Origin: a virus
DNA length: 64,000 nt
IMG/VR virus record: IMGVR_UViG_3300042691_038416
Span: 1 to 64,000 of that record
Strand: one strand, 5' to 3'
Positions 1 through 64,000 of this stretch are shown piece by piece. The translations under genes were made by a program, and so were the position numbers. The notes under the pieces are model-generated. The model was not told where the DNA came from, did no database searches, and saw nothing but the letters and a program-made list of their open reading frames with translations. Each line of letters starts with the position of its first letter. Positions within the stretch are counted from its first letter, which is position 1.

Positions 1-387
1 TGTTTTATCTTTATTTTTCTCATCCTTCATCTCACAATAAAATCCTTTCATGATTTCGTTAAAATTAACGTTATCAGAATTTTTCATATCTGATGGTTGA
101 AAAGCATTTTTATTTGCTTCTGCTGCTTCTTTAGATATTTCTTTTTCTACAGCTTTTGTTTCTTCAGCTAAAATTTTCTTCCAATCATATACACTAAATC
201 CTTTAGCTACAACACCACCCGCTGCTTCACTAATAATTTGCTTAGATTTTAATACATTTGTGGCAGTATCAAAATCAGTATATTGGTTAAAATATTCTGG
301 AAATAATAAACGAGCTTGTTTTACAAATTGAGCTTTATTTCCTTGGCCAGTTTTGATGGCGTTGTAATGTTCTTGAAGTGTTTTCAT
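1..387 (-). CDS. Hypothetical protein, partial (runs off the window edge)
   Basis: Not in ORF track. ATG at 387 overlaps the stop of the upstream gene; open frame MKTLQEHYNAIKTGQGNKAQFVKQ... continues to base 1; head-gene neighbourhood. Confidence 0.75.
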   Translation of the reverse strand, partial: MKTLQEHYNAIKTGQGNKAQFVKQARLLFPEYFNQYTDFDTATNVLKSKQIISEAAGGVVAKGFSVYDWKKILAEETKAVEKEISKEAAEANKNAFQPSDMKNSDNVNFNEIMKGFYCEMKDEKNKDKT

Positions 388-1187
388 TATTTTTTATTTC
401 TAAATAATTTAATAATATCGTCTAAATAATCTACAGCTAAATCTGTTCCGTATTGTACTTTAAAATCTGGAGAATTTTTATAATACTCCATAGTTTTAGT
501 TTTAGCTTGTTTTAGTAATGGAAGCAATGTATTTAATTTATCTTCTATTTGATCAAAATCACCTACTCTTTTTTCAATAAATTGTGATAAAGTAGGGTCA
601 GTTAAATTAAGTGAATTAATATAAGTATCAGTTGCTTCTGTCTCCTCTAATTTTTTCTTCCATAAATCTTTATGCTCAATACCTTTAGCTTGTTTATGAA
701 GTTTTTTAGTATCAACTGGTTTCCAACCTAACTTATAGTAATATATGTTTTGCGCTCCTTTAGCTTTTTTATTTGGATTAAAAGCAAATGGAGTAGCGTA
801 ATTCTCTCCCGCGCCAGGTGTAAATGATGCTCCAGTTCCTGTCGCACTCATTTCTTTTAATTTAGCGAATACAACTTTTTTAAGTTTGTTTTCGTCAATT
901 GTTTTTAATTTTTTATATTCAGCTGGGTAGGCAGTACGGATATGTGTTCTAAAAGCATTCCAAACTGTATTAAAAGCATTATATATCTTTTTAAAGTTAG
1001 GATCTTCAGCAGTTTCTTTATATGTAAGAAATTTCTTATACTCACTATTAAGCTCTCTAAAAGCTTTATACATTAAAGCATAATCTGGTTTATAAGTAAT
1101 ATTCCAGGTAATAGTTCCTGTTTCAGGATCTATATCAGATTGCTTTGATGTGTACCCACCAGACGTAAATTTATTATTTGCTGCCAT
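387..1187 (-). CDS. Hypothetical protein (head module, possible internal head protein)
   Basis: 266-aa ORF coupled to its neighbours downstream of portal; internal LKE/LEE junctions. Confidence 0.6.
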   Translation of the reverse strand: MAANNKFTSGGYTSKQSDIDPETGTITWNITYKPDYALMYKAFRELNSEYKKFLTYKETAEDPNFKKIYNAFNTVWNAFRTHIRTAYPAEYKKLKTIDENKLKKVVFAKLKEMSATGTGASFTPGAGENYATPFAFNPNKKAKGAQNIYYYKLGWKPVDTKKLHKQAKGIEHKDLWKKKLEETEATDTYINSLNLTDPTLSQFIEKRVGDFDQIEDKLNTLLPLLKQAKTKTMEYYKNSPDFKVQYGTDLAVDYLDDIIKLFRNKK

Positions 1188-2037
1188 TTGCTGATTTAAG
1201 TTCTTCTAATAAATCACAATATTGTAATAAATTAACAATATTATCATTAGATACTTTATCATTCTTATTTAGTTCAACTAATAAATTAGCTACCTCATTA
1301 ATTTTAATTTTAGTAACTTCGTTTTTAGTTTTCTTATTTAATTTGATAAGATCTGTTTTAAACTCATTAATTTTAATATTATAAAATTCTTTAAGTTTAG
1401 TTGTATTATCAACACTATTTATAAATTCTTTAAGAATTTCTTTTTTAGTGTTACTAAAATCAGCATACTTATCATTAAACTTATTTAATAAAATTTTATA
1501 AGTTAAGATACGAGTATCTTTATCATAATGAGCAAATTCATTTAATACTTCATCTGTTTTTTCTTTAGGTTTAACTGATGTTGAAGTTAAATGTTCTAGC
1601 AATGCTAATTTATTAGATATTACTTGCTCATGAGCTAATTTTTTATCATTATTATAAGCTTCAATTAAAGTATAAATAGCTGCTTGAGCTTTATAATGAG
1701 GCAATTTAGTTTTAAAAAAATCTTCTAAATTATAATACTGTTTAATTTCTTTAATTAAATTATATTTTTGTCTCTTAAGAGCTGATCTATTTAATTGTTT
1801 AGAACTATCTAAAACTGTATTTATTATGACTTCCGCTTTACCTTCAGTTAAGTTAGTACGTTTTAATAAACTATCATATAATTTATATTCACGACCTAAT
1901 TCAGTTTTGCTAAAATATTTCTTAAGGATATTAGTGGCTTCTGAGTTTTTACCAGATAATGTATCTGCTGTTATTTGTCTAACAAGTAATTCAAAGAGAA
2001 TGCCAGTATTCTTAAATTTTGAATGTTTAATAAGCAT
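1174..2037 (-). CDS. Hypothetical helical protein downstream of portal
   Basis: 287-aa ORF preceded by the late motif at 2057-2066. Confidence 0.65.
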   Translation of the reverse strand: MLIKHSKFKNTGILFELLVRQITADTLSGKNSEATNILKKYFSKTELGREYKLYDSLLKRTNLTEGKAEVIINTVLDSSKQLNRSALKRQKYNLIKEIKQYYNLEDFFKTKLPHYKAQAAIYTLIEAYNNDKKLAHEQVISNKLALLEHLTSTSVKPKEKTDEVLNEFAHYDKDTRILTYKILLNKFNDKYADFSNTKKEILKEFINSVDNTTKLKEFYNIKINEFKTDLIKLNKKTKNEVTKIKINEVANLLVELNKNDKVSNDNIVNLLQYCDLLEELKSANGSK

Positions 2038-2056
2038 CTAAAGTTGCGTTTTTTTG

Positions 2057-2066
2057 TTATAAATAT
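2057..2066 (-). promoter_or_regulatory. Putative late promoter ATATTTATAA (representative copy)
   Basis: Same 10-mer (TTATAAATAT on +) lies shortly upstream of starts at 2057, 6309, 9359, 10775, 12302, 16505, 18765, 20833, 24957, 27600, 30387, 41150 and 51733; variants near 19635, 35782 and 55088. Confidence 0.75.
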
Positions 2067-2077
2067 ATAAGGAGTTT

Positions 2078-3952
2078 TTAATCTCGCAATTGATTTTCAT
2101 CAAGTAATGATTCTTTTGCTTTATCTGTTTGAAAAATTATTTTTTTCTCAATCTCATTTAATAATTGTTTATTCTTTAAATAAGTAGTTTGAGCACTTTC
2201 AGTCAATTGCTTAGACATACCCGCCATATCATCATCTTTTTTCATAGCTGTTCTACCTAATCTATCTCTACCTAATGGATTTTGTTGAGTATTAATAGTA
2301 CTTACCTTTTCTTTTGGTCTACCTAACTCAGCGTTATCACCATATCCCGCGGGTACATTACCTGGATCAGATACCATTCTACCTTTGCCATATAAAGCAG
2401 CTAGATCATGAGGAGTACCATATGACTTACCTGTTTCAAGTGGGTCATTTCCTTCCTCAGTAACTTGAGATAATCTAAATTTACGTTTAGCATCTTGTAA
2501 AATAAGTTCTCTGTATTCATCAAATTGATCCTCACTAAAGTGGAATATATGATGATAAACCCAATCACTAGGTAATAATTGAGCATCTATAATATTTTTA
2601 GCTAATTCAACTTTTTCCTTCATTAACATGATACGTTCTTGATCATAGATAATCGAAGGTGTTGTTAATGATAATTCAAAATTAGTTAAAGTTTCACCTT
2701 TATAACCTTGAACATATAAGTGTACTAAAGCAATTTTATATAACTCTGATAATATAATACGTTGTAATCTATCAATTGTGCGAGCAAATCTGATATCTTC
2801 AGCTGCTAATGTTGCTTTACCTGTTAAATCTTTTTCATAACCCATAAATGCTTTAGGTACCTTAAGAGCAGCAAATAATTTATCTCTTAAATAGTTAACA
2901 TCTTCAATACCGTTATACTCTAAGCCTTTAGTAGTTTCTATTTTAGTTGTTTGATCATTACCTCTAACAGGAATATAAAAATCTTCTAACATGTTTTGCA
3001 TGTTATATTTTAAATTATATTCACCGGTTTGTGGATCAATATAAGGTGTTTTTTTCATGGTACGAATTGTCTTTTGCATGAAATTTTCAACCTCATTAGG
3101 AGGAATAGCACCTACATTAATATAAAATACACGTTTTTCTGGCGCACGAGCAATTCTATGAATTAACATAGCGTCTTCCATCAACGTATATTGTTTAAAT
3201 AATTTACGGGCTGGTTCAATATATGATCTACCATAAGGTAAATAGTTCACATCTGTTAATAAACGGAAGTGAGCCATTTCATAATTATCAAAATATATTC
3301 CTGGAGCGTTATTATTTCCACCCATATTAGGTACAGTATATTGACCTGTACCACCAACAAATCCATCTGGATTAAATCTGAATCTTACAGCTGTTGGAGC
3401 ATTTGGATCATATCCTTCTTGTCTTTCAATATGATATGCTGTATAAGGAATAACATTATATACACCAAATTTTTCAGCAATTTCTAATTTTAAAAAGAAA
3501 TCACCATATTTACACATTTGACGAGTCCAAGACCACAAATTAAATTCTATGTTTAAAACATCATAGAATAAATTGTAAAGTATTTTTTGAATATCTTCAT
3601 CTGAACTACGAATTTGGAGTACTTCTCCCATTTCATTCTTTAATGAACATTCATCTGATACTATATCTAAAGCAGATGCTACAATAGCATCATTATCCAT
3701 CACATCATAATCTGAGTATAACTGGGATCTTAAATATTGGTAATTGACATTTAATTGTTGACCATAGAGTGAGGTAGCGTTTGTTGAATAAACTCTACTA
3801 TATCTATCAATTAGAGCATTAGTTTCATATTTACCGCTTCTTTGAATGGAATCTACGTCCATTACTTTAAGTTGATTTCCACCTTCGTTACGAATAATAA
3901 CGTCTGTTGAAAACAGTCTTTTTAATCTTGAAAATACACTAGTATCTGCCAT
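2078..3952 (-). CDS. Portal protein, T4 gp20-like
   Basis: Motifs YGRSYIE, LMEDAMLIHRIARAPEKRVFYINVG, EDFYIPVRG and LFAALKVPK typical of T4-type portals; adjacent to terminase. Confidence 0.95.
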   Translation of the reverse strand: MADTSVFSRLKRLFSTDVIIRNEGGNQLKVMDVDSIQRSGKYETNALIDRYSRVYSTNATSLYGQQLNVNYQYLRSQLYSDYDVMDNDAIVASALDIVSDECSLKNEMGEVLQIRSSDEDIQKILYNLFYDVLNIEFNLWSWTRQMCKYGDFFLKLEIAEKFGVYNVIPYTAYHIERQEGYDPNAPTAVRFRFNPDGFVGGTGQYTVPNMGGNNNAPGIYFDNYEMAHFRLLTDVNYLPYGRSYIEPARKLFKQYTLMEDAMLIHRIARAPEKRVFYINVGAIPPNEVENFMQKTIRTMKKTPYIDPQTGEYNLKYNMQNMLEDFYIPVRGNDQTTKIETTKGLEYNGIEDVNYLRDKLFAALKVPKAFMGYEKDLTGKATLAAEDIRFARTIDRLQRIILSELYKIALVHLYVQGYKGETLTNFELSLTTPSIIYDQERIMLMKEKVELAKNIIDAQLLPSDWVYHHIFHFSEDQFDEYRELILQDAKRKFRLSQVTEEGNDPLETGKSYGTPHDLAALYGKGRMVSDPGNVPAGYGDNAELGRPKEKVSTINTQQNPLGRDRLGRTAMKKDDDMAGMSKQLTESAQTTYLKNKQLLNEIEKKIIFQTDKAKESLLDENQLRD

Positions 3953-3962
3953 ATTTTATTTT

Positions 3963-5531
3963 TTAAAATAACCAACTAATATCTTCAGAGCTTCCATTAT
4001 TTGTAGGCATATGATATGGATTATCTACACCAGATGAGAAGTAAGCCCCTTGATATGAAGAAGGTCTTGATATATTACTTATCGCTGCTTTTGTTAATTC
4101 TAAATTTTGAGCTTTATTTTTTAGAGCTGTATCTCTAAGATACATTGCTATACTATATGCCATAACTAGATCATCGTTATATCCTGATTGTGCTTCTGCT
4201 CTTCCATTTTTCCAAATAAACACTTTCATTTCTTCAATTAATCGTTTTGATCTAATTATAACACTATGATCACCAAAATATTCTCTACCTTTGTTAATAA
4301 CTAAAGGTCTAGTTTTTAATGAGTTAGTAAATCCAGCTACCATACTTGATGGATTTCCAGAGTTAATATACGAATCTCCTGTTGTGGAATCACTCTTTGA
4401 TGAAAAATAGAGATTCCTATATCCTCTTTCTTGTATAGCACTTAATGTGTCCCAACCTACATTTGCGTTTTCTACTACTAAAAGTGCTTCATTATATTCT
4501 GTGGCTAATCCTACTAAGAAATATCCAAATTCTCTAGTTGAAAGTTGACTTTTAAATTCAGCTACTTGAGCATTTGTTTCAATATCAAATACATGGCATG
4601 TAGAGAAATCCTTTCCATCTCCTCTAGCTACGTCAGCTACCACTAAATAATTTCTAGAGTAATCAGGTGATTCCCAAATCCATAAATTTTTATCTACTCC
4701 TCTACGTTCCATTGGTTCAGTGACATAAGAAGTTAGATAATATTCTATATGTTCTGGATAGTAAACTACATCACCAGATGTTGTAAAGTCGCAATCACAT
4801 TCTTGAGCTGCTAATCTAGGGTCACCTAATAATTCATCTTGACGTTTTCTCCAAGCCTCATCTCGTTCTGGATGAACATACCAAGGTAATTTAATTGGTA
4901 AGAAATCATTTTCTTGTGATTCTGCTTTTACCCATGTTTGATGAAACCAGTTACCAGTACCGTAAGGTGTAGATAATACAATAGCACCACCACCTGTAGC
5001 TAAGGTTTGTTGAGCAGAAGCCCAAATTTCACCTATATTTTCAATAAAAGCGGCCTCATCCACTATAAGTAAAGATACTGCTTCTGATCGACCCGCATCA
5101 CCCGCTGCTGATACTGCTTTTATTTGTGATCCGTTATTTAGTTTTAAACTTAACTTGTTATTTTCATCAGCTGGAATTTTTAACCATGATGGTAAATTAT
5201 CGTACATAAAACGTACTTTAGTTACCATATTTTTAGCTGTTTCTTGTTTAGTAGCTAAACATAATACGTTTTTATCCTTATGAAAAAGCATTAACCATAA
5301 TGAATAACTAGCGGCTAATGTAGAAATACCTAACTGTCTTGATTTAAGTACTATTGAATATGGATTTTCTTTCCAAAGATTCAATACTTTACCCTGGAAT
5401 GGATATAAGTTAAATATAACTCGTCCACGTTGTGGATGTTGGATATAACAATATTTACGCATAAAGTGCGCCGGATCTTGAGCGCACTTTATGTATTCTT
5501 CTTTTATTATTTGTTTTAAGTCTTGCGACAT
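3963..5531 (-). CDS. terL: Terminase large subunit, T4 gp17-like
   Basis: Walker A KSRQLGIST, Walker B LLIVDEAAF, motif III LSTPYG, nuclease ADVARGDGKDFS and NDDLVMA. Confidence 0.95.
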   Translation of the reverse strand: MSQDLKQIIKEEYIKCAQDPAHFMRKYCYIQHPQRGRVIFNLYPFQGKVLNLWKENPYSIVLKSRQLGISTLAASYSLWLMLFHKDKNVLCLATKQETAKNMVTKVRFMYDNLPSWLKIPADENNKLSLKLNNGSQIKAVSAAGDAGRSEAVSLLIVDEAAFIENIGEIWASAQQTLATGGGAIVLSTPYGTGNWFHQTWVKAESQENDFLPIKLPWYVHPERDEAWRKRQDELLGDPRLAAQECDCDFTTSGDVVYYPEHIEYYLTSYVTEPMERRGVDKNLWIWESPDYSRNYLVVADVARGDGKDFSTCHVFDIETNAQVAEFKSQLSTREFGYFLVGLATEYNEALLVVENANVGWDTLSAIQERGYRNLYFSSKSDSTTGDSYINSGNPSSMVAGFTNSLKTRPLVINKGREYFGDHSVIIRSKRLIEEMKVFIWKNGRAEAQSGYNDDLVMAYSIAMYLRDTALKNKAQNLELTKAAISNISRPSSYQGAYFSSGVDNPYHMPTNNGSSEDISWLF

Positions 5532-5533
5532 TA

Positions 5534-6295
5534 TTAAGCGAATTTATCTATTTTAGCTTGTAAAGCTTTAATTTGTGTTGGAATATTACCAATCATTTCT
5601 TTATATTGGTCCATAGTGATTTCTTTAGATTTTAATTTCTTAAGTAAATCATCTTTTTTAGCATTAAGTTTAGCTAATTCATCAACCCATCTTCCTAAAT
5701 TATCAGTAGCTTTAGTTGGTGCTATTACTGGTTCTTCTTCAGGTGTTTCTTCTTCATCACCAGTGTAATAAGTATCAACTGTTTCTTCTTCTTCTGGCTC
5801 TTCTTCAGGAGTAAGAGTTGGTAATTCTGGCTCTTCTTCAGCTGGTGTAATGGTTTTTTCTCTTTTAGGAGTTAAAGCACCTGCTGCTCTAAGATTACTA
5901 ATAATAGGATTTAATTCAGAATCATTTTTAACACCTAAAGCTGTACCTAAGTCTTTTTGAGTTATACCTTCTTCACCAGCTGCTTCAACTGCCGCTAGTA
6001 AAGCTGATGTTCTACCAGCTGTGTATATTTCTTTGGCTAGAGCAAATTTAGCTGGATCTTGAATCTTAATTAAGCTAACTATATTAGCCATTTCTTTGAT
6101 TTTTTGACCAGTTCCAGTTTCAATACTCTTAATGTCAGTATTATCTTTAATTCTATTTAATTCATCACTTGTTTTATAATCAATAGCAGATGTTTTTCCA
6201 CTTTGAGTAGTTACCATTGCTGTTTTTTCTCCAGCCTCAGTTAATGCTATTACAATTTCTTCTTTAATATATTTAATTAAATCCTTACGTTTCAT
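5534..6295 (-). CDS. Putative internal head protein with winged-HTH-like domain and acidic linker
   Basis: N-terminal DLIKYIKEEI...LTE tag; GITQKDLGTALG HTH-like segment; similar to 15815..16489. Confidence 0.5.
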   Translation of the reverse strand: MKRKDLIKYIKEEIVIALTEAGEKTAMVTTQSGKTSAIDYKTSDELNRIKDNTDIKSIETGTGQKIKEMANIVSLIKIQDPAKFALAKEIYTAGRTSALLAAVEAAGEEGITQKDLGTALGVKNDSELNPIISNLRAAGALTPKREKTITPAEEEPELPTLTPEEEPEEEETVDTYYTGDEEETPEEEPVIAPTKATDNLGRWVDELAKLNAKKDDLLKKLKSKEITMDQYKEMIGNIPTQIKALQAKIDKFA

Positions 6296-6317
6296 TAGCG
6301 AGTTTTAGTTATAAATA

Positions 6318-6848
6318 TTACAGATTTAAATAAGATTTTATCTGTTTTATTCTATCCTCAGTAGAGCCACTAATTATTCCGAAATTTTTTATTTCATTTA
6401 ATTTAGAAGAACATAGATATTTAATCATATTATCTATTGTATTTCTGTAATCTGTATCTGTAGCGCGAACATTATTATCCTCAATAGGAACTCCAGCTGG
6501 ACTTACATAGAATATCCAATCATATTCTTCTATAAATTGAGAAGCATACTCTTCAAAATTAATTTTTTCACCTAACTCTACAGATTTAGCACAATTTGTA
6601 AATGCCATAACATCTATAATTGTTCTATCAGTTATAATGTTTTCATTTATTAATTCACTACAACGTTCTGCTAAAAATATAGTTTGACCTTTTAATGTAC
6701 TATCTGTATTTAATGGAATGCCTAAATCACGCAAATATTTACTACGCTCAGTAGCAAACTTATAGTCTTTAAATTCAGGTAATTCTTTTAACGCATTTAC
6801 TAATGTAGTTTTTCCTACACTTACTGTTCCACAAAAACCTATTTTCAT
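6318..6848 (-). CDS. P-loop kinase, NadR/Ttd14 (AAA_28)-like
   Basis: N-terminal GTVSVGKTT Walker A and ITDRT motif; 176 aa. Confidence 0.75.
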   Translation of the reverse strand: MKIGFCGTVSVGKTTLVNALKELPEFKDYKFATERSKYLRDLGIPLNTDSTLKGQTIFLAERCSELINENIITDRTIIDVMAFTNCAKSVELGEKINFEEYASQFIEEYDWIFYVSPAGVPIEDNNVRATDTDYRNTIDNMIKYLCSSKLNEIKNFGIISGSTEDRIKQIKSYLNL

Positions 6849-6849
6849 A

Positions 6850-7071
6850 TTAATGTCTCATTTTATTACCACTTTGTTTATAGAAAGGTAATCCAACTCC
6901 TTCTTTTTTACGTTTTTTAAAATCATCTTTAGTTAAGAAAATACCATTTAAATAATATTCTTCTTTACCATTTGGATGAATTAAAGCAGGACCATCAGCG
7001 TTATGTAATTTATTGTCCTTAATAAAACGAATTGTACCGTCAGGTGACTTGTATTTTTTTACAGGATTCAT
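6850..7071 (-). CDS. Small hypothetical protein with LHxxDGPA beta-hairpin unit
   Basis: LHNADGPALIHPNGKEEYYLNG motif; own promoter at 7085-7111. Confidence 0.6.
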   Translation of the reverse strand: MNPVKKYKSPDGTIRFIKDNKLHNADGPALIHPNGKEEYYLNGIFLTKDDFKKRKKEGVGLPFYKQSGNKMRH

Positions 7072-7084
7072 AACTTTTTATTTT

Positions 7085-7111
7085 AATATATGTTAAAATT
7101 TTAAGAAAGCC
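7085..7111 (-). promoter_or_regulatory. Putative early/middle promoter GG-N19-TATATT (representative copy)
   Basis: 20 copies with exactly 19 nt between AATATA and CC on +. AATATA starts at 7085, 14557, 15777, 17851, 20145, 37524, 57222, 57929, 58560, 59373, 59570, 59898, 60294, 60619, 61547, 61951, 62159, 62917, 63184 and 63627, each upstream of a gene start. Confidence 0.85.
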
Positions 7112-7116
7112 AAATT

Positions 7117-7398
7117 TTATGGATTTCTTCTAACAAAAAGTGGTGAAAAAGTTAAAACAGCATCATCAATAACTGTATCATCTGCTCCCCAATTATTTAA
7201 AGTAGCATGATCTAGTTCTACATCAAACATATCAACATGTTTAGTATTTCCGTTTCCGTCTTCCCAAATAAGTGTACATTGAGCAATAGCTGATGTAGCT
7301 CCTCTCATCAAAGGTGTGACAGTCCAAATAATAGCATTTGCTTGTTTTTCTTGCAGTTGTCCAAATTGTATTGGTTCAATTAAGATATATGGTTCCAT
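7117..7398 (-). CDS. Hypothetical protein, tail-fibre-associated
   Basis: 93-aa ORF directly downstream of a fibre-like gene. Confidence 0.5.
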   Translation of the reverse strand: MEPYILIEPIQFGQLQEKQANAIIWTVTPLMRGATSAIAQCTLIWEDGNGNTKHVDMFDVELDHATLNNWGADDTVIDDAVLTFSPLFVRRNP

Positions 7399-7404
7399 AA
7401 TTTT

Positions 7405-8529
7405 TTAATATAAATAAAATGCGTATCTATGTTGTACAGTTGTAATACCAGACGCAGCCTGTGATGTAGCTAATGTTGTTAATCCAGAACCTGCAGTACC
7501 GTTTGTTTTATTACTGTTTGTAAAGTCTATATTACCAAGACTAATAGTGCCCGCCGCGGCTGAACCAGCAAATGCTATAGCTGGGGCTGTTGTTTGTGCT
7601 GAGGTAGAGTATAATGCTCCAATATAATAAATTCCTGTCGCTGCTGAGTATGTTGATGTGAATGCTTTTGTTTGGAATGAATTGGCTGCTCCTTTCCATA
7701 TATTACCATCATTTGATGATGATGCTACTAATGTTAATGTTCCTCCACTTGCTCGGTATAAACCAACTCCATTATAGTTATTGGCTGTGTAGTTACCTTG
7801 GGTTTGTTGTTGAAATTTAACCCCAGTGATAGTGGTTGTTGTATATATATAAATAGCTGTATAAAGACATACTCCACTAGTTAAAGATTGTCCTTGAGTG
7901 GCTAACATAACTACTGGACAGCCTATATTATATCCTTTAATTACACTGCCAGCAGCTTGTTGAGCTGCTATTTGATGACTTAATCCAGCAGCCGATGATA
8001 TTACATATCCATTAGCATCAGTATTTAATACTGCTACCGCTGAACCAGTTAATGCAGTTGCGGAGTTATAAGTTGGAATTTGCATTTGTTTTGTATGCAT
8101 ATCCCAACTTGCTACAATTGCATCACTACCAGCATTAGTACCTCTTAATAATCTAGTTAAGTTTTGATAATTATCAAACATTGAAGCGGAAGTATAAGTT
8201 CCACCTGGTGCTTGTAATAATATTTGACCTCCTTCACCAGTACCTCCAGCTGGAGATGGTCCGATGACTAAAGTATTTTCATTAGCTCCTAAACTAGTAG
8301 CACCTACAGTTAAACTACCTGTAATTAAAACATTTTGATTAAGTGTATTAACATAAGATGATGTTAAAGAAGAGGTTATTGGATTAGTTGATATAATTGA
8401 ATTAATAGTTAATGTTCCTCCAGATGCATTTATATCACCAGAGACTGTTATGCCTGAGTTATTGATAGTGAGTCTATCAGTACTAGCTATATTTATTATT
8501 GTATTGTCTGAGCTTTTTATTACTGACAT
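7405..8529 (-). CDS. Putative tail fibre / receptor-binding protein
   Basis: G/S/T/A-rich, beta-rich 374-aa protein within the fibre cluster. Confidence 0.6.
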   Translation of the reverse strand: MSVIKSSDNTIINIASTDRLTINNSGITVSGDINASGGTLTINSIISTNPITSSLTSSYVNTLNQNVLITGSLTVGATSLGANENTLVIGPSPAGGTGEGGQILLQAPGGTYTSASMFDNYQNLTRLLRGTNAGSDAIVASWDMHTKQMQIPTYNSATALTGSAVAVLNTDANGYVISSAAGLSHQIAAQQAAGSVIKGYNIGCPVVMLATQGQSLTSGVCLYTAIYIYTTTTITGVKFQQQTQGNYTANNYNGVGLYRASGGTLTLVASSSNDGNIWKGAANSFQTKAFTSTYSAATGIYYIGALYSTSAQTTAPAIAFAGSAAAGTISLGNIDFTNSNKTNGTAGSGLTTLATSQAASGITTVQHRYAFYLY

Positions 8530-8541
8530 ATTTTATATCTT

Positions 8542-9291
8542 TTATACTGAATTACCGAAATTAGTAAATAGACCATTAAATATTATATCATAACCAGCGC
8601 TTGTACCTGTTGCATCCATATCTAAAGATATATCAGTTCCACTCCATGATAATGTAAATACCACTAATCCTAATTCATTAAAAACTGAGTCTCCATTAAC
8701 ATATGTGTCTTGTAATACAGGTGGAGTTGAGGTATCATAACTCCATGCCCCTAATAATGTTCCTACTCGAGAAGCTACTTTATTAAGACTACCATCTCGT
8801 ATTAATAAACTATAGTCACATTTAAATCCTTGCATACTTAAATTACCAGGTGTACCTCCTTGAGCATCAAATAAATAAATTGATGTCGCACCAGTACTTA
8901 TAGGCATTGAATATTGGTAATGACTAATACCAGCATGTTGTTTAAGAGCATTACATAAATTAACCTGATAATAGCTCGCTGGATAGTCTACAGTAAAGGG
9001 TGTTGTTCTAAAATCAACATTTCCTTCATGATACAATCTATATTTTTGCTGGCTAGTTGTATCATATGTGTATGTTAAGTTAATAGAGCCTCCAAATGCG
9101 CTTTGAGAATTAAATTGTATATAAGTATCAGTACCACCTGGTGATCCTCCACCACCAGGACTACTTAAAGCATATGATGCAGTTATAGCATTTGTAGCCC
9201 ATGAAGCGGTTCCAAAAAAACCGTTTGAAGCTGTTACAGAAGATAGTATGGCATTAGAACCTGATACTATAAGTTTTTTCCAATTTGGCAT
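8542..9291 (-). CDS. Putative virion fibre protein
   Basis: N-terminus WKKLIVSGS shared with 9819..10742; GTASW/TASY repeats and PGGxxTxIQ[FY]N shared with 10786..11601. Confidence 0.6.
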   Translation of the reverse strand: MPNWKKLIVSGSNAILSSVTASNGFFGTASWATNAITASYALSSPGGGGSPGGTDTYIQFNSQSAFGGSINLTYTYDTTSQQKYRLYHEGNVDFRTTPFTVDYPASYYQVNLCNALKQHAGISHYQYSMPISTGATSIYLFDAQGGTPGNLSMQGFKCDYSLLIRDGSLNKVASRVGTLLGAWSYDTSTPPVLQDTYVNGDSVFNELGLVVFTLSWSGTDISLDMDATGTSAGYDIIFNGLFTNFGNSV

Positions 9292-9300
9292 TTTTATATC

Positions 9301-9356
9301 AATTATGGTTGGGTACTGGGTTGTACCAGCCCACTTCCTTTTAAAGGCCTATAATT
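9301..9356 (-). ncRNA. Candidate structured 5'-leader RNA (three-way junction)
   Basis: GC-rich island between late promoter and ATG; outer stem AAUUAU(A)GG/CCAUAAUU, hairpin CCUU/AAGG, hairpin GGG-CUGG/CCAG-CCC. Confidence 0.45.
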
Positions 9357-9378
9357 TGTTATAAATATAGATAATAAA

Positions 9379-9606
9379 TTAAGATTTATTTTTCTTTTTA
9401 TCTGTTTCTATAGCTTTAACTAATTCACGTTGTTTTTCTAATTCAGTTTCTTGTAATTGCATTTGAATTGATTGTATTTCATGTTCAAGTTTTAACTGTA
9501 GATTAGCTATTATTTTGGCGTCTTTACCTGAAATAGTAATTACATCTAAAGATTGTCTTAAAAGTTGAATCTCACTTAAAGTAAGATCAATTGAAAATAT
9601 ATCCAT
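9379..9606 (-). CDS. Small coiled-coil protein (possible fibre chaperone)
   Basis: 75 aa; resembles neighbour 9611..9799 (LxxxExxLL...IxG...xxKL). Confidence 0.55.
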   Translation of the reverse strand: MDIFSIDLTLSEIQLLRQSLDVITISGKDAKIIANLQLKLEHEIQSIQMQLQETELEKQRELVKAIETDKKKNKS

Positions 9607-9610
9607 AACT

Positions 9611-9799
9611 TTATTGTTCTAATTTAGATTGTTCTGTATGTTGATTTTGTAATTTTACTACTAAATTGTAGAAAATTTCAATATGTTCTCCTTTAATATT
9701 AGCTTGTCTTAATAATTGAATTATTAATTCTAATTCTTGAGAATTTAATTTATTAGGATCTTCACCAGGAGATTTTTTAATAATATCTAATAACGCCAT
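9611..9799 (-). CDS. Small helical protein (possible fibre chaperone)
   Basis: 62 aa; AAGTTATG start context; resembles 9379..9606. Confidence 0.55.
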   Translation of the reverse strand: MALLDIIKKSPGEDPNKLNSQELELIIQLLRQANIKGEHIEIFYNLVVKLQNQHTEQSKLEQ

Positions 9800-9818
9800 A
9801 ACTTAATTATATGAAATT

Positions 9819-10742
9819 TTAAGACCAAATCCAAATAGATTCATCAGAAGTATTTACAAACATATTTCCATATCCACTAGTACCTCCATATGTTGGATTA
9901 CCAGATGGAGTTCCAGCTGAAGCTGATACAGAAACAAGCCAACTATTAGGCGTAGCAGTAGTATCCCCAGATGCTACCCCAGGAGCTACTGACCATCTAG
10001 ATATTCCTCCGTCATAGAATAAAGATTCACCTGTTCCAGCAGCACTAGTTTGAATTATAATACCACCATCAGCAGCACTTGTAGAGCCAGAAGATAATAA
10101 AATAAATTTATCTGTAACTAATAAATTAGATGAGCTTACTGTTGTTGTAGTACCATTAACTTGAAGATTACCTCCAATTATTACTGTAGAGCCATCATCT
10201 GTGATAGTTGAATTAGCAAATGCTGTACCAGTCCATTTAGTCACAGTATTTGTACTTAATGCGCTTGCTCCTGATACAGAGACAGTTACTGCTGCTCCTT
10301 CAGACGCAGCGGCTATAGTAGTAATACCTGTACTATTCGCTACACTAGCAACATAATTTCCAGTTGTATCTGTACCTAAAGCTACTGAGTCTGGTTGTAT
10401 TGTTGCTACTCCAGAGCCATTAATTAATATATCACCGCTAACTCCAGCCCAAGAAGCTGAGCTAAATTGAGACACTGTAGCGTATTTATTTGCTCCATCA
10501 TTAACAAATACTTGTGTTGTACCTAATATTGGTGTTAATTGAGTTGATGGAAATGTAGCTGTTACACCAGTTAAATTACTACCATCACCTTTAAATGATC
10601 CAGTGAATGAACCTGTTAAAAATGTTGTTGATTGTGCTGTTGTTATTTGTTGGTTAGTTCCAACTAAAATAGCTGTACTAGCTGTGACTGCTGTTAAATG
10701 TGCTTGTGATCCTGATACTACTACTTTCTTCCAAGTTGCCAT
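9819..10742 (-). CDS. Putative virion fibre/structural protein
   Basis: GSFTGSFKGDGSNLTG, GNLQVNGTTTTV and DGGIII motifs typical of phage fibres; late motif upstream. Confidence 0.65.
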   Translation of the reverse strand: MATWKKVVVSGSQAHLTAVTASTAILVGTNQQITTAQSTTFLTGSFTGSFKGDGSNLTGVTATFPSTQLTPILGTTQVFVNDGANKYATVSQFSSASWAGVSGDILINGSGVATIQPDSVALGTDTTGNYVASVANSTGITTIAAASEGAAVTVSVSGASALSTNTVTKWTGTAFANSTITDDGSTVIIGGNLQVNGTTTTVSSSNLLVTDKFILLSSGSTSAADGGIIIQTSAAGTGESLFYDGGISRWSVAPGVASGDTTATPNSWLVSVSASAGTPSGNPTYGGTSGYGNMFVNTSDESIWIWS

Positions 10743-10785
10743 TCTTAACGTTTTTAAAGATTATTTTTATTTTATTATAAATATA

Positions 10786-11601
10786 TTAATATCCGAGATA
10801 AAAATCAGTACCATCAAAATATATACCACCAGCTATTGAGATTGGAGGTGAAGGAAAGATACCTAAAACTGTAACTCCAGATCCTGTTACTGTTAGTACA
10901 GAAGAAGATCCAGATTTAATTATTAAAGAGGAAGCTCCATTTTGATTTAAAATATCTAAACTACCAGTTATTATAACATTTTGAACTAGAGAATTAACAT
11001 AAGAAGCAGTTGAAGCATTAACTGCTAATACTGAATTACTAGACCAACTCGCTGTACCAAATAAACTACTAGTTATTCCACCAACATTTAATTGATTTGT
11101 AGATGGAGTATAAGAAAAACTAGTATCTAAATAAGGAACCATTTGTCCAGCATCATCAACGATAACTGGATAAAATAAAGATGCGGTTGTACTAGCATCT
11201 AATACATTAATTTTATTTGAAATTTCAGAGTGACTAGCTGAAAGTGCGTAACTAGCTGATAAAGAATTTCCTGAGAAGTAGGAAGCTGTTAGAGCATTAG
11301 TGGACCAACTTGATGTTCCTGTTAGAGGACCTATAAATGATCCATTAAAAGATCCGGTACCTATTAAAGTAGTACCATTATATGTTAATACAGGAACTCC
11401 TCCAAAAGTATTAGAATTATTATATTGAATTTGAGTATTAGAACCACCAGGAGTACCTCCCCCACCCCCACCATTCATAGCATAAGAGGAGGTTAAAGCA
11501 TAACTTGCACTTACAGATAATGAAGCTGATACTGCTCGTTGAGCTTTGATGGCTTCATTGACTACAACTTTAGATATTACTTTTTTACTATATCCAGCCA
11601 T
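10786..11601 (-). CDS. Putative virion fibre/structural protein
   Basis: SASYA/TASW repeats and PGGSNTQIQYN motif. Confidence 0.6.
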   Translation of the reverse strand: MAGYSKKVISKVVVNEAIKAQRAVSASLSVSASYALTSSYAMNGGGGGGTPGGSNTQIQYNNSNTFGGVPVLTYNGTTLIGTGSFNGSFIGPLTGTSSWSTNALTASYFSGNSLSASYALSASHSEISNKINVLDASTTASLFYPVIVDDAGQMVPYLDTSFSYTPSTNQLNVGGITSSLFGTASWSSNSVLAVNASTASYVNSLVQNVIITGSLDILNQNGASSLIIKSGSSSVLTVTGSGVTVLGIFPSPPISIAGGIYFDGTDFYLGY

Positions 11602-11825
11602 TAAAGTTCTCTCATGTAAATTAGAAAGTCTTCTATTACAATTTTATGTTCAGGAGAAGCACTCTTAAATGCTTCAATTATAATTTGGTTTTGATCTTTT
11701 TTACCTTCTGTTATGAGCTGTCTCATAGGCTTTAAAGCAGATTCAGCTAATAATAAATCAGAACCATCATAGTCTGATAGATCATTAAGGTATAATTCTA
11801 TTACTTTATTTAGATAAGCACTCAT
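11601..11825 (-). CDS. Hypothetical protein
   Basis: 74-aa ORF translationally coupled on both sides. Confidence 0.55.
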   Translation of the reverse strand: MSAYLNKVIELYLNDLSDYDGSDLLLAESALKPMRQLITEGKKDQNQIIIEAFKSASPEHKIVIEDFLIYMREL

Positions 11826-12288
11826 AAATCATATTTTTTACTTTATTAAACAATTCATTTAATTTACTTATCTGAGAATTTAACCATTTTAATCGTTCTC
11901 CTAAGCGTTTTCCTTCCATTGGAGTTTCCATATTTGATTCTGGGATATAGGATTTAAATGGTTTTAAATATTCATTTCCAGTTAAGAATATAAATTTATC
12001 TTTATTTAAATTAAGACCAGCAGATTTCATTTGTTTTACTGTTTCTTCTCCCCATTTTTCTTTTTCATCTGATGGCATTTCCTTAAGAGTTTTATCATAA
12101 GGTGCCAATTCTTTGTTTAAAGGAACTAAATGGTGTTTAGCTGATAATATAAACATTTTATCAGGATTAAGTGATTTACCAAATTCTAATGTTTTTCTGA
12201 ACATAGGAGAAGCGGAGTAGAGCTCCTGCGCGGGAGCCCTATGATCCAATTTAGATTTAGTACAACTTAAAAGTACAATCTTGGCCAT
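11806..12288 (-). CDS. DUF6884-like (YaaA-like fold) protein
   Basis: IVLLSCTKSK, AQELYS, FILSAKHHL, PYDKTL, PMEG and GERLKWL motifs recognised from this family. Confidence 0.65.
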   Translation of the reverse strand: MAKIVLLSCTKSKLDHRAPAQELYSASPMFRKTLEFGKSLNPDKMFILSAKHHLVPLNKELAPYDKTLKEMPSDEKEKWGEETVKQMKSAGLNLNKDKFIFLTGNEYLKPFKSYIPESNMETPMEGKRLGERLKWLNSQISKLNELFNKVKNMIYECLSK

Positions 12289-12310
12289 TTAAAATATTTT
12301 GTTATAAATA

Positions 12311-13327
12311 TTAGACAGGCACTATTTCTTTAATTATTTCTGATTTATATAAAGCGTTTAAATGAATTTTCATACACTGGCTAAATATAATTTTATATTC
12401 TGGACATTTTTCTAGTATTTTTTGTATTATTGCAAAATGTGTACTTACTTTATAAGTCCAGCAGTCAAAATATGTTCGCTCTAAATTTAGACGTTTATAT
12501 ACAGCATGATAATTTTTATTATCTGATTTAGTTAGTAATTTTTCAAACACACTAGCTAAAAATAGAATATATGGTCTAGATTGATCATATTCACAATTTG
12601 CTATAATTTCTCTAGCTATTTTAGTATTACCTTCATCAGTACTATTCAACATGTTATATAATGTCTCATAGATTTCTAAATCAATAACTGTATCTTTATT
12701 AATTTCTTTGTCTATAGATGAGTCAAGAACAACATGTAAATTATATTTTTCTATATTTTCAAATAATTCAATTATAAATTCTATGTTATCACATACTTTT
12801 TTATGACCATGATCTCTTTTAATTGGAAAACCTTCTATTTGAGGATGATTACTAAATTGTTTAAAATCACCAGAATGTTTTATAATGTTTTCACTTTCTG
12901 TATAGAAAAATAAAGTATCTGAGTATCCATTAGTTTTATTATATGCCCAATTATCTCTACCAAAATATTTATTTTTATCTTTTTGTATTTCTTTAGCTGG
13001 GATAAGTGTATATATTTTATTTTTTTCAGTTTTAAAACTGTTTAAAAAATCCTTATCAATAATAATAGTATCTATTTTATCCCACTTTCTAGCTTTTTTA
13101 ATATTCAATTTATTTTCTTGAATATGATTTTTTAATTTATAAACTGGATAATTTGATATTGGAGATAAATAAATTGTAGAGTTATCTTTAAGTTTATTAT
13201 CTTTATTTTTTTCACAAAGTTTATTATACTTAGTTAAAATTTCTTTAGTTAGAAATCCAGCTGTTAATGAGTAATTAATACTATATTTTGATGTGTTCCA
13301 ATTAGCGGAATATATTTCTCTATACAT
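12311..13327 (-). CDS. Hypothetical protein (third gene of VWA-MoxR cluster)
   Basis: 338-aa ORF immediately downstream of the ATPase. Confidence 0.6.
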   Translation of the reverse strand: MYREIYSANWNTSKYSINYSLTAGFLTKEILTKYNKLCEKNKDNKLKDNSTIYLSPISNYPVYKLKNHIQENKLNIKKARKWDKIDTIIIDKDFLNSFKTEKNKIYTLIPAKEIQKDKNKYFGRDNWAYNKTNGYSDTLFFYTESENIIKHSGDFKQFSNHPQIEGFPIKRDHGHKKVCDNIEFIIELFENIEKYNLHVVLDSSIDKEINKDTVIDLEIYETLYNMLNSTDEGNTKIAREIIANCEYDQSRPYILFLASVFEKLLTKSDNKNYHAVYKRLNLERTYFDCWTYKVSTHFAIIQKILEKCPEYKIIFSQCMKIHLNALYKSEIIKEIVPV

Positions 13328-13329
13328 AA

Positions 13330-14532
13330 TTATTTAGTTAAGAATTTTAGAAGCGTTTTGTTTAACATTAATGATTTAAACGCTGATGAGTTACCATTAT
13401 AAATTGATTTAACTATACTATATTTCAAATCAACTGCGAATAAATCTTCATTCATTAGAAACGCTAAACGATCAATCATTCCTTTTTCAATCTTACTAGT
13501 TTTAGCATAAAACAAACTATAGTTAATAAGACGTGTTGATAAAATTGAAGCTAAATCTGCTCTATACTTATCACCTTTACCAATAATTCCTTTAAGTGTA
13601 TTTAAAACATATTCTTCACTTTCATGGAATAAGATATCTTCAGGTGAAATCATCTTATCTAACTTATTATTAATAAACATTGTAAATAATGTTGTAAATT
13701 CAGGCCCAACTGATCCTTCTCCAATCATTTGTATCAAACCTAAATTAGATTCAAATGATTTAATTGATGAAATAGCATTAAAAAATGTTGTAATACTTCT
13801 TGAGTTAGTATTTGTTGATACTAGTTCTGGATGTTTTAATAAGAAGTTAATACATCGACCATCAATTTGATTTTCTTCAGCCCACACACTCCAACATTTG
13901 ATATCAAATTTTAAATCAACAGTAATAAATCGAGTGCGTTGAGCGTTATCTATACTATTAACTAAATATTCTCCATTATCAGGATTACTTGTTAATATAA
14001 TATGCCAATCTTTAGGTAACTTCCAACTAATATATTCTTGACGATCAATTAGTTCCATCACAGCTTGTATAAACCTGATATCAGCGCGATTCCAATCATC
14101 TAATAATAGTACACCACCATTTTCTTTACCTGAGATCCATTCAGGTGGACAATAGCTCATTCGATTACGACCTGTAGTCATCCATCCTTTTTTATGAAAA
14201 TCTTCTACTGCGTGTTCATCAACCCATCCTTTTTGTGTTTGACTTTCCATTTCAAATTGACGAATTGGAAAACCAACCAAATCACCTAATTCTTCAATTT
14301 GGGCGAGATTCAATTTAACAAAATTAAATCCTAACTCATCTTTTAATTGAACAATAGATGATGTTTTACCAATACCTGAATCTCCTACAATTTCAACTGC
14401 TACTGGCGGTTTGTTATTTTCTTGTAGGTAACGATTGTTGTTAACAATGTGACGTAAGAAATCTTTTGCTTCATTAATGTTTAATGAAACACGCTGTGTT
14501 GTTGATTTTGATGATGTTTTTGCTTTAGCCAT
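13330..14532 (-). CDS. MoxR-like AAA+ ATPase
   Basis: Walker A GDSGIGKT, Walker B LLLDD, sensor TSNP, arginine-finger AQRTRF. Confidence 0.85.
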   Translation of the reverse strand: MAKAKTSSKSTTQRVSLNINEAKDFLRHIVNNNRYLQENNKPPVAVEIVGDSGIGKTSSIVQLKDELGFNFVKLNLAQIEELGDLVGFPIRQFEMESQTQKGWVDEHAVEDFHKKGWMTTGRNRMSYCPPEWISGKENGGVLLLDDWNRADIRFIQAVMELIDRQEYISWKLPKDWHIILTSNPDNGEYLVNSIDNAQRTRFITVDLKFDIKCWSVWAEENQIDGRCINFLLKHPELVSTNTNSRSITTFFNAISSIKSFESNLGLIQMIGEGSVGPEFTTLFTMFINNKLDKMISPEDILFHESEEYVLNTLKGIIGKGDKYRADLASILSTRLINYSLFYAKTSKIEKGMIDRLAFLMNEDLFAVDLKYSIVKSIYNGNSSAFKSLMLNKTLLKFLTK

Positions 14533-14586
14533 AACTTTTATTTTTTATTTAGATTAAATATATGATTTAAAATCCTGGAATCCGAA

Positions 14587-15759
14587 CTATTGGATTTTAA
14601 TTATATTTCCCCAATTTAATTCTTTAACAGTTTCTATATCTGATCCATTTGATGATAATACTATCAACATAGGTTTAAAAGTAGTAGTTGATTTTTCAGG
14701 AATATATCCGTCTGTTAATATAATCAAACTATTATATTGTCTATGTTCATTAAAATATTTTACAAATGGATTCATATCTGTACCTCCTCTACCAGTTACA
14801 GTTTTAGGTACTTTACCATCATATTCATAAACATTATGTACACTAGCATCTCCTTCAGCTATAGTAATACTAATGCCTGTTTTATGCATATGATTAATTT
14901 CGTTAAAAAATTCTAATATGTCCTTATCACTAACTGAACCGGATGTGTCAATTCCTACTAATACATGTTTTTTAGGTTTAATTTTTAATGCTGGATTAGA
15001 TGGAAATCGTTTATTATATTTTCGTCTTGTTTTTTTAGTATATACTTTACTTGATGAGCCAAAAAATCTTCTAAAATATCCTTTCCAATCATATGATGGA
15101 GGTGTGACTTCAAGTAATTCATCAATATATGATTTAAGTTCAGATGGTACAAAACCCATATCTTTAGATGATTCTAAAACTTGTTTTACTTGATGTCTTA
15201 ATTGTGCTTCAGCTAATTTCTTATCAGCATCAGATAAATCATCAAATTCTTTCCATGTTGGATGTAATCCATCACCTTCACCTCTTAAAGCATCCATTAA
15301 ATCTTTTAAGGTCTTACAGGAGCATTCATCAAGTGATTTTTGTAATAGTCTATAATACTCTCTAGCACCAGCTTTTAATGGTAAATTAAGTTCAGGAAAT
15401 GAAGTTGGTAATAAAATATCAGGTGATGGATAATAATCAGGCGTTAAATACTGATTAATTTCAATATCCATAGCTACATTTGCTAATTCATGGTCTGGAA
15501 AATCATCTTTAAATGTTAGATGACCAAAACATATATGAAGTAATTCATGTTTAAATAAACCAATTTTTTTCTTATCTGTGTCTAAACTATTCCAAAATTC
15601 TTCATTTACTGCTAATTGGTAGTTAATTCCATTCTTACATACTCCAGCAGTAGGAACATCTTGTCTAATTACTTTATTTAGTGTTGATAAAAATACACCA
15701 TAAAATGGTTCACTAAACATTAATTGTTTTCCAATTTTGGAAAGATCATCGTGTATCAT
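14587..15759 (-). CDS. VWA-domain protein with N-terminal HExxH metallopeptidase-like domain (DUF2201-like)
   Basis: HELLH; MIDAS DTSGS; GRGGTD; LTDG. Confidence 0.85.
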   Translation of the reverse strand: MIHDDLSKIGKQLMFSEPFYGVFLSTLNKVIRQDVPTAGVCKNGINYQLAVNEEFWNSLDTDKKKIGLFKHELLHICFGHLTFKDDFPDHELANVAMDIEINQYLTPDYYPSPDILLPTSFPELNLPLKAGAREYYRLLQKSLDECSCKTLKDLMDALRGEGDGLHPTWKEFDDLSDADKKLAEAQLRHQVKQVLESSKDMGFVPSELKSYIDELLEVTPPSYDWKGYFRRFFGSSSKVYTKKTRRKYNKRFPSNPALKIKPKKHVLVGIDTSGSVSDKDILEFFNEINHMHKTGISITIAEGDASVHNVYEYDGKVPKTVTGRGGTDMNPFVKYFNEHRQYNSLIILTDGYIPEKSTTTFKPMLIVLSSNGSDIETVKELNWGNIIKIQ

Positions 15760-15786
15760 AACTTTTATTTTTATTAAATATAAGAG

Positions 15787-15809
15787 AAAAGGCTCGGTAA
15801 TCCGAGCCT
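15787..15809 (-). terminator. Intrinsic terminator overlapping the next promoter
   Basis: AGGCTCGG/CCGAGCCT stem followed by U-tract on minus strand. Confidence 0.7.
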
Positions 15810-15814
15810 CTTAT

Positions 15815-16489
15815 TTACTTAATTTTTTGTAATCTTCGATATACTTCATGAAGTGGTTCTTCACTTAATGCTCTATTTATTCTAGAGAGTAATGGATCTT
15901 CACCACTTGGTTTTCGACCGCGTTTAGATAAACCTAAAGCTTTTGCTTTTAATTTAGCTACTTGATCAGCAGTAAGTGTTTCTGTTTGTCCACCACTTTT
16001 AGGTATAACATATGTAATTTCCTCTTCAGAAGGTACATAATTTGGATCAGTTATCCAACGTTGCTTTAATAATCTTTCAACTCCTTCTCTACTTGTATCA
16101 CTTGCTTTTCTACCTTTTTTACCTGGAGTTTCAGGTTTTACTTTTTTAGGAATAGCGGTTTCTGCTTTATCTGCTATGACACCACTAGCAATAAGTTCCT
16201 TAACTTGAGGACCAAATCTAGTGTTTTTCATGTTTAAGATTTGGGCTAAACCTTTAACAAAATTTCCTGTATTTGGATCTTTATATCCCAATCTAGTCAT
16301 ATCATAATCAGTAGCACCTTCAATAGCTGTAATTATTTTAACAACATAGTTGTCTTCTGGGTATAATCTTTTAATTTTAGCTGCTTTTTCAGGATTAACT
16401 ATAACTAATCCTTTACCAAGACGGTCTTCAGATATAGTTATTTCTTCTCTAACAATACTTCTAATTATTTGAACTAGTTTATTTGCCAT
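15815..16489 (-). CDS. Putative internal head DNA-binding protein (wHTH-like plus basic GRK motifs)
   Basis: N-terminal IIRSIVREEI...ISE tag; GKKGRK and KRGRKP; similar to 5534..6295. Confidence 0.5.
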   Translation of the reverse strand: MANKLVQIIRSIVREEITISEDRLGKGLVIVNPEKAAKIKRLYPEDNYVVKIITAIEGATDYDMTRLGYKDPNTGNFVKGLAQILNMKNTRFGPQVKELIASGVIADKAETAIPKKVKPETPGKKGRKASDTSREGVERLLKQRWITDPNYVPSEEEITYVIPKSGGQTETLTADQVAKLKAKALGLSKRGRKPSGEDPLLSRINRALSEEPLHEVYRRLQKIK

Positions 16490-16523
16490 TTAAGTAATAT
16501 TTTATTATAAATATTATTAAATT

Positions 16524-17828
16524 TTAAGAAAGCAATGACTCAGCAACATATATACCTTGTGCTCCACTAACAGTAATACCACGAGCACTTAAAGCATCTC
16601 CTACAAAATGTACATTAGGATAGTCAGTTAATGATAAATTGTTATAATTTACTAATGGTTCAGGACTTAAATATTTTACCTCAGGCATATATATACCCCA
16701 ATCATCTCCCATTTCTGGAAATACAATTTGCATTTCTGTAATGAAGTCTTCAATATATTGAGCGTATTCTTCACCTAATGCTTCAAATAATGGTTCCATT
16801 GTATCTACTTGAATTGCTGATACTGTATTTCCTTCAGATGTTAAAGCTGGTGTACGAGTACGATTAGGTGAGTAATAAGTACCGGTACCATCAATTTGTA
16901 ATTTTTTAACTGCTTCTCTACTCCATTTAAATGGATCTTCAATACCTTTGATTTCCATTAAAATACCAAAGTTAGTCATATCATTTCTAAATTGTTCACC
17001 TTTTTTAGCGTGACCATTATAAGTAATATCACCATATGTTTCTTCAACAGCTACATATGCTGCGTTATTGTTTGTACAAAACGAACGTAATGATACTTTA
17101 TCAAATTTCTTATATAATTTGAAATCATAACTTACATCAATTAATTTTTGGAAATATTTTTGTGGTGCTTCAAAACGTACTCCAATTTGAACTGATTTAG
17201 GCTCAGTTGGTAATTTATATTCATTTGATAGTGATTGAGCAAAGTCAATACCACTTTTACCTACTGCGAAGATTAATTTATCATAATGTGCTCTAAAGTC
17301 ATCATCTTGTCCTTTTTTAAGCCATAGATATTCATTATTAAAATCAATTTCTACTACTTCAGTATTCCATCTAAATTTAACACCTTTATCAATTAAATAT
17401 GAATACCATGCTTTAGCAATTTCATGCAAATAGTTTGAACCAATATGCCATACCGGGAATAATCTTAATCCAAAATATGGTTTAATGAATTCAGGTTCTT
17501 CTTGTGGATCAGAACAAAATATTTCTTCTGGTTTAGGATGGAAACGTCTAAAATTACTAATAACTTGATCCATTAATTCCATTGCTTTATCCTCACCACA
17601 GTATTTACTTAATACTCCTCCAATTGCTGTATGGTAAGTTAATTTACCATCACTCCACCCTCCAGCTCCTAACATACCTGTCATTACTTCTTCAGGTAAA
17701 CGATTGTGTGGGTCATTTCCTTTATCTATAATGGTAATACATTCTCCTGGGTATCCATTATCAACTAATTTAGTAGCAGCATTAATACCTGCCACACCAG
17801 CACCTACAATTACTATTCTTTTGTACAT
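16524..17828 (-). CDS. FAD-dependent oxidoreductase (COG2509-like)
   Basis: GAGVAG dinucleotide-binding motif, GAGGWSDGKL, C-terminal VGD...RGI. Start reassigned to MYKRIV (17828) because a promoter and terminator lie in the ORF-track extension. Confidence 0.85.
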   Translation of the reverse strand: MYKRIVIVGAGVAGINAATKLVDNGYPGECITIIDKGNDPHNRLPEEVMTGMLGAGGWSDGKLTYHTAIGGVLSKYCGEDKAMELMDQVISNFRRFHPKPEEIFCSDPQEEPEFIKPYFGLRLFPVWHIGSNYLHEIAKAWYSYLIDKGVKFRWNTEVVEIDFNNEYLWLKKGQDDDFRAHYDKLIFAVGKSGIDFAQSLSNEYKLPTEPKSVQIGVRFEAPQKYFQKLIDVSYDFKLYKKFDKVSLRSFCTNNNAAYVAVEETYGDITYNGHAKKGEQFRNDMTNFGILMEIKGIEDPFKWSREAVKKLQIDGTGTYYSPNRTRTPALTSEGNTVSAIQVDTMEPLFEALGEEYAQYIEDFITEMQIVFPEMGDDWGIYMPEVKYLSPEPLVNYNNLSLTDYPNVHFVGDALSARGITVSGAQGIYVAESLLS

Positions 17829-17881
17829 ATGTTTTTTTATCTTATAATTAAATATATTTAAATTTTTCTTGTAAGCCAAAT

Positions 17882-17907
17882 AAAAAGGCCCACCTAAAGG
17901 GTGGGCC
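17882..17907 (-). terminator. Intrinsic terminator
   Basis: GGCCCACC/GGTGGGCC stem plus U-tract on minus strand. Confidence 0.8.
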
Positions 17908-17958
17908 ACTACTCCTATAAATTTTACTCTCGAATAGGTAATGAATCTATTCTATAAA

Positions 17959-18504
17959 TTACTTAAGTGTAAATCTAGTTGTACTTTGTAAAATAGGTAC
18001 ATTTAATAAATTAATTGATACACCAATAAGAGGTTTTCCATTTAAAACATTTACACCACCAAATAATCCATATCTAGAATATCCTACAATAGCTCCAATA
18101 GGAACAGATCCCATTAACTCACCATTAGGATCAGGCACGACACCAACATTAAATCCACCACCAAAGAAAAATCTATTTTCAACAGTAATTGAACTATCTT
18201 GATGTATAACTCCATTAGCAAAAGAGAAAATATAACTATATCCAACATAAATTGGTGTTGTTAATCTCCAGTTTCCATCAATTTTTTCAACTTGAGTGAA
18301 AGTTAATTGTAAGGCTGGAGTACGTACCTTCATAGATACGGTAATGTCTGGGATAACTCTAAATCTATCTGCTGTACTATCTATAGTAATAGCTTTATAA
18401 GATTTATTAGTAACACGACCTTTTACTATATCTGGAGTAAAAGTTTGAGCGGAGCAAAAGCTTACAGTTAATAGTAAGCTCATTAATAATAATAGTTTTT
18501 TCAT
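17959..18504 (-). CDS. Secreted / outer-membrane beta-rich protein
   Basis: Sec signal peptide MKKLLLLMSLLLTVSFCSA-Q; amphipathic beta strands. Confidence 0.6.
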   Translation of the reverse strand: MKKLLLLMSLLLTVSFCSAQTFTPDIVKGRVTNKSYKAITIDSTADRFRVIPDITVSMKVRTPALQLTFTQVEKIDGNWRLTTPIYVGYSYIFSFANGVIHQDSSITVENRFFFGGGFNVGVVPDPNGELMGSVPIGAIVGYSRYGLFGGVNVLNGKPLIGVSINLLNVPILQSTTRFTLK

Positions 18505-18517
18505 TTTTAAAATTGTT

Positions 18518-18542
18518 AAAAAAGTCCGCTTTCGCGGACTTT
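18518..18542 (-). terminator. Intrinsic terminator / hairpin
   Basis: AAAGTCCGC/GCGGACTTT stem plus U-tract. Confidence 0.65.
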
Positions 18543-18559
18543 AGTTTTTGTAAATTTAA

Positions 18560-18742
18560 TTATTTCAGTTTTGTAGAAGCTGCTACACGGAAATAAATAG
18601 CACCGGCAGCACCAGCGATTGTTAAAATATCTGCTAAAGTAGCGTCAACATCAAATCCAGCTAATCTAGAAATGATTGGAGCAAGAGTTACTAATACTGA
18701 CCAAATCGTCTTTGATTGGATCCATGATTTTACATCTGTCAT
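18560..18742 (-). CDS. Small two-TM membrane protein (holin-like)
   Basis: KSWIQSKTIW start, two hydrophobic segments, basic C-terminus; late motif upstream. Confidence 0.55.
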   Translation of the reverse strand: MTDVKSWIQSKTIWSVLVTLAPIISRLAGFDVDATLADILTIAGAAGAIYFRVAASTKLK

Positions 18743-18791
18743 AATTTTAATTTTTTAATGTTTATTATAAATATTGTAAAAAATTTAAAGG

Positions 18792-19625
18792 TTACGATAC
18801 TACTTTTTGTATTACCCAAAAGTCATCTGCTAAATTGCGATTTAATAAGTAATCATAAGGCATATAGAAATGACCTTTGTCACCCCATTTAGTACCCCAT
18901 GAATTTCTAACTATAAAACATTCTGTTTCATCATCATATCCCATCACAATAACCGCGTGACCTCCTAATGATCTTTCATTAGGACCAGGCATAGGCATTT
19001 TACCAGTTTTAGCTACTTCTTTAGTTTGAAAACTTTCATAAACAGCAAAACCACATACAAATGGATGACCTGAGGCTAAACATGATTTAAAGTCATATAA
19101 CGAACGAGTTAAACGTTCATATTTTACGGCTTTATTACCATCAGCGTCTTTATATGAGCTTTCTGTGGGTTTATTTTTGAATTTTTCTATAGCGTATGGC
19201 CAATATTTTTCTTCACAGGTACCTACTTTATTAATTGATTTAACTGTGTTTCTAAGAGTAGCTCCACTATCTCTATCAACATTACCTTCTAACAATCTAG
19301 TGTTATAATATATAAATAATCTAGAAGGAACAAATAAAGGATCATTTTGTTTAACTAATTCAAAAGCGAAAGCAGTTGATATAGCATTTGCTGTACAACT
19401 ACCTAAAGATCCTTGATCAAAAATTGCTACTTTATCTGTTCTTAAATCTACCTTAGTAGGTAGTTTTTTCATTTTCTTTGGTAAAGAAAACATTATATCA
19501 CGTTGATCAGGAACATCTGGGGTCCATCCAAAAAATGCTTTACTTTTAGGTTGTAGTTTATCTACTGCTTTAGTTTTAGGAGCAGCTTTCTTAGAGGGTG
19601 TTTTAGTTACTTTTTTCTTGGCCAT
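18792..19625 (-). CDS. Papain-like cysteine protease (C1A)
   Basis: DQGSLGSCTAN (Gln/Cys), GHAV (His), RNSWG (Asn), WGDKG. Confidence 0.92.
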   Translation of the reverse strand: MAKKKVTKTPSKKAAPKTKAVDKLQPKSKAFFGWTPDVPDQRDIMFSLPKKMKKLPTKVDLRTDKVAIFDQGSLGSCTANAISTAFAFELVKQNDPLFVPSRLFIYYNTRLLEGNVDRDSGATLRNTVKSINKVGTCEEKYWPYAIEKFKNKPTESSYKDADGNKAVKYERLTRSLYDFKSCLASGHPFVCGFAVYESFQTKEVAKTGKMPMPGPNERSLGGHAVIVMGYDDETECFIVRNSWGTKWGDKGHFYMPYDYLLNRNLADDFWVIQKVVS

Positions 19626-19644
19626 AATATTTTATAATAAATAT

Positions 19645-20127
19645 TTATGGAATCCAAGACGGTTTATTGTTTAATTTTTTCCAACTTAAACCTTTAACAC
19701 CTATTTTATCTTCAATATAGAATTTCTTATATGCCTCTATTGTATCTGGTAATTTATATTCTTCAGGCATACATTGTGGTGGAGGAATAAATTCTGTTGT
19801 TGGAATTTTACCATCTAAAAGATGTTTGTTTACTCTAACCCATTCTAATACATTTTCAGTAGCGTGAGTTTTACCATAGCGTTTTTTAAATTCACTGCAT
19901 ATTTCAAACCCATGATTTAATAACCAATCTACATGATGTATAGACTGACGAGTCCATTTTGTTGATGGATGATTATAATGAGCTTTTTTATATGGAGCCC
20001 AATGTCCATAATGCCAAAATGTAGTACATAACATTTGAGCACTTTCAATTTGCATTTTTCTAATGTGGTCATCAGCTAATTCTCTAGCAGCCACAATTGG
20101 ATCTTCATTGATATAAAATATGTTCAT
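19645..20127 (-). CDS. Pyrimidine-dimer DNA glycosylase-like protein (DenV/Pyr_excise-related)
   Basis: MNIF...DDHIRKMQIESAQML...HYNHPSTKW...RYGKTH...PQCMP motifs. Confidence 0.75.
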   Translation of the reverse strand: MNIFYINEDPIVAARELADDHIRKMQIESAQMLCTTFWHYGHWAPYKKAHYNHPSTKWTRQSIHHVDWLLNHGFEICSEFKKRYGKTHATENVLEWVRVNKHLLDGKIPTTEFIPPPQCMPEEYKLPDTIEAYKKFYIEDKIGVKGLSWKKLNNKPSWIP

Positions 20128-20149
20128 AACCTTAATTTTATTTAAATAT

Positions 20150-20172
20150 AAAAAAGGCCTCCGAGGAGGCCT
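20150..20172 (-). terminator. Intrinsic terminator overlapping the next promoter
   Basis: AGGCCTC/GAGGCCT stem plus U-tract. Confidence 0.7.
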
Positions 20173-20196
20173 AACTTTATAAAAAAATTTGAAAAA

Positions 20197-20817
20197 TTAC
20201 TTTTTCTTGGTAGCTAATTTAGTAGCGGTAGCATACATTTTAGCTTTTTCTTCTTTAGACTTACCAAAGCTCTTAGATTTTTTCATGCTTTTCACAATAT
20301 CTTCTTTTTTCTCTTTTTGAGCAGCAGTCATTTTCTTTTTAGCTTCTTCTAATTTAGCATTATATTCAGTTTCTGAAATGATGCCTGCTCTTTTTTGCAT
20401 AAGCAACATTTGTTCTTCATTTAATGAATCTTCTTCTAATTGAGGACCAGCTGGAGGATCAATGGTAACTTCGTCAACTACTCCTTCTTCTTCTAAACCA
20501 TCTTTTACAACTTCTTTCTCATCACCTTTACCAGCTTTATTTTTCATTTTTTCAAGAAGTCTTTCAGTTTTTTTCTTGTAACTTTCAAGAGCTTTAACTT
20601 CTTTTTTAAGTTCATTAAGTTTAGACTGATCAATCATTTCATGCATTGTTTCATCTAAACCTTCTAAATTAATTTTTTTCTCACGAATAGCAATAGCTTC
20701 TTCACAAGCTCTAATTTTAGCTTCTTGAGCTGCGATATTACCTGATGCCTCTACTTCACGAATATATTCTTGAATTGATTCTCTAATAAGTTGTCTAAGT
20801 TGGGTATTTTGATCCAT
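20197..20817 (-). CDS. Putative internal head protein
   Basis: QLRQLIRESI tag; MQKRAGIISE; basic C-terminal module ending MYATATK. Confidence 0.5.
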   Translation of the reverse strand: MDQNTQLRQLIRESIQEYIREVEASGNIAAQEAKIRACEEAIAIREKKINLEGLDETMHEMIDQSKLNELKKEVKALESYKKKTERLLEKMKNKAGKGDEKEVVKDGLEEEGVVDEVTIDPPAGPQLEEDSLNEEQMLLMQKRAGIISETEYNAKLEEAKKKMTAAQKEKKEDIVKSMKKSKSFGKSKEEKAKMYATATKLATKKK

Positions 20818-20853
20818 TATAAAATGTTTTTATTATAAATATATATGAGTTAA

Positions 20854-22140
20854 TTAAGATTTATGTATTTTTAACTTTAAATTACCTGTACCTTTTATAA
20901 CACGATGCCACATATGTCTAGGTATAGAAATTGATTCATTCATTGAAGTTGGTAATTGATTATCTAATTGGATTTTCCAATCTGTTTCACCAATAATTTC
21001 AATTACACGATCTTCATTATCACGATGCCACATTAATTCAATTGGATCTATATTTTCATTAAATTCACGAATAATATACTTATCAGTCACTTCTAAATCT
21101 CTATATGGTTTTTTATCCTCATCTAAACCTTCTAAACCAGTATCATCTTTAGTTAGATCTTTAGCGATCTGTTTCATTTCACCCATAGCCCAGTTACGCT
21201 GAGTAGATGTAAGTTTATTATTGATTAAATTTTCAATAAAACTAATGAATTCACTTTCACTTAATTTATATACTTCAGCGAAAAATAATTCTCTAACACG
21301 AGCATCATCTATGTTACTGTCAAGATATAAATCATTTAAGCCATCATAAATGAATTTACCATATTGGAAATCACGAGGTTCATTAGATACTTTATCTACT
21401 GCTCCTATGATTGCTTTATTTTGTTCTTTATCTCCACTAAAACCTTGTGTACCAACAATTTCATATAAACCTTTTACAATTTCATGAACTAACATTGGGA
21501 AACAAATAGCTCTAGCTTTAATAACAAAGCGATCTTCTTCTTCATCATAAACCATTTCACTTTCTCCACCAGGCATATTTTTATTTTGGGCGATCATAGC
21601 TAACAGCATAGCAATAGCATTTTCATCATCATATATGCCAAAAGATAATTTTAATATTTCACCGTACTTATCTACTAAAGTATCATCTAAAAGATCTAGA
21701 TATTCTCTAAATAAATAAAAAGCAAAAGCTCCACGAATAGAAGCACCTTGAGTAATACCATTAATAATACGACGTTTAGCCTTCATTAGATCAGGATCAC
21801 CTTCTCCAAAATTAGGATTGTTTACTTCTTCTTCATTAGGTTCAGGAGCTACATTTAAATTACCCATACTGACTATTTTAGCGTCAATTTTAATATTCGC
21901 GTAGTCAATAATAGGATAAGCTTGAGTAACCATATCAGCTGCCATACCTTCTAAAGCATCACGGTGACCATCTTCAGCCGCCACAATTTCACTTACTAAC
22001 TGTGATGAGCGAGATATAGTTTGCATTAATGACTTGTTACCAAGCATTTGTTTTAAAGATTCACCTGATTTGCCCTTTAAGGCAGCCATGGTCTCAGGTT
22101 TAAATATTTTTTCGTATTCTATTTCAAGTAAACGTCCCAT
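20854..22140 (-). CDS. Hypothetical protein with C-terminal cupin-like domain
   Basis: After LDE junction: WHRD...E...IPRHMWHRVIKG cupin motifs; VHEIVKG in the upstream domain. Confidence 0.6.
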   Translation of the reverse strand: MGRLLEIEYEKIFKPETMAALKGKSGESLKQMLGNKSLMQTISRSSQLVSEIVAAEDGHRDALEGMAADMVTQAYPIIDYANIKIDAKIVSMGNLNVAPEPNEEEVNNPNFGEGDPDLMKAKRRIINGITQGASIRGAFAFYLFREYLDLLDDTLVDKYGEILKLSFGIYDDENAIAMLLAMIAQNKNMPGGESEMVYDEEEDRFVIKARAICFPMLVHEIVKGLYEIVGTQGFSGDKEQNKAIIGAVDKVSNEPRDFQYGKFIYDGLNDLYLDSNIDDARVRELFFAEVYKLSESEFISFIENLINNKLTSTQRNWAMGEMKQIAKDLTKDDTGLEGLDEDKKPYRDLEVTDKYIIREFNENIDPIELMWHRDNEDRVIEIIGETDWKIQLDNQLPTSMNESISIPRHMWHRVIKGTGNLKLKIHKS

Positions 22141-22391
22141 TATTTTTTAAGTTTTAAAAAGCGTTGAGCTATTTTATTAGCTAATTCTTTTTCAGCTTCT
22201 GAAAGATTTTCATTTTTAGGTGTTGGTTTCACACCAGGAGCTGGTTTATCAAATCCTCTACGTTTTGGTGTAGTACCAGGTTTAGTAGTAGGAGGTGCTT
22301 CAATAGTTTCCTTTTCTTTAGCAGGAGCATTCTCAGCTAATATTGATGCTAATTCTTCTTGAATTATACGTCTCAAATCACTTACTTTCAT
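22140..22391 (-). CDS. Small putative internal head protein
   Basis: DLRRIIQEEL...LAE tag; Pro/Lys-rich middle. Confidence 0.5.
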   Translation of the reverse strand: MKVSDLRRIIQEELASILAENAPAKEKETIEAPPTTKPGTTPKRRGFDKPAPGVKPTPKNENLSEAEKELANKIAQRFLKLKK

Positions 22392-24948
22392 TTTTCTTAT
22401 TTTTTAGGTTTAATAAAATTTCTCTCATTTGTTGAGCTTCTTCAGGCATAGCAACTGAGTGGAATCTTACTAATGTTTTTAATTCTTCAGATATATTATT
22501 TTGTTGTAAAGAAGCTGCTAATTGACTTACTCTAGGTACTCTATAAGATGCATTTGCTGTTACAATATAATGTCTAGCGTCAGGTTGCATAGTGGCAAAT
22601 CCAATTACTCGTCCACTAGGTAATCTAAGTATATAAAATCTACTTTGACCAGCCGCTACCATTCCAGTTACTCTACCAATAGCATCTAAAGAAGCGTTTC
22701 TTCTAGTATATGGAGCTACGTTTCCTGCTTGTATTCTTGTTCTTATATTAGCTGGTAAAGTATTAAATCCAGCTGTTAATCCTGCGTTTTCAATAGCTGT
22801 CGCTACATCTGCATTAACTTCTCCTCCGGCTGCGGGGGCTGCTGCGGGTGCAGCTACTCTTGCTCCTGTTGGTCTACCTCTTCTTCCTGCCGCTGGAGCC
22901 GCGGCTGGAGCTGCTGGGGCAGCTTGTCCTAAAGCTCTAGCTACTTCATTTGGTTTAATGCTAGTTCTAATTAGTCGACCTGTTCTATCAGATACTACTT
23001 GACTGTTTCTTGGATCTTGAGTGTTTATAAGAACATGTTTTCCATCAATTACAGCTGGTCTAATTCTACTATTATCAATCATAGGAGGATTAGAAGCAAT
23101 AATACTTTTTTTCCATTCTGCTCTATAGCTATTATTTACTAAAGATAATAATTCCTCACTAGTGTAAGCTCTATTTTTACTTCTTAAATAATCAAAATAT
23201 ACTCTCCAATTACTTATGTTTTCACTAAAAGAATTACTATATGTTCTTGCTCTCCAGTTATTATCACTTCCATATATTCTACCTAAATCAAACCCACTTG
23301 CTGGAGAAGTAGTTATAGCGAATATTTGGTTAGATTCTGGGTTTGCTAGTACTACATATCCGCCTCTTGTTCTATTATCATATGGTGTGCTGTTTAATAT
23401 TCTATAAAAAGCATCTTTATCTAATTGTTTAGGAAGTTCATTTGCTTCAGAGAATACTAAGTTAACCGCATTTTCTTGGAAACCACTATTTTCTGATTCA
23501 TCTGATAAAGCATTTTGTACTTCTTCACTATCAAAAGGAATAGGTGTTATTTTACCATCTTCTAATTTATATGAAGAGAATGAATTAGAATCTAATATTA
23601 ATTTACCTGTGTCAGTATTCTTAATTAGAATAGCGGAGTTAGGATCTTCTTGAGCTTTAGTTAATACTGTATTAATGAATTCTTTACTAACAACATTATT
23701 AGTTGCTAGTTTTAAAAGATTATTAAATGGTATTTTATCAAGATCCGGGTACTCAGTTAAATATTTAGATGTACGAGCGTTTAATTTAATATTTGGATAA
23801 TCATCTTCAGCTGTATATAAACCAGCACTAACATCATCTCCAAAAGTTAATTTAACTATAGTATTACCATCTTTAGTAATATATAGTCTTTCATTAGATT
23901 CTAAATCCCATTTATTTAAAGCTACTAATAATTTTTTAACAGGGAATGGTAAATTTTCTTTAGATAATTCTTCTATTTTAATTCTATCACGTAAATTAGC
24001 AGTAATAGATTTTCTATCTTGATTTGAGAATTTATCCAAATGTTTTAATAAAAGAGTTGTATTTAATACTCCTGGAGTAACAGCTATAAATGTAGCTAAC
24101 TGTGGATATTGAGGTAAATATTTGGATACAAATTCTTCATCATTAATATCTGAGAATAAATTTCTTCCTTTCCTGGCTACTAAATATTGTTTTTTAGTTG
24201 GGAAAGGTAAATCTACCCACCTACGAATAGATATTTCTCCTCCACCTTTACCGTATACTTGAGTAGCCTTTTCAGTTGATGATAAAGGAATATATTTAAG
24301 TATATTTTTAATATTAGGTATATCTCTTAACCATGGTACTTCACTCATTAAAGAGCTAAAATTCATTGGTTGAGATTCATGAGGACTATTAGCTCTATTA
24401 GTATAAACGTATTTTTTATTTTCGTCTGGATTATCTCTAACTTGAATAGCTACAAAACTTAATTTGTCACTGTCTGATAAATTATCATTTTTAGCTAAAT
24501 AGAATGTAGGATATGATCTATCTTTACTATATCTATAATTAGAAAAAGAACCTCTGGTTATACACCAACGTTCACCTCTACCATAAGTTACACAATTATC
24601 TTCTTTACTGCCATTCCATATAGTGATATTATTATCATCATATACTACATCTGGTGTTGTATCTTCTCTATCATCATCAGCTCCTTCAGAAGATGTAACT
24701 AATTTAATAAGTTTAGATAATGAGTATTTACGTAAATCTTTTTCTTGTATTTTAGGTGAATTCTTTAACTGATCAAAACGTTGGATATATGATTCTAATT
24801 TAGCATCATCTATATCAATATTTAAATCATCAGCTTCTTCCTTGAATTTGTCCATTAATTTTTTTATTTCCCCAGATGAGTATTCATTGAGAGGAAATAA
24901 ATTATTCACAACATGGACTATAAATGAATGTATATTTTTCACAGGCAA
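22378..24948 (-). CDS. Large hypothetical protein with WCIT motif and AT-hook-like RRGRP in an Ala/Pro linker
   Basis: 856-aa ORF (TTG start) right after a late motif; LNE near N-terminus. Confidence 0.6.
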   Translation of the reverse strand: MPVKNIHSFIVHVVNNLFPLNEYSSGEIKKLMDKFKEEADDLNIDIDDAKLESYIQRFDQLKNSPKIQEKDLRKYSLSKLIKLVTSSEGADDDREDTTPDVVYDDNNITIWNGSKEDNCVTYGRGERWCITRGSFSNYRYSKDRSYPTFYLAKNDNLSDSDKLSFVAIQVRDNPDENKKYVYTNRANSPHESQPMNFSSLMSEVPWLRDIPNIKNILKYIPLSSTEKATQVYGKGGGEISIRRWVDLPFPTKKQYLVARKGRNLFSDINDEEFVSKYLPQYPQLATFIAVTPGVLNTTLLLKHLDKFSNQDRKSITANLRDRIKIEELSKENLPFPVKKLLVALNKWDLESNERLYITKDGNTIVKLTFGDDVSAGLYTAEDDYPNIKLNARTSKYLTEYPDLDKIPFNNLLKLATNNVVSKEFINTVLTKAQEDPNSAILIKNTDTGKLILDSNSFSSYKLEDGKITPIPFDSEEVQNALSDESENSGFQENAVNLVFSEANELPKQLDKDAFYRILNSTPYDNRTRGGYVVLANPESNQIFAITTSPASGFDLGRIYGSDNNWRARTYSNSFSENISNWRVYFDYLRSKNRAYTSEELLSLVNNSYRAEWKKSIIASNPPMIDNSRIRPAVIDGKHVLINTQDPRNSQVVSDRTGRLIRTSIKPNEVARALGQAAPAAPAAAPAAGRRGRPTGARVAAPAAAPAAGGEVNADVATAIENAGLTAGFNTLPANIRTRIQAGNVAPYTRRNASLDAIGRVTGMVAAGQSRFYILRLPSGRVIGFATMQPDARHYIVTANASYRVPRVSQLAASLQQNNISEELKTLVRFHSVAMPEEAQQMREILLNLKNKKNESK

Positions 24949-24968
24949 AATATTTGTTATAAATATAT

Positions 24969-25235
24969 TTATTCTTTAGGCAAAAACCAATTAGAACACC
25001 ATTTAGTTGGATCTTTTATTTGATTACCCTCATCATCAACTAATTCTGCTGTGCCTTTATATTCTTGATATTTTTTATTTTTACACATGTGTTTTTCATC
25101 TTCCATGTAATGATATTTACAAACAGCGCAACTAAAACCTATAGGAGAATACATGTATGGAGGATATTCTTCTCCTTCATGTTCTTTTAATCTAGTTTTA
25201 GATACCCAATCTGTTATGTTAAATTCTTTTTTCAT
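24969..25235 (-). CDS. Small Cys-rich metal-binding protein
   Basis: CAVC...C...WCSNW after an LKE site. Confidence 0.55.
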   Translation of the reverse strand: MKKEFNITDWVSKTRLKEHEGEEYPPYMYSPIGFSCAVCKYHYMEDEKHMCKNKKYQEYKGTAELVDDEGNQIKDPTKWCSNWFLPKE

Positions 25236-25654
25236 TTTGTTTTACCCCATTTTTTACCTTTACCTGGTTGCCCACATTGAGCTGGTGTTGGACGACATGA
25301 TGGATATTTAGCACGTTTTTCACCTTTTTTTCTACCACATGCCTTACATTTTTTTCTACCTGTTTTTTTATCTTTACGACAAGTATTACAATCTACCCAA
25401 CCACCTTCTTTACCTGAGGTACCTTGACGTTTGAACCATTTATGAAGTGATTCGTCTTCTTGAATAATTTCTTTAATTATTTCTTTTAATTCTTCCTCTT
25501 TTATACCTTTCCAAATTTTACCTTGGCGACATCTAACAACAGCACCTGATTTATAAGCAGATGGTTTATCGAACTTACGATCAGCAATACGTAAACATCT
25601 GTCACGTTTTGCTTTTTCTTCAAGTAGTTGTATAATTATATCTTTTAAATTCAT
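25232..25654 (-). CDS. Basic Cys-rich two-module protein
   Basis: Two basic modules, each preceded by a tag (LKDIIIQLLEE; LKEIIKEIIQE). Confidence 0.55.
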   Translation of the reverse strand: MNLKDIIIQLLEEKAKRDRCLRIADRKFDKPSAYKSGAVVRCRQGKIWKGIKEEELKEIIKEIIQEDESLHKWFKRQGTSGKEGGWVDCNTCRKDKKTGRKKCKACGRKKGEKRAKYPSCRPTPAQCGQPGKGKKWGKTK

Positions 25655-26310
25655 AATGATTTAAGCATTTCAATCATCTTAGGGTGAGGATAAATATCTA
25701 CTTTATCATAACGTACACTATTATGAGTATATACACCTGCTTCACCTCTTAAGGCCCTAGGTGTTACATCCCAAATATCATCATTATATGTCAAAGGAAT
25801 ATTCCATCTTTGTTTCCAATAAACTAATAGTTCTTTTACTGATTGAATTTGAGCATCAGTATAATTATGGAAATATTTAAATCCTCTAAATGGTGTTGCT
25901 AATTCAATTATTTCTTCTTCAGGTACAACCGTATTAGCCCAACTGTAGAATTTAGTATTTTTGCGAACTAATTGGCCCCAGTTACAAATTTCAACACCAA
26001 TTGAAATTTTGTCTAAGGACTTATATGGTAAATCAAATTTATGAAATGTAGATTCTTTTAAACCTAAATGATAAGCCCAAAATCTAGATGAATATCCTTG
26101 TACTACTTGACCATCAAAATGTGTATTGCCTTTTTTAGGTTTTCCACCAACAACAATACAAGTAGCAATTCTTTCTTTATTACTTTCCCAATCTTTATAA
26201 GTACCAAATGGATTAGAATTACCAGCGGTATGATGTAAATAAATTTGTACTTTTTGAGTCTCAGTAGGGATATACTGAGTTTGAGGGAAGTTATATTGAG
26301 TAATAGTCAT
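25651..26310 (-). CDS. N-acetylmuramoyl-L-alanine amidase (Amidase_2, endolysin-like)
   Basis: IYLHHTAG, WAYH, SIGVEICN, YTDAQ, THNS and KVD Zn-amidase motifs. Confidence 0.85.
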   Translation of the reverse strand: MTITQYNFPQTQYIPTETQKVQIYLHHTAGNSNPFGTYKDWESNKERIATCIVVGGKPKKGNTHFDGQVVQGYSSRFWAYHLGLKESTFHKFDLPYKSLDKISIGVEICNWGQLVRKNTKFYSWANTVVPEEEIIELATPFRGFKYFHNYTDAQIQSVKELLVYWKQRWNIPLTYNDDIWDVTPRALRGEAGVYTHNSVRYDKVDIYPHPKMIEMLKSL

Positions 26311-26687
26311 TATATACCTATATTAATTAATTGAGGTTCCTTCACAACAAACTTAACTACTCCTCTTATTTTATTTATATTACTTATTATTTGATTAATA
26401 GTATCTATATCAAATTGTCCAAATTTAGTGTATGGATATGGGTCTACTTTAATAACTACTCTATCATATTTGTATCCAGGTTTAGGAACATTAGGTATAT
26501 ATTCTTCAGTATCCATAGTTGTAACACCAGTCACAGAACGGATGTCTGAGAATATTTGTGTTTGAGTTTTCTTTTTTAAATTAGTAACTAATAAACCTTC
26601 AATTTTATATAATTTAGAAGCAGAATCCTCACGTAATGTTTTACGTATTTCCTCTTTAATATATTTTTTAAATTCTGATTTATTCAT
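26310..26687 (-). CDS. Putative internal head protein
   Basis: EFKKYIKEEIRKTLRE tag followed by a compact domain. Confidence 0.5.
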   Translation of the reverse strand: MNKSEFKKYIKEEIRKTLREDSASKLYKIEGLLVTNLKKKTQTQIFSDIRSVTGVTTMDTEEYIPNVPKPGYKYDRVVIKVDPYPYTKFGQFDIDTINQIISNINKIRGVVKFVVKEPQLINIGI

Positions 26688-26688
26688 A

Positions 26689-27597
26689 TTACCAATATCC
26701 TGAGAATGTTGTATTAAATCCTAATGCTTTAGCATAACGAGGCAAACGACAGCTCCAATATGAAGCTTTTGTTTTATCTTTCTTTTGAGCGCAATTATGA
26801 CGTTTAGCAAACGCTTTACGTGCTTTTGGGTTATTTAATTTAGCTCTTAATCCTCCACCAGCCATACCAAATGATACTTTTTTAATACGCTTGGATTTAG
26901 GATCACGAACATATACATAAAATTTCTTTGAACCACCACGTTTTGGTTTATTTAAAGCGGGTGTTTTCTTTTTATCTGCCTCATTTAATCCTACAAAATA
27001 TTTTGGATATTTAGTTACTACATTATTAATAGCATCTCTATCCATTCTAGTAATAGCGTCTAAAAGATCATCATGTAATTTACTAAAAAATTCTTTAGAT
27101 TTAGGATCTTGAGATCTTTCATATCTCATCTTAAGATCTTTTAATTTATCTAAATAAGGTAAAAATAATATACTAGTTGTATATTCAGCGTCTTCTTTAC
27201 TACCTAATGTACTATCATAATCATCATCACTCATTAGTAAATCTAAAGGTACTTTTCTACCCTCATATAAACCAAATTTACCTAAATCAGTTTCATTAAG
27301 AAATGCTTTATCAATATCATTTAAGAAAATAGCTTTTTGTTCATATAACTCACGAGCTTCAGCCCATAAATTTAAAAATGCTTCTGAGCCATATCTGAAT
27401 GCGTTTTCAGTTAAAGGTAACTTATTAGTCACATGATACTGCATATTTTCAGTCATAGTAATCTTAGTACCTAAATTTTCATTAAGTACTGGACCTTTAT
27501 TACCAACATTCTCACATGAATGACATCCACAATTACATTTATCCTCTGAGGGAGGAGTGGATAGTACTTCACGTATAAGTTTTTGAATTTTATTCAT
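26689..27597 (-). CDS. Modular protein with basic C-terminal domain (DUF6321-like)
   Basis: IQKLIREVL tag; LNE junctions; KKFYVYV...KKVSFG...RHNC...YWSCR. Confidence 0.55.
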   Translation of the reverse strand: MNKIQKLIREVLSTPPSEDKCNCGCHSCENVGNKGPVLNENLGTKITMTENMQYHVTNKLPLTENAFRYGSEAFLNLWAEARELYEQKAIFLNDIDKAFLNETDLGKFGLYEGRKVPLDLLMSDDDYDSTLGSKEDAEYTTSILFLPYLDKLKDLKMRYERSQDPKSKEFFSKLHDDLLDAITRMDRDAINNVVTKYPKYFVGLNEADKKKTPALNKPKRGGSKKFYVYVRDPKSKRIKKVSFGMAGGGLRAKLNNPKARKAFAKRHNCAQKKDKTKASYWSCRLPRYAKALGFNTTFSGYW

Positions 27598-27608
27598 GAT
27601 TATAAATA

Positions 27609-28673
27609 TTAGACTAGTTTACATCTAGGAATAATATCTGAGGCTAAGTTGAATTTTATACGTCCTTCTTGAACTGCTTTCTCAAAGACATTATAATTTT
27701 CAGCACAGATATATTCATTTTTATCATTTATAAATAATAAGTCTTTATTTTGTAGATAATCTTTAGCTAAAGCTAATCCTATAGCGTCATTTAAATCTTG
27801 AGTATTAGATACATCTATTGAGCCAAAATCTACATCTAACCCAGGATATAAACTTTCTATTACATCTCTAATCTCATTCTTATCAGCTCCAACTGATGTG
27901 ATTTGAGCTATCCAAGGTACACTTTTAGTAAGATCTATATTATATTTTTCAACAAAATCTTTTGGTTTTCCACTATTAAATAAAGACATTTTAGAAGCTC
28001 TATTTATATATTTTGGAGAGGCTAATATTGATAATCCTCTTTTAACTTCTAAAACATGACTATCTATACTAATATCACCTTTTGATTCTTTACTAGATTT
28101 ATGTTTTTTAGCATTTCTTAAAAATATAACTAAAGCTAATTCACCTTTACCAAAAGTAACATTCTCAGAGGCTCCAGCCATATTAATTATCTTATTTTTA
28201 AAAGAATCAGTTAATGGAATAGGAGCAAATAAGGTTTCTAAAGTATCATTACCTAATAAATCACTATGATTTACAGTTGGATCTTTTATATAATCTGCTA
28301 ATTCTTGAAGTTGATTTGCTTTATTAGCATAAAGTAATATTAAATCTATTATTTGATCTGATAAGTTTTTATCAGTAAGTTCTTTAGATATATCTTTTTC
28401 TAACTGGCTGTCATCTTTATCTTCGGCTTTATTTACTTTATTTAAATAAGTAATAACTTTCTTTTTAACTTCATCATCAGATAAAGATGTTAATAAATTT
28501 AATATTTCACCATCATAATCAGGTTTTTCTTCTTTTTCCTGCTCATCTAATTTAACGCCTAAATTTTCTAATAAATCAGCTAAAAGATTGATATCCTGCT
28601 CATCACTTAAGTCAGGATATCCTTTTGGAAATTTATACGCGTATTTTTTAAAAAACAAATCTAATGAATCCAT
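27609..28673 (-). CDS. PD-(D/E)XK restriction-endonuclease-like protein
   Basis: GKGE...GDI...LEVK catalytic pattern, preceded by a leader ending LDE. Confidence 0.55.
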   Translation of the reverse strand: MDSLDLFFKKYAYKFPKGYPDLSDEQDINLLADLLENLGVKLDEQEKEEKPDYDGEILNLLTSLSDDEVKKKVITYLNKVNKAEDKDDSQLEKDISKELTDKNLSDQIIDLILLYANKANQLQELADYIKDPTVNHSDLLGNDTLETLFAPIPLTDSFKNKIINMAGASENVTFGKGELALVIFLRNAKKHKSSKESKGDISIDSHVLEVKRGLSILASPKYINRASKMSLFNSGKPKDFVEKYNIDLTKSVPWIAQITSVGADKNEIRDVIESLYPGLDVDFGSIDVSNTQDLNDAIGLALAKDYLQNKDLLFINDKNEYICAENYNVFEKAVQEGRIKFNLASDIIPRCKLV

Positions 28674-29185
28674 TATGTTATAGGGGGTATTTCTTCAGTA
28701 GGTTCTTCAATTGGTTCCTCATCAGCTGGGGCTTCTGGAGCTGTCTCAGGAGCTGCTGATTCTTCAGGAGCTGATTTTTCTGGTGTTGGTTTAGCACCGT
28801 AAGATAAAATTCTAGCAATTGCTTCTATACAATTTTGCTCTTCACTTAAATTTAATAAGTAATATTTTTTACCTTCAACTTTAGCAATCCAAGTTCTGTC
28901 AGTATATATAAGATAAAATACTTGATCATTACCTAATATAATACGGAATGTAGTAGGGCGTGGTGCTACCCATTCAATATCTTTTAAAAATAATTCATAC
29001 TGATCTGTTAAAATTTTAACAATAGTATCTTTAAGAGTAGGGAATTTAACTAATACTGGAAATCTCTCATTATCTAATGAGACCACAGAAGGACTATCTA
29101 AATCCACCTCAGTTGATTTAGCGGTACTTGAGTAGACTTTTTTTACTAAATCTTTAATTTTATTTTTTAATTCGTCTTTAGTCAT
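28673..29185 (-). CDS. Hypothetical protein
   Basis: ELKNKIKDLV tag; acidic Pro-rich tail. Confidence 0.55.
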   Translation of the reverse strand: MTKDELKNKIKDLVKKVYSSTAKSTEVDLDSPSVVSLDNERFPVLVKFPTLKDTIVKILTDQYELFLKDIEWVAPRPTTFRIILGNDQVFYLIYTDRTWIAKVEGKKYYLLNLSEEQNCIEAIARILSYGAKPTPEKSAPEESAAPETAPEAPADEEPIEEPTEEIPPIT

Positions 29186-29570
29186 TTGATATAGATACTA
29201 TACGATTATAATCACTCATAGTAAGAGTTTTACCTTCTTTAGATAATGCTATAATATTTTCAGCTACTTTATGCAAATCCATATCAGTTTGAGCATCTTC
29301 TTTAGAATACTCTAATAAACGAATTAATAATGGAATATCCAATGTTGCTTTATCTGTTGGATTACTTGGACCCATTAGCGCTTTTCTAACAGCTTCTTTA
29401 ATTCGTTGTTTATTTTCTTTCATAGCAGTAGATTCAGCTCTTTTAAACGCAGCACCAGTCATTACTTTTTCAGCATCAGCGCCATATTTATCAATCCAAG
29501 ACTTTTTATTTGCCTTATATTGATTGAAGAACTGTTTTTGTAAAGCTAATATACGTGGTGTTGGTTTCAT
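29178..29570 (-). CDS. Hypothetical protein
   Basis: Internal RIKEAVRKAL tag; LDIPLLIRLLEY module. Confidence 0.55.
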   Translation of the reverse strand: MKPTPRILALQKQFFNQYKANKKSWIDKYGADAEKVMTGAAFKRAESTAMKENKQRIKEAVRKALMGPSNPTDKATLDIPLLIRLLEYSKEDAQTDMDLHKVAENIIALSKEGKTLTMSDYNRIVSISND

Positions 29571-29743
29571 TATTTTACTTTTGCTTCAGCAACTGAGGCT
29601 TTATTGTAAGCTGATATAAGTTTCTTTAATTCACTTAATGCTTTACGAGCTCTTCCTTTAGCTGCTTTAGTTGTGTCTTCGTGATTAGTTTTTGCGGTTT
29701 CATATAACCCACTAATTTGTTCAAATAGTTCTTGACTGTTCAT
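29570..29743 (-). CDS. Histone H1-like (Hc1-family) small basic protein
   Basis: Not in ORF track. 57 aa MNSQELFEQISGLYETAKTNHEDTTKAAKGRARKALSELKKLISAYNKASVAEAKVK; KAAxxRARKAxxEL motif as in Bacteroidota Hc1-like proteins. Confidence 0.7.
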   Translation of the reverse strand: MNSQELFEQISGLYETAKTNHEDTTKAAKGRARKALSELKKLISAYNKASVAEAKVK

Positions 29744-29781
29744 AATTTTTATTTTTTAATTGTTTATAAATTTTATTTTAA

Positions 29782-30372
29782 TTAGAATCTAGTTTCTAAA
29801 TCATCAATAATTGATCCAGCCATACTTGTGAAATCAATATTGTTATTGTTTTTACCCATATTCCAAACATGTTGTAATGCAATTTTCATATATTCTACTT
29901 TATCTGAAGAATTATCATCATCTAACATTTCCTCTAATGATTCGGCTACAGCTTGTTGTCCTACTACTTGTGTTCTAACTAACATAGTAATAGTATTACC
30001 AATTTGGTTGGTTAATTTTTCATCACCTAATGCTTTAGCATTTGCTAATGCTTTACTTAAAGCGTCTTGAATAGCTTTAACTTTAGGATCAATATCAATT
30101 TCATTAGATACCTCAGGAGACATAGTATCAGTTGGCATTTCCATACCAGTGTCTACAGTTGGTTCTTCAGTATCCATACTCATATCTAATTCTACTGAGT
30201 CATCTTGTGGAGCTACATCTTTTTTCTTTTTCTTAGCTTCACCTAATGAAGAATGTATGATTTCTTTAATTTTATCTCTAAGTGTAGATTCAGTTAAAGT
30301 ATGAGGAGTTTCGCTTTCAATGATTATTTTACCGAAAGCTAACTTTTGCATTTTTTCATATTGGTTGTTCAT
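29782..30372 (-). CDS. Putative internal head protein
   Basis: MQKLAF; LTE..LRDKIKEII...LGE tags; GDEKLTNQIGNTIT module; late motif upstream. Confidence 0.5.
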   Translation of the reverse strand: MNNQYEKMQKLAFGKIIIESETPHTLTESTLRDKIKEIIHSSLGEAKKKKKDVAPQDDSVELDMSMDTEEPTVDTGMEMPTDTMSPEVSNEIDIDPKVKAIQDALSKALANAKALGDEKLTNQIGNTITMLVRTQVVGQQAVAESLEEMLDDDNSSDKVEYMKIALQHVWNMGKNNNNIDFTSMAGSIIDDLETRF

Positions 30373-30404
30373 TTGAGTATATTTTGTTATAAATATTAAT
30401 GATT

Positions 30405-31046
30405 TTAATTAGATTTTATTTTTTTATCATGAAGGTAATCAGTTAATATACTACCAATAGCTCCAATTTTTTGTCTAACTAAAATCCAATCATCTAATGT
30501 TAATTGATATTTGTTTTCATAATATGACATAGCTAGTACACCAATAAAATTATCATTTAAATCATGGATAGCTAATAAATAAAAAGATTTAGTACTATAT
30601 TCTTTTTCATTAATAGGAAAAAGACCACAATCTGTATCACTTTTACTTGTGTCTGGTATAGCTATTTCACCTTCTTTGTATAGAGTTGAAAATGTTTTAG
30701 GGAATAAAGAAACTGGGATGTTTTGAAATGTTTCTTTAATTGATGGGGTATTACTTGTAGTACGTTCATAGAATATACTAAATTTTTTAATAGATTTACC
30801 TGTTGGGTAAAAATTACCTCCATTATGAAATTGAGAAATACATATTCTATCACAACCTAATTCCTCCATAAGTTGTTCAATTTGTAAATCTACCTTTTCA
30901 TCTTTAATAATAGATTCACCTAAAATATCCCTACTATTTTTTTGAAAAAACTTTAATTTTATCCATTCTAAAATAGTTGGTCCTATTATAGATGTTATCA
31001 AAGCTGTTATAATAGCTACCATTACTGGTATTGGTAAATTACTCAT
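30405..31046 (-). CDS. Membrane protein with GAF-like domain (T4 holin T-like architecture)
   Basis: N-terminal TM helix, then DRICISQFHNGG...IHDLNDNFIGVL GAF-like pattern. Confidence 0.5.
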   Translation of the reverse strand: MSNLPIPVMVAIITALITSIIGPTILEWIKLKFFQKNSRDILGESIIKDEKVDLQIEQLMEELGCDRICISQFHNGGNFYPTGKSIKKFSIFYERTTSNTPSIKETFQNIPVSLFPKTFSTLYKEGEIAIPDTSKSDTDCGLFPINEKEYSTKSFYLLAIHDLNDNFIGVLAMSYYENKYQLTLDDWILVRQKIGAIGSILTDYLHDKKIKSN

Positions 31047-31050
31047 AAGT

Positions 31051-31620
31051 TTACTTTTTCAGATTTTGTAAATATTTAATTGTTTCCTCTTTGTTTTCCA
31101 ACAACTTTTTCTTTGAAGAACCAACCCATTTTTCTACATCACCTGCTTCAGTGATAAAAGATTCATTTGAGCTATTTATAATTTCATCCATCCAAGTACT
31201 ATAATCTCCGATAATATGATCTAAATCAGAGTTAATAATATTTTTCTCGTATTCTTCCCACAAACCCAATTTACGAATGTCAGTTTCAAATTCTACCTGA
31301 CAATTAAAACATCTTTTATATTGAATATAAAATAACTTATCATATTTATTTTTCATTAAATTAGAGCAGCAAGGACAAAATAGTGGAAGGGTAACTTCCT
31401 TCTTTGCCTTATCTAATTTAGTAATATTTTGCTTTATACCGTTTTTGATGGTCCACTGTCTTCCATCTTCTTCCCATATATCACCTTCCTCATGAAACTC
31501 TTGTTTTTTACTATAACCTACACCACCAATAGTTCTTTCACCTTGTTTACCTGTCATTAGGTTACGAAGACGCTGAACATCAGCTGATTTAAAATCTTTT
31601 TTTAAAACGTTTTCAGACAT
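31051..31620 (-). CDS. Hypothetical zinc-finger protein
   Basis: CPCC...CFNC. Confidence 0.6.
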   Translation of the reverse strand: MSENVLKKDFKSADVQRLRNLMTGKQGERTIGGVGYSKKQEFHEEGDIWEEDGRQWTIKNGIKQNITKLDKAKKEVTLPLFCPCCSNLMKNKYDKLFYIQYKRCFNCQVEFETDIRKLGLWEEYEKNIINSDLDHIIGDYSTWMDEIINSSNESFITEAGDVEKWVGSSKKKLLENKEETIKYLQNLKK

Positions 31621-31621
31621 A

Positions 31622-32146
31622 TTATTTTAGTAACTTTTTGATTTCTTCTTTAACTAATTTTTTAAGTTCACTCATTGATTCTTCACTCTTTAAATCAAAA
31701 TCTAGACCAGCATTATCCATAACAGTACCAATAATTTTTTCAGTTACTTTTTTAGTTGGATTACCAGTTGATGGAAATACTAAAGTATCTCCTACTATTT
31801 TCCATTTTAATAAACTAGGTTTAGATGACAAAGTCTTAATAAAAGCATCAATAGCAGCTTTAGTTTTTACTGGGAATGGTTTACCTCTTTCTTTTTCTGC
31901 TTTTTTCTTAGCAAAGGGTTGACTAGGTCCAAAATGATCAGTTACTGCTTTTTCAATATCCGCTTTAGTATTTCTTACATTAGAAACATAAGCTCCATAG
32001 TTATCTATTTTTTCTAAAGCAGCTACAGCATCTTTAACTGTACCACCTAGAGGTGTAAGTACTAAGTCATAAGTTAATTTTTCCTTATTACTTTTTTCTT
32101 CACCACCTTCTTCTTGTTCTACTAACTTATATTTAAATTTATTCAT
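31622..32146 (-). CDS. Putative internal head protein
   Basis: C-terminal ELKKLVKEEIKK tag. Confidence 0.5.
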   Translation of the reverse strand: MNKFKYKLVEQEEGGEEKSNKEKLTYDLVLTPLGGTVKDAVAALEKIDNYGAYVSNVRNTKADIEKAVTDHFGPSQPFAKKKAEKERGKPFPVKTKAAIDAFIKTLSSKPSLLKWKIVGDTLVFPSTGNPTKKVTEKIIGTVMDNAGLDFDLKSEESMSELKKLVKEEIKKLLK

Positions 32147-32673
32147 AGTCCTAGTTTTTCTAATTCATTTATTACTTGCCCAGTTGATGTATATAATATA
32201 CCTATACCACCTGCTACTTTCCATTCGTCTATATTTTTAGGTAAATCGTCAATAAGAATAGATTTACCTGAAGCATAATCTTTTTTATTTTCTCTTTTAG
32301 ATAAAATTAATCTGGTTCCAGGTAAATTTTCTTGAACCCATAATTTTTTACCATAGCGAGATGAATAATCAGATGAAGGAGCTGATAGTAATGATGGTTT
32401 ATATTTTGATATATAACTCCATAATTGTTTACCTCCAGATGTCCATGGCATTTTAGACCAAAACTGTTCACCTACTTTAGTGATTAGTTCCCAAAACTTT
32501 TTAGTACCAAATCTAGTTTCATACTCATTAGGAGACATACCTCCAAACTGTTCAAAACGTCTATTAAAATCACATAGTACACCATCCATATCACAATATA
32601 TTTTATATTGTGCTACTTGAGCTGCTTGTTCTTCTTCTCTTAACTGTTTATATATATTTGTTAATTTATACAT
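32143..32673 (-). CDS. HAD-family 5'(3')-nucleotidase (NT5C-like)
   Basis: IYCDMDGVL motif I, LSA motif II, K...LIDD motifs III/IV. Confidence 0.85.
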   Translation of the reverse strand: MYKLTNIYKQLREEEQAAQVAQYKIYCDMDGVLCDFNRRFEQFGGMSPNEYETRFGTKKFWELITKVGEQFWSKMPWTSGGKQLWSYISKYKPSLLSAPSSDYSSRYGKKLWVQENLPGTRLILSKRENKKDYASGKSILIDDLPKNIDEWKVAGGIGILYTSTGQVINELEKLGL

Positions 32674-34807
32674 TCTTAATTGAATCTTCCCAATTTCTAA
32701 AAATTATATTTCCGTTAAGGTAGGCTTCTTTTTCCAACTCTTGTAAGTTAGAATCCTCATTAGTATTAGTAGTGTTAACATTATTTAATCTACCTTCATT
32801 ATCTTGAATACGATGAATCATTTCATGTGAGTAAGAACGCAACACATCTTTTGGATGACGATTTAAAGTATATAAAGTAATTGAACATTCATTAGGATTA
32901 TAATATGCGGTTTTACCTAAAATATTTTCAGCGTTTTTTACATCACTATTTATTATTTTTAATTTAGGTAAAGGTGATATATTTAAACCTTGATCCATCA
33001 TATATTTAGTTAATGATGCTAAAGCACTTTTAAAATCAGTTGGTTGAGAATGCATACAACCACAATTTTCATTTAACTCAATTTTAGGATCTGGAGTCTG
33101 GAAATCCTTTTTACGCATTATAGTTTTAGCTATAATTTTATCAGACATTTGAACTAATGGAATATTGATATTAGTCCTATTATCTGATGCTACTACTTCT
33201 CTGTATTTAGTAAGGAAATCATTTAATTCATTTTTCTTACGAGCTAAACGTTTAAAAAATCCAATAAGTTCAGCTGGTGAGATAGGTTTGATATTTCTAG
33301 GATCATTTAATCTATCAAAGAAATGTTTAGTAAAATCAACATCTACAGGTGATAATTCCTTATCAGCATATGCTTCAACTGATTTAAGATCAGCTTGAGA
33401 CATTTCTTCTTGAATATTAAATATTTTCTTAATTTTTTCTTGAGGTATTCCAGCTGGTAGAAATTTAGATATATCTTGTTCAGGCTGTAATGCTTGTCTA
33501 AAATCTGTGGCGTTTATATTTTCACCTTGAGATACAGTTGTTCCACCATCAAATACTTTAGCATTCATATAACGAGGATCATTACCTACTTTCACATATC
33601 TATCTTCTTCTCCTTTACCATATACAGCTATATAATTGTTATTTTGATTAGCTTCTATAGTATCTAAAACATATTTTACAGGTGAACCCTGAATAATTTT
33701 AATATCTAATTTTCCGCCTAATAATGTATTATATAGTTCCCAAATAGCTTTACTTTGTTCAGCAGTAACACCCTCAACTGGTTTAGCTGAGATTAGGATT
33801 TCTATTTTATCTGCTATATTAAGTAATTTTTTAGCTACTTCAAAATGTCCTTTATGAGGTGGTTTAAATTTACCTGGGTATAAAGCAATTATTGGATTTG
33901 ATTCTTGTTCAAATAATAATGGTAAAAGTAATGCTCTAGTTAAAGCATTAGCTTCTAATAAACTATCAACAGAATTTAAAGCTGCTTGTTTATTATCACC
34001 TTTAGGTGTATTAACTTCACCACTTTTAATAGATACCATTGATTTAAAAATACCTTTTACTCTATTTTTAGAACGAGGATTTTTTAAATTAGTAGATAAA
34101 TCTTTTAATAATGTTTTAAAATCAGCGTCTATATTATAATTTGTAAATAATTTTTTAACATCATTCCAATTAGATGATTTCCAAACATCTGTTCTTTCAG
34201 TTTCTTTAAAATTATCTAAAGTAACAATACGTAATGTTAAAGCTTGACTTGATAAATTAAATTCATATTCTTGATTAGGTTCTAAAGCAGGTACATTTTT
34301 AATACCTAAACGAGCAAATATTTCTTTAGGATCTTCTTCTAAACATATTACTTTAGTTAAACCTAATAATAAACCCTGTACCTCAGCTGGATAATCTAAA
34401 AATGTATTTTTAAATGTAGATTCTTCTTCACTAATAGATACAATATTATCTATTTGAACAAATTCACCAGGCATTCCTACTATCGGATATAATATAGTCA
34501 CTAATTCTCCACTACTAAGAGATTTCTTACCTTTATATTTATCACTTTTAAATGGTACAATTACTGAGTCAGGTTGAGAAGCAAAAAATTTAGCTAAATC
34601 TTGTTTAATTATTTTTTTATCTTCACCTTCTAATTGTACAATTAAGTCAATATCACCAAAATCTTGTTTTGTTCCTGCGTTGTATGAGCCAGTAATTTTA
34701 GCTGATTTAAAGCCAGAAAATTTAGATAATACTTTTTCAATATAATCTTTAACTGTATTCTCAACAGCTGCTCTAGATATTCTATTTCCTCCTGCTGAAC
34801 CTGACAT
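32666..34807 (-). CDS. Multidomain protein: Pol-beta nucleotidyltransferase + HIGH-type nucleotidyltransferase + putative RNase-like domain + HExxH domain
   Basis: GS...GDID...QID; YPGKFKPPHKGH (~aa 318) with INATDFR; HFFDRLNDPR...KTIMRK; HEMIH (~aa 661) with EKEAY. Confidence 0.7.
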   Translation of the reverse strand: MSGSAGGNRISRAAVENTVKDYIEKVLSKFSGFKSAKITGSYNAGTKQDFGDIDLIVQLEGEDKKIIKQDLAKFFASQPDSVIVPFKSDKYKGKKSLSSGELVTILYPIVGMPGEFVQIDNIVSISEEESTFKNTFLDYPAEVQGLLLGLTKVICLEEDPKEIFARLGIKNVPALEPNQEYEFNLSSQALTLRIVTLDNFKETERTDVWKSSNWNDVKKLFTNYNIDADFKTLLKDLSTNLKNPRSKNRVKGIFKSMVSIKSGEVNTPKGDNKQAALNSVDSLLEANALTRALLLPLLFEQESNPIIALYPGKFKPPHKGHFEVAKKLLNIADKIEILISAKPVEGVTAEQSKAIWELYNTLLGGKLDIKIIQGSPVKYVLDTIEANQNNNYIAVYGKGEEDRYVKVGNDPRYMNAKVFDGGTTVSQGENINATDFRQALQPEQDISKFLPAGIPQEKIKKIFNIQEEMSQADLKSVEAYADKELSPVDVDFTKHFFDRLNDPRNIKPISPAELIGFFKRLARKKNELNDFLTKYREVVASDNRTNINIPLVQMSDKIIAKTIMRKKDFQTPDPKIELNENCGCMHSQPTDFKSALASLTKYMMDQGLNISPLPKLKIINSDVKNAENILGKTAYYNPNECSITLYTLNRHPKDVLRSYSHEMIHRIQDNEGRLNNVNTTNTNEDSNLQELEKEAYLNGNIIFRNWEDSIKNV

Positions 34808-35769
34808 TACGCTGTTTTATATTTAGATAAGTTAGAATTGTCTGGTAGAAATTTACCTTTAAGGCCTAAACGATCTTGATTTTTAATCCAATAGTCTTGT
34901 AAATCATTTGGAATATCAGCTCTAGTTGAGTCTAAAATTCTTAAATATGTATCAAACACTCTATTCAATTTATCTTCAGGTAAATTCTTTTTAATATAAT
35001 CCATTAATTCAAAATAGTCATTTAGAATATCTTGAGTTAAATTAATGTTAAATCCTTTATTTAAAGCTTGTAATGCTTCTTGAGGACTAGTAGCTACTAT
35101 CTCACCAGTACTTTTTAATTTTACTCCTGTACCGTGACTGAAAGTCATATCTAATGCCTGGAATAAAGCTACCATTAATTGAGTTCTATGTAAACCTTTA
35201 ACATTATCTTTGTAAGTATTAGAATAGTAACTAAAATTTAACCAATCTATATTACCTACGTTAATATCAATTTGAACTGCTTTATCTTCTATTTGCTCAC
35301 CATTCTCATTAAACTGAGGGAAATTACAAAATATGGATCCGTTAGCAGTTGATTTATTATCAGTTTCCATAAACTCAGATTTTTCTTCCATGTTAGTAGA
35401 TACTAACTCTAACATGGCTCTAAGTTTACTTTGAGCCTCAGTTGCGCTTTTAGCTCTTTTTCTTATTTTTTCATAAGTAGCATTAAACTCATCAGAATTA
35501 ATATTCCAATCAGATAATAATGGTTCACCATCTTTAATAAAATGATCAACACTAAAACCTAAATCAATATCACCAGACTCGTCTTTTTTACCGACTGAGC
35601 CTAAAGTACTAAAGTCAAATTTTACTTTAGGATATATCTTTTTTAATTCCGCTACAAATTTTTCTAATGTAGGTTTAATATATTCTTTTTTTATACTAGA
35701 TGTGGTACCGAATACGTTACCTCCTTCATCAAGATATATTTCCCTTAAAAGACTGATTAAAGATACCAT
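34807..35769 (-). CDS. Pol-beta superfamily nucleotidyltransferase
   Basis: LGSVGKKDESGDIDL and VQID; paralogous to the N-terminal domain of 32666..34807. Confidence 0.75.
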   Translation of the reverse strand: MVSLISLLREIYLDEGGNVFGTTSSIKKEYIKPTLEKFVAELKKIYPKVKFDFSTLGSVGKKDESGDIDLGFSVDHFIKDGEPLLSDWNINSDEFNATYEKIRKRAKSATEAQSKLRAMLELVSTNMEEKSEFMETDNKSTANGSIFCNFPQFNENGEQIEDKAVQIDINVGNIDWLNFSYYSNTYKDNVKGLHRTQLMVALFQALDMTFSHGTGVKLKSTGEIVATSPQEALQALNKGFNINLTQDILNDYFELMDYIKKNLPEDKLNRVFDTYLRILDSTRADIPNDLQDYWIKNQDRLGLKGKFLPDNSNLSKYKTA

Positions 35770-35792
35770 TAAATATTTTTGTCATAAATATG

Positions 35793-36587
35793 TTAAGTAC
35801 CCGGAACAATTTGAATTTCAGTGGGAAACTGTTCATTTGATGCCTTTGGCTCAGGATGTTCTAGTTTATATAACTCATGTATATATCCAAATAATTTTAA
35901 ATTTTCTTCAATAGATTTTGTAGGTTCATATAATTCCCATCCTTTACCTTGAATTTTTTCACCTTTTTTATCTTCACCGCGTTTTGATGATTTTAACCAT
36001 AATATTCCTATATGATCAATTTTTTCTTCATATAACTCATTCCATGCTTGAGCATAAGCGGCTAATTGTAGATCATAACTAGTATGTAATGAATTTGATG
36101 TTTTAATATCTAATAACCATCTTTTACCATCTATTTCTACTACTAAATCACAAGTACCAGCGTAAGTATATATATCTGAGAATAAATGGATTTCACTTTC
36201 AATTAATGTTGGTTTATATGTTGTCCAAAAATCATGGAATTTTAAAATCATTTTCCATACTTCTAAAGAATATTTAGAGTATCCATTTTCATCAACCCAT
36301 ACTATTTTTTCACCAGTTAAATATCTTTCAATAGCATCATGTACCTGTGTTCCTTCGTCAGCGGCTTTTCTAGCTATAATATCTGCATTATGTCCTACAT
36401 CTTTTAACCAGTTTTCAAAAAACTTATTTTTGGGCATATATTGTAATATACTAGTCACAGAAGGATATAATTTATTTTCTCGACTGTAATATCTGGTATC
36501 TAAAATATTAACTCGTTTAGATTCAGAATCTATTTTTACTAATCTTGTAACACTTTTTTTATGTACATTCACATTTTTTTCTATCAT
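35793..36587 (-). CDS. PD-(D/E)XK exonuclease (Cas4/RecB-like)
   Basis: PSVTSIL, GTQVH, AGTCDL, DIKTS, QLAAY. Confidence 0.85.
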   Translation of the reverse strand: MIEKNVNVHKKSVTRLVKIDSESKRVNILDTRYYSRENKLYPSVTSILQYMPKNKFFENWLKDVGHNADIIARKAADEGTQVHDAIERYLTGEKIVWVDENGYSKYSLEVWKMILKFHDFWTTYKPTLIESEIHLFSDIYTYAGTCDLVVEIDGKRWLLDIKTSNSLHTSYDLQLAAYAQAWNELYEEKIDHIGILWLKSSKRGEDKKGEKIQGKGWELYEPTKSIEENLKLFGYIHELYKLEHPEPKASNEQFPTEIQIVPGT

Positions 36588-37516
36588 ATAATTTGTAGTT
36601 TTTTCTCAAGTAAATTTGAGAATGTTAGTGGTAAAGTGTTTTGAATTAAATTAGTAAATTTCTCAAACCCCATTTCACTAGGATCTTTATCTTCAAGATT
36701 CACCAAATAAACCTCTTTACCTTCGTTCATTAGTGTTTCACAAAAATTTAACGCCTGTTTAATAGCGTCTTTATCTAAGGCAATATATATTTTTTCAACT
36801 GATGAGTTGAGGATTTTCTTCATTAAGCTCTTCTGTATTGTTTTACCTAATAATGGTATAGCATTACGTTTAATAGTAATAGCATCAAACATGCCTTCAC
36901 ATAAAATAATAGGTACATTCCAATTAATAAAATGCTCTAAACCAATGATATCTCTAGCTACATCAGGATTTTTATATTTAATAGGTGAGTTTTTATCGAA
37001 GTTTCTTGCGGTAAAATAATTGAGATTTCCATTCTCACCATATGAGGGAATAATAATCATATTAGAGAATAAACCAAATTCACAATAACCTATATTATAC
37101 TTAATTATATCTTCTTTAGTAATACCTCTATTTTTAAGATATGTTATAGCTTTTTTAGCGGTTAAACTGTTTAATTGGGCGTTAGTTAATGGTATAAACT
37201 CTTTAGGTAACTCTGCTTTTTTATTATCAATAATTTCAACTTGTTTACCATCAGTTTTTACTAACAGTTTTAACTGGTTGATTTTATCTTGATCTACCTC
37301 TATCTTTTTAAATAATATAGTTAATTTTTTACCTTTAAATCCACATACCCAGCACTGATAAAATTGGAAATGAGGTGATGTTTCATTTAGGTTAATTTCT
37401 AGTTTTAATTTATGATGTTTGCATTCAGGGCAATGGTATGCTCTATTACCTTTAGATGTAGACTTACCTTTACCTAAGACAGAATCAATTAAGAATACTA
37501 GAGCATTATTAGTCAT
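36584..37516 (-). CDS. dnaG: DNA primase (Zn finger + TOPRIM)
   Basis: CPEC...CWVC; LCEGMFDA; ALDKDA; KDPSE. Confidence 0.88.
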   Translation of the reverse strand: MTNNALVFLIDSVLGKGKSTSKGNRAYHCPECKHHKLKLEINLNETSPHFQFYQCWVCGFKGKKLTILFKKIEVDQDKINQLKLLVKTDGKQVEIIDNKKAELPKEFIPLTNAQLNSLTAKKAITYLKNRGITKEDIIKYNIGYCEFGLFSNMIIIPSYGENGNLNYFTARNFDKNSPIKYKNPDVARDIIGLEHFINWNVPIILCEGMFDAITIKRNAIPLLGKTIQKSLMKKILNSSVEKIYIALDKDAIKQALNFCETLMNEGKEVYLVNLEDKDPSEMGFEKFTNLIQNTLPLTFSNLLEKKLQII

Positions 37517-37554
37517 GTTTACTAATATATGAAATTATATTCTATAAGCCAAGC

Positions 37555-38019
37555 TTAGCTTAAAAAATCTTTTGTAAAAAATTTACCTAATATATTATCG
37601 TTAAAATAATAATCTGGATTTTCTAGGACACCTAATGTAAATAACACTTTGGTCTCATAGTATGTTAATAATTTTTTATTAGGAACAATAATCAATATTT
37701 CACGAGTGAACTCATCTTCTTTACCTTCCTTAACCATCTCAAGAATAGGTTTAGCAGAACCATGATATTTTAACCAATCTGATTCTTTTTGTACTTTTTT
37801 AGAAGTAGATTTACGGCCAGGACCTGATTGTTCAGCTAATTCTTTTTTAGTAAGTTTTTTAGTTAAATTGTGGTATAAAGCTTTTTTACCAACATATGCT
37901 TTACCTGTGGGAGTATGAGTAACTATATAAATAAAACCATACATTCCTTCAGGAAAATCTTCTAGTGAATTATATTCTTTAATAACATCATCAGATATTT
38001 GAGAAAACCATTTATTCAT
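37555..38019 (-). CDS. GIY-YIG endonuclease-like protein
   Basis: GFIYIV...YVGKK; YHGS; YYE; FNDNI. Confidence 0.75.
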   Translation of the reverse strand: MNKWFSQISDDVIKEYNSLEDFPEGMYGFIYIVTHTPTGKAYVGKKALYHNLTKKLTKKELAEQSGPGRKSTSKKVQKESDWLKYHGSAKPILEMVKEGKEDEFTREILIIVPNKKLLTYYETKVLFTLGVLENPDYYFNDNILGKFFTKDFLS

Positions 38020-38022
38020 AAA

Positions 38023-39444
38023 TTATTGATCTATATTAATTAATATTGTTGTATCTGTTGTTGGTGATCCAGGAACAGGTTGTGCTAACTTACCTATTGC
38101 TAGTAAATTTTGTTGTTCATCATATAAACCAATTGTTGTAATATAAGGTGAAAAATATGATTCTGTTACATATCCGTACACACTACCTGATGTATTATCT
38201 TGTATAGTACTAGGATTTAATGTGAAATTAAATTCATTTTCTCTAATAGTACATTTATATTGAGTTTCATAAATAGTATATGAACTTGAAAACGAACATG
38301 TGAAATTAGTAGCATCTACAAATCCAAATATAGTATTATTTACATTAATAGGTAATGGAGCTGTACCGTATACATAATTAGATCCATAAATAGCACTACC
38401 ATAAAGAGCGCTAAATACTGTTGAAGGAGAAATAGTAGCGCTAGAAGCAGCAGCGAATAGATCTTGATTTCCAGTCAATGTAACTATACCATGAGTATAT
38501 ATAATATTTCCTACTATATTGGAACCAGTTAATATATTTCCTTCACCATCATCATAAAATGAACTACTATCAAAACTCATTCTAAATGAATTTGGTTCTA
38601 TATATTCACCAAACACACCAGCGGGAATAGATAAAACACCTATATAGCTATTTGAGGCTGTTGGGAAAAATCTAGGGTAAGATAATGTAGTTTGTAAGTA
38701 ATTATCATAATGACCTTGACTACTTGCTGATCCTATATATCTATCTCCTTCAGAATCTCTTCCAGGAATTAGAACTTGTCTATTAACTGAGTCACTATAT
38801 GAGGAAGATAAATAATTTGAATAATATAATTGTTTTACAGAGTCATAAACTAGTCTTTGATATTGATATGAACCAGAGATTACATCATTTGTACCATCAT
38901 AAAAATAAGTTAATACACTAGCTGAATTAAAATAATTGTAGTTTCCTATGTAGCCAGTTACAGTTGAAGTTAAATTTAAAAATGATAATAAATTAACAGC
39001 AGATATAGTATATATTCCAGGATAATATGATGATGAAGCATTAATATGTGATGCTATTCTATTAGCTGTCATAGTACTATTTGATCCAGAGGGTATAAAG
39101 ATAGTGTTAAAATTATTAAGAGGAGTAGTACTACCTGTTATAACAAAAACAGTATCATTTATAGCAAATGAACTTGACCCAATAGAAACTGCTTGGTTAT
39201 GAAAATCAACTGTATTTACACCATATAATATAGCATTTACTCCAGGTGTTATAACAGTATATTCTCCAGTATATGGATCTATATTAGGACTAAAATCAAA
39301 TTGAGTAATATTTCGACCTAATAATCTACTAATACCAACATCAGAAGCTGTGAGTTCTGAGTTACCTTGAAAAGTAAATCCTTTACTTACCTGTAAAGGT
39401 GTAACAATAACATCGGATGTGAGAAGTTGTTTGTATGCACTCAT
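38023..39444 (-). CDS. Baseplate/tail structural protein
   Basis: C-terminal PYITTIGLYD...LLAIGKLAQP collar-like motif shared with the next gene. Confidence 0.65.
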   Translation of the reverse strand: MSAYKQLLTSDVIVTPLQVSKGFTFQGNSELTASDVGISRLLGRNITQFDFSPNIDPYTGEYTVITPGVNAILYGVNTVDFHNQAVSIGSSSFAINDTVFVITGSTTPLNNFNTIFIPSGSNSTMTANRIASHINASSSYYPGIYTISAVNLLSFLNLTSTVTGYIGNYNYFNSASVLTYFYDGTNDVISGSYQYQRLVYDSVKQLYYSNYLSSSYSDSVNRQVLIPGRDSEGDRYIGSASSQGHYDNYLQTTLSYPRFFPTASNSYIGVLSIPAGVFGEYIEPNSFRMSFDSSSFYDDGEGNILTGSNIVGNIIYTHGIVTLTGNQDLFAAASSATISPSTVFSALYGSAIYGSNYVYGTAPLPINVNNTIFGFVDATNFTCSFSSSYTIYETQYKCTIRENEFNFTLNPSTIQDNTSGSVYGYVTESYFSPYITTIGLYDEQQNLLAIGKLAQPVPGSPTTDTTILINIDQ

Positions 39445-39449
39445 TCATC

Positions 39450-40451
39450 TTAGAAATCTAACTTAACTCTTACTAATGCTTCTTTTGTAAAGTCTTTTAA
39501 TAAAGGTCTTGATAATTTAGCAACTGCTAATAATTCATTATTATCATTATATAATCCTATTGTAGTAGGAAAGGTTTGTGGGTTATTAATAAATGAATTA
39601 TAAATTACTTCACCTGTACTACCTGAAATAAAACTTGGATTTTCTGAGTAGTTAAACTCAGCATTTCTAGCTCGTATAAAAATATAATCAGATGAAATAG
39701 TTTCTTGACTATTAGCTGAGAATCCTCCTCCTAAATTTAAAGAATTAAATAGAGCTCTATAATTTAAACCATCTGAATTATTAGATTGGCTAGAGGCTAG
39801 TAATATAGATGAGCTAAGAGCTAGAGGATTTAGTAATACAGTTCCAATATCTGGAAGAAATAGACCATAAGAACCAGAAGCAGCACTGTAACCATTTGGG
39901 TTAGTAGTATTGACACTACCAGCAGATCCACTAACTAATTGAAAAACTCTTCCAGCATCATTAAAAACAATAGATGAAGCTACTAAACTATCATCTGTTA
40001 AAGATAAAAAACCTCCTGATCCTGATAATTTTAAAGTTAAGACTCCAGGAAGTAAAGATTGTTTATATCTATTTCTATCTACTGATATTACCCAAAAATC
40101 TGGTGATGTTATCCCACCAAAAGTAAAATCAGAATTTTCATTACCTAGAACTAAATTCCTATATTGACCATAAGTTGTTCTTGTTGGAGATTGTCCATTA
40201 ACCGCATTATTATATAAAGAACTACCACTACCATATTTGTTTCCATAAGCTACAGCAAATTGAACTTCAGCTGAATCATCATCTGAGGCAGTTTGGTAAA
40301 CATTTAGGTAAAAATCTCCAGAGGAACCGGCTTCTTGAACTGATGAACTATAAAAGACTGTTAATGTTGTACTTCCGTCTGTCCATAAAGGAGCTGTGAC
40401 AGAGTCAGAACTCACTACAAAATCTTCAGGTGCTAATCTATTAAATGACAT
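39450..40451 (-). CDS. Baseplate/tail structural protein
   Basis: PTTIGLYNDNNELLAVAKLSRP; paralogous C-terminus. Confidence 0.65.
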   Translation of the reverse strand: MSFNRLAPEDFVVSSDSVTAPLWTDGSTTLTVFYSSSVQEAGSSGDFYLNVYQTASDDDSAEVQFAVAYGNKYGSGSSLYNNAVNGQSPTRTTYGQYRNLVLGNENSDFTFGGITSPDFWVISVDRNRYKQSLLPGVLTLKLSGSGGFLSLTDDSLVASSIVFNDAGRVFQLVSGSAGSVNTTNPNGYSAASGSYGLFLPDIGTVLLNPLALSSSILLASSQSNNSDGLNYRALFNSLNLGGGFSANSQETISSDYIFIRARNAEFNYSENPSFISGSTGEVIYNSFINNPQTFPTTIGLYNDNNELLAVAKLSRPLLKDFTKEALVRVKLDF

Positions 40452-40470
40452 ATTTTATATAAATTTATTT

Positions 40471-41124
40471 TTAGGATATTTTTGTTACAGTGACAGGAAT
40501 TGTTAAACGAGCTCCACTATCTCTACCTTCAACAGTTAATGTTGCTTGTAATTGAGTATTAGAACCAAATAATGTATTTACAGTAGTTGCTCTTATATTA
40601 ATTGTTGTACCTACAACTGTTTTAGAAACACTAGTTCCTAATGTAGTAGTACTATTTAATGCTTGAGCGGAAGGTGTATTAATACCTACTCCTTCAAATG
40701 TACTCATTAAACGAACATCAGAAATAGTTGCAGTATAACCAGAAGTTTCAAATGTATTACCACCAAAATAATTTAATGTTTGAGGTGTGATTGCTAATGA
40801 AGCACCTTGTTTAATTACAATAGCTGAGTAACCTAAATCAAGAATAGGCATTTTAGCTGTACCACGAGGAAGTGTAACTAATTTATATTTCATAATTTGA
40901 GTTTCCTCAGGAAATGCTTCTAACAAAGGCATATTTACAATTGCTTCACCATAATATGCTGAGCCTGATGGGTGACTAGGATTATATAATGTATAATCAA
41001 CTTCATCATCTGCTAAAGCAAATTGTGTAATTCTAAATGAACCATCATTTTTCGCTAATAATTGTCTTCCTTTTGTTGTTAAAATCGCGTCTACTGTTAC
41101 AACTGCGTTATTTAAATATCCCAT
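40471..41124 (-). CDS. Baseplate/tail structural protein
   Basis: DAILTTKGRQLLA...ITQFALADDEVDY; late motif upstream. Confidence 0.65.
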   Translation of the reverse strand: MGYLNNAVVTVDAILTTKGRQLLAKNDGSFRITQFALADDEVDYTLYNPSHPSGSAYYGEAIVNMPLLEAFPEETQIMKYKLVTLPRGTAKMPILDLGYSAIVIKQGASLAITPQTLNYFGGNTFETSGYTATISDVRLMSTFEGVGINTPSAQALNSTTTLGTSVSKTVVGTTINIRATTVNTLFGSNTQLQATLTVEGRDSGARLTIPVTVTKIS

Positions 41125-41174
41125 GGGTTATATATTATTATATATTTTATTATAAATATTATTAAGTTTTATTT

Positions 41175-44100
41175 TTATATTAAAGTTCTTTCTCTAAGAC
41201 TAACAGCTATATTATCAAAATTCTGTCTTAATTCATTAGTAGAATACTCTGGGAGTAAAAATCCACTACCACTAAGAACTACATTATCTATGACAACAAA
41301 ATTAGGATGAGGATGGAAACGTCTAATTAAAAATGAATTTAGGTTAGTTCCATCAGTTATATCTCGATCTAAATTTAAAACTAAACTTGGAGTCACGCCA
41401 AATATATTTGAAATAGTTCCAATAAAATTATTAGATATAATATATAAACCAGTTTGATCTTGTTCCGCTACTCCGCTTGCTGAGTAAAATCCTGTACCTG
41501 TTATACCAACACTAGAGGTATTTCCACCAGCTATACTGACATCTATATCACCACTAGTATAACTAGTTACTTCAAAATAAATAGTATATAATTGAGTGTA
41601 ATCAAAACCTTGATATGAAGTTTGATCAAATTGAAGAGAATTGGCTCCAAATACTCCAGGAGGTCCCCCAGTGCATGTAGCAGAAGTAGCACTATTAATA
41701 GTCCAATTCACATTAGCACTCCATGAACCTGGGGCGTTATAATCTGAGTATGGTGTTTCACCAGCTATAACATCAGTTATACTAGCGCTACCTATAGTGT
41801 AAGTTTGAAGTTCATCTCCTTCAAATCTTATTTGATCTCCTGAGTTTATAACAAAAGGCAAGCATGGAGCATATCCATGGTCTGGGGCATAAGATTGATA
41901 TACTGGATTACTTGGAGTGTATAAAGGTAAAAGCTGTGTACTATGTATAAGATTTTTAGGTGTACCATCTAATTGTGATCCTGTAGTCCAATAATCGCTT
42001 ATATTAATAGATGCTGTAACACTTGTTGGAGGAGGGGTTTGAGTGACTAAAACTCTTGTTGTTGGTTTAAAATATAATCTATAATAGCTACTAGGATTTA
42101 CAAATCTATATCTATATAAATCTCCAACTACAGGAACAAATTGATCTTGTAAAAGCCAATTATTAGATTTATTTGTATTACTTTGTCCTTGAACATATGT
42201 TCGACTATTAAAAGGAGTATAAGCAGCGGTGGACCAAGAAGAACCTCCATCTGTTGATTTTTCTAAAAATAAATTTAAATTATAACTACTATAGTTAGGT
42301 ACAGTAGTTGGATTAGATAATTCAAAATCAGCATAAAGAGCAAAACTTATTTTCACATTATTACTGCCACTAATTACTTCAATCCAATTATTTCCAGCGT
42401 TAAGTTGAATATAAGGAGATGCTAAAGTAGTATAATCTAAATTTAAAATTATTTGAGAATTAAAATCTAATAATTGATTAGGTACAGTTGTTGAATATCT
42501 AGAAAGATAATTTATAGGATCAGAAGCTACAGCTGAACCAGAATCACCAAAAGTTATACCATCTTGAATATTAAATCCACTTCCTGTTTGTGTATATAAT
42601 ATAGCTCTAGGTATAGTTCCAGGTCTTATTACTCTTTTATTACCAATAAATAATTTGTCTCCATTTTCTGCCTCAATAATAATATTAGCATTTTTATTTG
42701 TCTCAAAATTATCTATTAAATTTGAATAATATGAACCTGTTAATGTTGGTGTTTGAATAACACCATCTTTATCAATTAAATATAAAATATGAGCAGCAGA
42801 TTTATCTATTAATTCAGCTGTAGTATCTTGTATATAATCAAAATATGCTAAATATGTTTGTAATTGTTCAACATTAGCTAAATTAGAAGCATTATTAGAT
42901 ATAGCTACATCATTTAATTCTATATCAGATAACTCAGTACTTGTAAAACCAATAGAATATGGTAAATTATAATTATTACTAGTTGTTCTTACTCCTTCAT
43001 ATCTTGGACGAGTATTAGCGCTAGCATTATATAAATAATCATTTATTTCAGCTTGTTCAGCTGTGCCATTTATAATTTGCTGTAAATTTGAAGGAATAGT
43101 TCCACCATCTTCATAAAGTACTCTTTGATGAGTTTGACTAATATCATTTCCATTAGCATTATTCATTAACACATCACAATCACTATTTCTAAATGTACTT
43201 AATAAATAAGGCTCAATTACAACTGAGCTAGTAGCAGTTTGAGGAGACTGTGACTGAGTCATAGTCCAAAATACATTACTTAAAGAAATAGGAGCGTTTA
43301 GATTTTTAGTTTCTAACCAATAGCTTGTTTCTCCTAAAAATTGATAACTAGCTATACCATTTAAAGCTACAGTTTGATTATTTCCAGCTGGAATAGTTAT
43401 AAGACTACTAGTTTTTACTGGGGTAAAATAGTTAAAATCACTTGTACTCCAAAATCCAAAACTAAAACTAATAGGTACAGCATTATAGTTAGTAGCTGTT
43501 ATAGAAGCGGAATATGTTATATTACAATTTGGAGTATTAGCAAATTGATAAAATGCTCCTCCTATTTGTCCTGAGGCATTATTTATTACATTCCAATTAC
43601 TAATATAATATAAACCAGCTGAGGCAGATGGATCAGCTGAGGAGGCTGAGAATGCGTAATTAAAAACATTATCATCTGCGTAATAAGGTATATCATACCA
43701 TTCTTTAGAATTTACTTTATATAAATAATAAGTTGGATATTCTGTTATATTTTCTACTGTTAAAACTATTTCACCTACAGTTACTTCTGAGTCTGTCCAT
43801 ATAAAATGTGTTAATTCTTGTAATGATAAAGTATTATCATTTCCTTCTTGATCAAATCTAGCTACTTTAATATAATCAATAGTATACGTTTCAATATTTG
43901 GAAAAACTTCAGTATTTAAATCAACATTATAATGCATTAAGAACTGTCCGTTATATGGAAGAGTATTTTTATTTAAAAAAGTATCTAAAGACGAAGTAGA
44001 ACCATTAACAATACCATCAGTATAAGAAGTAGCATATGGAAACATACTATAACTAATTGTTGTAGTACCTACTGTTAAAAATTGCTCACATTGAGCATCA

Positions 44101-44420
44101 TTTAAACTCCCATCACTAACTACATAATTTGAACCACTAAATTCTCCATCAATGAATTCCTCCATTGTATTATGAATATATGGAACTATACCTAAAGGAG
44201 TAACAATAGATTCAGACCAAGATTGAGTAACATTTACTACTAAATCTACTGTATAGTTTGTACCTGGAATAAAATTTGGCCAAGCTTTAGCATCACTTCC
44301 TGTAATATGTTCTATTGGAAATGATTGATCATCTGTAGAAGAAATATATGTTCTTTGTCCATATGATTGAGTAGCTATACTACCTATTGATCCTGTTATT
44401 GTTATATCTTGCAACGGCAT
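41175..44420 (-). CDS. Large virion structural protein (baseplate/fibre)
   Basis: 1081 aa, beta-rich, S/T/N-rich, within baseplate operon. Confidence 0.6.
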   Translation of the reverse strand: MPLQDITITGSIGSIATQSYGQRTYISSTDDQSFPIEHITGSDAKAWPNFIPGTNYTVDLVVNVTQSWSESIVTPLGIVPYIHNTMEEFIDGEFSGSNYVVSDGSLNDAQCEQFLTVGTTTISYSMFPYATSYTDGIVNGSTSSLDTFLNKNTLPYNGQFLMHYNVDLNTEVFPNIETYTIDYIKVARFDQEGNDNTLSLQELTHFIWTDSEVTVGEIVLTVENITEYPTYYLYKVNSKEWYDIPYYADDNVFNYAFSASSADPSASAGLYYISNWNVINNASGQIGGAFYQFANTPNCNITYSASITATNYNAVPISFSFGFWSTSDFNYFTPVKTSSLITIPAGNNQTVALNGIASYQFLGETSYWLETKNLNAPISLSNVFWTMTQSQSPQTATSSVVIEPYLLSTFRNSDCDVLMNNANGNDISQTHQRVLYEDGGTIPSNLQQIINGTAEQAEINDYLYNASANTRPRYEGVRTTSNNYNLPYSIGFTSTELSDIELNDVAISNNASNLANVEQLQTYLAYFDYIQDTTAELIDKSAAHILYLIDKDGVIQTPTLTGSYYSNLIDNFETNKNANIIIEAENGDKLFIGNKRVIRPGTIPRAILYTQTGSGFNIQDGITFGDSGSAVASDPINYLSRYSTTVPNQLLDFNSQIILNLDYTTLASPYIQLNAGNNWIEVISGSNNVKISFALYADFELSNPTTVPNYSSYNLNLFLEKSTDGGSSWSTAAYTPFNSRTYVQGQSNTNKSNNWLLQDQFVPVVGDLYRYRFVNPSSYYRLYFKPTTRVLVTQTPPPTSVTASINISDYWTTGSQLDGTPKNLIHSTQLLPLYTPSNPVYQSYAPDHGYAPCLPFVINSGDQIRFEGDELQTYTIGSASITDVIAGETPYSDYNAPGSWSANVNWTINSATSATCTGGPPGVFGANSLQFDQTSYQGFDYTQLYTIYFEVTSYTSGDIDVSIAGGNTSSVGITGTGFYSASGVAEQDQTGLYIISNNFIGTISNIFGVTPSLVLNLDRDITDGTNLNSFLIRRFHPHPNFVVIDNVVLSGSGFLLPEYSTNELRQNFDNIAVSLRERTLI

Positions 44421-47400
44421 TAGTTTGGTATATTAAGTATTTTTGATGTTGGACTTCCTACAAAAGCAATTGTACTTTGTGTGTTAGCTCTAGGTTGAGG
44501 ATATCTACATCTTTCTAATAATGTTTGTTTTATTACTAAACCTGAAGCTAAACCTGCTCTGGCAGGAGTAAAATCTTTAATCATTTTAAATAATGAATTA
44601 TCATAAAATTTAATTAATCTAATATAATCATTCAAGTCATAATTATGAGTATATTTAGAGAAATAATAATCTCTTAGTCTATTAAAATCAGGATAATAAT
44701 TTAATGAACCAGAAGTTGTTAATGATAATAATTGTCTTGGATCACCAATATATGAACCTATATTGAAATATCCAAGCTGAGCTATAATATCATCATTAAT
44801 TTCATCTTGAGGTGAAAAAGCAGCCTCAACATAATTCACATCTTTTGTAAATGTTTCATTAGCTGGGGAATATTGTTGAATAGATATATATTGAGATAAA
44901 GTACTACCTGATGGTAAAACCATATCTACTATTCTAATTTTTTCAGATACTGAGTTTTTAATACCAGCTACAAATTGATTTTGGTATATAGTTTCAGTAT
45001 TAGGTTCAAAAGTGAAAGTACCATTTAATATATAATTACTATTTCCAGATGTAGTAAAAGATTCAGTAGGAGGAATAAAGGAAATAGCAGGATGAATAGA
45101 TTCTCGTGTTGTTAGAGAAGCATTATTATCTAACATTGTTCCTAATGGTGCTCTAAAATATAAAGAATTAGGTGTTGAATTTGATCCAATTTGTGAGTTT
45201 CCTTCTATTGAATATGGATTCATTGTATAATCTTTAAAAGCATCAACATTTAAAGTATCAGCTGAGCTGGAGTAATAGTAAACTCTCCATTCTTGAAAAG
45301 AGCCAGAGAATGGATAACAAGTTTTACCATTTACAGTTCTAAAAGTTGAATTTGAGAGATATTGAGTAGCAGGTGTTATAAAAGAAGGGCTAGTTGTAGA
45401 AGAAGAAGCTATAAAACCTATATTACTACCATCATAACCTTCATATATATTATTAGCTGCGTATAAAGTAGCATTAGTTCCATCTAATGTTAACATTACA
45501 GACCACCATTCACCATTATAAAAAGGTAAACTTAATGTACATGAACTTCCTCCACCAAATTCTTGAAAAAATTCTAAAGTAGCATATTCATTATTAGTAT
45601 CAGGTATAGATCCACTATATGATCCACTAGTATACCCAGTACCACTATATGTTAAAGTTATATATTTTCGAGCTGAGATAGCAGGTACTGTCCACCATAA
45701 TAATTCAGAGTATGGAGAAGTAGGAGGAATACCATTAGTTTTAAATCTAAATTGTATAGTAGTTGGATTAAGAGAGTTTTCACTATCATCAAGATTTGTT
45801 GAAATATATCCATTTCCTTCAGAATAAAAAGCATAATTAAACTGTTCAATAAAGTTATCCCATGACTGATCTTGGTATGATTTACCACCAAATTCATTTA
45901 TACGAACAATAGTATCAGGAATACCATATATATTTAATAATAAATTTAAACCTTCTGTTGTTCCTTTTTTCTTAAGTAAAGCTGGTAAGTTATGATAAAT
46001 TCGTTTATAAATTTCTTTATTAATATCATCTACGGGTTCTAAAGAACTAGTAGCTGAGGCAGTTATAAATGTATTAACATACTCATATCCTGATGGTGTA
46101 GGTAAAGAACCTGTAGTATAAGGAAGATTATATAAGCTACCTGATGGAGTAATACCTAATAACGCCGAGTATAGATCATTTGTTGAAAAATTATTTTGAT
46201 ATATTTTAACTCCTAAATCTCGAATAGCTTGTGCTACTATATCTTTAGAAATACCATAATTTAATCTATTATCAGCATCAAATTTGTTAGTTATATCTTT
46301 TAAATAAACCCAAACATTATCAAAATTTTGACCAATCATTTGAATAAATAATTTATATTGGTCATTATTTGGATCATCAATTAAATAATTAGGTATTGTA
46401 TTTGTTAAAATATCCATATTCTCCTCATCATAAAGAGAAGCTGAAATACTTTGAGTTGTAAACCAATTTAAGGCAGGAACAGATGTTGTTAATTCATTTA
46501 CATATGGATAAATTGAATTAGTTTTAGGCCAAGCATAACTACTAGATTCATAGTAAAGATAATATTCATAACCATCAAAGTTAGTTATAATATCATCTAT
46601 TTTATTTTGCCATATAATTTGACTACCTGAAGTATATAAATTTAAAGGAAGACCACTGTCAGAATAACTAGCACTATAATTATATTGTTCTATTAGAGAT
46701 AATTTATAGTAAAAATTTTCTAAACGAGTTTGTGCTGAAGAAAAATGAATAAAATTTGAATAATCAGTATAATCTATATTTATCTCAATACCTTTCTCAG
46801 CTAAAATACTATTTATTTGATATAGTAAACTTCCTGATCCTAATGAAGAATAATTTTGAGTTAAAATATTTTGATTAAAATAAGGTGTTGAATTATTAAT
46901 TTGATCTTGAATTTCAAGATTAAAATTAGGACCACCTATATAATTAAATTCCTCCTCAGGAGAAAATATAGTTGTTAATTCAATTTGATATGCTTGAGAT
47001 TCAGCTATTTGTTCTACAACCCAACATTGAGAATTAATTATAAATTCATCTGGTAAAGGATCATATAATTTAATTAAAACTGTTGGATCATTAGGATTAG
47101 TATTATCTAAAGCAATATTATTAGCTATAACTAATTTATTTTCTCCAAAATTCAAAGCAAAATCTAAATACACACCTGTAGAATTAGCTATTTGATTTGC
47201 TAATTGGATTGTTAAATCAGCTACATCAATATTAGAAATTTGAGTTGTATTTAATCTTAACTCAGTTCTATCAGAACTTATATCTTGAATATAAAATGTA
47301 CTATTAGGAGAAGAAGATAATTTTCTCTTTAAAAAATTATAAACAGTATAATATTGACCTTCTGTAAATCCTTGTGATTCTAAATCATTTTGAGGATCAA

Positions 47401-47626
47401 TTGTAACTAAATTATCTCTAAGAGTATAATTAGGATATCCAGCTACATTTTGATATAAAACATTTTCATTAAAATCTAAAATAAAATATTCAAGATAATC
47501 CTCAGATGGATTAAAAATTATATCTTGTTGAGTGAAATTAGATATAAGAGATTCATCTTCAACTGAGTAGTTTTGTAGTTGAAAAGTATTTGGGTCTACA
47601 TTTTGTATATTTACTATTTTATCCAT
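44420..47626 (-). CDS. Baseplate wedge protein (gp7/P2 I-like region)
   Basis: IYHNLPALLKKKGT...GI...EFGG and IKDFTPAR patterns. Confidence 0.6.
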   Translation of the reverse strand: MDKIVNIQNVDPNTFQLQNYSVEDESLISNFTQQDIIFNPSEDYLEYFILDFNENVLYQNVAGYPNYTLRDNLVTIDPQNDLESQGFTEGQYYTVYNFLKRKLSSSPNSTFYIQDISSDRTELRLNTTQISNIDVADLTIQLANQIANSTGVYLDFALNFGENKLVIANNIALDNTNPNDPTVLIKLYDPLPDEFIINSQCWVVEQIAESQAYQIELTTIFSPEEEFNYIGGPNFNLEIQDQINNSTPYFNQNILTQNYSSLGSGSLLYQINSILAEKGIEINIDYTDYSNFIHFSSAQTRLENFYYKLSLIEQYNYSASYSDSGLPLNLYTSGSQIIWQNKIDDIITNFDGYEYYLYYESSSYAWPKTNSIYPYVNELTTSVPALNWFTTQSISASLYDEENMDILTNTIPNYLIDDPNNDQYKLFIQMIGQNFDNVWVYLKDITNKFDADNRLNYGISKDIVAQAIRDLGVKIYQNNFSTNDLYSALLGITPSGSLYNLPYTTGSLPTPSGYEYVNTFITASATSSLEPVDDINKEIYKRIYHNLPALLKKKGTTEGLNLLLNIYGIPDTIVRINEFGGKSYQDQSWDNFIEQFNYAFYSEGNGYISTNLDDSENSLNPTTIQFRFKTNGIPPTSPYSELLWWTVPAISARKYITLTYSGTGYTSGSYSGSIPDTNNEYATLEFFQEFGGGSSCTLSLPFYNGEWWSVMLTLDGTNATLYAANNIYEGYDGSNIGFIASSSTTSPSFITPATQYLSNSTFRTVNGKTCYPFSGSFQEWRVYYYSSSADTLNVDAFKDYTMNPYSIEGNSQIGSNSTPNSLYFRAPLGTMLDNNASLTTRESIHPAISFIPPTESFTTSGNSNYILNGTFTFEPNTETIYQNQFVAGIKNSVSEKIRIVDMVLPSGSTLSQYISIQQYSPANETFTKDVNYVEAAFSPQDEINDDIIAQLGYFNIGSYIGDPRQLLSLTTSGSLNYYPDFNRLRDYYFSKYTHNYDLNDYIRLIKFYDNSLFKMIKDFTPARAGLASGLVIKQTLLERCRYPQPRANTQSTIAFVGSPTSKILNIPN

Positions 47627-47988
47627 TATATTTGTGAACTTGAAACTTGTAATTCTACTATTTGTTGATTAAGTTCTAAATTTTGTTGTTGTAATAAATT
47701 TATCTCATCTATTAAAGCTTGAATATCATCACTCATAGGAGTAAAATTAATATATTCAGAACTTGTCTTCACAAGATATTCATGTGAATTAGTAGCTCCT
47801 TCTTTTGGAATTTGAAGAAATAATTGTTGATAATCTTGAAAAAATTGATCAACAGTTATCGTAGGGGCAGTTAAAGCCGCTTGTTCAGCTGGAGTAATGG
47901 TAGTGGCTAATTGAGAAAATTTAGTATCTATAACTCTCTCATATTGACTCTTAACATATACTTTTTTATTTAAATTAACTGTTTCCAT
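47626..47988 (-). CDS. Hypothetical baseplate-operon protein with coiled-coil tail
   Basis: 120-aa ORF, translationally coupled. Confidence 0.55.
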   Translation of the reverse strand: METVNLNKKVYVKSQYERVIDTKFSQLATTITPAEQAALTAPTITVDQFFQDYQQLFLQIPKEGATNSHEYLVKTSSEYINFTPMSDDIQALIDEINLLQQQNLELNQQIVELQVSSSQI

Positions 47989-49100
47989 TATCCGTTAACT
48001 ATTTTAAAGTAATAATTATCATCTAATACTATTGTATTACCATTAATAATAGTTTTAATTAGTATTTTATAATATCTTTCAGGTTCTAAACCATTCATAT
48101 ATAAAGTAAAATAACTACTTGTCTCATCAATACTTAATTTAGTATAAGTAGTATCAAAATCAATTACAAATTCATTTGTATCTAAATCTTTAATAGCATA
48201 ATATGATGAGGTTGGTAGATAATAATTTTGTGTATAATATGAAGATGTTGAGAATACTCTAGCAGGATATTGAGGTCTAGAATTAACTCTAAATTTATTT
48301 ATACTTTCTGTATAGAAAACACCTGGATTTTCACTTATGGTTATTGTTAAAGGTAATGTATTAAGTGTTGTAATTGTAGATGATCCAGTATTAATTATAC
48401 AATCGTTCCATTTAAATTCTAAACAAGGAGGATATATAGTATGAGTATCAATTGAAAAATATTTAATTTTTGGTTGAATATCTTCATTATTAATAAATTC
48501 ATCTTTTTGTTTAACAATGAATCCATTATTACTATATGATCCACTATACCAAGCTTTAACTATATTTGTTGTATTAATATTTAAATCTTTATCTGAGTAG
48601 AATCCAAATATTTGAGATCCACTTAATGATTGAGTTACATACCATGTACCACCACCTACTGCTACTGATGATGAATATGAACCAGTTGTTCCTGGATTAA
48701 AAGTTCCATCTGTCCATTCACTTCCACTATAAAAATCTTTCCATACCCAACTAGCTCCATTTTGAACTTCAGGAGAAAGAAGATATTTTCCTGTTCCCAT
48801 ATTCCAAGATTGAGATACAGGATATACTTCTAATGTAGTATCTGAATTTAAAGCTGAGATATCTGCTATAAAACATTTTAAATATGAATCCCATTGTGAA
48901 CCAGATATTTTATTATTAATAATATCTGATATTTCTGTAGATGAGAATTGGATTAAAAATCTGCTTGCTTGAGGAGAAGGATTAGGTAGAGTACCTACTT
49001 CTAAAGATGCTTCTAATATTGGATCCATTCCTGTATTCATATTGGGATAAGATGAATATAGGGTTGTGTCTTGAGTTGGGAATATTTTATATACTGCCAT
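47988..49100 (-). CDS. Virion structural protein (beta-sandwich)
   Basis: 370 aa in baseplate operon; DTTLYS and PPCLEFKW. Confidence 0.55.
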   Translation of the reverse strand: MAVYKIFPTQDTTLYSSYPNMNTGMDPILEASLEVGTLPNPSPQASRFLIQFSSTEISDIINNKISGSQWDSYLKCFIADISALNSDTTLEVYPVSQSWNMGTGKYLLSPEVQNGASWVWKDFYSGSEWTDGTFNPGTTGSYSSSVAVGGGTWYVTQSLSGSQIFGFYSDKDLNINTTNIVKAWYSGSYSNNGFIVKQKDEFINNEDIQPKIKYFSIDTHTIYPPCLEFKWNDCIINTGSSTITTLNTLPLTITISENPGVFYTESINKFRVNSRPQYPARVFSTSSYYTQNYYLPTSSYYAIKDLDTNEFVIDFDTTYTKLSIDETSSYFTLYMNGLEPERYYKILIKTIINGNTIVLDDNYYFKIVNG

Positions 49101-49109
49101 TGTTTATTT

Positions 49110-50963
49110 TTATAATGATACTACTCTACCTTGAATATCAGCGTTCGGATATTTTACTTCAAAAATCATAGGATCTATTGATGGATAAACTACTCCATTT
49201 TTAGTAGCTCCAGGAATATCATAAGCATATTCTGAGTAGCCTAAACTAGTTCCTACAAAATTTGAAATTTCAATATTTTTAACTGTTTGAACTCCTTCTA
49301 TTTTATCTAATAGAATATATAAATCTCTTAATATAATAGGTTGATTAATTTGCCAATTTTCAATAGCAAAATATGTTTGTAATGCTGTTATACAATTAGT
49401 TAAAACTAAATTATTATTATAATTAGGTAAAACAATAATATCAAAATTAACTCCTATATTAATAACAAAAGCATCTTTTATATTAATAGAATCATTTACC
49501 ATTCTATATTGAGAAAGATAAGTTATTAAATTTTGTTTTAAAGCATATGAAGCATTAATTAAATTTTTATTGATATCATAAGTTAAAATATATAAATCTA
49601 ATATACCTAAGTTTTCACCAGGAAGAGCATTTCTTAATTTTGTTGGTTCAATATATGCTTTAGCTACTTCACCATATTTAGAAGGCATAGATAAAGCTCT
49701 TACTAAATAGTCATCTTGAGTAACATTTCGTTGTTGACTAGCGAAATTAGATATTGAGTTTTGTCTTATTTCTTCAATTGAATCTCCATCTCCTCCTCCA
49801 CTAGCTGCTTCAGGATTAGTTATAGCTAAAGAATTAAAAATATTATCAGCTAAAGCAGTATTAGAAATATTAGGATTTAAAAAATTTATAGTACCATTTA
49901 ATGTGTTTAAAGTATTAGCAGAAATATTAGCTGTGACTCCACCTCCTGTTAAATATCTAAATGTTAGTGTGGTATTTGAAGGAGCAATACCATAAGTTTT
50001 TGTATATAAAAAGTTTGAAGGTGAATACGCTGTTGTGAGTTTATCTTGTTCAAATGGTAAACCAATACCTACATTATCTGGGTTAGGTATTATAGTTTCA
50101 TCTGAATCTGTGGTAGTACCTGCTCCGAATTGAATTTGTAGAGTATTAGAATCTTTAAAACGGGTAGTAAATCTATTTTGTATTTTTTTAAGTTTTAATA
50201 AATAAGGTGTATTACCTGGGTTTTGAGATAGATTAGGATCATTAACATTAGTATTTTTGATACTATCATAAATCATTTCTTGACCTAAATAATCTACTTC
50301 ATACCAATTATTACCATCACTATCAACACAATCTAGTATACCAATTAAATTAGAAGTACTTATTTCAACTGTTGAGAATTTAATAGGAGAAGTGAATGAA
50401 AATGTAGTTGTATTAATAGCAGCTGATATAGCTTTTCTTGTTTTCTTTAATAAAAAAGATTGAGGATTAACTCCAGCTATTTCATAAATAGTAATCTCAG
50501 TTGGATCATTAGAGCTAGAAACTGTAAAATCAACGGGATCATTTATTAAAAATGAGTTATTTGAAGAATCAACAGCTGTAGAATTACCAGCTATATATAA
50601 AGCATAATCAAAATCAGGTACATAAGAACCACCAGATATTTTAGATGGAACTTTTTGATAAAAATCAATATCTACAACTGCCACACCAGTAACATTTGGT
50701 TTATAACCAAACATATAAGCTAATTCAAATAAATTATTTGACTGACGAGCAAATTGTAAATAATTTTCTTGTACTTGATTATCCAAATAAAATGACAAAA
50801 CATCACCTACATATGATGCCATCTCAATAAACATCATCCCAGGAGATGATGGACTAAAATCATTATATGTTGTTGGATAATAGGTTTTAGCATAATCAAT
50901 TAAGCTTGTCCTATAATCACTAAAACTTTTATTAAGATATTTTATATTTTTAATTACAGCCAT
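49110..50963 (-). CDS. Baseplate wedge protein, T4 gp6/J-like
   Basis: DFSPSSPGMMFIEMASYVGDVLSFY; IQFGAG; GGGDGDSIEEIR; RNVTQDDY. Confidence 0.85.
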   Translation of the reverse strand: MAVIKNIKYLNKSFSDYRTSLIDYAKTYYPTTYNDFSPSSPGMMFIEMASYVGDVLSFYLDNQVQENYLQFARQSNNLFELAYMFGYKPNVTGVAVVDIDFYQKVPSKISGGSYVPDFDYALYIAGNSTAVDSSNNSFLINDPVDFTVSSSNDPTEITIYEIAGVNPQSFLLKKTRKAISAAINTTTFSFTSPIKFSTVEISTSNLIGILDCVDSDGNNWYEVDYLGQEMIYDSIKNTNVNDPNLSQNPGNTPYLLKLKKIQNRFTTRFKDSNTLQIQFGAGTTTDSDETIIPNPDNVGIGLPFEQDKLTTAYSPSNFLYTKTYGIAPSNTTLTFRYLTGGGVTANISANTLNTLNGTINFLNPNISNTALADNIFNSLAITNPEAASGGGDGDSIEEIRQNSISNFASQQRNVTQDDYLVRALSMPSKYGEVAKAYIEPTKLRNALPGENLGILDLYILTYDINKNLINASYALKQNLITYLSQYRMVNDSINIKDAFVINIGVNFDIIVLPNYNNNLVLTNCITALQTYFAIENWQINQPIILRDLYILLDKIEGVQTVKNIEISNFVGTSLGYSEYAYDIPGATKNGVVYPSIDPMIFEVKYPNADIQGRVVSL

Positions 50964-50965
50964 TA

Positions 50966-51373
50966 TTATGAGAATGTTATTTGAACTTGATCATTTATTC
51001 CTGTGTCTATTATACTATATGTTATTATTATCTCAATTTCATTAGTATCAGGATATTGTAAGATATCTAATTTTTCTACTTTAATATTAGGAAAATAATA
51101 ATTTATTAATTGTTGGATAGAATCTTTAAGATTATTAATATTATTTGTTGTAATTTGTTCAAAAATAAATTGTCTTAAATTAGCTCCAAAATCAATATTT
51201 AAAAATCTTTCAGTTTTATTAGTTAATAAATAATTTAATAAATTATTTCTAATAGCGTCTTTTGTAGTATATGTTGAAAAAAAAGTAGAAGGAGCATTAA
51301 AAGGCAAAGACACACCTATAGCAGTGCCTGGTTTAGTATCTAAAGGAAATATCTTTTTTGCTCCAAATGCCAT
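50966..51373 (-). CDS. Baseplate wedge protein, gp25-like
   Basis: IRNNLLNYLLTNKTERFLNIDFGANL. Confidence 0.85.
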   Translation of the reverse strand: MAFGAKKIFPLDTKPGTAIGVSLPFNAPSTFFSTYTTKDAIRNNLLNYLLTNKTERFLNIDFGANLRQFIFEQITTNNINNLKDSIQQLINYYFPNIKVEKLDILQYPDTNEIEIIITYSIIDTGINDQVQITFS

Positions 51374-51375
51374 AA

Positions 51376-51729
51376 TTATTTATTTATTAAATTCATTATT
51401 TGATCTAATCCTAATTGTCCTTGAGGTAAAGCACTTCCTTCAGCCATAGTATTAATAGGACCATTTATTTTAAATTCACCAGATAAACCAGTTTCAGGAC
51501 CTTTAGCCATATCACCTAAAATATCCATATATGCTTGTTTAGTATTTATAGGAGTTTTAGGTACTTGATTTGATGTGAAATTTAAAGTTCTATCATCACT
51601 TACCTGGTAAGATTCTTTGATAGGTTGCTTGTTAGAACGAATTGTTTCAAGTAGAATATCTTTTAATTCTTCTTGAATTGCTTCTTTAACTGCTTCTTTG
51701 ATAATTTTTTTAAGTATATCAGTTTTCAT
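51376..51729 (-). CDS. Hypothetical late protein
   Basis: ILKKIIKEAVKEAIQEELKDILLE tag; late motif 3 nt upstream of ATG. Confidence 0.55.
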   Translation of the reverse strand: MKTDILKKIIKEAVKEAIQEELKDILLETIRSNKQPIKESYQVSDDRTLNFTSNQVPKTPINTKQAYMDILGDMAKGPETGLSGEFKINGPINTMAEGSALPQGQLGLDQIMNLINK

Positions 51730-51746
51730 CTATTATAAATATTTAA

Positions 51747-52577
51747 TTAATCAGCTTTTAAATTATTTGAGTCAATTAAAAGTTTAATTTGGTTAAGTAA
51801 AGTTTGATCATTTGTGGTAAATGATAAAGGAGTTGATAATAATATTATATTATCTTTATTTTTTGCTACAGCTTTTCTTCTATTTACAGTTGGTGAATAT
51901 GGTTCTTCAATTATTTCTAAAGTAAATTCTTGATATACTTCTTTATTACTTGGAATATTTTCAAGTTCAGAATACTGTTGATTTATTTTAATAGCATAAT
52001 CATTAATTATTGGTGAATCAGTTATTGATACTCCACATCCAGTTAAATATTGATCTATACTTTTTAAAATATTTACTAATTTAGATAAAATACTATTAAC
52101 ATAATCTAAGGCTCCCTTAATAGAATTTAATTTATTTGATGCTTGAGTTATAATAGGAGGTATAGTACCATTTAATAAATCTTTAGCAATAGATAATCCT
52201 GTTATTAATTGACCAGGAATAGGAATTGATGGTGGAGTTACTAACATAGCAGTACTAATTGCTGTAACAGTAGTTTTAGCTATACCTAAACTTGTTTTAG
52301 CTGTATTAACTGATGTAGTTAATGGGTCTAAAGATTTACTTAAAGTTTCAATTATTTTAGAAGCAGAATTAATTTGATTTACTATACTATTTCTAAATTT
52401 TAAAATTTCTTGAAGTTCATCATTAAATAAACAAGCACTAGGTAACTCTACATTTGGTTGACCTATATTTTGAATACCGGTTTTAGCCGCTATTTGAGCT
52501 ATAGTAGGTACTGATTGCTGAATTAATTTTTCAGCGGTTTTAATCAATAAAGCAGGTATTTTACTTTGAGCGCTCAT
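51747..52577 (-). CDS. Hypothetical helical tail-module protein
   Basis: 276 aa, amphipathic helices. Confidence 0.55.
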   Translation of the reverse strand: MSAQSKIPALLIKTAEKLIQQSVPTIAQIAAKTGIQNIGQPNVELPSACLFNDELQEILKFRNSIVNQINSASKIIETLSKSLDPLTTSVNTAKTSLGIAKTTVTAISTAMLVTPPSIPIPGQLITGLSIAKDLLNGTIPPIITQASNKLNSIKGALDYVNSILSKLVNILKSIDQYLTGCGVSITDSPIINDYAIKINQQYSELENIPSNKEVYQEFTLEIIEEPYSPTVNRRKAVAKNKDNIILLSTPLSFTTNDQTLLNQIKLLIDSNNLKAD

Positions 52578-53443
52578 TTAGTTAATACTCCTTTTATTCC
52601 AGTTTGAATTTGTAATGTTTTTTTATCTACATTTGTTTTAACAGTATCAGCATTTACTTTTTCTGCTGATTTAGATATAGATACAGTTTCTGCTAATGAT
52701 GTCCATTCTCTTCTTGTATTAAAATTATATGTCCATTTATCTTCAGGATGTTTGGTAGGATCATAAAGTGTTATGATTTGAAAAAGTGATTTTCTTGTAC
52801 TACTATTTTCTTTATTCCATTTCTCAAAATCTCCATTTGACACAACATATCTTTTATTTCCCCAAACTATAGGGATTAAAAGTTCAGGAGCACCATTTGT
52901 GACAATTTCTTTCCCATCTTTATCTTTATATTTATTAACAACTATCATTGTTAATAATTTAGGATACTCCATTCTAAGAGTTTGAGTTCCTAACCAACCA
53001 TCTACTTGAGCATTAGGATCAGTTTTTTGAGTAAATCTTTGAATAGCATATATATCTTCTCGAGTGAGTGGATTTTGAAATCCTCTATTAGGTGATGAGC
53101 CACCAAATCGGACCCAATTAGAATCTTGATTAGTATTAAATTCTCTAATAAGATCTAAAGTCAAACTCTCCCATACTGCTTGACTATTTAAAGATGTATC
53201 ATTTATATTTACTCGTGGAGGAATAATATTATCATTTTCATCTTTTGAACTTTGAGTAGCAAATCTTAAAAAAGCACTCCATTTTTCTTGAGTATATCCT
53301 TTATCACGTCCTCCTAAAGATTCAATATCAAATGGATTTAAATTAAATTTTAATGGAGCTGTAAGATCTACTCCTGTAGAACTATATCTATAATCTCTTT
53401 GACCATCTGATCCTGTAGGTGGAGTTACTAAAGTTTTAGCCAT
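52574..53443 (-). CDS. Hypothetical protein with peptidoglycan-binding-like motif
   Basis: IQRF...VDGWLGTQTL; next to putative spike gene. Confidence 0.45.
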   Translation of the reverse strand: MAKTLVTPPTGSDGQRDYRYSSTGVDLTAPLKFNLNPFDIESLGGRDKGYTQEKWSAFLRFATQSSKDENDNIIPPRVNINDTSLNSQAVWESLTLDLIREFNTNQDSNWVRFGGSSPNRGFQNPLTREDIYAIQRFTQKTDPNAQVDGWLGTQTLRMEYPKLLTMIVVNKYKDKDGKEIVTNGAPELLIPIVWGNKRYVVSNGDFEKWNKENSSTRKSLFQIITLYDPTKHPEDKWTYNFNTRREWTSLAETVSISKSAEKVNADTVKTNVDKKTLQIQTGIKGVLTK

Positions 53444-54714
53444 TATACTGTAAAATTACGTTTTGAAGTTATAGTACAATTACTAGGAGATGAACCTAAT
53501 TGAGCATTTAAAGAATCTAAAATTCCTAGAACTTTAGTAGCAGGGACTAATAAATTAGGAAACACCGCTGGTGTATTAGGAGCTACAGGTGCAGATTGAA
53601 GAAATTGTAATGCTGTTGCTAATTCTTTAATAGATGAAGTAAGATCTCTTAATACTTGAGCTGTTGTATCTCCTAATAATAATGGTTCAGTAGCTAAATC
53701 TTCTTTACCTAAAAATATTTTATCCGCTTGAGTAATAAACTTTTTAGTGTCTATATTAACTGATTCTAAAGCATTAAAATTAATAGATTTAGCTGAGCTT
53801 AATAATATATGATCTAAATGAGCATTAAATACTAATCTACCTGAGTCTAGAATTATTTGGGCCCCAGAATATTTATTTGGAGATGTGGGAGCTACTTTGT
53901 CATTATAACTAACATAACTATCACTAGATACAGTTATAGGTATATTTTGAGTACTAGTTAGGTATATAGAAGATAAGTCTAAAGTTATATTTTCTGTGGT
54001 AGGAATCCATCCTTCTTTAGTTTGATCACCTTGTCCATTTCTAATTATAGTGATAGGATCTCCATTTTCACCAGTTGAAGACCAATTATTAGGAGTTCCA
54101 TTAACTGTACTTCCTAAACGTATTGAATTACCCCATCTACCTTCAAGTATAGTATCACCTTCAAAAGGTAATAAAGGATGTATATTAGCTCGTTCTTTAA
54201 AAGTTTTACCTAAATTAATTTCAGTTGAATTATCTGTTACTCTTCTAACACTTCCAGCTTGAGTTTGAGTATAATCCTTTTTTTGAGATGGAGGTAATTC
54301 ATTAGAATTATCAGGATACCCATTATGATGAGGATGATTCCAAAGATTAATTGTATTAATATAATAAGCGTTAATTGAGTAAGGATTATTTCCTAAATCA
54401 GTATTAGGAGCTAATATAATATATACTAATTCATTTACTAATGGATATTTTTTAATATTTGAATCTATAGGTTTAGCGAATCCACTTATATTTTGAACTC
54501 TTTTATCTATAGATTCATATTGTATAATACCTAAACCATTCCATTCACCTAAAGAATTAAATTTATTTTTATCACTATCATCTAATAATATATCTTTAAC
54601 TCTAGCTATAGTGATAATATTATTAGTAGATTGAGCTAAATTAGTAAGAAAATCATTTCCATATTTAGAAGAAAATCTATTATTTACAGCTGAAAAACCA
54701 TATTTAGTTATCAT
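53443..54714 (-). CDS. Baseplate hub/spike (gp5/Vgr-like) protein
   Basis: OB-fold-like YPLVNELV; GDTILEGRWGNSIRLG; beta-repeat region; EPLLLGD. Confidence 0.6.
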   Translation of the reverse strand: MITKYGFSAVNNRFSSKYGNDFLTNLAQSTNNIITIARVKDILLDDSDKNKFNSLGEWNGLGIIQYESIDKRVQNISGFAKPIDSNIKKYPLVNELVYIILAPNTDLGNNPYSINAYYINTINLWNHPHHNGYPDNSNELPPSQKKDYTQTQAGSVRRVTDNSTEINLGKTFKERANIHPLLPFEGDTILEGRWGNSIRLGSTVNGTPNNWSSTGENGDPITIIRNGQGDQTKEGWIPTTENITLDLSSIYLTSTQNIPITVSSDSYVSYNDKVAPTSPNKYSGAQIILDSGRLVFNAHLDHILLSSAKSINFNALESVNIDTKKFITQADKIFLGKEDLATEPLLLGDTTAQVLRDLTSSIKELATALQFLQSAPVAPNTPAVFPNLLVPATKVLGILDSLNAQLGSSPSNCTITSKRNFTV

Positions 54715-55066
54715 TGTTATTTGGTTTTAAATTTTCTTGGATTTTATTTATTTCACCTAATAATTGCGCTTTTTCTTCTTCAGAGATTAGATAATTATCT
54801 CCTCCTCCAGCATTATCATTTGATAAACAACGCTGAATAATTGTGGCCATTTTAATTAATTGTTCGTCATTTTTAACACCTATTTCAAGATATTCTTTAA
54901 TTAATGGAACAACTAAGGTAGCATCACCAATATCATCAATTAAAGGTTTTAATTCTTCAATCAACGCGGATATTTGTTTTTCTTTTTTCTTTTGGTTTTG
55001 ATAAATTTCTTGAAAAATATCTTTTAATTTTTTATCACCAAAAATATCAGAATCTAAACTACTCAT
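54704..55066 (-). CDS. Hypothetical helical protein
   Basis: 120 aa; late motif variant upstream. Confidence 0.6.
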   Translation of the reverse strand: MSSLDSDIFGDKKLKDIFQEIYQNQKKKEKQISALIEELKPLIDDIGDATLVVPLIKEYLEIGVKNDEQLIKMATIIQRCLSNDNAGGGDNYLISEEEKAQLLGEINKIQENLKPNNNDN

Positions 55067-55102
55067 AATTAAGATAATATTTATTTATCATAAATACTAG
55101 AT

Positions 55103-55807
55103 TTATTGAAATTTTATATATCCATTTTCTATATAAAAGATATAACCTTTTTTATATATATCATATAAACGATCAGCTATTTTAGTAATTTTAGGAGTTT
55201 TAACATCTATCATTTCTCGTATATAGATATATAATGCTTTTTTATTAAATACTTCTAAACTATCACGTTTTCTAAATAACTCAAGAATAGCATCAGCTAT
55301 TTTAGCATCATTTTCTTTAGGGAAAATATGATATATATTTGAAGTACAATAATCTACAAATAAATCTGTGAATAAAGATATTTTATCATTATGACCTAGT
55401 TTATCACTAGGTGAATTATTTTCTTCAATAACATATGAGTGACTATTATCTTCTTCTAATACAGATGTAGAAACTGAGTTAACACGTTTTTTGTAATTTT
55501 TTTCATTATATAAAATTAACCAACGTTTAACAATAGTACCAAAATATGAATATGCTTTAGCTCCTTTAGATGGGTCAAATAAATGTATTTTACTGAGTAA
55601 AAAAGTTATAATTTCATGTTGTAAATCTTCAATATTTTCAACTTCAGTATAATAAAATTTAAATGTATGGATAATATTTTGAGTTAATTTAAAGAAAGCA
55701 TAATGAATTTTTTCATCATATATTTTACTTCTTATAATAGGATCGTCACATAAATTATAGGCTACTATAGCGTCCTCAGTATCTTGTGTAAAGTAATTTT
55801 TACTCAT
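55103..55807 (-). CDS. Phage RNA polymerase sigma factor (late, gp55-like)
   Basis: Region-2-like DLQHE...FDPSKGAKAYSYFGTIVKRWLI. Confidence 0.75.
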   Translation of the reverse strand: MSKNYFTQDTEDAIVAYNLCDDPIIRSKIYDEKIHYAFFKLTQNIIHTFKFYYTEVENIEDLQHEIITFLLSKIHLFDPSKGAKAYSYFGTIVKRWLILYNEKNYKKRVNSVSTSVLEEDNSHSYVIEENNSPSDKLGHNDKISLFTDLFVDYCTSNIYHIFPKENDAKIADAILELFRKRDSLEVFNKKALYIYIREMIDVKTPKITKIADRLYDIYKKGYIFYIENGYIKFQ

Positions 55808-56077
55808 TTATTTAACTTTAAAATTATTTAATTGTTCTTGAAGATACTTTAATTGTTGAAAAAAGAATCCTACTTCATCATCACTTTCAAATGATCCTTT
55901 ACGGTCTATTTCTTTAAGTTTTTCATTTGAGAAACTAATTGTGTTAGATAAGTTAACCATATAGTTTTCATATGAACTAATTATATCCTCACATTTTTCA
56001 TTTTTCTTAAGAAGATTATAAGAGGTATAACCTAATATAATCACTAAAACTGAGAGTATTGATATAGCTATTACCAT
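55808..56077 (-). CDS. Small membrane-anchored protein
   Basis: N-terminal TM helix, coiled coil, DDEVGFFF. Confidence 0.6.
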   Translation of the reverse strand: MVIAISILSVLVIILGYTSYNLLKKNEKCEDIISSYENYMVNLSNTISFSNEKLKEIDRKGSFESDDEVGFFFQQLKYLQEQLNNFKVK

Positions 56078-56087
56078 AGTTTGAATA

Positions 56088-56118
56088 TAAAAAGGCTGTA
56101 ACTTTCATTACAACCTTT
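56088..56118 (-). terminator. Probable intrinsic terminator
   Basis: AAAGG(C)TGTAA/TTACA(A)CCTTT imperfect stem plus U-tract. Confidence 0.5.
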
Positions 56119-56138
56119 ATTTTAATTATTATTTATTA

Positions 56139-56921
56139 TTAATCTTTAAAAAAATCATTCATTGCATTTTTTAAACTAGCGCTTTTTATATTACTTAAAG
56201 CTTTAGTTTTAGTTGGAGCTTTTTTCTCTGTCTTAGGTAATGTACTATCCTTTTTTTGAGGAACCACATTTCCTGTTAATTTAGGCATCCACTCACGTTC
56301 AAATTCAACACGAGCAGCCATTAAATCTGCTTGATGTAGAATATAAATTAAAGCAGTACGTGGTTTAGTTTCTGGCATCCATGACATTAAATAAGGTTTA
56401 TTTGCTTCATCATATAAACCATCATGTAATTTAATAGCTAACATTTCATTTTTAGTATATGAAATGCCATGTTGATTAAGTAAATATAAACCACGATCTG
56501 GTACTGACATAAATTCTAAAGCATCATTAAATTTATAATCTTCACCTAATTTATCTTTACGCCATTGGTCAGTCTGAGGAATATATGCTTCATTTTTCTC
56601 ATCTCCCATCTTACCTAAATCATGATTCATAGCAGAGAACACTAACTCTTCAGTGGTCCAATTCTTATGAACATTATATTTAGTCCAAATTTGATCAAAA
56701 TCAAGAGCAGCTCGAATAACTCGATTAACATGTTCAATATATCCACCTGGGAAAGCATTATGATATTCTTTTTTATGAGCAGCAGGCATTAACATGATAC
56801 GCTCTGCATATTTCTCATAAAAAGTTTTTAAATAAGATCTACGTGGTTCTGAGATATATGTTTCAATATATGAGATAAACTCATCCCAATTTTCTTGGAT
56901 TTGTTCTGCTGTTAAATTCAT
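56139..56921 (-). CDS. HD-domain phosphohydrolase
   Basis: HNAFPGGYIEH, NHDLGK, LHDG, HQAD. Start reassigned to MNLTAEQ (56921) because the extension overlaps 56923..57123. Confidence 0.8.
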   Translation of the reverse strand: MNLTAEQIQENWDEFISYIETYISEPRRSYLKTFYEKYAERIMLMPAAHKKEYHNAFPGGYIEHVNRVIRAALDFDQIWTKYNVHKNWTTEELVFSAMNHDLGKMGDEKNEAYIPQTDQWRKDKLGEDYKFNDALEFMSVPDRGLYLLNQHGISYTKNEMLAIKLHDGLYDEANKPYLMSWMPETKPRTALIYILHQADLMAARVEFEREWMPKLTGNVVPQKKDSTLPKTEKKAPTKTKALSNIKSASLKNAMNDFFKD

Positions 56922-56922
56922 A

Positions 56923-57123
56923 TTACTGAGCTGATGTATTAAGTTCGTATCCTGTAATAGGTTCTGAATCGATATATGTTCTGAGTTGATCGATTTGTTC
57001 ACGCATATTTTCTGCGGTTTCATTAAATCCTTGTTCATCACCTCTTCTGAGGAGATTAATTAATTTGTTTAAAGATGTATCAATTTGATCAATCTTTCTA
57101 AGAGCTGCTTCTCTATTTCTCAT
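56923..57123 (-). CDS. Small helical hypothetical protein
   Basis: 66 aa; promoter at 57222-57248 with a long leader. Confidence 0.6.
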   Translation of the reverse strand: MRNREAALRKIDQIDTSLNKLINLLRRGDEQGFNETAENMREQIDQLRTYIDSEPITGYELNTSAQ

Positions 57124-57251
57124 AAATTTATATTTAGTTTATAACTTACCCCCATTTACTCATCCGCGCCTTACTCATTTCCTTCTCGCCTCATATTCTT
57201 TTCCTTAAAACCCGTAATACTAATATACGTGAGAAATTTTAAAAGGCCAAA

Positions 57252-57671
57252 CTATTTTAAAAACTCTTTTATTTTATTTTCAATATTTTTCAATAGGGCA
57301 CATTTTTCATACTCTTCTAAGGGCTCAAAAAATTGAATAGCTATTTGTAAATTATGAACCATAGATTCATCAGCCTTAGACTTTAAGCATTCAATATGAA
57401 AAGGTTTATCTAAATCAAAATCCTTAATATAATTCCAAGCTTTTCTAAACATTAACTCCTCACCAGCTTTCTCTAACTCCTCTATATTGATATCCGGAGA
57501 TATACTTTGAAATGTTTTAACAGTATATTGTTTAAAAAATAAATGATTACTTATAACTTTATTAAAACCACTAATCCAAAAAAGAGGATGCTCAGAAAAA
57601 TCCATCAACAATGATGTTTCATCATCACTATTTTCACTATTAAACAAATTAAATATACTATTGATGTTCAT
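57252..57671 (-). CDS. Hypothetical protein with C-terminal UVR-like motif
   Basis: EEYEKCALLK. Confidence 0.6.
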   Translation of the reverse strand: MNINSIFNLFNSENSDDETSLLMDFSEHPLFWISGFNKVISNHLFFKQYTVKTFQSISPDINIEELEKAGEELMFRKAWNYIKDFDLDKPFHIECLKSKADESMVHNLQIAIQFFEPLEEYEKCALLKNIENKIKEFLK

Positions 57672-57682
57672 AATGATAGAGA

Positions 57683-57712
57683 AATTGCCTCATAAATAAA
57701 TACGAGGCAATT
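57683..57712 (-). terminator. Hairpin / terminator
   Basis: AATTGCCTC/GAGGCAATT inverted repeat just after the lipoprotein stop. Confidence 0.55.
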
Positions 57713-57717
57713 CTTAA

Positions 57718-57885
57718 TTATTTAGTAACAGCTGTGTCTGTAGTAGCTGTAACAGAATCTACAGTTGAAGATACCTCAACACTCAAAGTATCAACTGGCG
57801 CAGCTGAAGTAGGAGTTTCACTAGTAGATGAAGAACAAGATGCTAACAAAGTAGCAATCGCGAATAGAATAAGTACTTTTTTCAT
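57718..57885 (-). CDS. Small S/T-rich lipoprotein
   Basis: Not in ORF track. MKKVLILFAIATLLASCSSSTSETPTSAAPVDTLSVEVSSTVDSVTATTDTAVTK; lipobox LASC; own promoter. Confidence 0.8.
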   Translation of the reverse strand: MKKVLILFAIATLLASCSSSTSETPTSAAPVDTLSVEVSSTVDSVTATTDTAVTK

Positions 57886-57973
57886 TTTTTGTTTTTTAAT
57901 TTGTTTTTTTTAAGGTTAATAATGATTTAATATATAATAAATATCCTAAGATTCCAAATAAAATAAATATTTT

Positions 57974-58165
57974 TCAATCTGTTTTCAAAATATTAGTATA
58001 ATATATAACTGTGTCCCAACCATCCTTAGAAGGATAAATCGGATCAGTAGAAGATTCTATGGTATAAAAATATAAAAAACTATTAGTAAAATCTTCATCC
58101 GCGGAGACATACTTTGATGCCTCCTCAGATGAAATTTTTTTAAGCGGCTTAAAGCGTCTTTCCAT
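57974..58165 (-). CDS. Hypothetical protein
   Basis: 63-aa ORF in gene-dense run. Confidence 0.5.
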   Translation of the reverse strand: MERRFKPLKKISSEEASKYVSADEDFTNSFLYFYTIESSTDPIYPSKDGWDTVIYYTNILKTD

Positions 58166-58193
58166 TACCTAACCTATCTTTATACGTATATAC

Positions 58194-58334
58194 TTATTTA
58201 CTTTTACGCTTCATAACCTCACTAATAGAATTGTGAGCGTTATTAGTGTACGGTTTACTCTTAGGTTTAAATTTCATGAATGCTAACCATTCTTTAAGAC
58301 ATTCAACGCTTTGTTTAGGACTGTTTTTTGACAT
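58194..58334 (-). CDS. Small basic hypothetical protein
   Basis: Not in ORF track. 46 aa MSKNSPKQSVECLKEWLAFMKFK...; fills the gap after 58339 gene. Confidence 0.55.
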   Translation of the reverse strand: MSKNSPKQSVECLKEWLAFMKFKPKSKPYTNNAHNSISEVMKRKSK

Positions 58335-58338
58335 ATGA

Positions 58339-58542
58339 TTATTCGTTTATTAATATTTTTCTAGTTGAAACTCGTACTGCGGGGTGATTTACTCCTGCGC
58401 GTTTGCGCTCTGGAATATATCTACCATGTTTTGGTCTGTCAAATTTTCTTAGCACTGATGTTTGATAACGAGTGTGCATGTGTGATGTTTGACATGATGT
58501 GATGATCACTGTGGTGATTAATAATAGAATAAATTTTTTCAT
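58339..58542 (-). CDS. Small basic lipoprotein
   Basis: MKKFILLLITTVIITSC lipobox; own promoter. Confidence 0.7.
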   Translation of the reverse strand: MKKFILLLITTVIITSCQTSHMHTRYQTSVLRKFDRPKHGRYIPERKRAGVNHPAVRVSTRKILINE

Positions 58543-58890
58543 AACTTTTATTTTTATTTAATATATAAAATGGGGTCCTGGAAGCCAAGCAGTATATACT
58601 TTGTCGACGGTGAAAGATTTTTAAAAGGAAAGATTTTGGTTTTTATGGGGAGATATCAAAAGGGGTTAAATGGAAATTGTGGGATTTATTTCTGTTTTTT
58701 GATAAGTTTATCATGGGGTAGAAATGGATAGGTTTAATATATAAATATATACAATCGAGCCGCACTATACGTTTAAGATCTAAAAATTAATGATATTCCC
58801 GTTTGCCCAACACGTACCGTTATATGGATAATAACGCGCGTGGTGCTATAATACAGGCGTATATGTACGTACGTACACGCCCAGGAGTAC

Positions 58891-58932
58891 GGAGGTGGGA
58901 CCTTACGGTCCCGCCCTCCTATAACACACACA
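58891..58932 (-). repeat. Hairpin plus GU-rich element, copy 1
   Basis: GGAGG-TGGGACC/GGTCCCG-CCTCC hairpin; CGCCCTCCTATAACACACACA (58912-58932) matches 62244-62264 at 20/21 nt. Confidence 0.7.
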
Positions 58933-58940
58933 ATTTCTAA

Positions 58941-59324
58941 TTACGCGTTTTCAGTGCTCGCAACTTCCGCATGTGCGGTGCTCTCACTGTTACGGCTTGG
59001 GCGACCACGTTTAACTTCAGCACCCGATGTTTTTGCTGCTAGTGCCTGTTGACGTTTACTGTTTACATTCACCGGACGGCCTTTACTTAGTGTTCCACCT
59101 GCTGCTACTTTCTCAGCACGTGCCGCTAGTACTGCTTGACGTTTCGATCCTGCTACAGCTGGTCTACCGCGTTTCAATTCTCCCGCTGCACGTTTTGCTT
59201 CACGGTCGGCGATTTTCTTCTGGCGAGCGCTCTCAGGATTTGCTGGACGGCCCAATGCTTTTGCTACGTTTGTTTCTACGTTCGCTACTGCTTTTTCTGT
59301 TGATACTGATTTTTTCTTGCTCAT
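58941..59324 (-). CDS. AT-hook repeat DNA-binding protein
   Basis: Four GRP cores (LGRP, KRGRP, KGRP, KRGRP), the first three followed by S[AK]RQ; paralogue of 61605..61904. Confidence 0.7.
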   Translation of the reverse strand: MSKKKSVSTEKAVANVETNVAKALGRPANPESARQKKIADREAKRAAGELKRGRPAVAGSKRQAVLAARAEKVAAGGTLSKGRPVNVNSKRQQALAAKTSGAEVKRGRPSRNSESTAHAEVASTENA

Positions 59325-59398
59325 GCGATTTGTGTTTTTTAATTATTAATTATTTATTTATTTTATTTACTGAATATATGATTAAGGTTCTTGATAGC

Positions 59399-59542
59399 CT
59401 AGCGCTTAATTGCATCATATAATTCTGCTATGTTTACTATAACCCACAATGTTAACATAACAGGAATTGCAGTCGGGTGTGATTGGTGTATTGGGCTGTT
59501 CCAAACCAAATAAAATAAAATGTAGGCGATGATGTCTTTCAT
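59399..59542 (-). CDS. Small membrane protein
   Basis: Not in ORF track. 47 aa MKDIIAYILFYLVWNSPIHQSHPTAIPVMLTLWVIVNIAELYDAIKR; own promoter; AAACACATG start. Confidence 0.7.
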   Translation of the reverse strand: MKDIIAYILFYLVWNSPIHQSHPTAIPVMLTLWVIVNIAELYDAIKR

Positions 59543-59608
59543 GTGTTTAAATGTTTTAAATTATACTTAAATATATGATACTAAATTCTGTTTACCTAGC
59601 AGTAGGCG

Positions 59609-59872
59609 TTAACTGTTTGTTAACGCCATTTTAATTTCCTCCAACTGTTTAACCAACTTACTGGCATCGCCTTTTAATCCAAAATATGTCTTCACATTAC
59701 TTATTTTCCAGTGGCGATTCGGTTTAATTCCTTTAGCGTATAAACTGCAGTCACGGATGCTTAAAATCAGGTTCCAGTACCCCATAGGCATTACATTACC
59801 ATTTACATTCACCGTTCTTGATTCGTCGGTCATGTCTTTAAAGAATTGTGTGTTTGAGCTAAGTGTTATCAT
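59609..59872 (-). CDS. Hypothetical early protein
   Basis: 87 aa; own promoter; AAAACACATG start. Confidence 0.7.
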   Translation of the reverse strand: MITLSSNTQFFKDMTDESRTVNVNGNVMPMGYWNLILSIRDCSLYAKGIKPNRHWKISNVKTYFGLKGDASKLVKQLEEIKMALTNS

Positions 59873-59910
59873 GTGTTTTAATTTTTTAATTTACCTAAAT
59901 ATAAGTTAAC

Positions 59911-60099
59911 TCACTCCGAGACCCTAGCGGCGCGCTTATCCTTCACCATCGCCGCTAGTTCGACTAACATGTTCGGGTACCTTATAAATGTAGCTGCTGC
60001 TGTCTCTGCTACCTCGCGGGACGTCTCTGGGTACACGAACATGATGTCTGTGATCAAATCCTCGAGCACCATATCAATCTGTTTGTTATTCAAAAGCAC
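59911..60099 (-). CDS. Hypothetical early protein
   Basis: 62 aa; GTG start overlapping upstream lipoprotein end. Confidence 0.5.
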   Translation of the reverse strand: MLLNNKQIDMVLEDLITDIMFVYPETSREVAETAAATFIRYPNMLVELAAMVKDKRAARVSE

Positions 60100-60265
60100 A
60101 GTATTGAGTATTTACGTTAGACAATTTGTGGCGGCTATAATAAGCCTGTTTAGACGATGAACATGATGTCATTGCCATCATAATCGCTAGAATAATTAGT
60201 GTAGCAGTAGCTGCTTGAAATGTTGACATCACTAGATGTTGTGTGAAATTTAAAGCTTTTTTCAT
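60086..60265 (-). CDS. Small lipoprotein
   Basis: Not in ORF track. 59 aa MKKALNFTQHLV...IILAIMMAMTSCSSSKQ...; lipobox MTSC; own promoter. Confidence 0.65.
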   Translation of the reverse strand: MKKALNFTQHLVMSTFQAATATLIILAIMMAMTSCSSSKQAYYSRHKLSNVNTQYCAFE

Positions 60266-60319
60266 GTGTTTATGTTTTTAAATTATTTTACTAAATATAA
60301 ATTATATTATTAAATAATC

Positions 60320-60598
60320 CTAGCGCTGCCACTCAGCAGCTGTCCCCCAGTACTCAATACAAAACGAATCACATCTGGTAATTTGCATCTTATATCCCTC
60401 AGTTTGCTTATAAAATTCAAGTGCGGCGATTGAATCTTTAGTGTCCATAATAAAAAAGTTGGTGGTGATTGACCCTGATACATCCTGGCCACCATAAAGT
60501 TTAGCCTTATTTATGAAAGACGCTTTATACATGTGTCCATCTTTCTTACAGGCAGTCATACTTAAAATTGCAAACGCGATAACGGCTAATTTTTTCAT
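60320..60598 (-). CDS. Lipoprotein
   Basis: MKKLAVIAFAILSMTAC lipobox; paralogue of 60645..60914 (TTxF...YKxT...DS..IxYWGT..EW). Confidence 0.75.
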   Translation of the reverse strand: MKKLAVIAFAILSMTACKKDGHMYKASFINKAKLYGGQDVSGSITTNFFIMDTKDSIAALEFYKQTEGYKMQITRCDSFCIEYWGTAAEWQR

Positions 60599-60644
60599 GT
60601 GCTTTTTATTTTTGTTTGAATATAAGTTAATGGACCTGGTGATC

Positions 60645-60914
60645 CTATCTACCTTGTGCTTTCCACTCCTTGCGAGTACCCCAATATGTGATTGTAACTG
60701 AGTCTGACTTAGGCATCAGTTCCTTAAACACAGACGTTTCCTTATACCAGTCCCAGCAGGCGGTATCTTCCTTAGACACGTGAATAAAATCTGTTGTCAC
60801 TAACATGCCTGTGTTTTCTAACTCCTGGTAGTAGGCGACCTCGTAAACATATTTTTTGCTAGCGCATGAGGCGAAGATTGAAGATGATATAATAATAATA
60901 ATTAATTTTTTCAT
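60645..60914 (-). CDS. Lipoprotein (internal start within the long ORF)
   Basis: MKKLIIIIISSSIFASC lipobox at 60914; degenerate promoter at 60935-60961; paralogue of 60320..60598. Confidence 0.65.
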   Translation of the reverse strand: MKKLIIIIISSSIFASCASKKYVYEVAYYQELENTGMLVTTDFIHVSKEDTACWDWYKETSVFKELMPKSDSVTITYWGTRKEWKAQGR

Positions 60915-61523
60915 ATAATTTTTAATTTTAGATGAACATAGGATAAAAGAATCTGCTTCCCTAGCAGGTACTCCCTCGGGCTCAAAGTACCAGCGCTGGT
61001 TATTATAATCTGCTATTTTATTTACCTCGGCAAGTTCACCGTAGGAATTTTTTACGTGCTCAAAGATCATCTTATAGTCTGGCGAATCACCTGGTATCAC
61101 GCCTCCTAAGAGGTCGGCGAACCTAGAGTTTGAGGCATCGACGGTCTCTTGATCCGCAGACACCCCACAGTAACTAGCCTCTTTAACCTCGCTGATAAAC
61201 ATCCCAGTGTAGAGACCTTTTAGGCGGTGCCGTCCGACAAATTGATCTGCGTTGCACCAGATGAAAATACAGTGCTTGTCTCTTAAAAGTGGAACCTGCT
61301 TTTCTCCTACGGCATATAATCCTTCGCCTATCCTAGAGACATTCATCAATCCATAAGGTGTCCCGTGGCCCATCATCAAAATTTGATCGTGCGAGCGGAT
61401 TTCCTTCTCCAGACGGTGTCTAGAAACTCCTTTTGTTAACACAGTAGCACCCTCTAGGCCGCTGTAGATAGGGCGAAGAAAATCTGTTGATCGATCGTCT
61501 GGATGAATGATTAAGGTTTTCAT
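60645..61523 (-). CDS. Hypothetical enzyme-like protein in frame with the downstream lipoprotein
   Basis: Start reassigned to MKTLIIHP (61523) after the promoter at 61547; MMGHG and IWCNA suggest a His/Cys (CHAT/caspase-like) pair. Confidence 0.5.
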   Translation of the reverse strand: MKTLIIHPDDRSTDFLRPIYSGLEGATVLTKGVSRHRLEKEIRSHDQILMMGHGTPYGLMNVSRIGEGLYAVGEKQVPLLRDKHCIFIWCNADQFVGRHRLKGLYTGMFISEVKEASYCGVSADQETVDASNSRFADLLGGVIPGDSPDYKMIFEHVKNSYGELAEVNKIADYNNQRWYFEPEGVPAREADSFILCSSKIKNYMKKLIIIIISSSIFASCASKKYVYEVAYYQELENTGMLVTTDFIHVSKEDTACWDWYKETSVFKELMPKSDSVTITYWGTRKEWKAQGR

Positions 61524-61604
61524 AGGCTGTAATTTTATAATTATTAAATATAAGGCGAGGGGTAAGGGGACCCTAACCGGGTCCCTTCCCTTTACTTTAA
61601 CCAA

Positions 61605-61904
61605 TTAACCTCTTTCTAATTCAACAACATCTGAATTATTCTTCTTGGCTAACGCTACTTGGCGCTTTGAATTTACATTAACCGGCCTTCCCTTCTTAAG
61701 CTCAATTCCATTACTAACCTTCTCATTACGCTTCTTAATAATTTCTTGGCGCTTAGATCCCTCAATAACTGGGCGACCTCGTTTCAACAACCCCGCCTCT
61801 CGTTTGGCGTTACGATCTTGAATTTTCATTTGACGTGCACTGTTTGGATTAGCTGGACGTCCTTTTTGTTTTGTTTCTGTGGTGTTTGTGATTGTGTTTT
61901 TCAT
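61605..61904 (-). CDS. AT-hook repeat DNA-binding protein
   Basis: KGRP, KRGRP, KKGRP, each followed by S[AK]RQ. Confidence 0.7.
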   Translation of the reverse strand: MKNTITNTTETKQKGRPANPNSARQMKIQDRNAKREAGLLKRGRPVIEGSKRQEIIKKRNEKVSNGIELKKGRPVNVNSKRQVALAKKNNSDVVELERG

Positions 61905-61981
61905 AACCTTTTTTTTTAATTGTTTTTATTATTTATTTTTTAACATTTTAAATATATGTAACTGAACCCTGAAATCCTAAC

Positions 61982-62137
61982 TTAAAATTGAATCAAATCA
62001 ATTGCTTTTGTTCCAATACTTTTCCCATTCTTATAAACCCAATAATTTGGATCCATACCTGATGCCATGATGTCATCTAATAATTCATGAATGGTGTTGA
62101 ATTTCTTTTTGTAATACTTACAGTTGAGTGTGTACAT
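61982..62137 (-). CDS. Small hypothetical early protein
   Basis: Not in ORF track. 51 aa MYTLNCKYYKKKFNTIHELLDDIMASGMDPNY...; own promoter. Confidence 0.65.
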   Translation of the reverse strand: MYTLNCKYYKKKFNTIHELLDDIMASGMDPNYWVYKNGKSIGTKAIDLIQF

Positions 62138-62225
62138 ATCTTATTTTTCTTTTATTTAAATATAAGTAACAGGATCCTGTATGCCTAACCTGGCCTTAAA
62201 AATGGAAATAAACGTTTTAAAAAGC

Positions 62226-62270
62226 GGAGAGCGCCCACAACAGCGCCCTCCTAAAACACACACATGAAAA
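62226..62270 (-). repeat. Hairpin plus GU-rich element, copy 2 (candidate antisense sRNA)
   Basis: GGAG-A-GCGC/GCGC-C-CTCC hairpin; minus-strand RNA reads UUUUCAUGUGUGUGUUUUAGGAGGGCG. Confidence 0.6.
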
Positions 62271-62286
62271 TCACTATAAACACTAG

Positions 62287-62385
62287 TCGCTGAGGTGAGA
62301 TTCGAACTCACATTTTCTACTCTGGCCTTAACCGCGGGTTGACCTTTTTCGAGGTGTTATCCATTTAATTTTACACTACTCAGCT
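62287..62385 (-). ncRNA. tRNA-like RNA with aberrant anticodon/variable region
   Basis: Acceptor GCTGAG/CTCAGC, U8A9, D stem GTGT/ACAC, perfect T arm GTGAG-TTCGAAT-CTCAC; 41-nt non-canonical central region. Confidence 0.65.
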
Positions 62386-62386
62386 T

Positions 62387-62446
62387 GGCTCTGCCTCTTA
62401 TGAGGTGGCTTTATACATCAGCCTTGGGTCTCAAACCCTCAGAACC
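62387..62446 (-). ncRNA. Compact four-way-junction (cloverleaf-like) RNA
   Basis: 7-bp GGUUCUG/CAGAGCC closing three hairpins (GGGU/ACCC, GGCU/AGCC, CCUC/GAGG); no TTC loop. Confidence 0.5.
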
Positions 62447-62482
62447 TGAATTGGCCCGTCGGCCCCATCCGTCGATGGTTTG

Positions 62483-62555
62483 TTGCGGAGACAGGAATCG
62501 AACCTGTGACCTCCAGGTTATGAGCCTGGCGAGCTACCTCTGCTACCACTCCGCG
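62483..62555 (-). tRNA. tRNA-Met(CAT), initiator-like
   Basis: CGCGGAG/CTCCGCA acceptor with C1:A72 mismatch; anticodon arm CCAGG-CTCATAA-CCTGG; T loop TTCGATT; CCA not encoded. Confidence 0.9.
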
Positions 62556-62566
62556 ATATTTCTTTG

Positions 62567-62651
62567 TACTCGGGGCGGGGGTCGAACCCGCACGGCCTCT
62601 TCGGCCAAGGGATTTTAAGTCCCTCGTGTATACCAGTTTCACCACCCGAGC
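62567..62651 (-). tRNA. tRNA-Leu(TAA)
   Basis: GCTCGGG/CCCGAGT acceptor; AGGGA-CTTAAAA-TCCCT anticodon arm; long variable arm GGCC/GGCC; CCA not encoded. Confidence 0.93.
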
Positions 62652-62657
62652 ATACTT

Positions 62658-62894
62658 TTAATTCACATTCACTTCAATCGTACCTAACATCTCTGACTCT
62701 AACACTTCTAAAACACACTCTACTATGTGAACCTTCCTTGGCTCTAACTTTGGCTTTAACCCTGGCTCTACTCCCAGTACTTCATTTAATATTTCTAATA
62801 ATTCCTCTGGCTCTAAGCCCACTATATTCATTACTGTTTCCACTGGATGGCCTGCGGCTATCATTTGGAGTGCTGTGTGTGATTTGTTTTTCAT
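62658..62894 (-). CDS. Small acidic HTH-like protein
   Basis: 78 aa; GHPVETVMNIVGLEPEEL; own promoter, which probably also drives the tRNA cluster. Confidence 0.55.
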   Translation of the reverse strand: MKNKSHTALQMIAAGHPVETVMNIVGLEPEELLEILNEVLGVEPGLKPKLEPRKVHIVECVLEVLESEMLGTIEVNVN

Positions 62895-62948
62895 AACCTT
62901 TTTTTCTTATAAATTAAATATATGAAGCTGGATTTTGAAAGCCAAATC

Positions 62949-63155
62949 TTACTTTGAAAGAATTTCTTGAATTTCTTGTTTAACAGAATCAGACATTGGT
63001 GCCCCTGAAGTTTCATAACACCACAATAATTGTTTAGCCAACAATTTTTTGTCCTGTAATGAAATGTTGTCGTTCCATTTTAGTAATCCTGTAATTGTTC
63101 CTGTCATGTAACTTGAAAGTGAACTTAAGGTGAAATACTTTTCAGCGTAATCCAT
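62949..63155 (-). CDS. Hypothetical early protein
   Basis: 68 aa; own promoter. Confidence 0.65.
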   Translation of the reverse strand: MDYAEKYFTLSSLSSYMTGTITGLLKWNDNISLQDKKLLAKQLLWCYETSGAPMSDSVKQEIQEILSK

Positions 63156-63313
63156 AGTGTCTTTGTGTTTTTTATTATGATTAAATATATGAAGTTGAAT
63201 CTAGTAAGCCAAATTTGGGGGTATATCCTTATATCTCTTGTATAGGGGAGAAGGGGGCGGGATCGCAACAGGGGGGTTACCTTACCACCACTCTCCTATC
63301 ACCCATTCATCTC

Positions 63314-63374
63314 CACACCTGTCACATACTATACTTATATACATATTTGTTTATATTGTTATAGGACAGGTGTG
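63314..63374. repeat. 10-bp inverted repeat flanking an AT-rich spacer
   Basis: CACACCTGTC (63314-63323) and GACAGGTGTG (63365-63374). Confidence 0.7.
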
Positions 63375-63385
63375 ACATACGTTTG

Positions 63386-63601
63386 TCACCCATTTCTCTC
63401 CATCTCATCCACTTTATCTTGAATCTGCTCCATTAGGATTGGATCACTTATCTCATATCCACTTTTGGTCCTCAATGTACAATCAATCACTTTACCTTCC
63501 TCATTCAACCATTCTTTATAGAACACCACCTCACCTGTTTCAAGTTGAAATCGATATTCCGCCTCTGTCACTGTTGATTTACTTGTGAATAATAGTTCCA
63601 T
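63386..63601 (-). CDS. Hypothetical early protein
   Basis: 71 aa; own promoter; AAAAACACATG start. Confidence 0.65.
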   Translation of the reverse strand: MELLFTSKSTVTEAEYRFQLETGEVVFYKEWLNEEGKVIDCTLRTKSGYEISDPILMEQIQDKVDEMERNG

Positions 63602-63652
63602 GTGTTTTTATTTTTTATTTGAATTGAATATATGTTATCCTACTTTGTAAGC

Positions 63653-63949
63653 CTATCCCAAAAATACCTTCAACGTCCTACCCCCATCTTGATATGACAA
63701 TTCAATATCTATAAAATCATTTGTTTCCTTATACAATGTCATAATCCGTCCCGCTCGCATACTGTTTTTAGCATGATTGATCACCTCAAATCGAGTCACG
63801 TTATAATCATTTTTCAATTGATGTAACATTTGTTCTTTCAACCCTACCTGTTCAATGATGTATTGCATTGTTTCCCCATCCACATCCATTTCATTTAGTG
63901 TTTGAATGATGTAGTTGATTCTTGCTTCGTTGTGTTCTGAGTGTGTCAT
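63653..63949 (-). CDS. Hypothetical early protein
   Basis: 98 aa; VTRFEVINH...SYQDGGRTLKVF. Confidence 0.65.
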   Translation of the reverse strand: MTHSEHNEARINYIIQTLNEMDVDGETMQYIIEQVGLKEQMLHQLKNDYNVTRFEVINHAKNSMRAGRIMTLYKETNDFIDIELSYQDGGRTLKVFLG

Positions 63950-64000
63950 GTTATTTTCTTATTTATTGATTCTTACCATATATTGTCCTTCCACGATACG

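Follow-up and report, generated by a model that had tools for sequence, protein, structure and literature searches.

In enterobacteria, the small RNA DapZ, which is derived from a 3′UTR, resembles GcvB in that a G/U-rich seed is directed against C/A-rich (ACA) translation enhancers, and 3′ETS-leuZ of Escherichia coli, which occupies the spacer after the final tRNA-type gene, ahead of the operon terminator, and can be released by tRNA processing, serves as a sponge for other small RNAs. GcvB is established to act by silencing an enhancer-like leader (PMC3879156). In phage T4, the tRNA region yields two small RNAs, the role of which is given as unknown (PMC3014915). The PeSLs (promoter-early stem-loops) of T4-type phages, which consist of early promoters and terminator stem-loops, mediate modular shuffling (PMC2839356). 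Flavobacterium johnsoniae lacks Shine–Dalgarno sequences, and its initiation is adjusted through structure and through adenines upstream of the start (PMC6847099).

The element considered here belongs to a distant T4-like phage of Flavobacteriia, represented by a 124,139-bp record of which a stretch of 64,000 nt (the window) was analysed, with the region 58891–62270 under study; the closest cultured relative is a Flavobacterium phage, with a terminase identity of 59%. A GU-rich sequence occurs there twice, and its second occurrence (copy 2) is a real, conserved, and portable 3′-end RNA module, the core of which comprises an unpaired GU-rich tail of 17–22 nt, a terminator hairpin, and a U-run, at the end of an early tRNA/ncRNA array. 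Since the element mirrors the start regions of some early genes, it may be a candidate sRNA that dampens their translation. Like GcvB, copy 2 presents an open GU-rich stretch beside an intrinsic terminator, mirrored by CA-rich sequences upstream of several start codons, but it has no sequence or family relation to GcvB or DapZ, is phage-encoded, and would be aimed at the phage's own genes; moreover, its mirror takes in the AUG itself, and its host type does not use Shine–Dalgarno sequences. This host type is also not known to have Hfq. In the source phage, copy 2 has a place like that of 3′ETS-leuZ, with a tRNA-like RNA before it and a terminator at its end, from which tRNA processing could release it, whereas the sponge function is unlike what we propose for copy 2. 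RNAC and RNAD of T4 differ in being structured, 119–139 nt in length, and without known targets, and both they and 3′ETS-leuZ differ from the copy-2 module in that the latter stands behind an ORF in one relative. Early T4 messages are also switched off at their start regions by RegA and RegB, which are, however, proteins, and the T4 genes e, soc, 49, and I-TevI use an upstream mirror of the start region in cis (PMC3014915), a variant for which pairing with the adjacent gene is unsupported in this window. As in PeSLs (PMC2839356), the copy-2 terminator stem-loop adjoins a promoter-like site at a homology breakpoint, but PeSLs are present many times over and their definition is promoter plus stem-loop, whereas here the 21-nt repeat occurs only twice and the module includes an invariant unpaired tail in which gene starts are mirrored.

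Anatomy of the two copies

The preliminary description of this DNA reported a duplicated GU-rich element, and a motif search bears this out: in the window, CGCCCTCCTAWAACACACACA is found only at 58912–58932 (copy 1) and 62244–62264 (copy 2), given here in plus-strand coordinates, even when up to three mismatches are allowed, and the two are identical at 20 of 21 positions; none of 100 dinucleotide shuffles contained two matches to the 21-mer. Across the full 124,139-bp record, there are two forward and no reverse matches with at most two mismatches. As had also been described, both copies lie in 3′ non-coding stretches of the minus strand, the coding strand for 176 of 186 genes, and lead into hairpins. 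The stretch between the two repeats is richer in GC (0.33–0.53 vs 0.30).

Copy 2 (62216–62273, minus strand) consists of an unpaired 22-nt GU-rich tail with the candidate seed UGAUUUUCAUGUGUGUGUUUUA (62252–62273), an intrinsic terminator hairpin of 10 pairs with a loop of 6–8 nt (GGAGGGCGC / GCGCUCUCC, 62226–62251), and the U-run GCUUUUUAAA on its 3′ side (62216–62225). The hairpin, 7 of whose 10 pairs are G–C, ranks top in the terminator scan; the fold of copy 2 has a predicted energy of −21.5 kcal/mol (z −2.6), and the 57-nt block folds as open 22-nt tail, 10-bp hairpin, and U-run at −19.8 kcal/mol (z −3.1). Copy 2 closes a tRNA/ncRNA array on the minus strand, the upstream members of which include tRNA-Leu(UAA) and tRNA-Met(CAU) in tRNA and Rfam scans (62482–62651). 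Between these and copy 2 lies a tRNA-like RNA (62287–62385), at whose anticodon arm 33 nt are inserted and which scores 28.1 bits against the Rfam tRNA model (gathering score, 29) and is not called by ARAGORN; its 3′ end at 62287 adjoins the copy-2 trailer. Downstream of the terminator, within the conserved module, is a promoter-like site of the next gene (TAGGCA N17 TATATT, 62159–62187, minus strand; gene start at 62137). In 58500–63400, Rfam yields nothing besides tRNA at E ≤ 1, nor does any such family reach its gathering score in the window, and the GcvB model is unmatched. The open tail, the terminator, and the position after a tRNA-like RNA give copy 2 the build of a small RNA that derives from a longer transcript's 3′ end.

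Copy 1 is built differently. Its GU-rich stretch (58920–58940, minus strand) lies in the 3′UTR of a gene encoding RGRP repeats (AT-hook-like) and lacks CAU in the source phage, while relatives read AAAUGUGUGUGUUAUAGG. Its hairpin (GGAGG-GC-GGGACC GUAA GGUCCC-A-CCUCC, 58891–58919, minus strand; −22.6 kcal/mol, z −3.29) is not followed by a U-run, so that only copy 2 has this feature of an intrinsic terminator. Directly after copy 1 comes a GC-rich conserved non-coding block (58780–58890, minus strand), which aligns with L003, L024, and L110, has a GC content of 0.39–0.50 against 0.30 for the genome, and forms part of a gene-free stretch of about 400 nt (58543–58940). We read copy 1 as the 5′ edge of this different conserved block, and at most as a weak second source of the tail.

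Conservation of the module in related phages

In eight distinct relatives carrying the same version of the hairpin (type A), 50 consecutive alignment columns are invariant, the 22-nt tail included, and the search patterns had fixed only 17–19 of these. Upstream, the flanks are unrelated, and downstream they drift, copy 2 being far better conserved than either. Three further hairpin versions carry the same tail: in types B and C, the hairpins differ in sequence but still fold, and (U/A)UCAUGUGUGUGUUUUAGGAGG is kept, whereas type D retains the tail without AGGAGG and with an unrelated hairpin. It follows from type D that the constant part is the GU tract plus CAU rather than the 21-mer shared by the two copies. 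It should be noted that most relatives were retrieved with patterns in which the tail was preset, and tail variants would therefore have been missed. In unbiased searches, 3 of the 8 loci retrieved with the hairpin as anchor were related, each with the same tail, and with the neighbouring 51-aa protein as anchor, 1 locus in 8 carried the tail, there preceded by an ORF and followed by a different hairpin.

A tRNA-type 3′ end lies upstream of the element in L003, L004, L005, L011, L016, and L021, whereas in L158 the element follows a stop codon and no tRNA is called close to several of the metagenome copies. Release by tRNA processing, as originally put forward, agrees with the place of copy 2 directly after a tRNA-like gene, but since one relative has the tail behind an ORF, it does not hold throughout.

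CA-type leaders are absent from two related phages that do not have the element; each uses a different leader motif, of which it carries a mirror sequence between early genes, although these mirrors were found by looking for complementarity. In one (G002), the leaders read AAGAGAGA-AUG, and the sense strand holds a single TTCTCTCTCTT, within the 15-nt loop of a terminator hairpin, against 12 copies of the complement; this CU loop was equalled by 67 of 300 of its shuffles. Two CAUAUCUCUC elements in the same phage follow stop codons. In the other (G001), with AAAUAAAGGUU-AUG leaders, one non-coding ACCUUUAUUU faces seven leader copies.

Start regions and their pairing with the tail

Start regions of the source phage are consistent with initiation on A-rich leaders: 10 of 179 contain Shine–Dalgarno-like motifs, and A makes up about 60% of positions −5 to −15. 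A promoter-like motif precedes 42 of the 179 genes. The start motifs listed at the outset are all present, namely AAACAC-ATG at 59542, 59872, 60265, and 63601, AAAGCAC-ATG at 60598, and AAAAACACAAA before 59324 and 63155. The copy-2 tail is the antisense of AAAACAC(AC)AUGAAAA-type gene starts, and the complementarity claimed for it is exact, with a longest perfect run of 11 nt at the AAACAC-AUG start of 60265 (60263–60271), 10 nt at those of 59542 (59540–59548) and of 60598, an AAAGCAC-AUG start of a lipoprotein-like gene (60596–60605), and 9 nt at 59872 (59870–59878); the fifth such start, AAACAC-AUG at 63599–63607, matches over 8 nt (all on the minus strand). The CA repeat mirrored by the tail is longer than that in most leaders of the source phage. 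CA-type leaders precede only 9 of 179 genes, and a "whole class of early mRNAs" was therefore an overstatement; AAGGTT/AAAGTT leaders, the commonest class (25 of 179), are without a mirror in the source genome.

When the tail was paired with the 179 start regions of the source phage at a threshold of −13.5 kcal/mol or better, 12 starts were reached, against 4.1 ± 3.0 for 300 dinucleotide shuffles of the tail (7 of which reached 12) and 3.2 ± 1.9 for random windows of the same strand. The tail of copy 1 reached 1 of 179 at ≤ −13.5 kcal/mol, which is chance level. In three relatives, the copy-2 tail reached 11 of 51 (6 of 200 shuffles did as well), 14 of 91 (0 of 200), and 4 of 46 start regions (8 of 200), and the excess over shuffled tails is about threefold in the source phage and these relatives. 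At least eight contiguous pairs were formed by 11/186, 8/92, 11/51, and 4/46 starts in the four phages that bear the element, and by 2/208 and 3/147 in the two related phages that do not. Pairing better than in shuffled controls thus holds for the number of starts but not for the best single duplex, whose −18.2 kcal/mol was equalled by 49 of 300 shuffles. The excess is a class-level one within sequence of low complexity, and it was on this same complementarity that the hypothesis had been framed, so that the test is post hoc. No 9-mer common to at least three starts has an exact mirror in the copy-2 tail, and exact 11-mer mirrors of gene starts do not exceed the control (18 vs 17, 28 vs 23, and 4 vs 4). 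The 5′ flank of the tail varies by type (UUUUCAUG vs UUAUCAUG), and the second codons of the targets do not change accordingly.

Competing explanations and a candidate anti-start RNA

It is somewhat unlikely, albeit deserving of weight, that the element is a cis-acting part of the 3′ end, whether a site for a nuclease or RNA-binding protein of host or phage or a device that tunes termination, stability, or processing of the RNA array, with its likeness to mirrored starts incidental to low complexity. What the two copies have in common at the 5′ foot of the hairpin, GUGUGUGUU(A/U)UAGGAGG, fits such a role, even though CAU is confined to copy 2, and so do the chance-level pairing of copy 1 and the unexceptional best duplex. 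Furthermore, the single-strand RNA-binding protein RbpB of Bacteroides binds the G/U/A motif GUAGGAUA in vitro, which has UAGGA in common with the element (bioRxiv 10.1101/2021.04.27.441718). However, type D keeps the tail in the absence of AGGAGG and beside an unrelated hairpin, and a pure terminator does not need a fixed upstream sequence; the pairing excess in four phages, the contrast between own and foreign starts, and the different mirrors in phages with different leaders are left unexplained.

We doubt that the element is chiefly a recombination joint of a mobile cassette of terminator stem-loop and early promoter, akin to PeSLs, with the 21-nt direct repeats bordering a swappable 3.3-kb gene block. 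Homology among relatives does break sharply at the 5′ edge of the block, where the upstream genes differ, and the block extends into the promoter of the next gene; the repeats bracket a GC-richer stretch (0.33–0.53 vs 0.30), and their spacing is 4.28 kb in G004 as against 3.33 kb here. Yet the 21-mer has only 2 copies, while 42 of 179 genes have a promoter-like motif, and recombination needs homology, not 50 invariant bases beside drifting neighbours, nor does it account for a tail that mirrors gene starts. A recombination joint and an anti-start role do not exclude each other.

Cis action on read-through transcripts, in which the tail hides the start region of the downstream gene, has precedents in T4 e, soc, 49, and I-TevI (PMC3014915) and fits the layout of mirror sequence, hairpin, proximal promoter, and gene; in the related phage G002, the predicted fold has a CAUAUCUCUC element paired to the start of the gene immediately after it (−25.9 kcal/mol, z −4.5, 0 of 200 shuffles). 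For the present locus it is most improbable, given that the next gene (start at 62137) lacks a CA-type leader and is absent from the 25 best partners of the tail, that the fold of 62110–62290 is no better than shuffles (z −1.55, 15 of 200) and its partner is not kept in relatives with other downstream genes, and that the nearest CA-type start is 1.65 kb downstream. A coding role is hardly credible, either for the plus-strand micro-gene MKITINTSR, although its AAAACACACACATGAAAA resembles the phage's own gene starts and the same 17-mer is a real opposite-strand gene start in unrelated phages (e.g., L160, L163, L174, and L179), or for a minus-strand 4-codon ORF (AUG UGU GUG UUU UAG) whose translation would melt the terminator: the former, which the preliminary description had named against its own reading, ranges from 4 to 45 codons in 13 sequences with only the first two residues conserved, nearly all genes are on the minus strand (176/186), and direct reading of the 100 plus-strand nt before its ATG found no promoter motif of the TATATTTA type, whereas the latter (MCVF; MCVL in copy 1), despite its presence in 13/13 copy-2 and 3/4 copy-1 sequences, is an automatic by-product of a tail that mirrors ACACAUG, CAUG being palindromic, is largely fixed by the search patterns, sits in a U-rich context where the host type favours an A-rich one, and has UUG in place of AUG in copy 1 here.

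Our best reading of copy 2, held tentatively, is a putative trans-acting anti-start RNA. The original proposal of processed small RNAs as shut-off agents retains partial support for copy 2, by its anatomy, its conservation, and its pairing in four phages, but not for copy 1, which lacks CAU and a U-run and pairs at chance level. Transcription would start at the early promoter before gene 62894, run through the RNA array, and stop at the copy-2 terminator, after which either tRNA-type 3′ processing at the tRNA-like gene (62287) or another cut, close to where conservation abruptly sets in, would release a stable RNA some 55–70 nt long. Its open tail, UUUCAUGUGUGUGUUUUA, would then be available as a mirror of the CA-rich leader plus AUG in a subset of early genes, and where the host initiates on A-rich leaders that are unstructured and have no Shine–Dalgarno sequence, pairing over leader and AUG would be expected to block the ribosome. 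As the RNA accumulates, it may thus act as a delayed brake on those early proteins.

Anatomy and conservation of the copy-2 block

Two near-identical copies of a 21-nt element are read on the minus strand, copy 1 at 58912–58932 and copy 2 at 62244–62264, and it was from these that the preliminary description proposed small RNAs acting in trans on early mRNAs. The duplication itself is borne out, as these are the sole sites found with up to three mismatches in the window and up to two in the whole record, and no shuffled sequence contained two matches. Upstream of copy 2 on the minus strand lie tRNA-Leu, tRNA-Met, a 96-nt spacer (62386–62481) and, ending at 62287, a tRNA-like RNA whose anticodon arm carries a 33-nt insert (62287–62385; 28.1 bits against a gathering score of 29). 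Copy 2 reads CUAGUGUUUAUAGUGAUUUUCAUGUGUGUGUUUUA, followed by the hairpin GGAGGGCGC/GCGCUCUCC and then GCUUUUU; it ranks top in a terminator scan and is a member of no Rfam family. Trimmed to its conserved part, it consists of a 22-nt open, GU-rich tail (62252–62273) and a 10-bp hairpin (predicted fold, -19.8 kcal/mol, z -3.1).

When viral and metagenome contigs were scanned for exact patterns, the module turned up in further uncultured phages. Among viral loci, 22 contain the 17-mer GTGTGTGTTWTAGGAGG (seven related loci, 14 in an unrelated coding sequence and one other), while an 18-mer occurs in at least 119 metagenome stretches, with 11 related among the matches listed. Four versions differ in the hairpin: type A has that of the window, type B AGGAGGCG/CGCCUCCU, type C GGAGGGUGCUG/CAGCGCCUUCC, and type D, found through a neighbouring 51-aa protein at one of eight loci, GGGCCC/GGGCCC, with the tail placed after an ORF stop codon and AGGAGG absent. 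The hairpin sequences of the types differ and all of them fold, and (U/A)UCAUGUGUGUGUUUUA is kept in every version. Among the eight distinct type-A sequences, 50 columns in a row are invariant, from UU-UCAUG through the U-run; the upstream flanks (various tRNAs, tRNA-like genes or other DNA) are unrelated, and the downstream sequence, leading into the next promoter, drifts. When the search was anchored on the hairpin and the tail left free, three of eight loci proved related, all with the identical tail. The element is real and under selection, a block of open GU tail plus terminator that is unique, strongly conserved and portable and that closes early transcription units at their 3' side. Such a block might instead act in cis at the 3' end or bind a protein, a reading that appears doubtful and for which the likeness of UAGGA to the RbpB motif serves as a lead only; it might also be the recombination joint of a PeSL-like cassette, which is improbable and would be compatible with an RNA acting in trans.

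A metagenome family that contains the 18-mer was rejected as unrelated, lying between convergent genes of a GC-rich bacterium and having no Rfam match. This family is large and intergenic, with a variable terminator hairpin followed by UGUGUGUUGUGUGUGUUUUAGGAGGGAGAAAUCGCAUCGGG (loci such as L092 4788–4805, L056, L063 and L100); in L092, the element sits between convergent ABC-ATPase and MATE-type genes.

Early start regions and their pairing with the tail

The virus record comprises 124,139 bp with 30% G+C, of which the window is the first 64 kb, and the minus strand carries 176 of the 186 called genes. Matches to phage families were obtained for the portal, large terminase and baseplate proteins; the terminase shares 59% identity with its counterpart in Flavobacterium phage vB_FspM_immuto, its relation to T4-type phages being more distant. 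A Shine–Dalgarno-like tetramer occurs in just 10 of 179 start regions, which are about 60% A at positions -5 to -15, and 42 of the 179 genes are preceded by a promoter-like motif, TTTGGCT/TTAGGC, about 17–20 nt and then (C/T)ATATATTTA. This motif resembles the Bacteroidetes -33/-7 promoter TTTG/TAnnTTTG as outlined in PMC6847099, its final G being mostly A in the phage. Given the rarity of Shine–Dalgarno sequences, the A-rich leaders, the promoter likeness and the terminase relation, we infer that the host is a member of Flavobacteriia and that the small promoter-bearing genes at 58.5–77 kb are early genes. Translation in this host group starts without Shine–Dalgarno pairing, and the group is not known to have Hfq. 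Searches of deposited phages with the region by megablast and blastn returned tRNA matches only, no PHROGs family was found for the seven small early proteins tried, and five sequencing runs contain 0.05–0.10 of the words sampled.

The start motifs and the 9–11-nt complementarities from which repression had been proposed are all correct, but their extension to a whole class of early mRNAs is an overstatement. The CA-type leader (A[A/G]CAC no more than 6 nt from the AUG) is found in 9 of 179 genes, every one at 59.5–76.1 kb and seven with the promoter-like motif, whereas the most frequent leaders are AAGGTT and AAAGTT (25 genes of 179), for which the coding strand of this genome has no mirror, that is, no reverse complement; CATAACCTT has no match there.

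With start regions taken from -25 to +15, the copy-2 tail as 21 nt and a threshold of -13.5 kcal/mol, 12 of the 179 start regions pair with the tail at threshold or better. Across 300 dinucleotide-preserving shuffles of the tail, the corresponding count was 4.1 ± 3.0, with 12 reached by seven, and random same-strand windows gave 3.2 ± 1.9 (maximum 7 in 20 sets). Nearly all of the best partners lie in the early region at 59.3–76.1 kb; the best single duplex (-18.2 kcal/mol) is ordinary, being equalled by 49 of 300 shuffles. Equivalent counts in partial genomes of three element-bearing phages, which are not fully independent tests because these phages are related to that of the window, were 14 of 91 start regions in G004 (type A; reached by none of 200 shuffles), 11 of 51 in G005 (type B; 6 of 200) and 4 of 46 in G003 (type D; 8 of 200). 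G005 has many longer CA leaders, such as AAAAACACACAC-AUG, and one of its starts mirrors the tail perfectly over 14 nt. The element is absent from two related phages, G001 (76% complete) and G002 (95% complete), in which AAACACATG occurs zero times and once, respectively. Starts with at least eight contiguous pairs to the tail number 11/186, 8/92, 11/51 and 4/46 in element-bearing phages, as against 3/147 in G001 and 2/208 in G002. Genome-wide, an unbiased 9-mer mirror scan was swamped by A/T-rich matches and did not single out the GU tail, exact 11-mer mirrors equalled the control, and the 5' flank of the tail (UUUUCAUG vs UUAUCAUG) showed no covariation with the second codons of the targets. 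At the level of sequence, the copy-2 tail mirrors a lineage-specific leader class.

The role given to copy 1, the partner of copy 2, also went too far: its tail brings one start region to the threshold, and it is probably part of another non-coding element. Copy 1 reads AAAUUGUGUGUGUUAUA and continues into a hairpin of 29 nt, which has a GUAA loop and lacks a U-run. It comes after the stop codon of the gene for a 127-aa protein containing four RGRP repeats, whose 99-aa paralogue lies at 61605–61904; both RGRP-repeat proteins were among those tried against PHROGs. It is kept at three other loci (L003, L024 and L110), with AUG there vs UUG in the window, and a sense mini-ORF, AUG/UUG UGU GUG UUA UAG, occupies 58920–58936 on the minus strand. 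A gene-free stretch of about 400 nt follows (58543–58940, minus strand, especially 58780–58890). Its first ~130 nt are GC-rich, non-coding and highly conserved in relatives, including about 40 nt that are 100% identical (ACCACGCGCGUUAUUAUCCAUAUAACGGUACGUGUUGGG) and a GUAC-repeat hairpin. The stretch may represent a further non-coding RNA or else a site in the DNA, for example an origin. Between the two repeats (58800–62700), G+C is 0.33–0.53 vs 0.30 for the genome, and five of the nine CA-type (or near CA-type) starts are found there; in G004, the same two repeats stand 4.28 kb apart with partly different genes between them. The bracketed region also contains, on the minus strand, a 292-aa ORF (60645–61523) that has a second, internal start in frame at 60914, with a lipoprotein-type signal (MKKLIIIIISSSIFASC) after it; the ORF looks like two genes in one frame or a fusion.

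Leaders and mirrors in other lineages

Early leaders are lineage-specific: G001 and locus L151 have AAAGGTT, G002 has AAGAGAGA, and the window's group and locus L152 have CA-repeats. The early regions of L151, L152, L153, L154 and L157 show a near-uniform pre-AUG motif per lineage; the motifs of the lineages are AAAGGTT, AAGAGAGA(T), A(C/A)GGTT, CA-repeats and AA(A/C)GAT, each preceded by a TATATTTA-type promoter, which suggests promoter–leader cassettes spreading within a genome. On the coding strand of G002, whose early region has no match among deposited phages, TTCTCTCTCTT occurs once vs 12 occurrences of its complement, ten of them in the early block at 8.1–13.9 kb. This sole TTCTCTCTCTT makes up the loop, 15 nt long, of a terminator hairpin that has 11 bp and a U6 tail, and 17 of 208 G002 starts pair with the loop over at least 8 nt (0–1 in other phages); the shuffle control for the loop is uninformative because shuffled CU repeats stay CU repeats. 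Similarly, G001 has one non-coding ACCUUUAUUU vs seven early leaders AAAUAAAGGU. Since these mirrors were found through complementarity, with an uninformative control and no 11-mer excess, those of G001 and G002 are suggestive parallels, short of proof.

In addition, two CAUAUCUCUC elements lie immediately after stop codons in G002. At L190 (G002) 11905–11985, the CAUAUCUCUC after the stop is predicted to enclose an internal hairpin by pairing with GAGAGCAUAU-G of the gene that follows (cis fold -25.9 kcal/mol, z -4.5), which makes this a candidate for a start sequestered in cis as in T4 gene e. An upstream mirror that hides the start of the next gene is an arrangement described for T4 e, soc, 49 and I-TevI in PMC3014915. 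For copy 2, hiding of a downstream start in cis is very unlikely, and pairing of the tail with the next gene was rejected for this window.

Elsewhere in these genomes, a short repeat of the TTTTTAGA type recurs about 15 times at L190 6090–6800, within 1.1 kb of gene-poor sequence that immediately precedes the CU-loop terminator; this iteron-like array is possibly a replication origin. At L183 (G003) 36155–36865, three small genes have strong Shine–Dalgarno sequences (AAGGAGGTGAGCA-ATG), unlike their neighbours, and a different sort of phage or host may be their source.

Proposed mechanism and biological meaning

Coding readings of the element are highly unlikely: the ORF from the mirrored ATG, a plus-strand micro-gene raised in the preliminary description as undoing the RNA proposal, varies from 4 to 45 codons, is not conserved in sequence and was rejected. 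In the sense direction, the tail (62252–62269, minus strand) holds a 4-codon ORF, AUG UGU GUG UUU UAG, whose stop overlaps the hairpin foot; it recurs at this position in 13 copy-2 and four copy-1 sequences, and it is probably an automatic consequence of mirroring ACACAUG.

A small RNA acting in trans is plausible and the best single reading for copy 2, still unproven and put at somewhat below even chances. The block would be the 3' end of an RNA-array transcript, from which tRNA-type processing or another cut would free a stable small RNA. Its tail would then pair with CA-type leaders across the AUG, blocking initiation on mRNAs that need an open A-rich leader, and build-up of the RNA would lead to delayed shut-off. 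DapZ uses a GU seed against a CA-rich enhancer in a manner like that proposed here. GcvB likewise sets a GU seed against a CA-rich enhancer, as described in PMC3879156. In its position copy 2 resembles tRNA-spacer RNAs and the T4 genes for RNAC and RNAD, and its RNA would serve the purpose that RegA and RegB serve in T4. The literature searched and the reviews consulted, as far as their main texts go, describe no comparable phage RNA; the words tRNA, 'lytic phage', 'phage T4' and Bacteroid- never occur in a 2025 review of phage-derived sRNAs, and a 2010 review of T4 states that up to then this phage had no characterised trans-acting regulatory RNA (PMC3014915).

A wider and quite tentative proposal is that T4-like Bacteroidota phages time early protein synthesis by 'mirror RNAs' matched to the leader tags of their lineage. 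The tag of each lineage (CA-repeat, AG-repeat or AAAGGUU) would replace the Shine–Dalgarno sequence on a set of early mRNAs, and terminator modules of the early region would carry an RNA whose open tail or loop mirrors the tag plus AUG, with copy 2 as the CA-tag member, released from a tRNA/ncRNA array. If so, the T4 RegA/RegB shut-off would have its counterpart in RNA here, and tags and mirrors would form a code that co-evolves between lineages. The copy-2 RNA, if it works in this way, would be the first known small RNA of a lytic phage to silence a set of its own early messages; it would offer a simple means of studying the recognition and silencing of start regions in Bacteroidota, and would give a function to the long-puzzling extra small RNAs in the tRNA clusters of T4-type phages.
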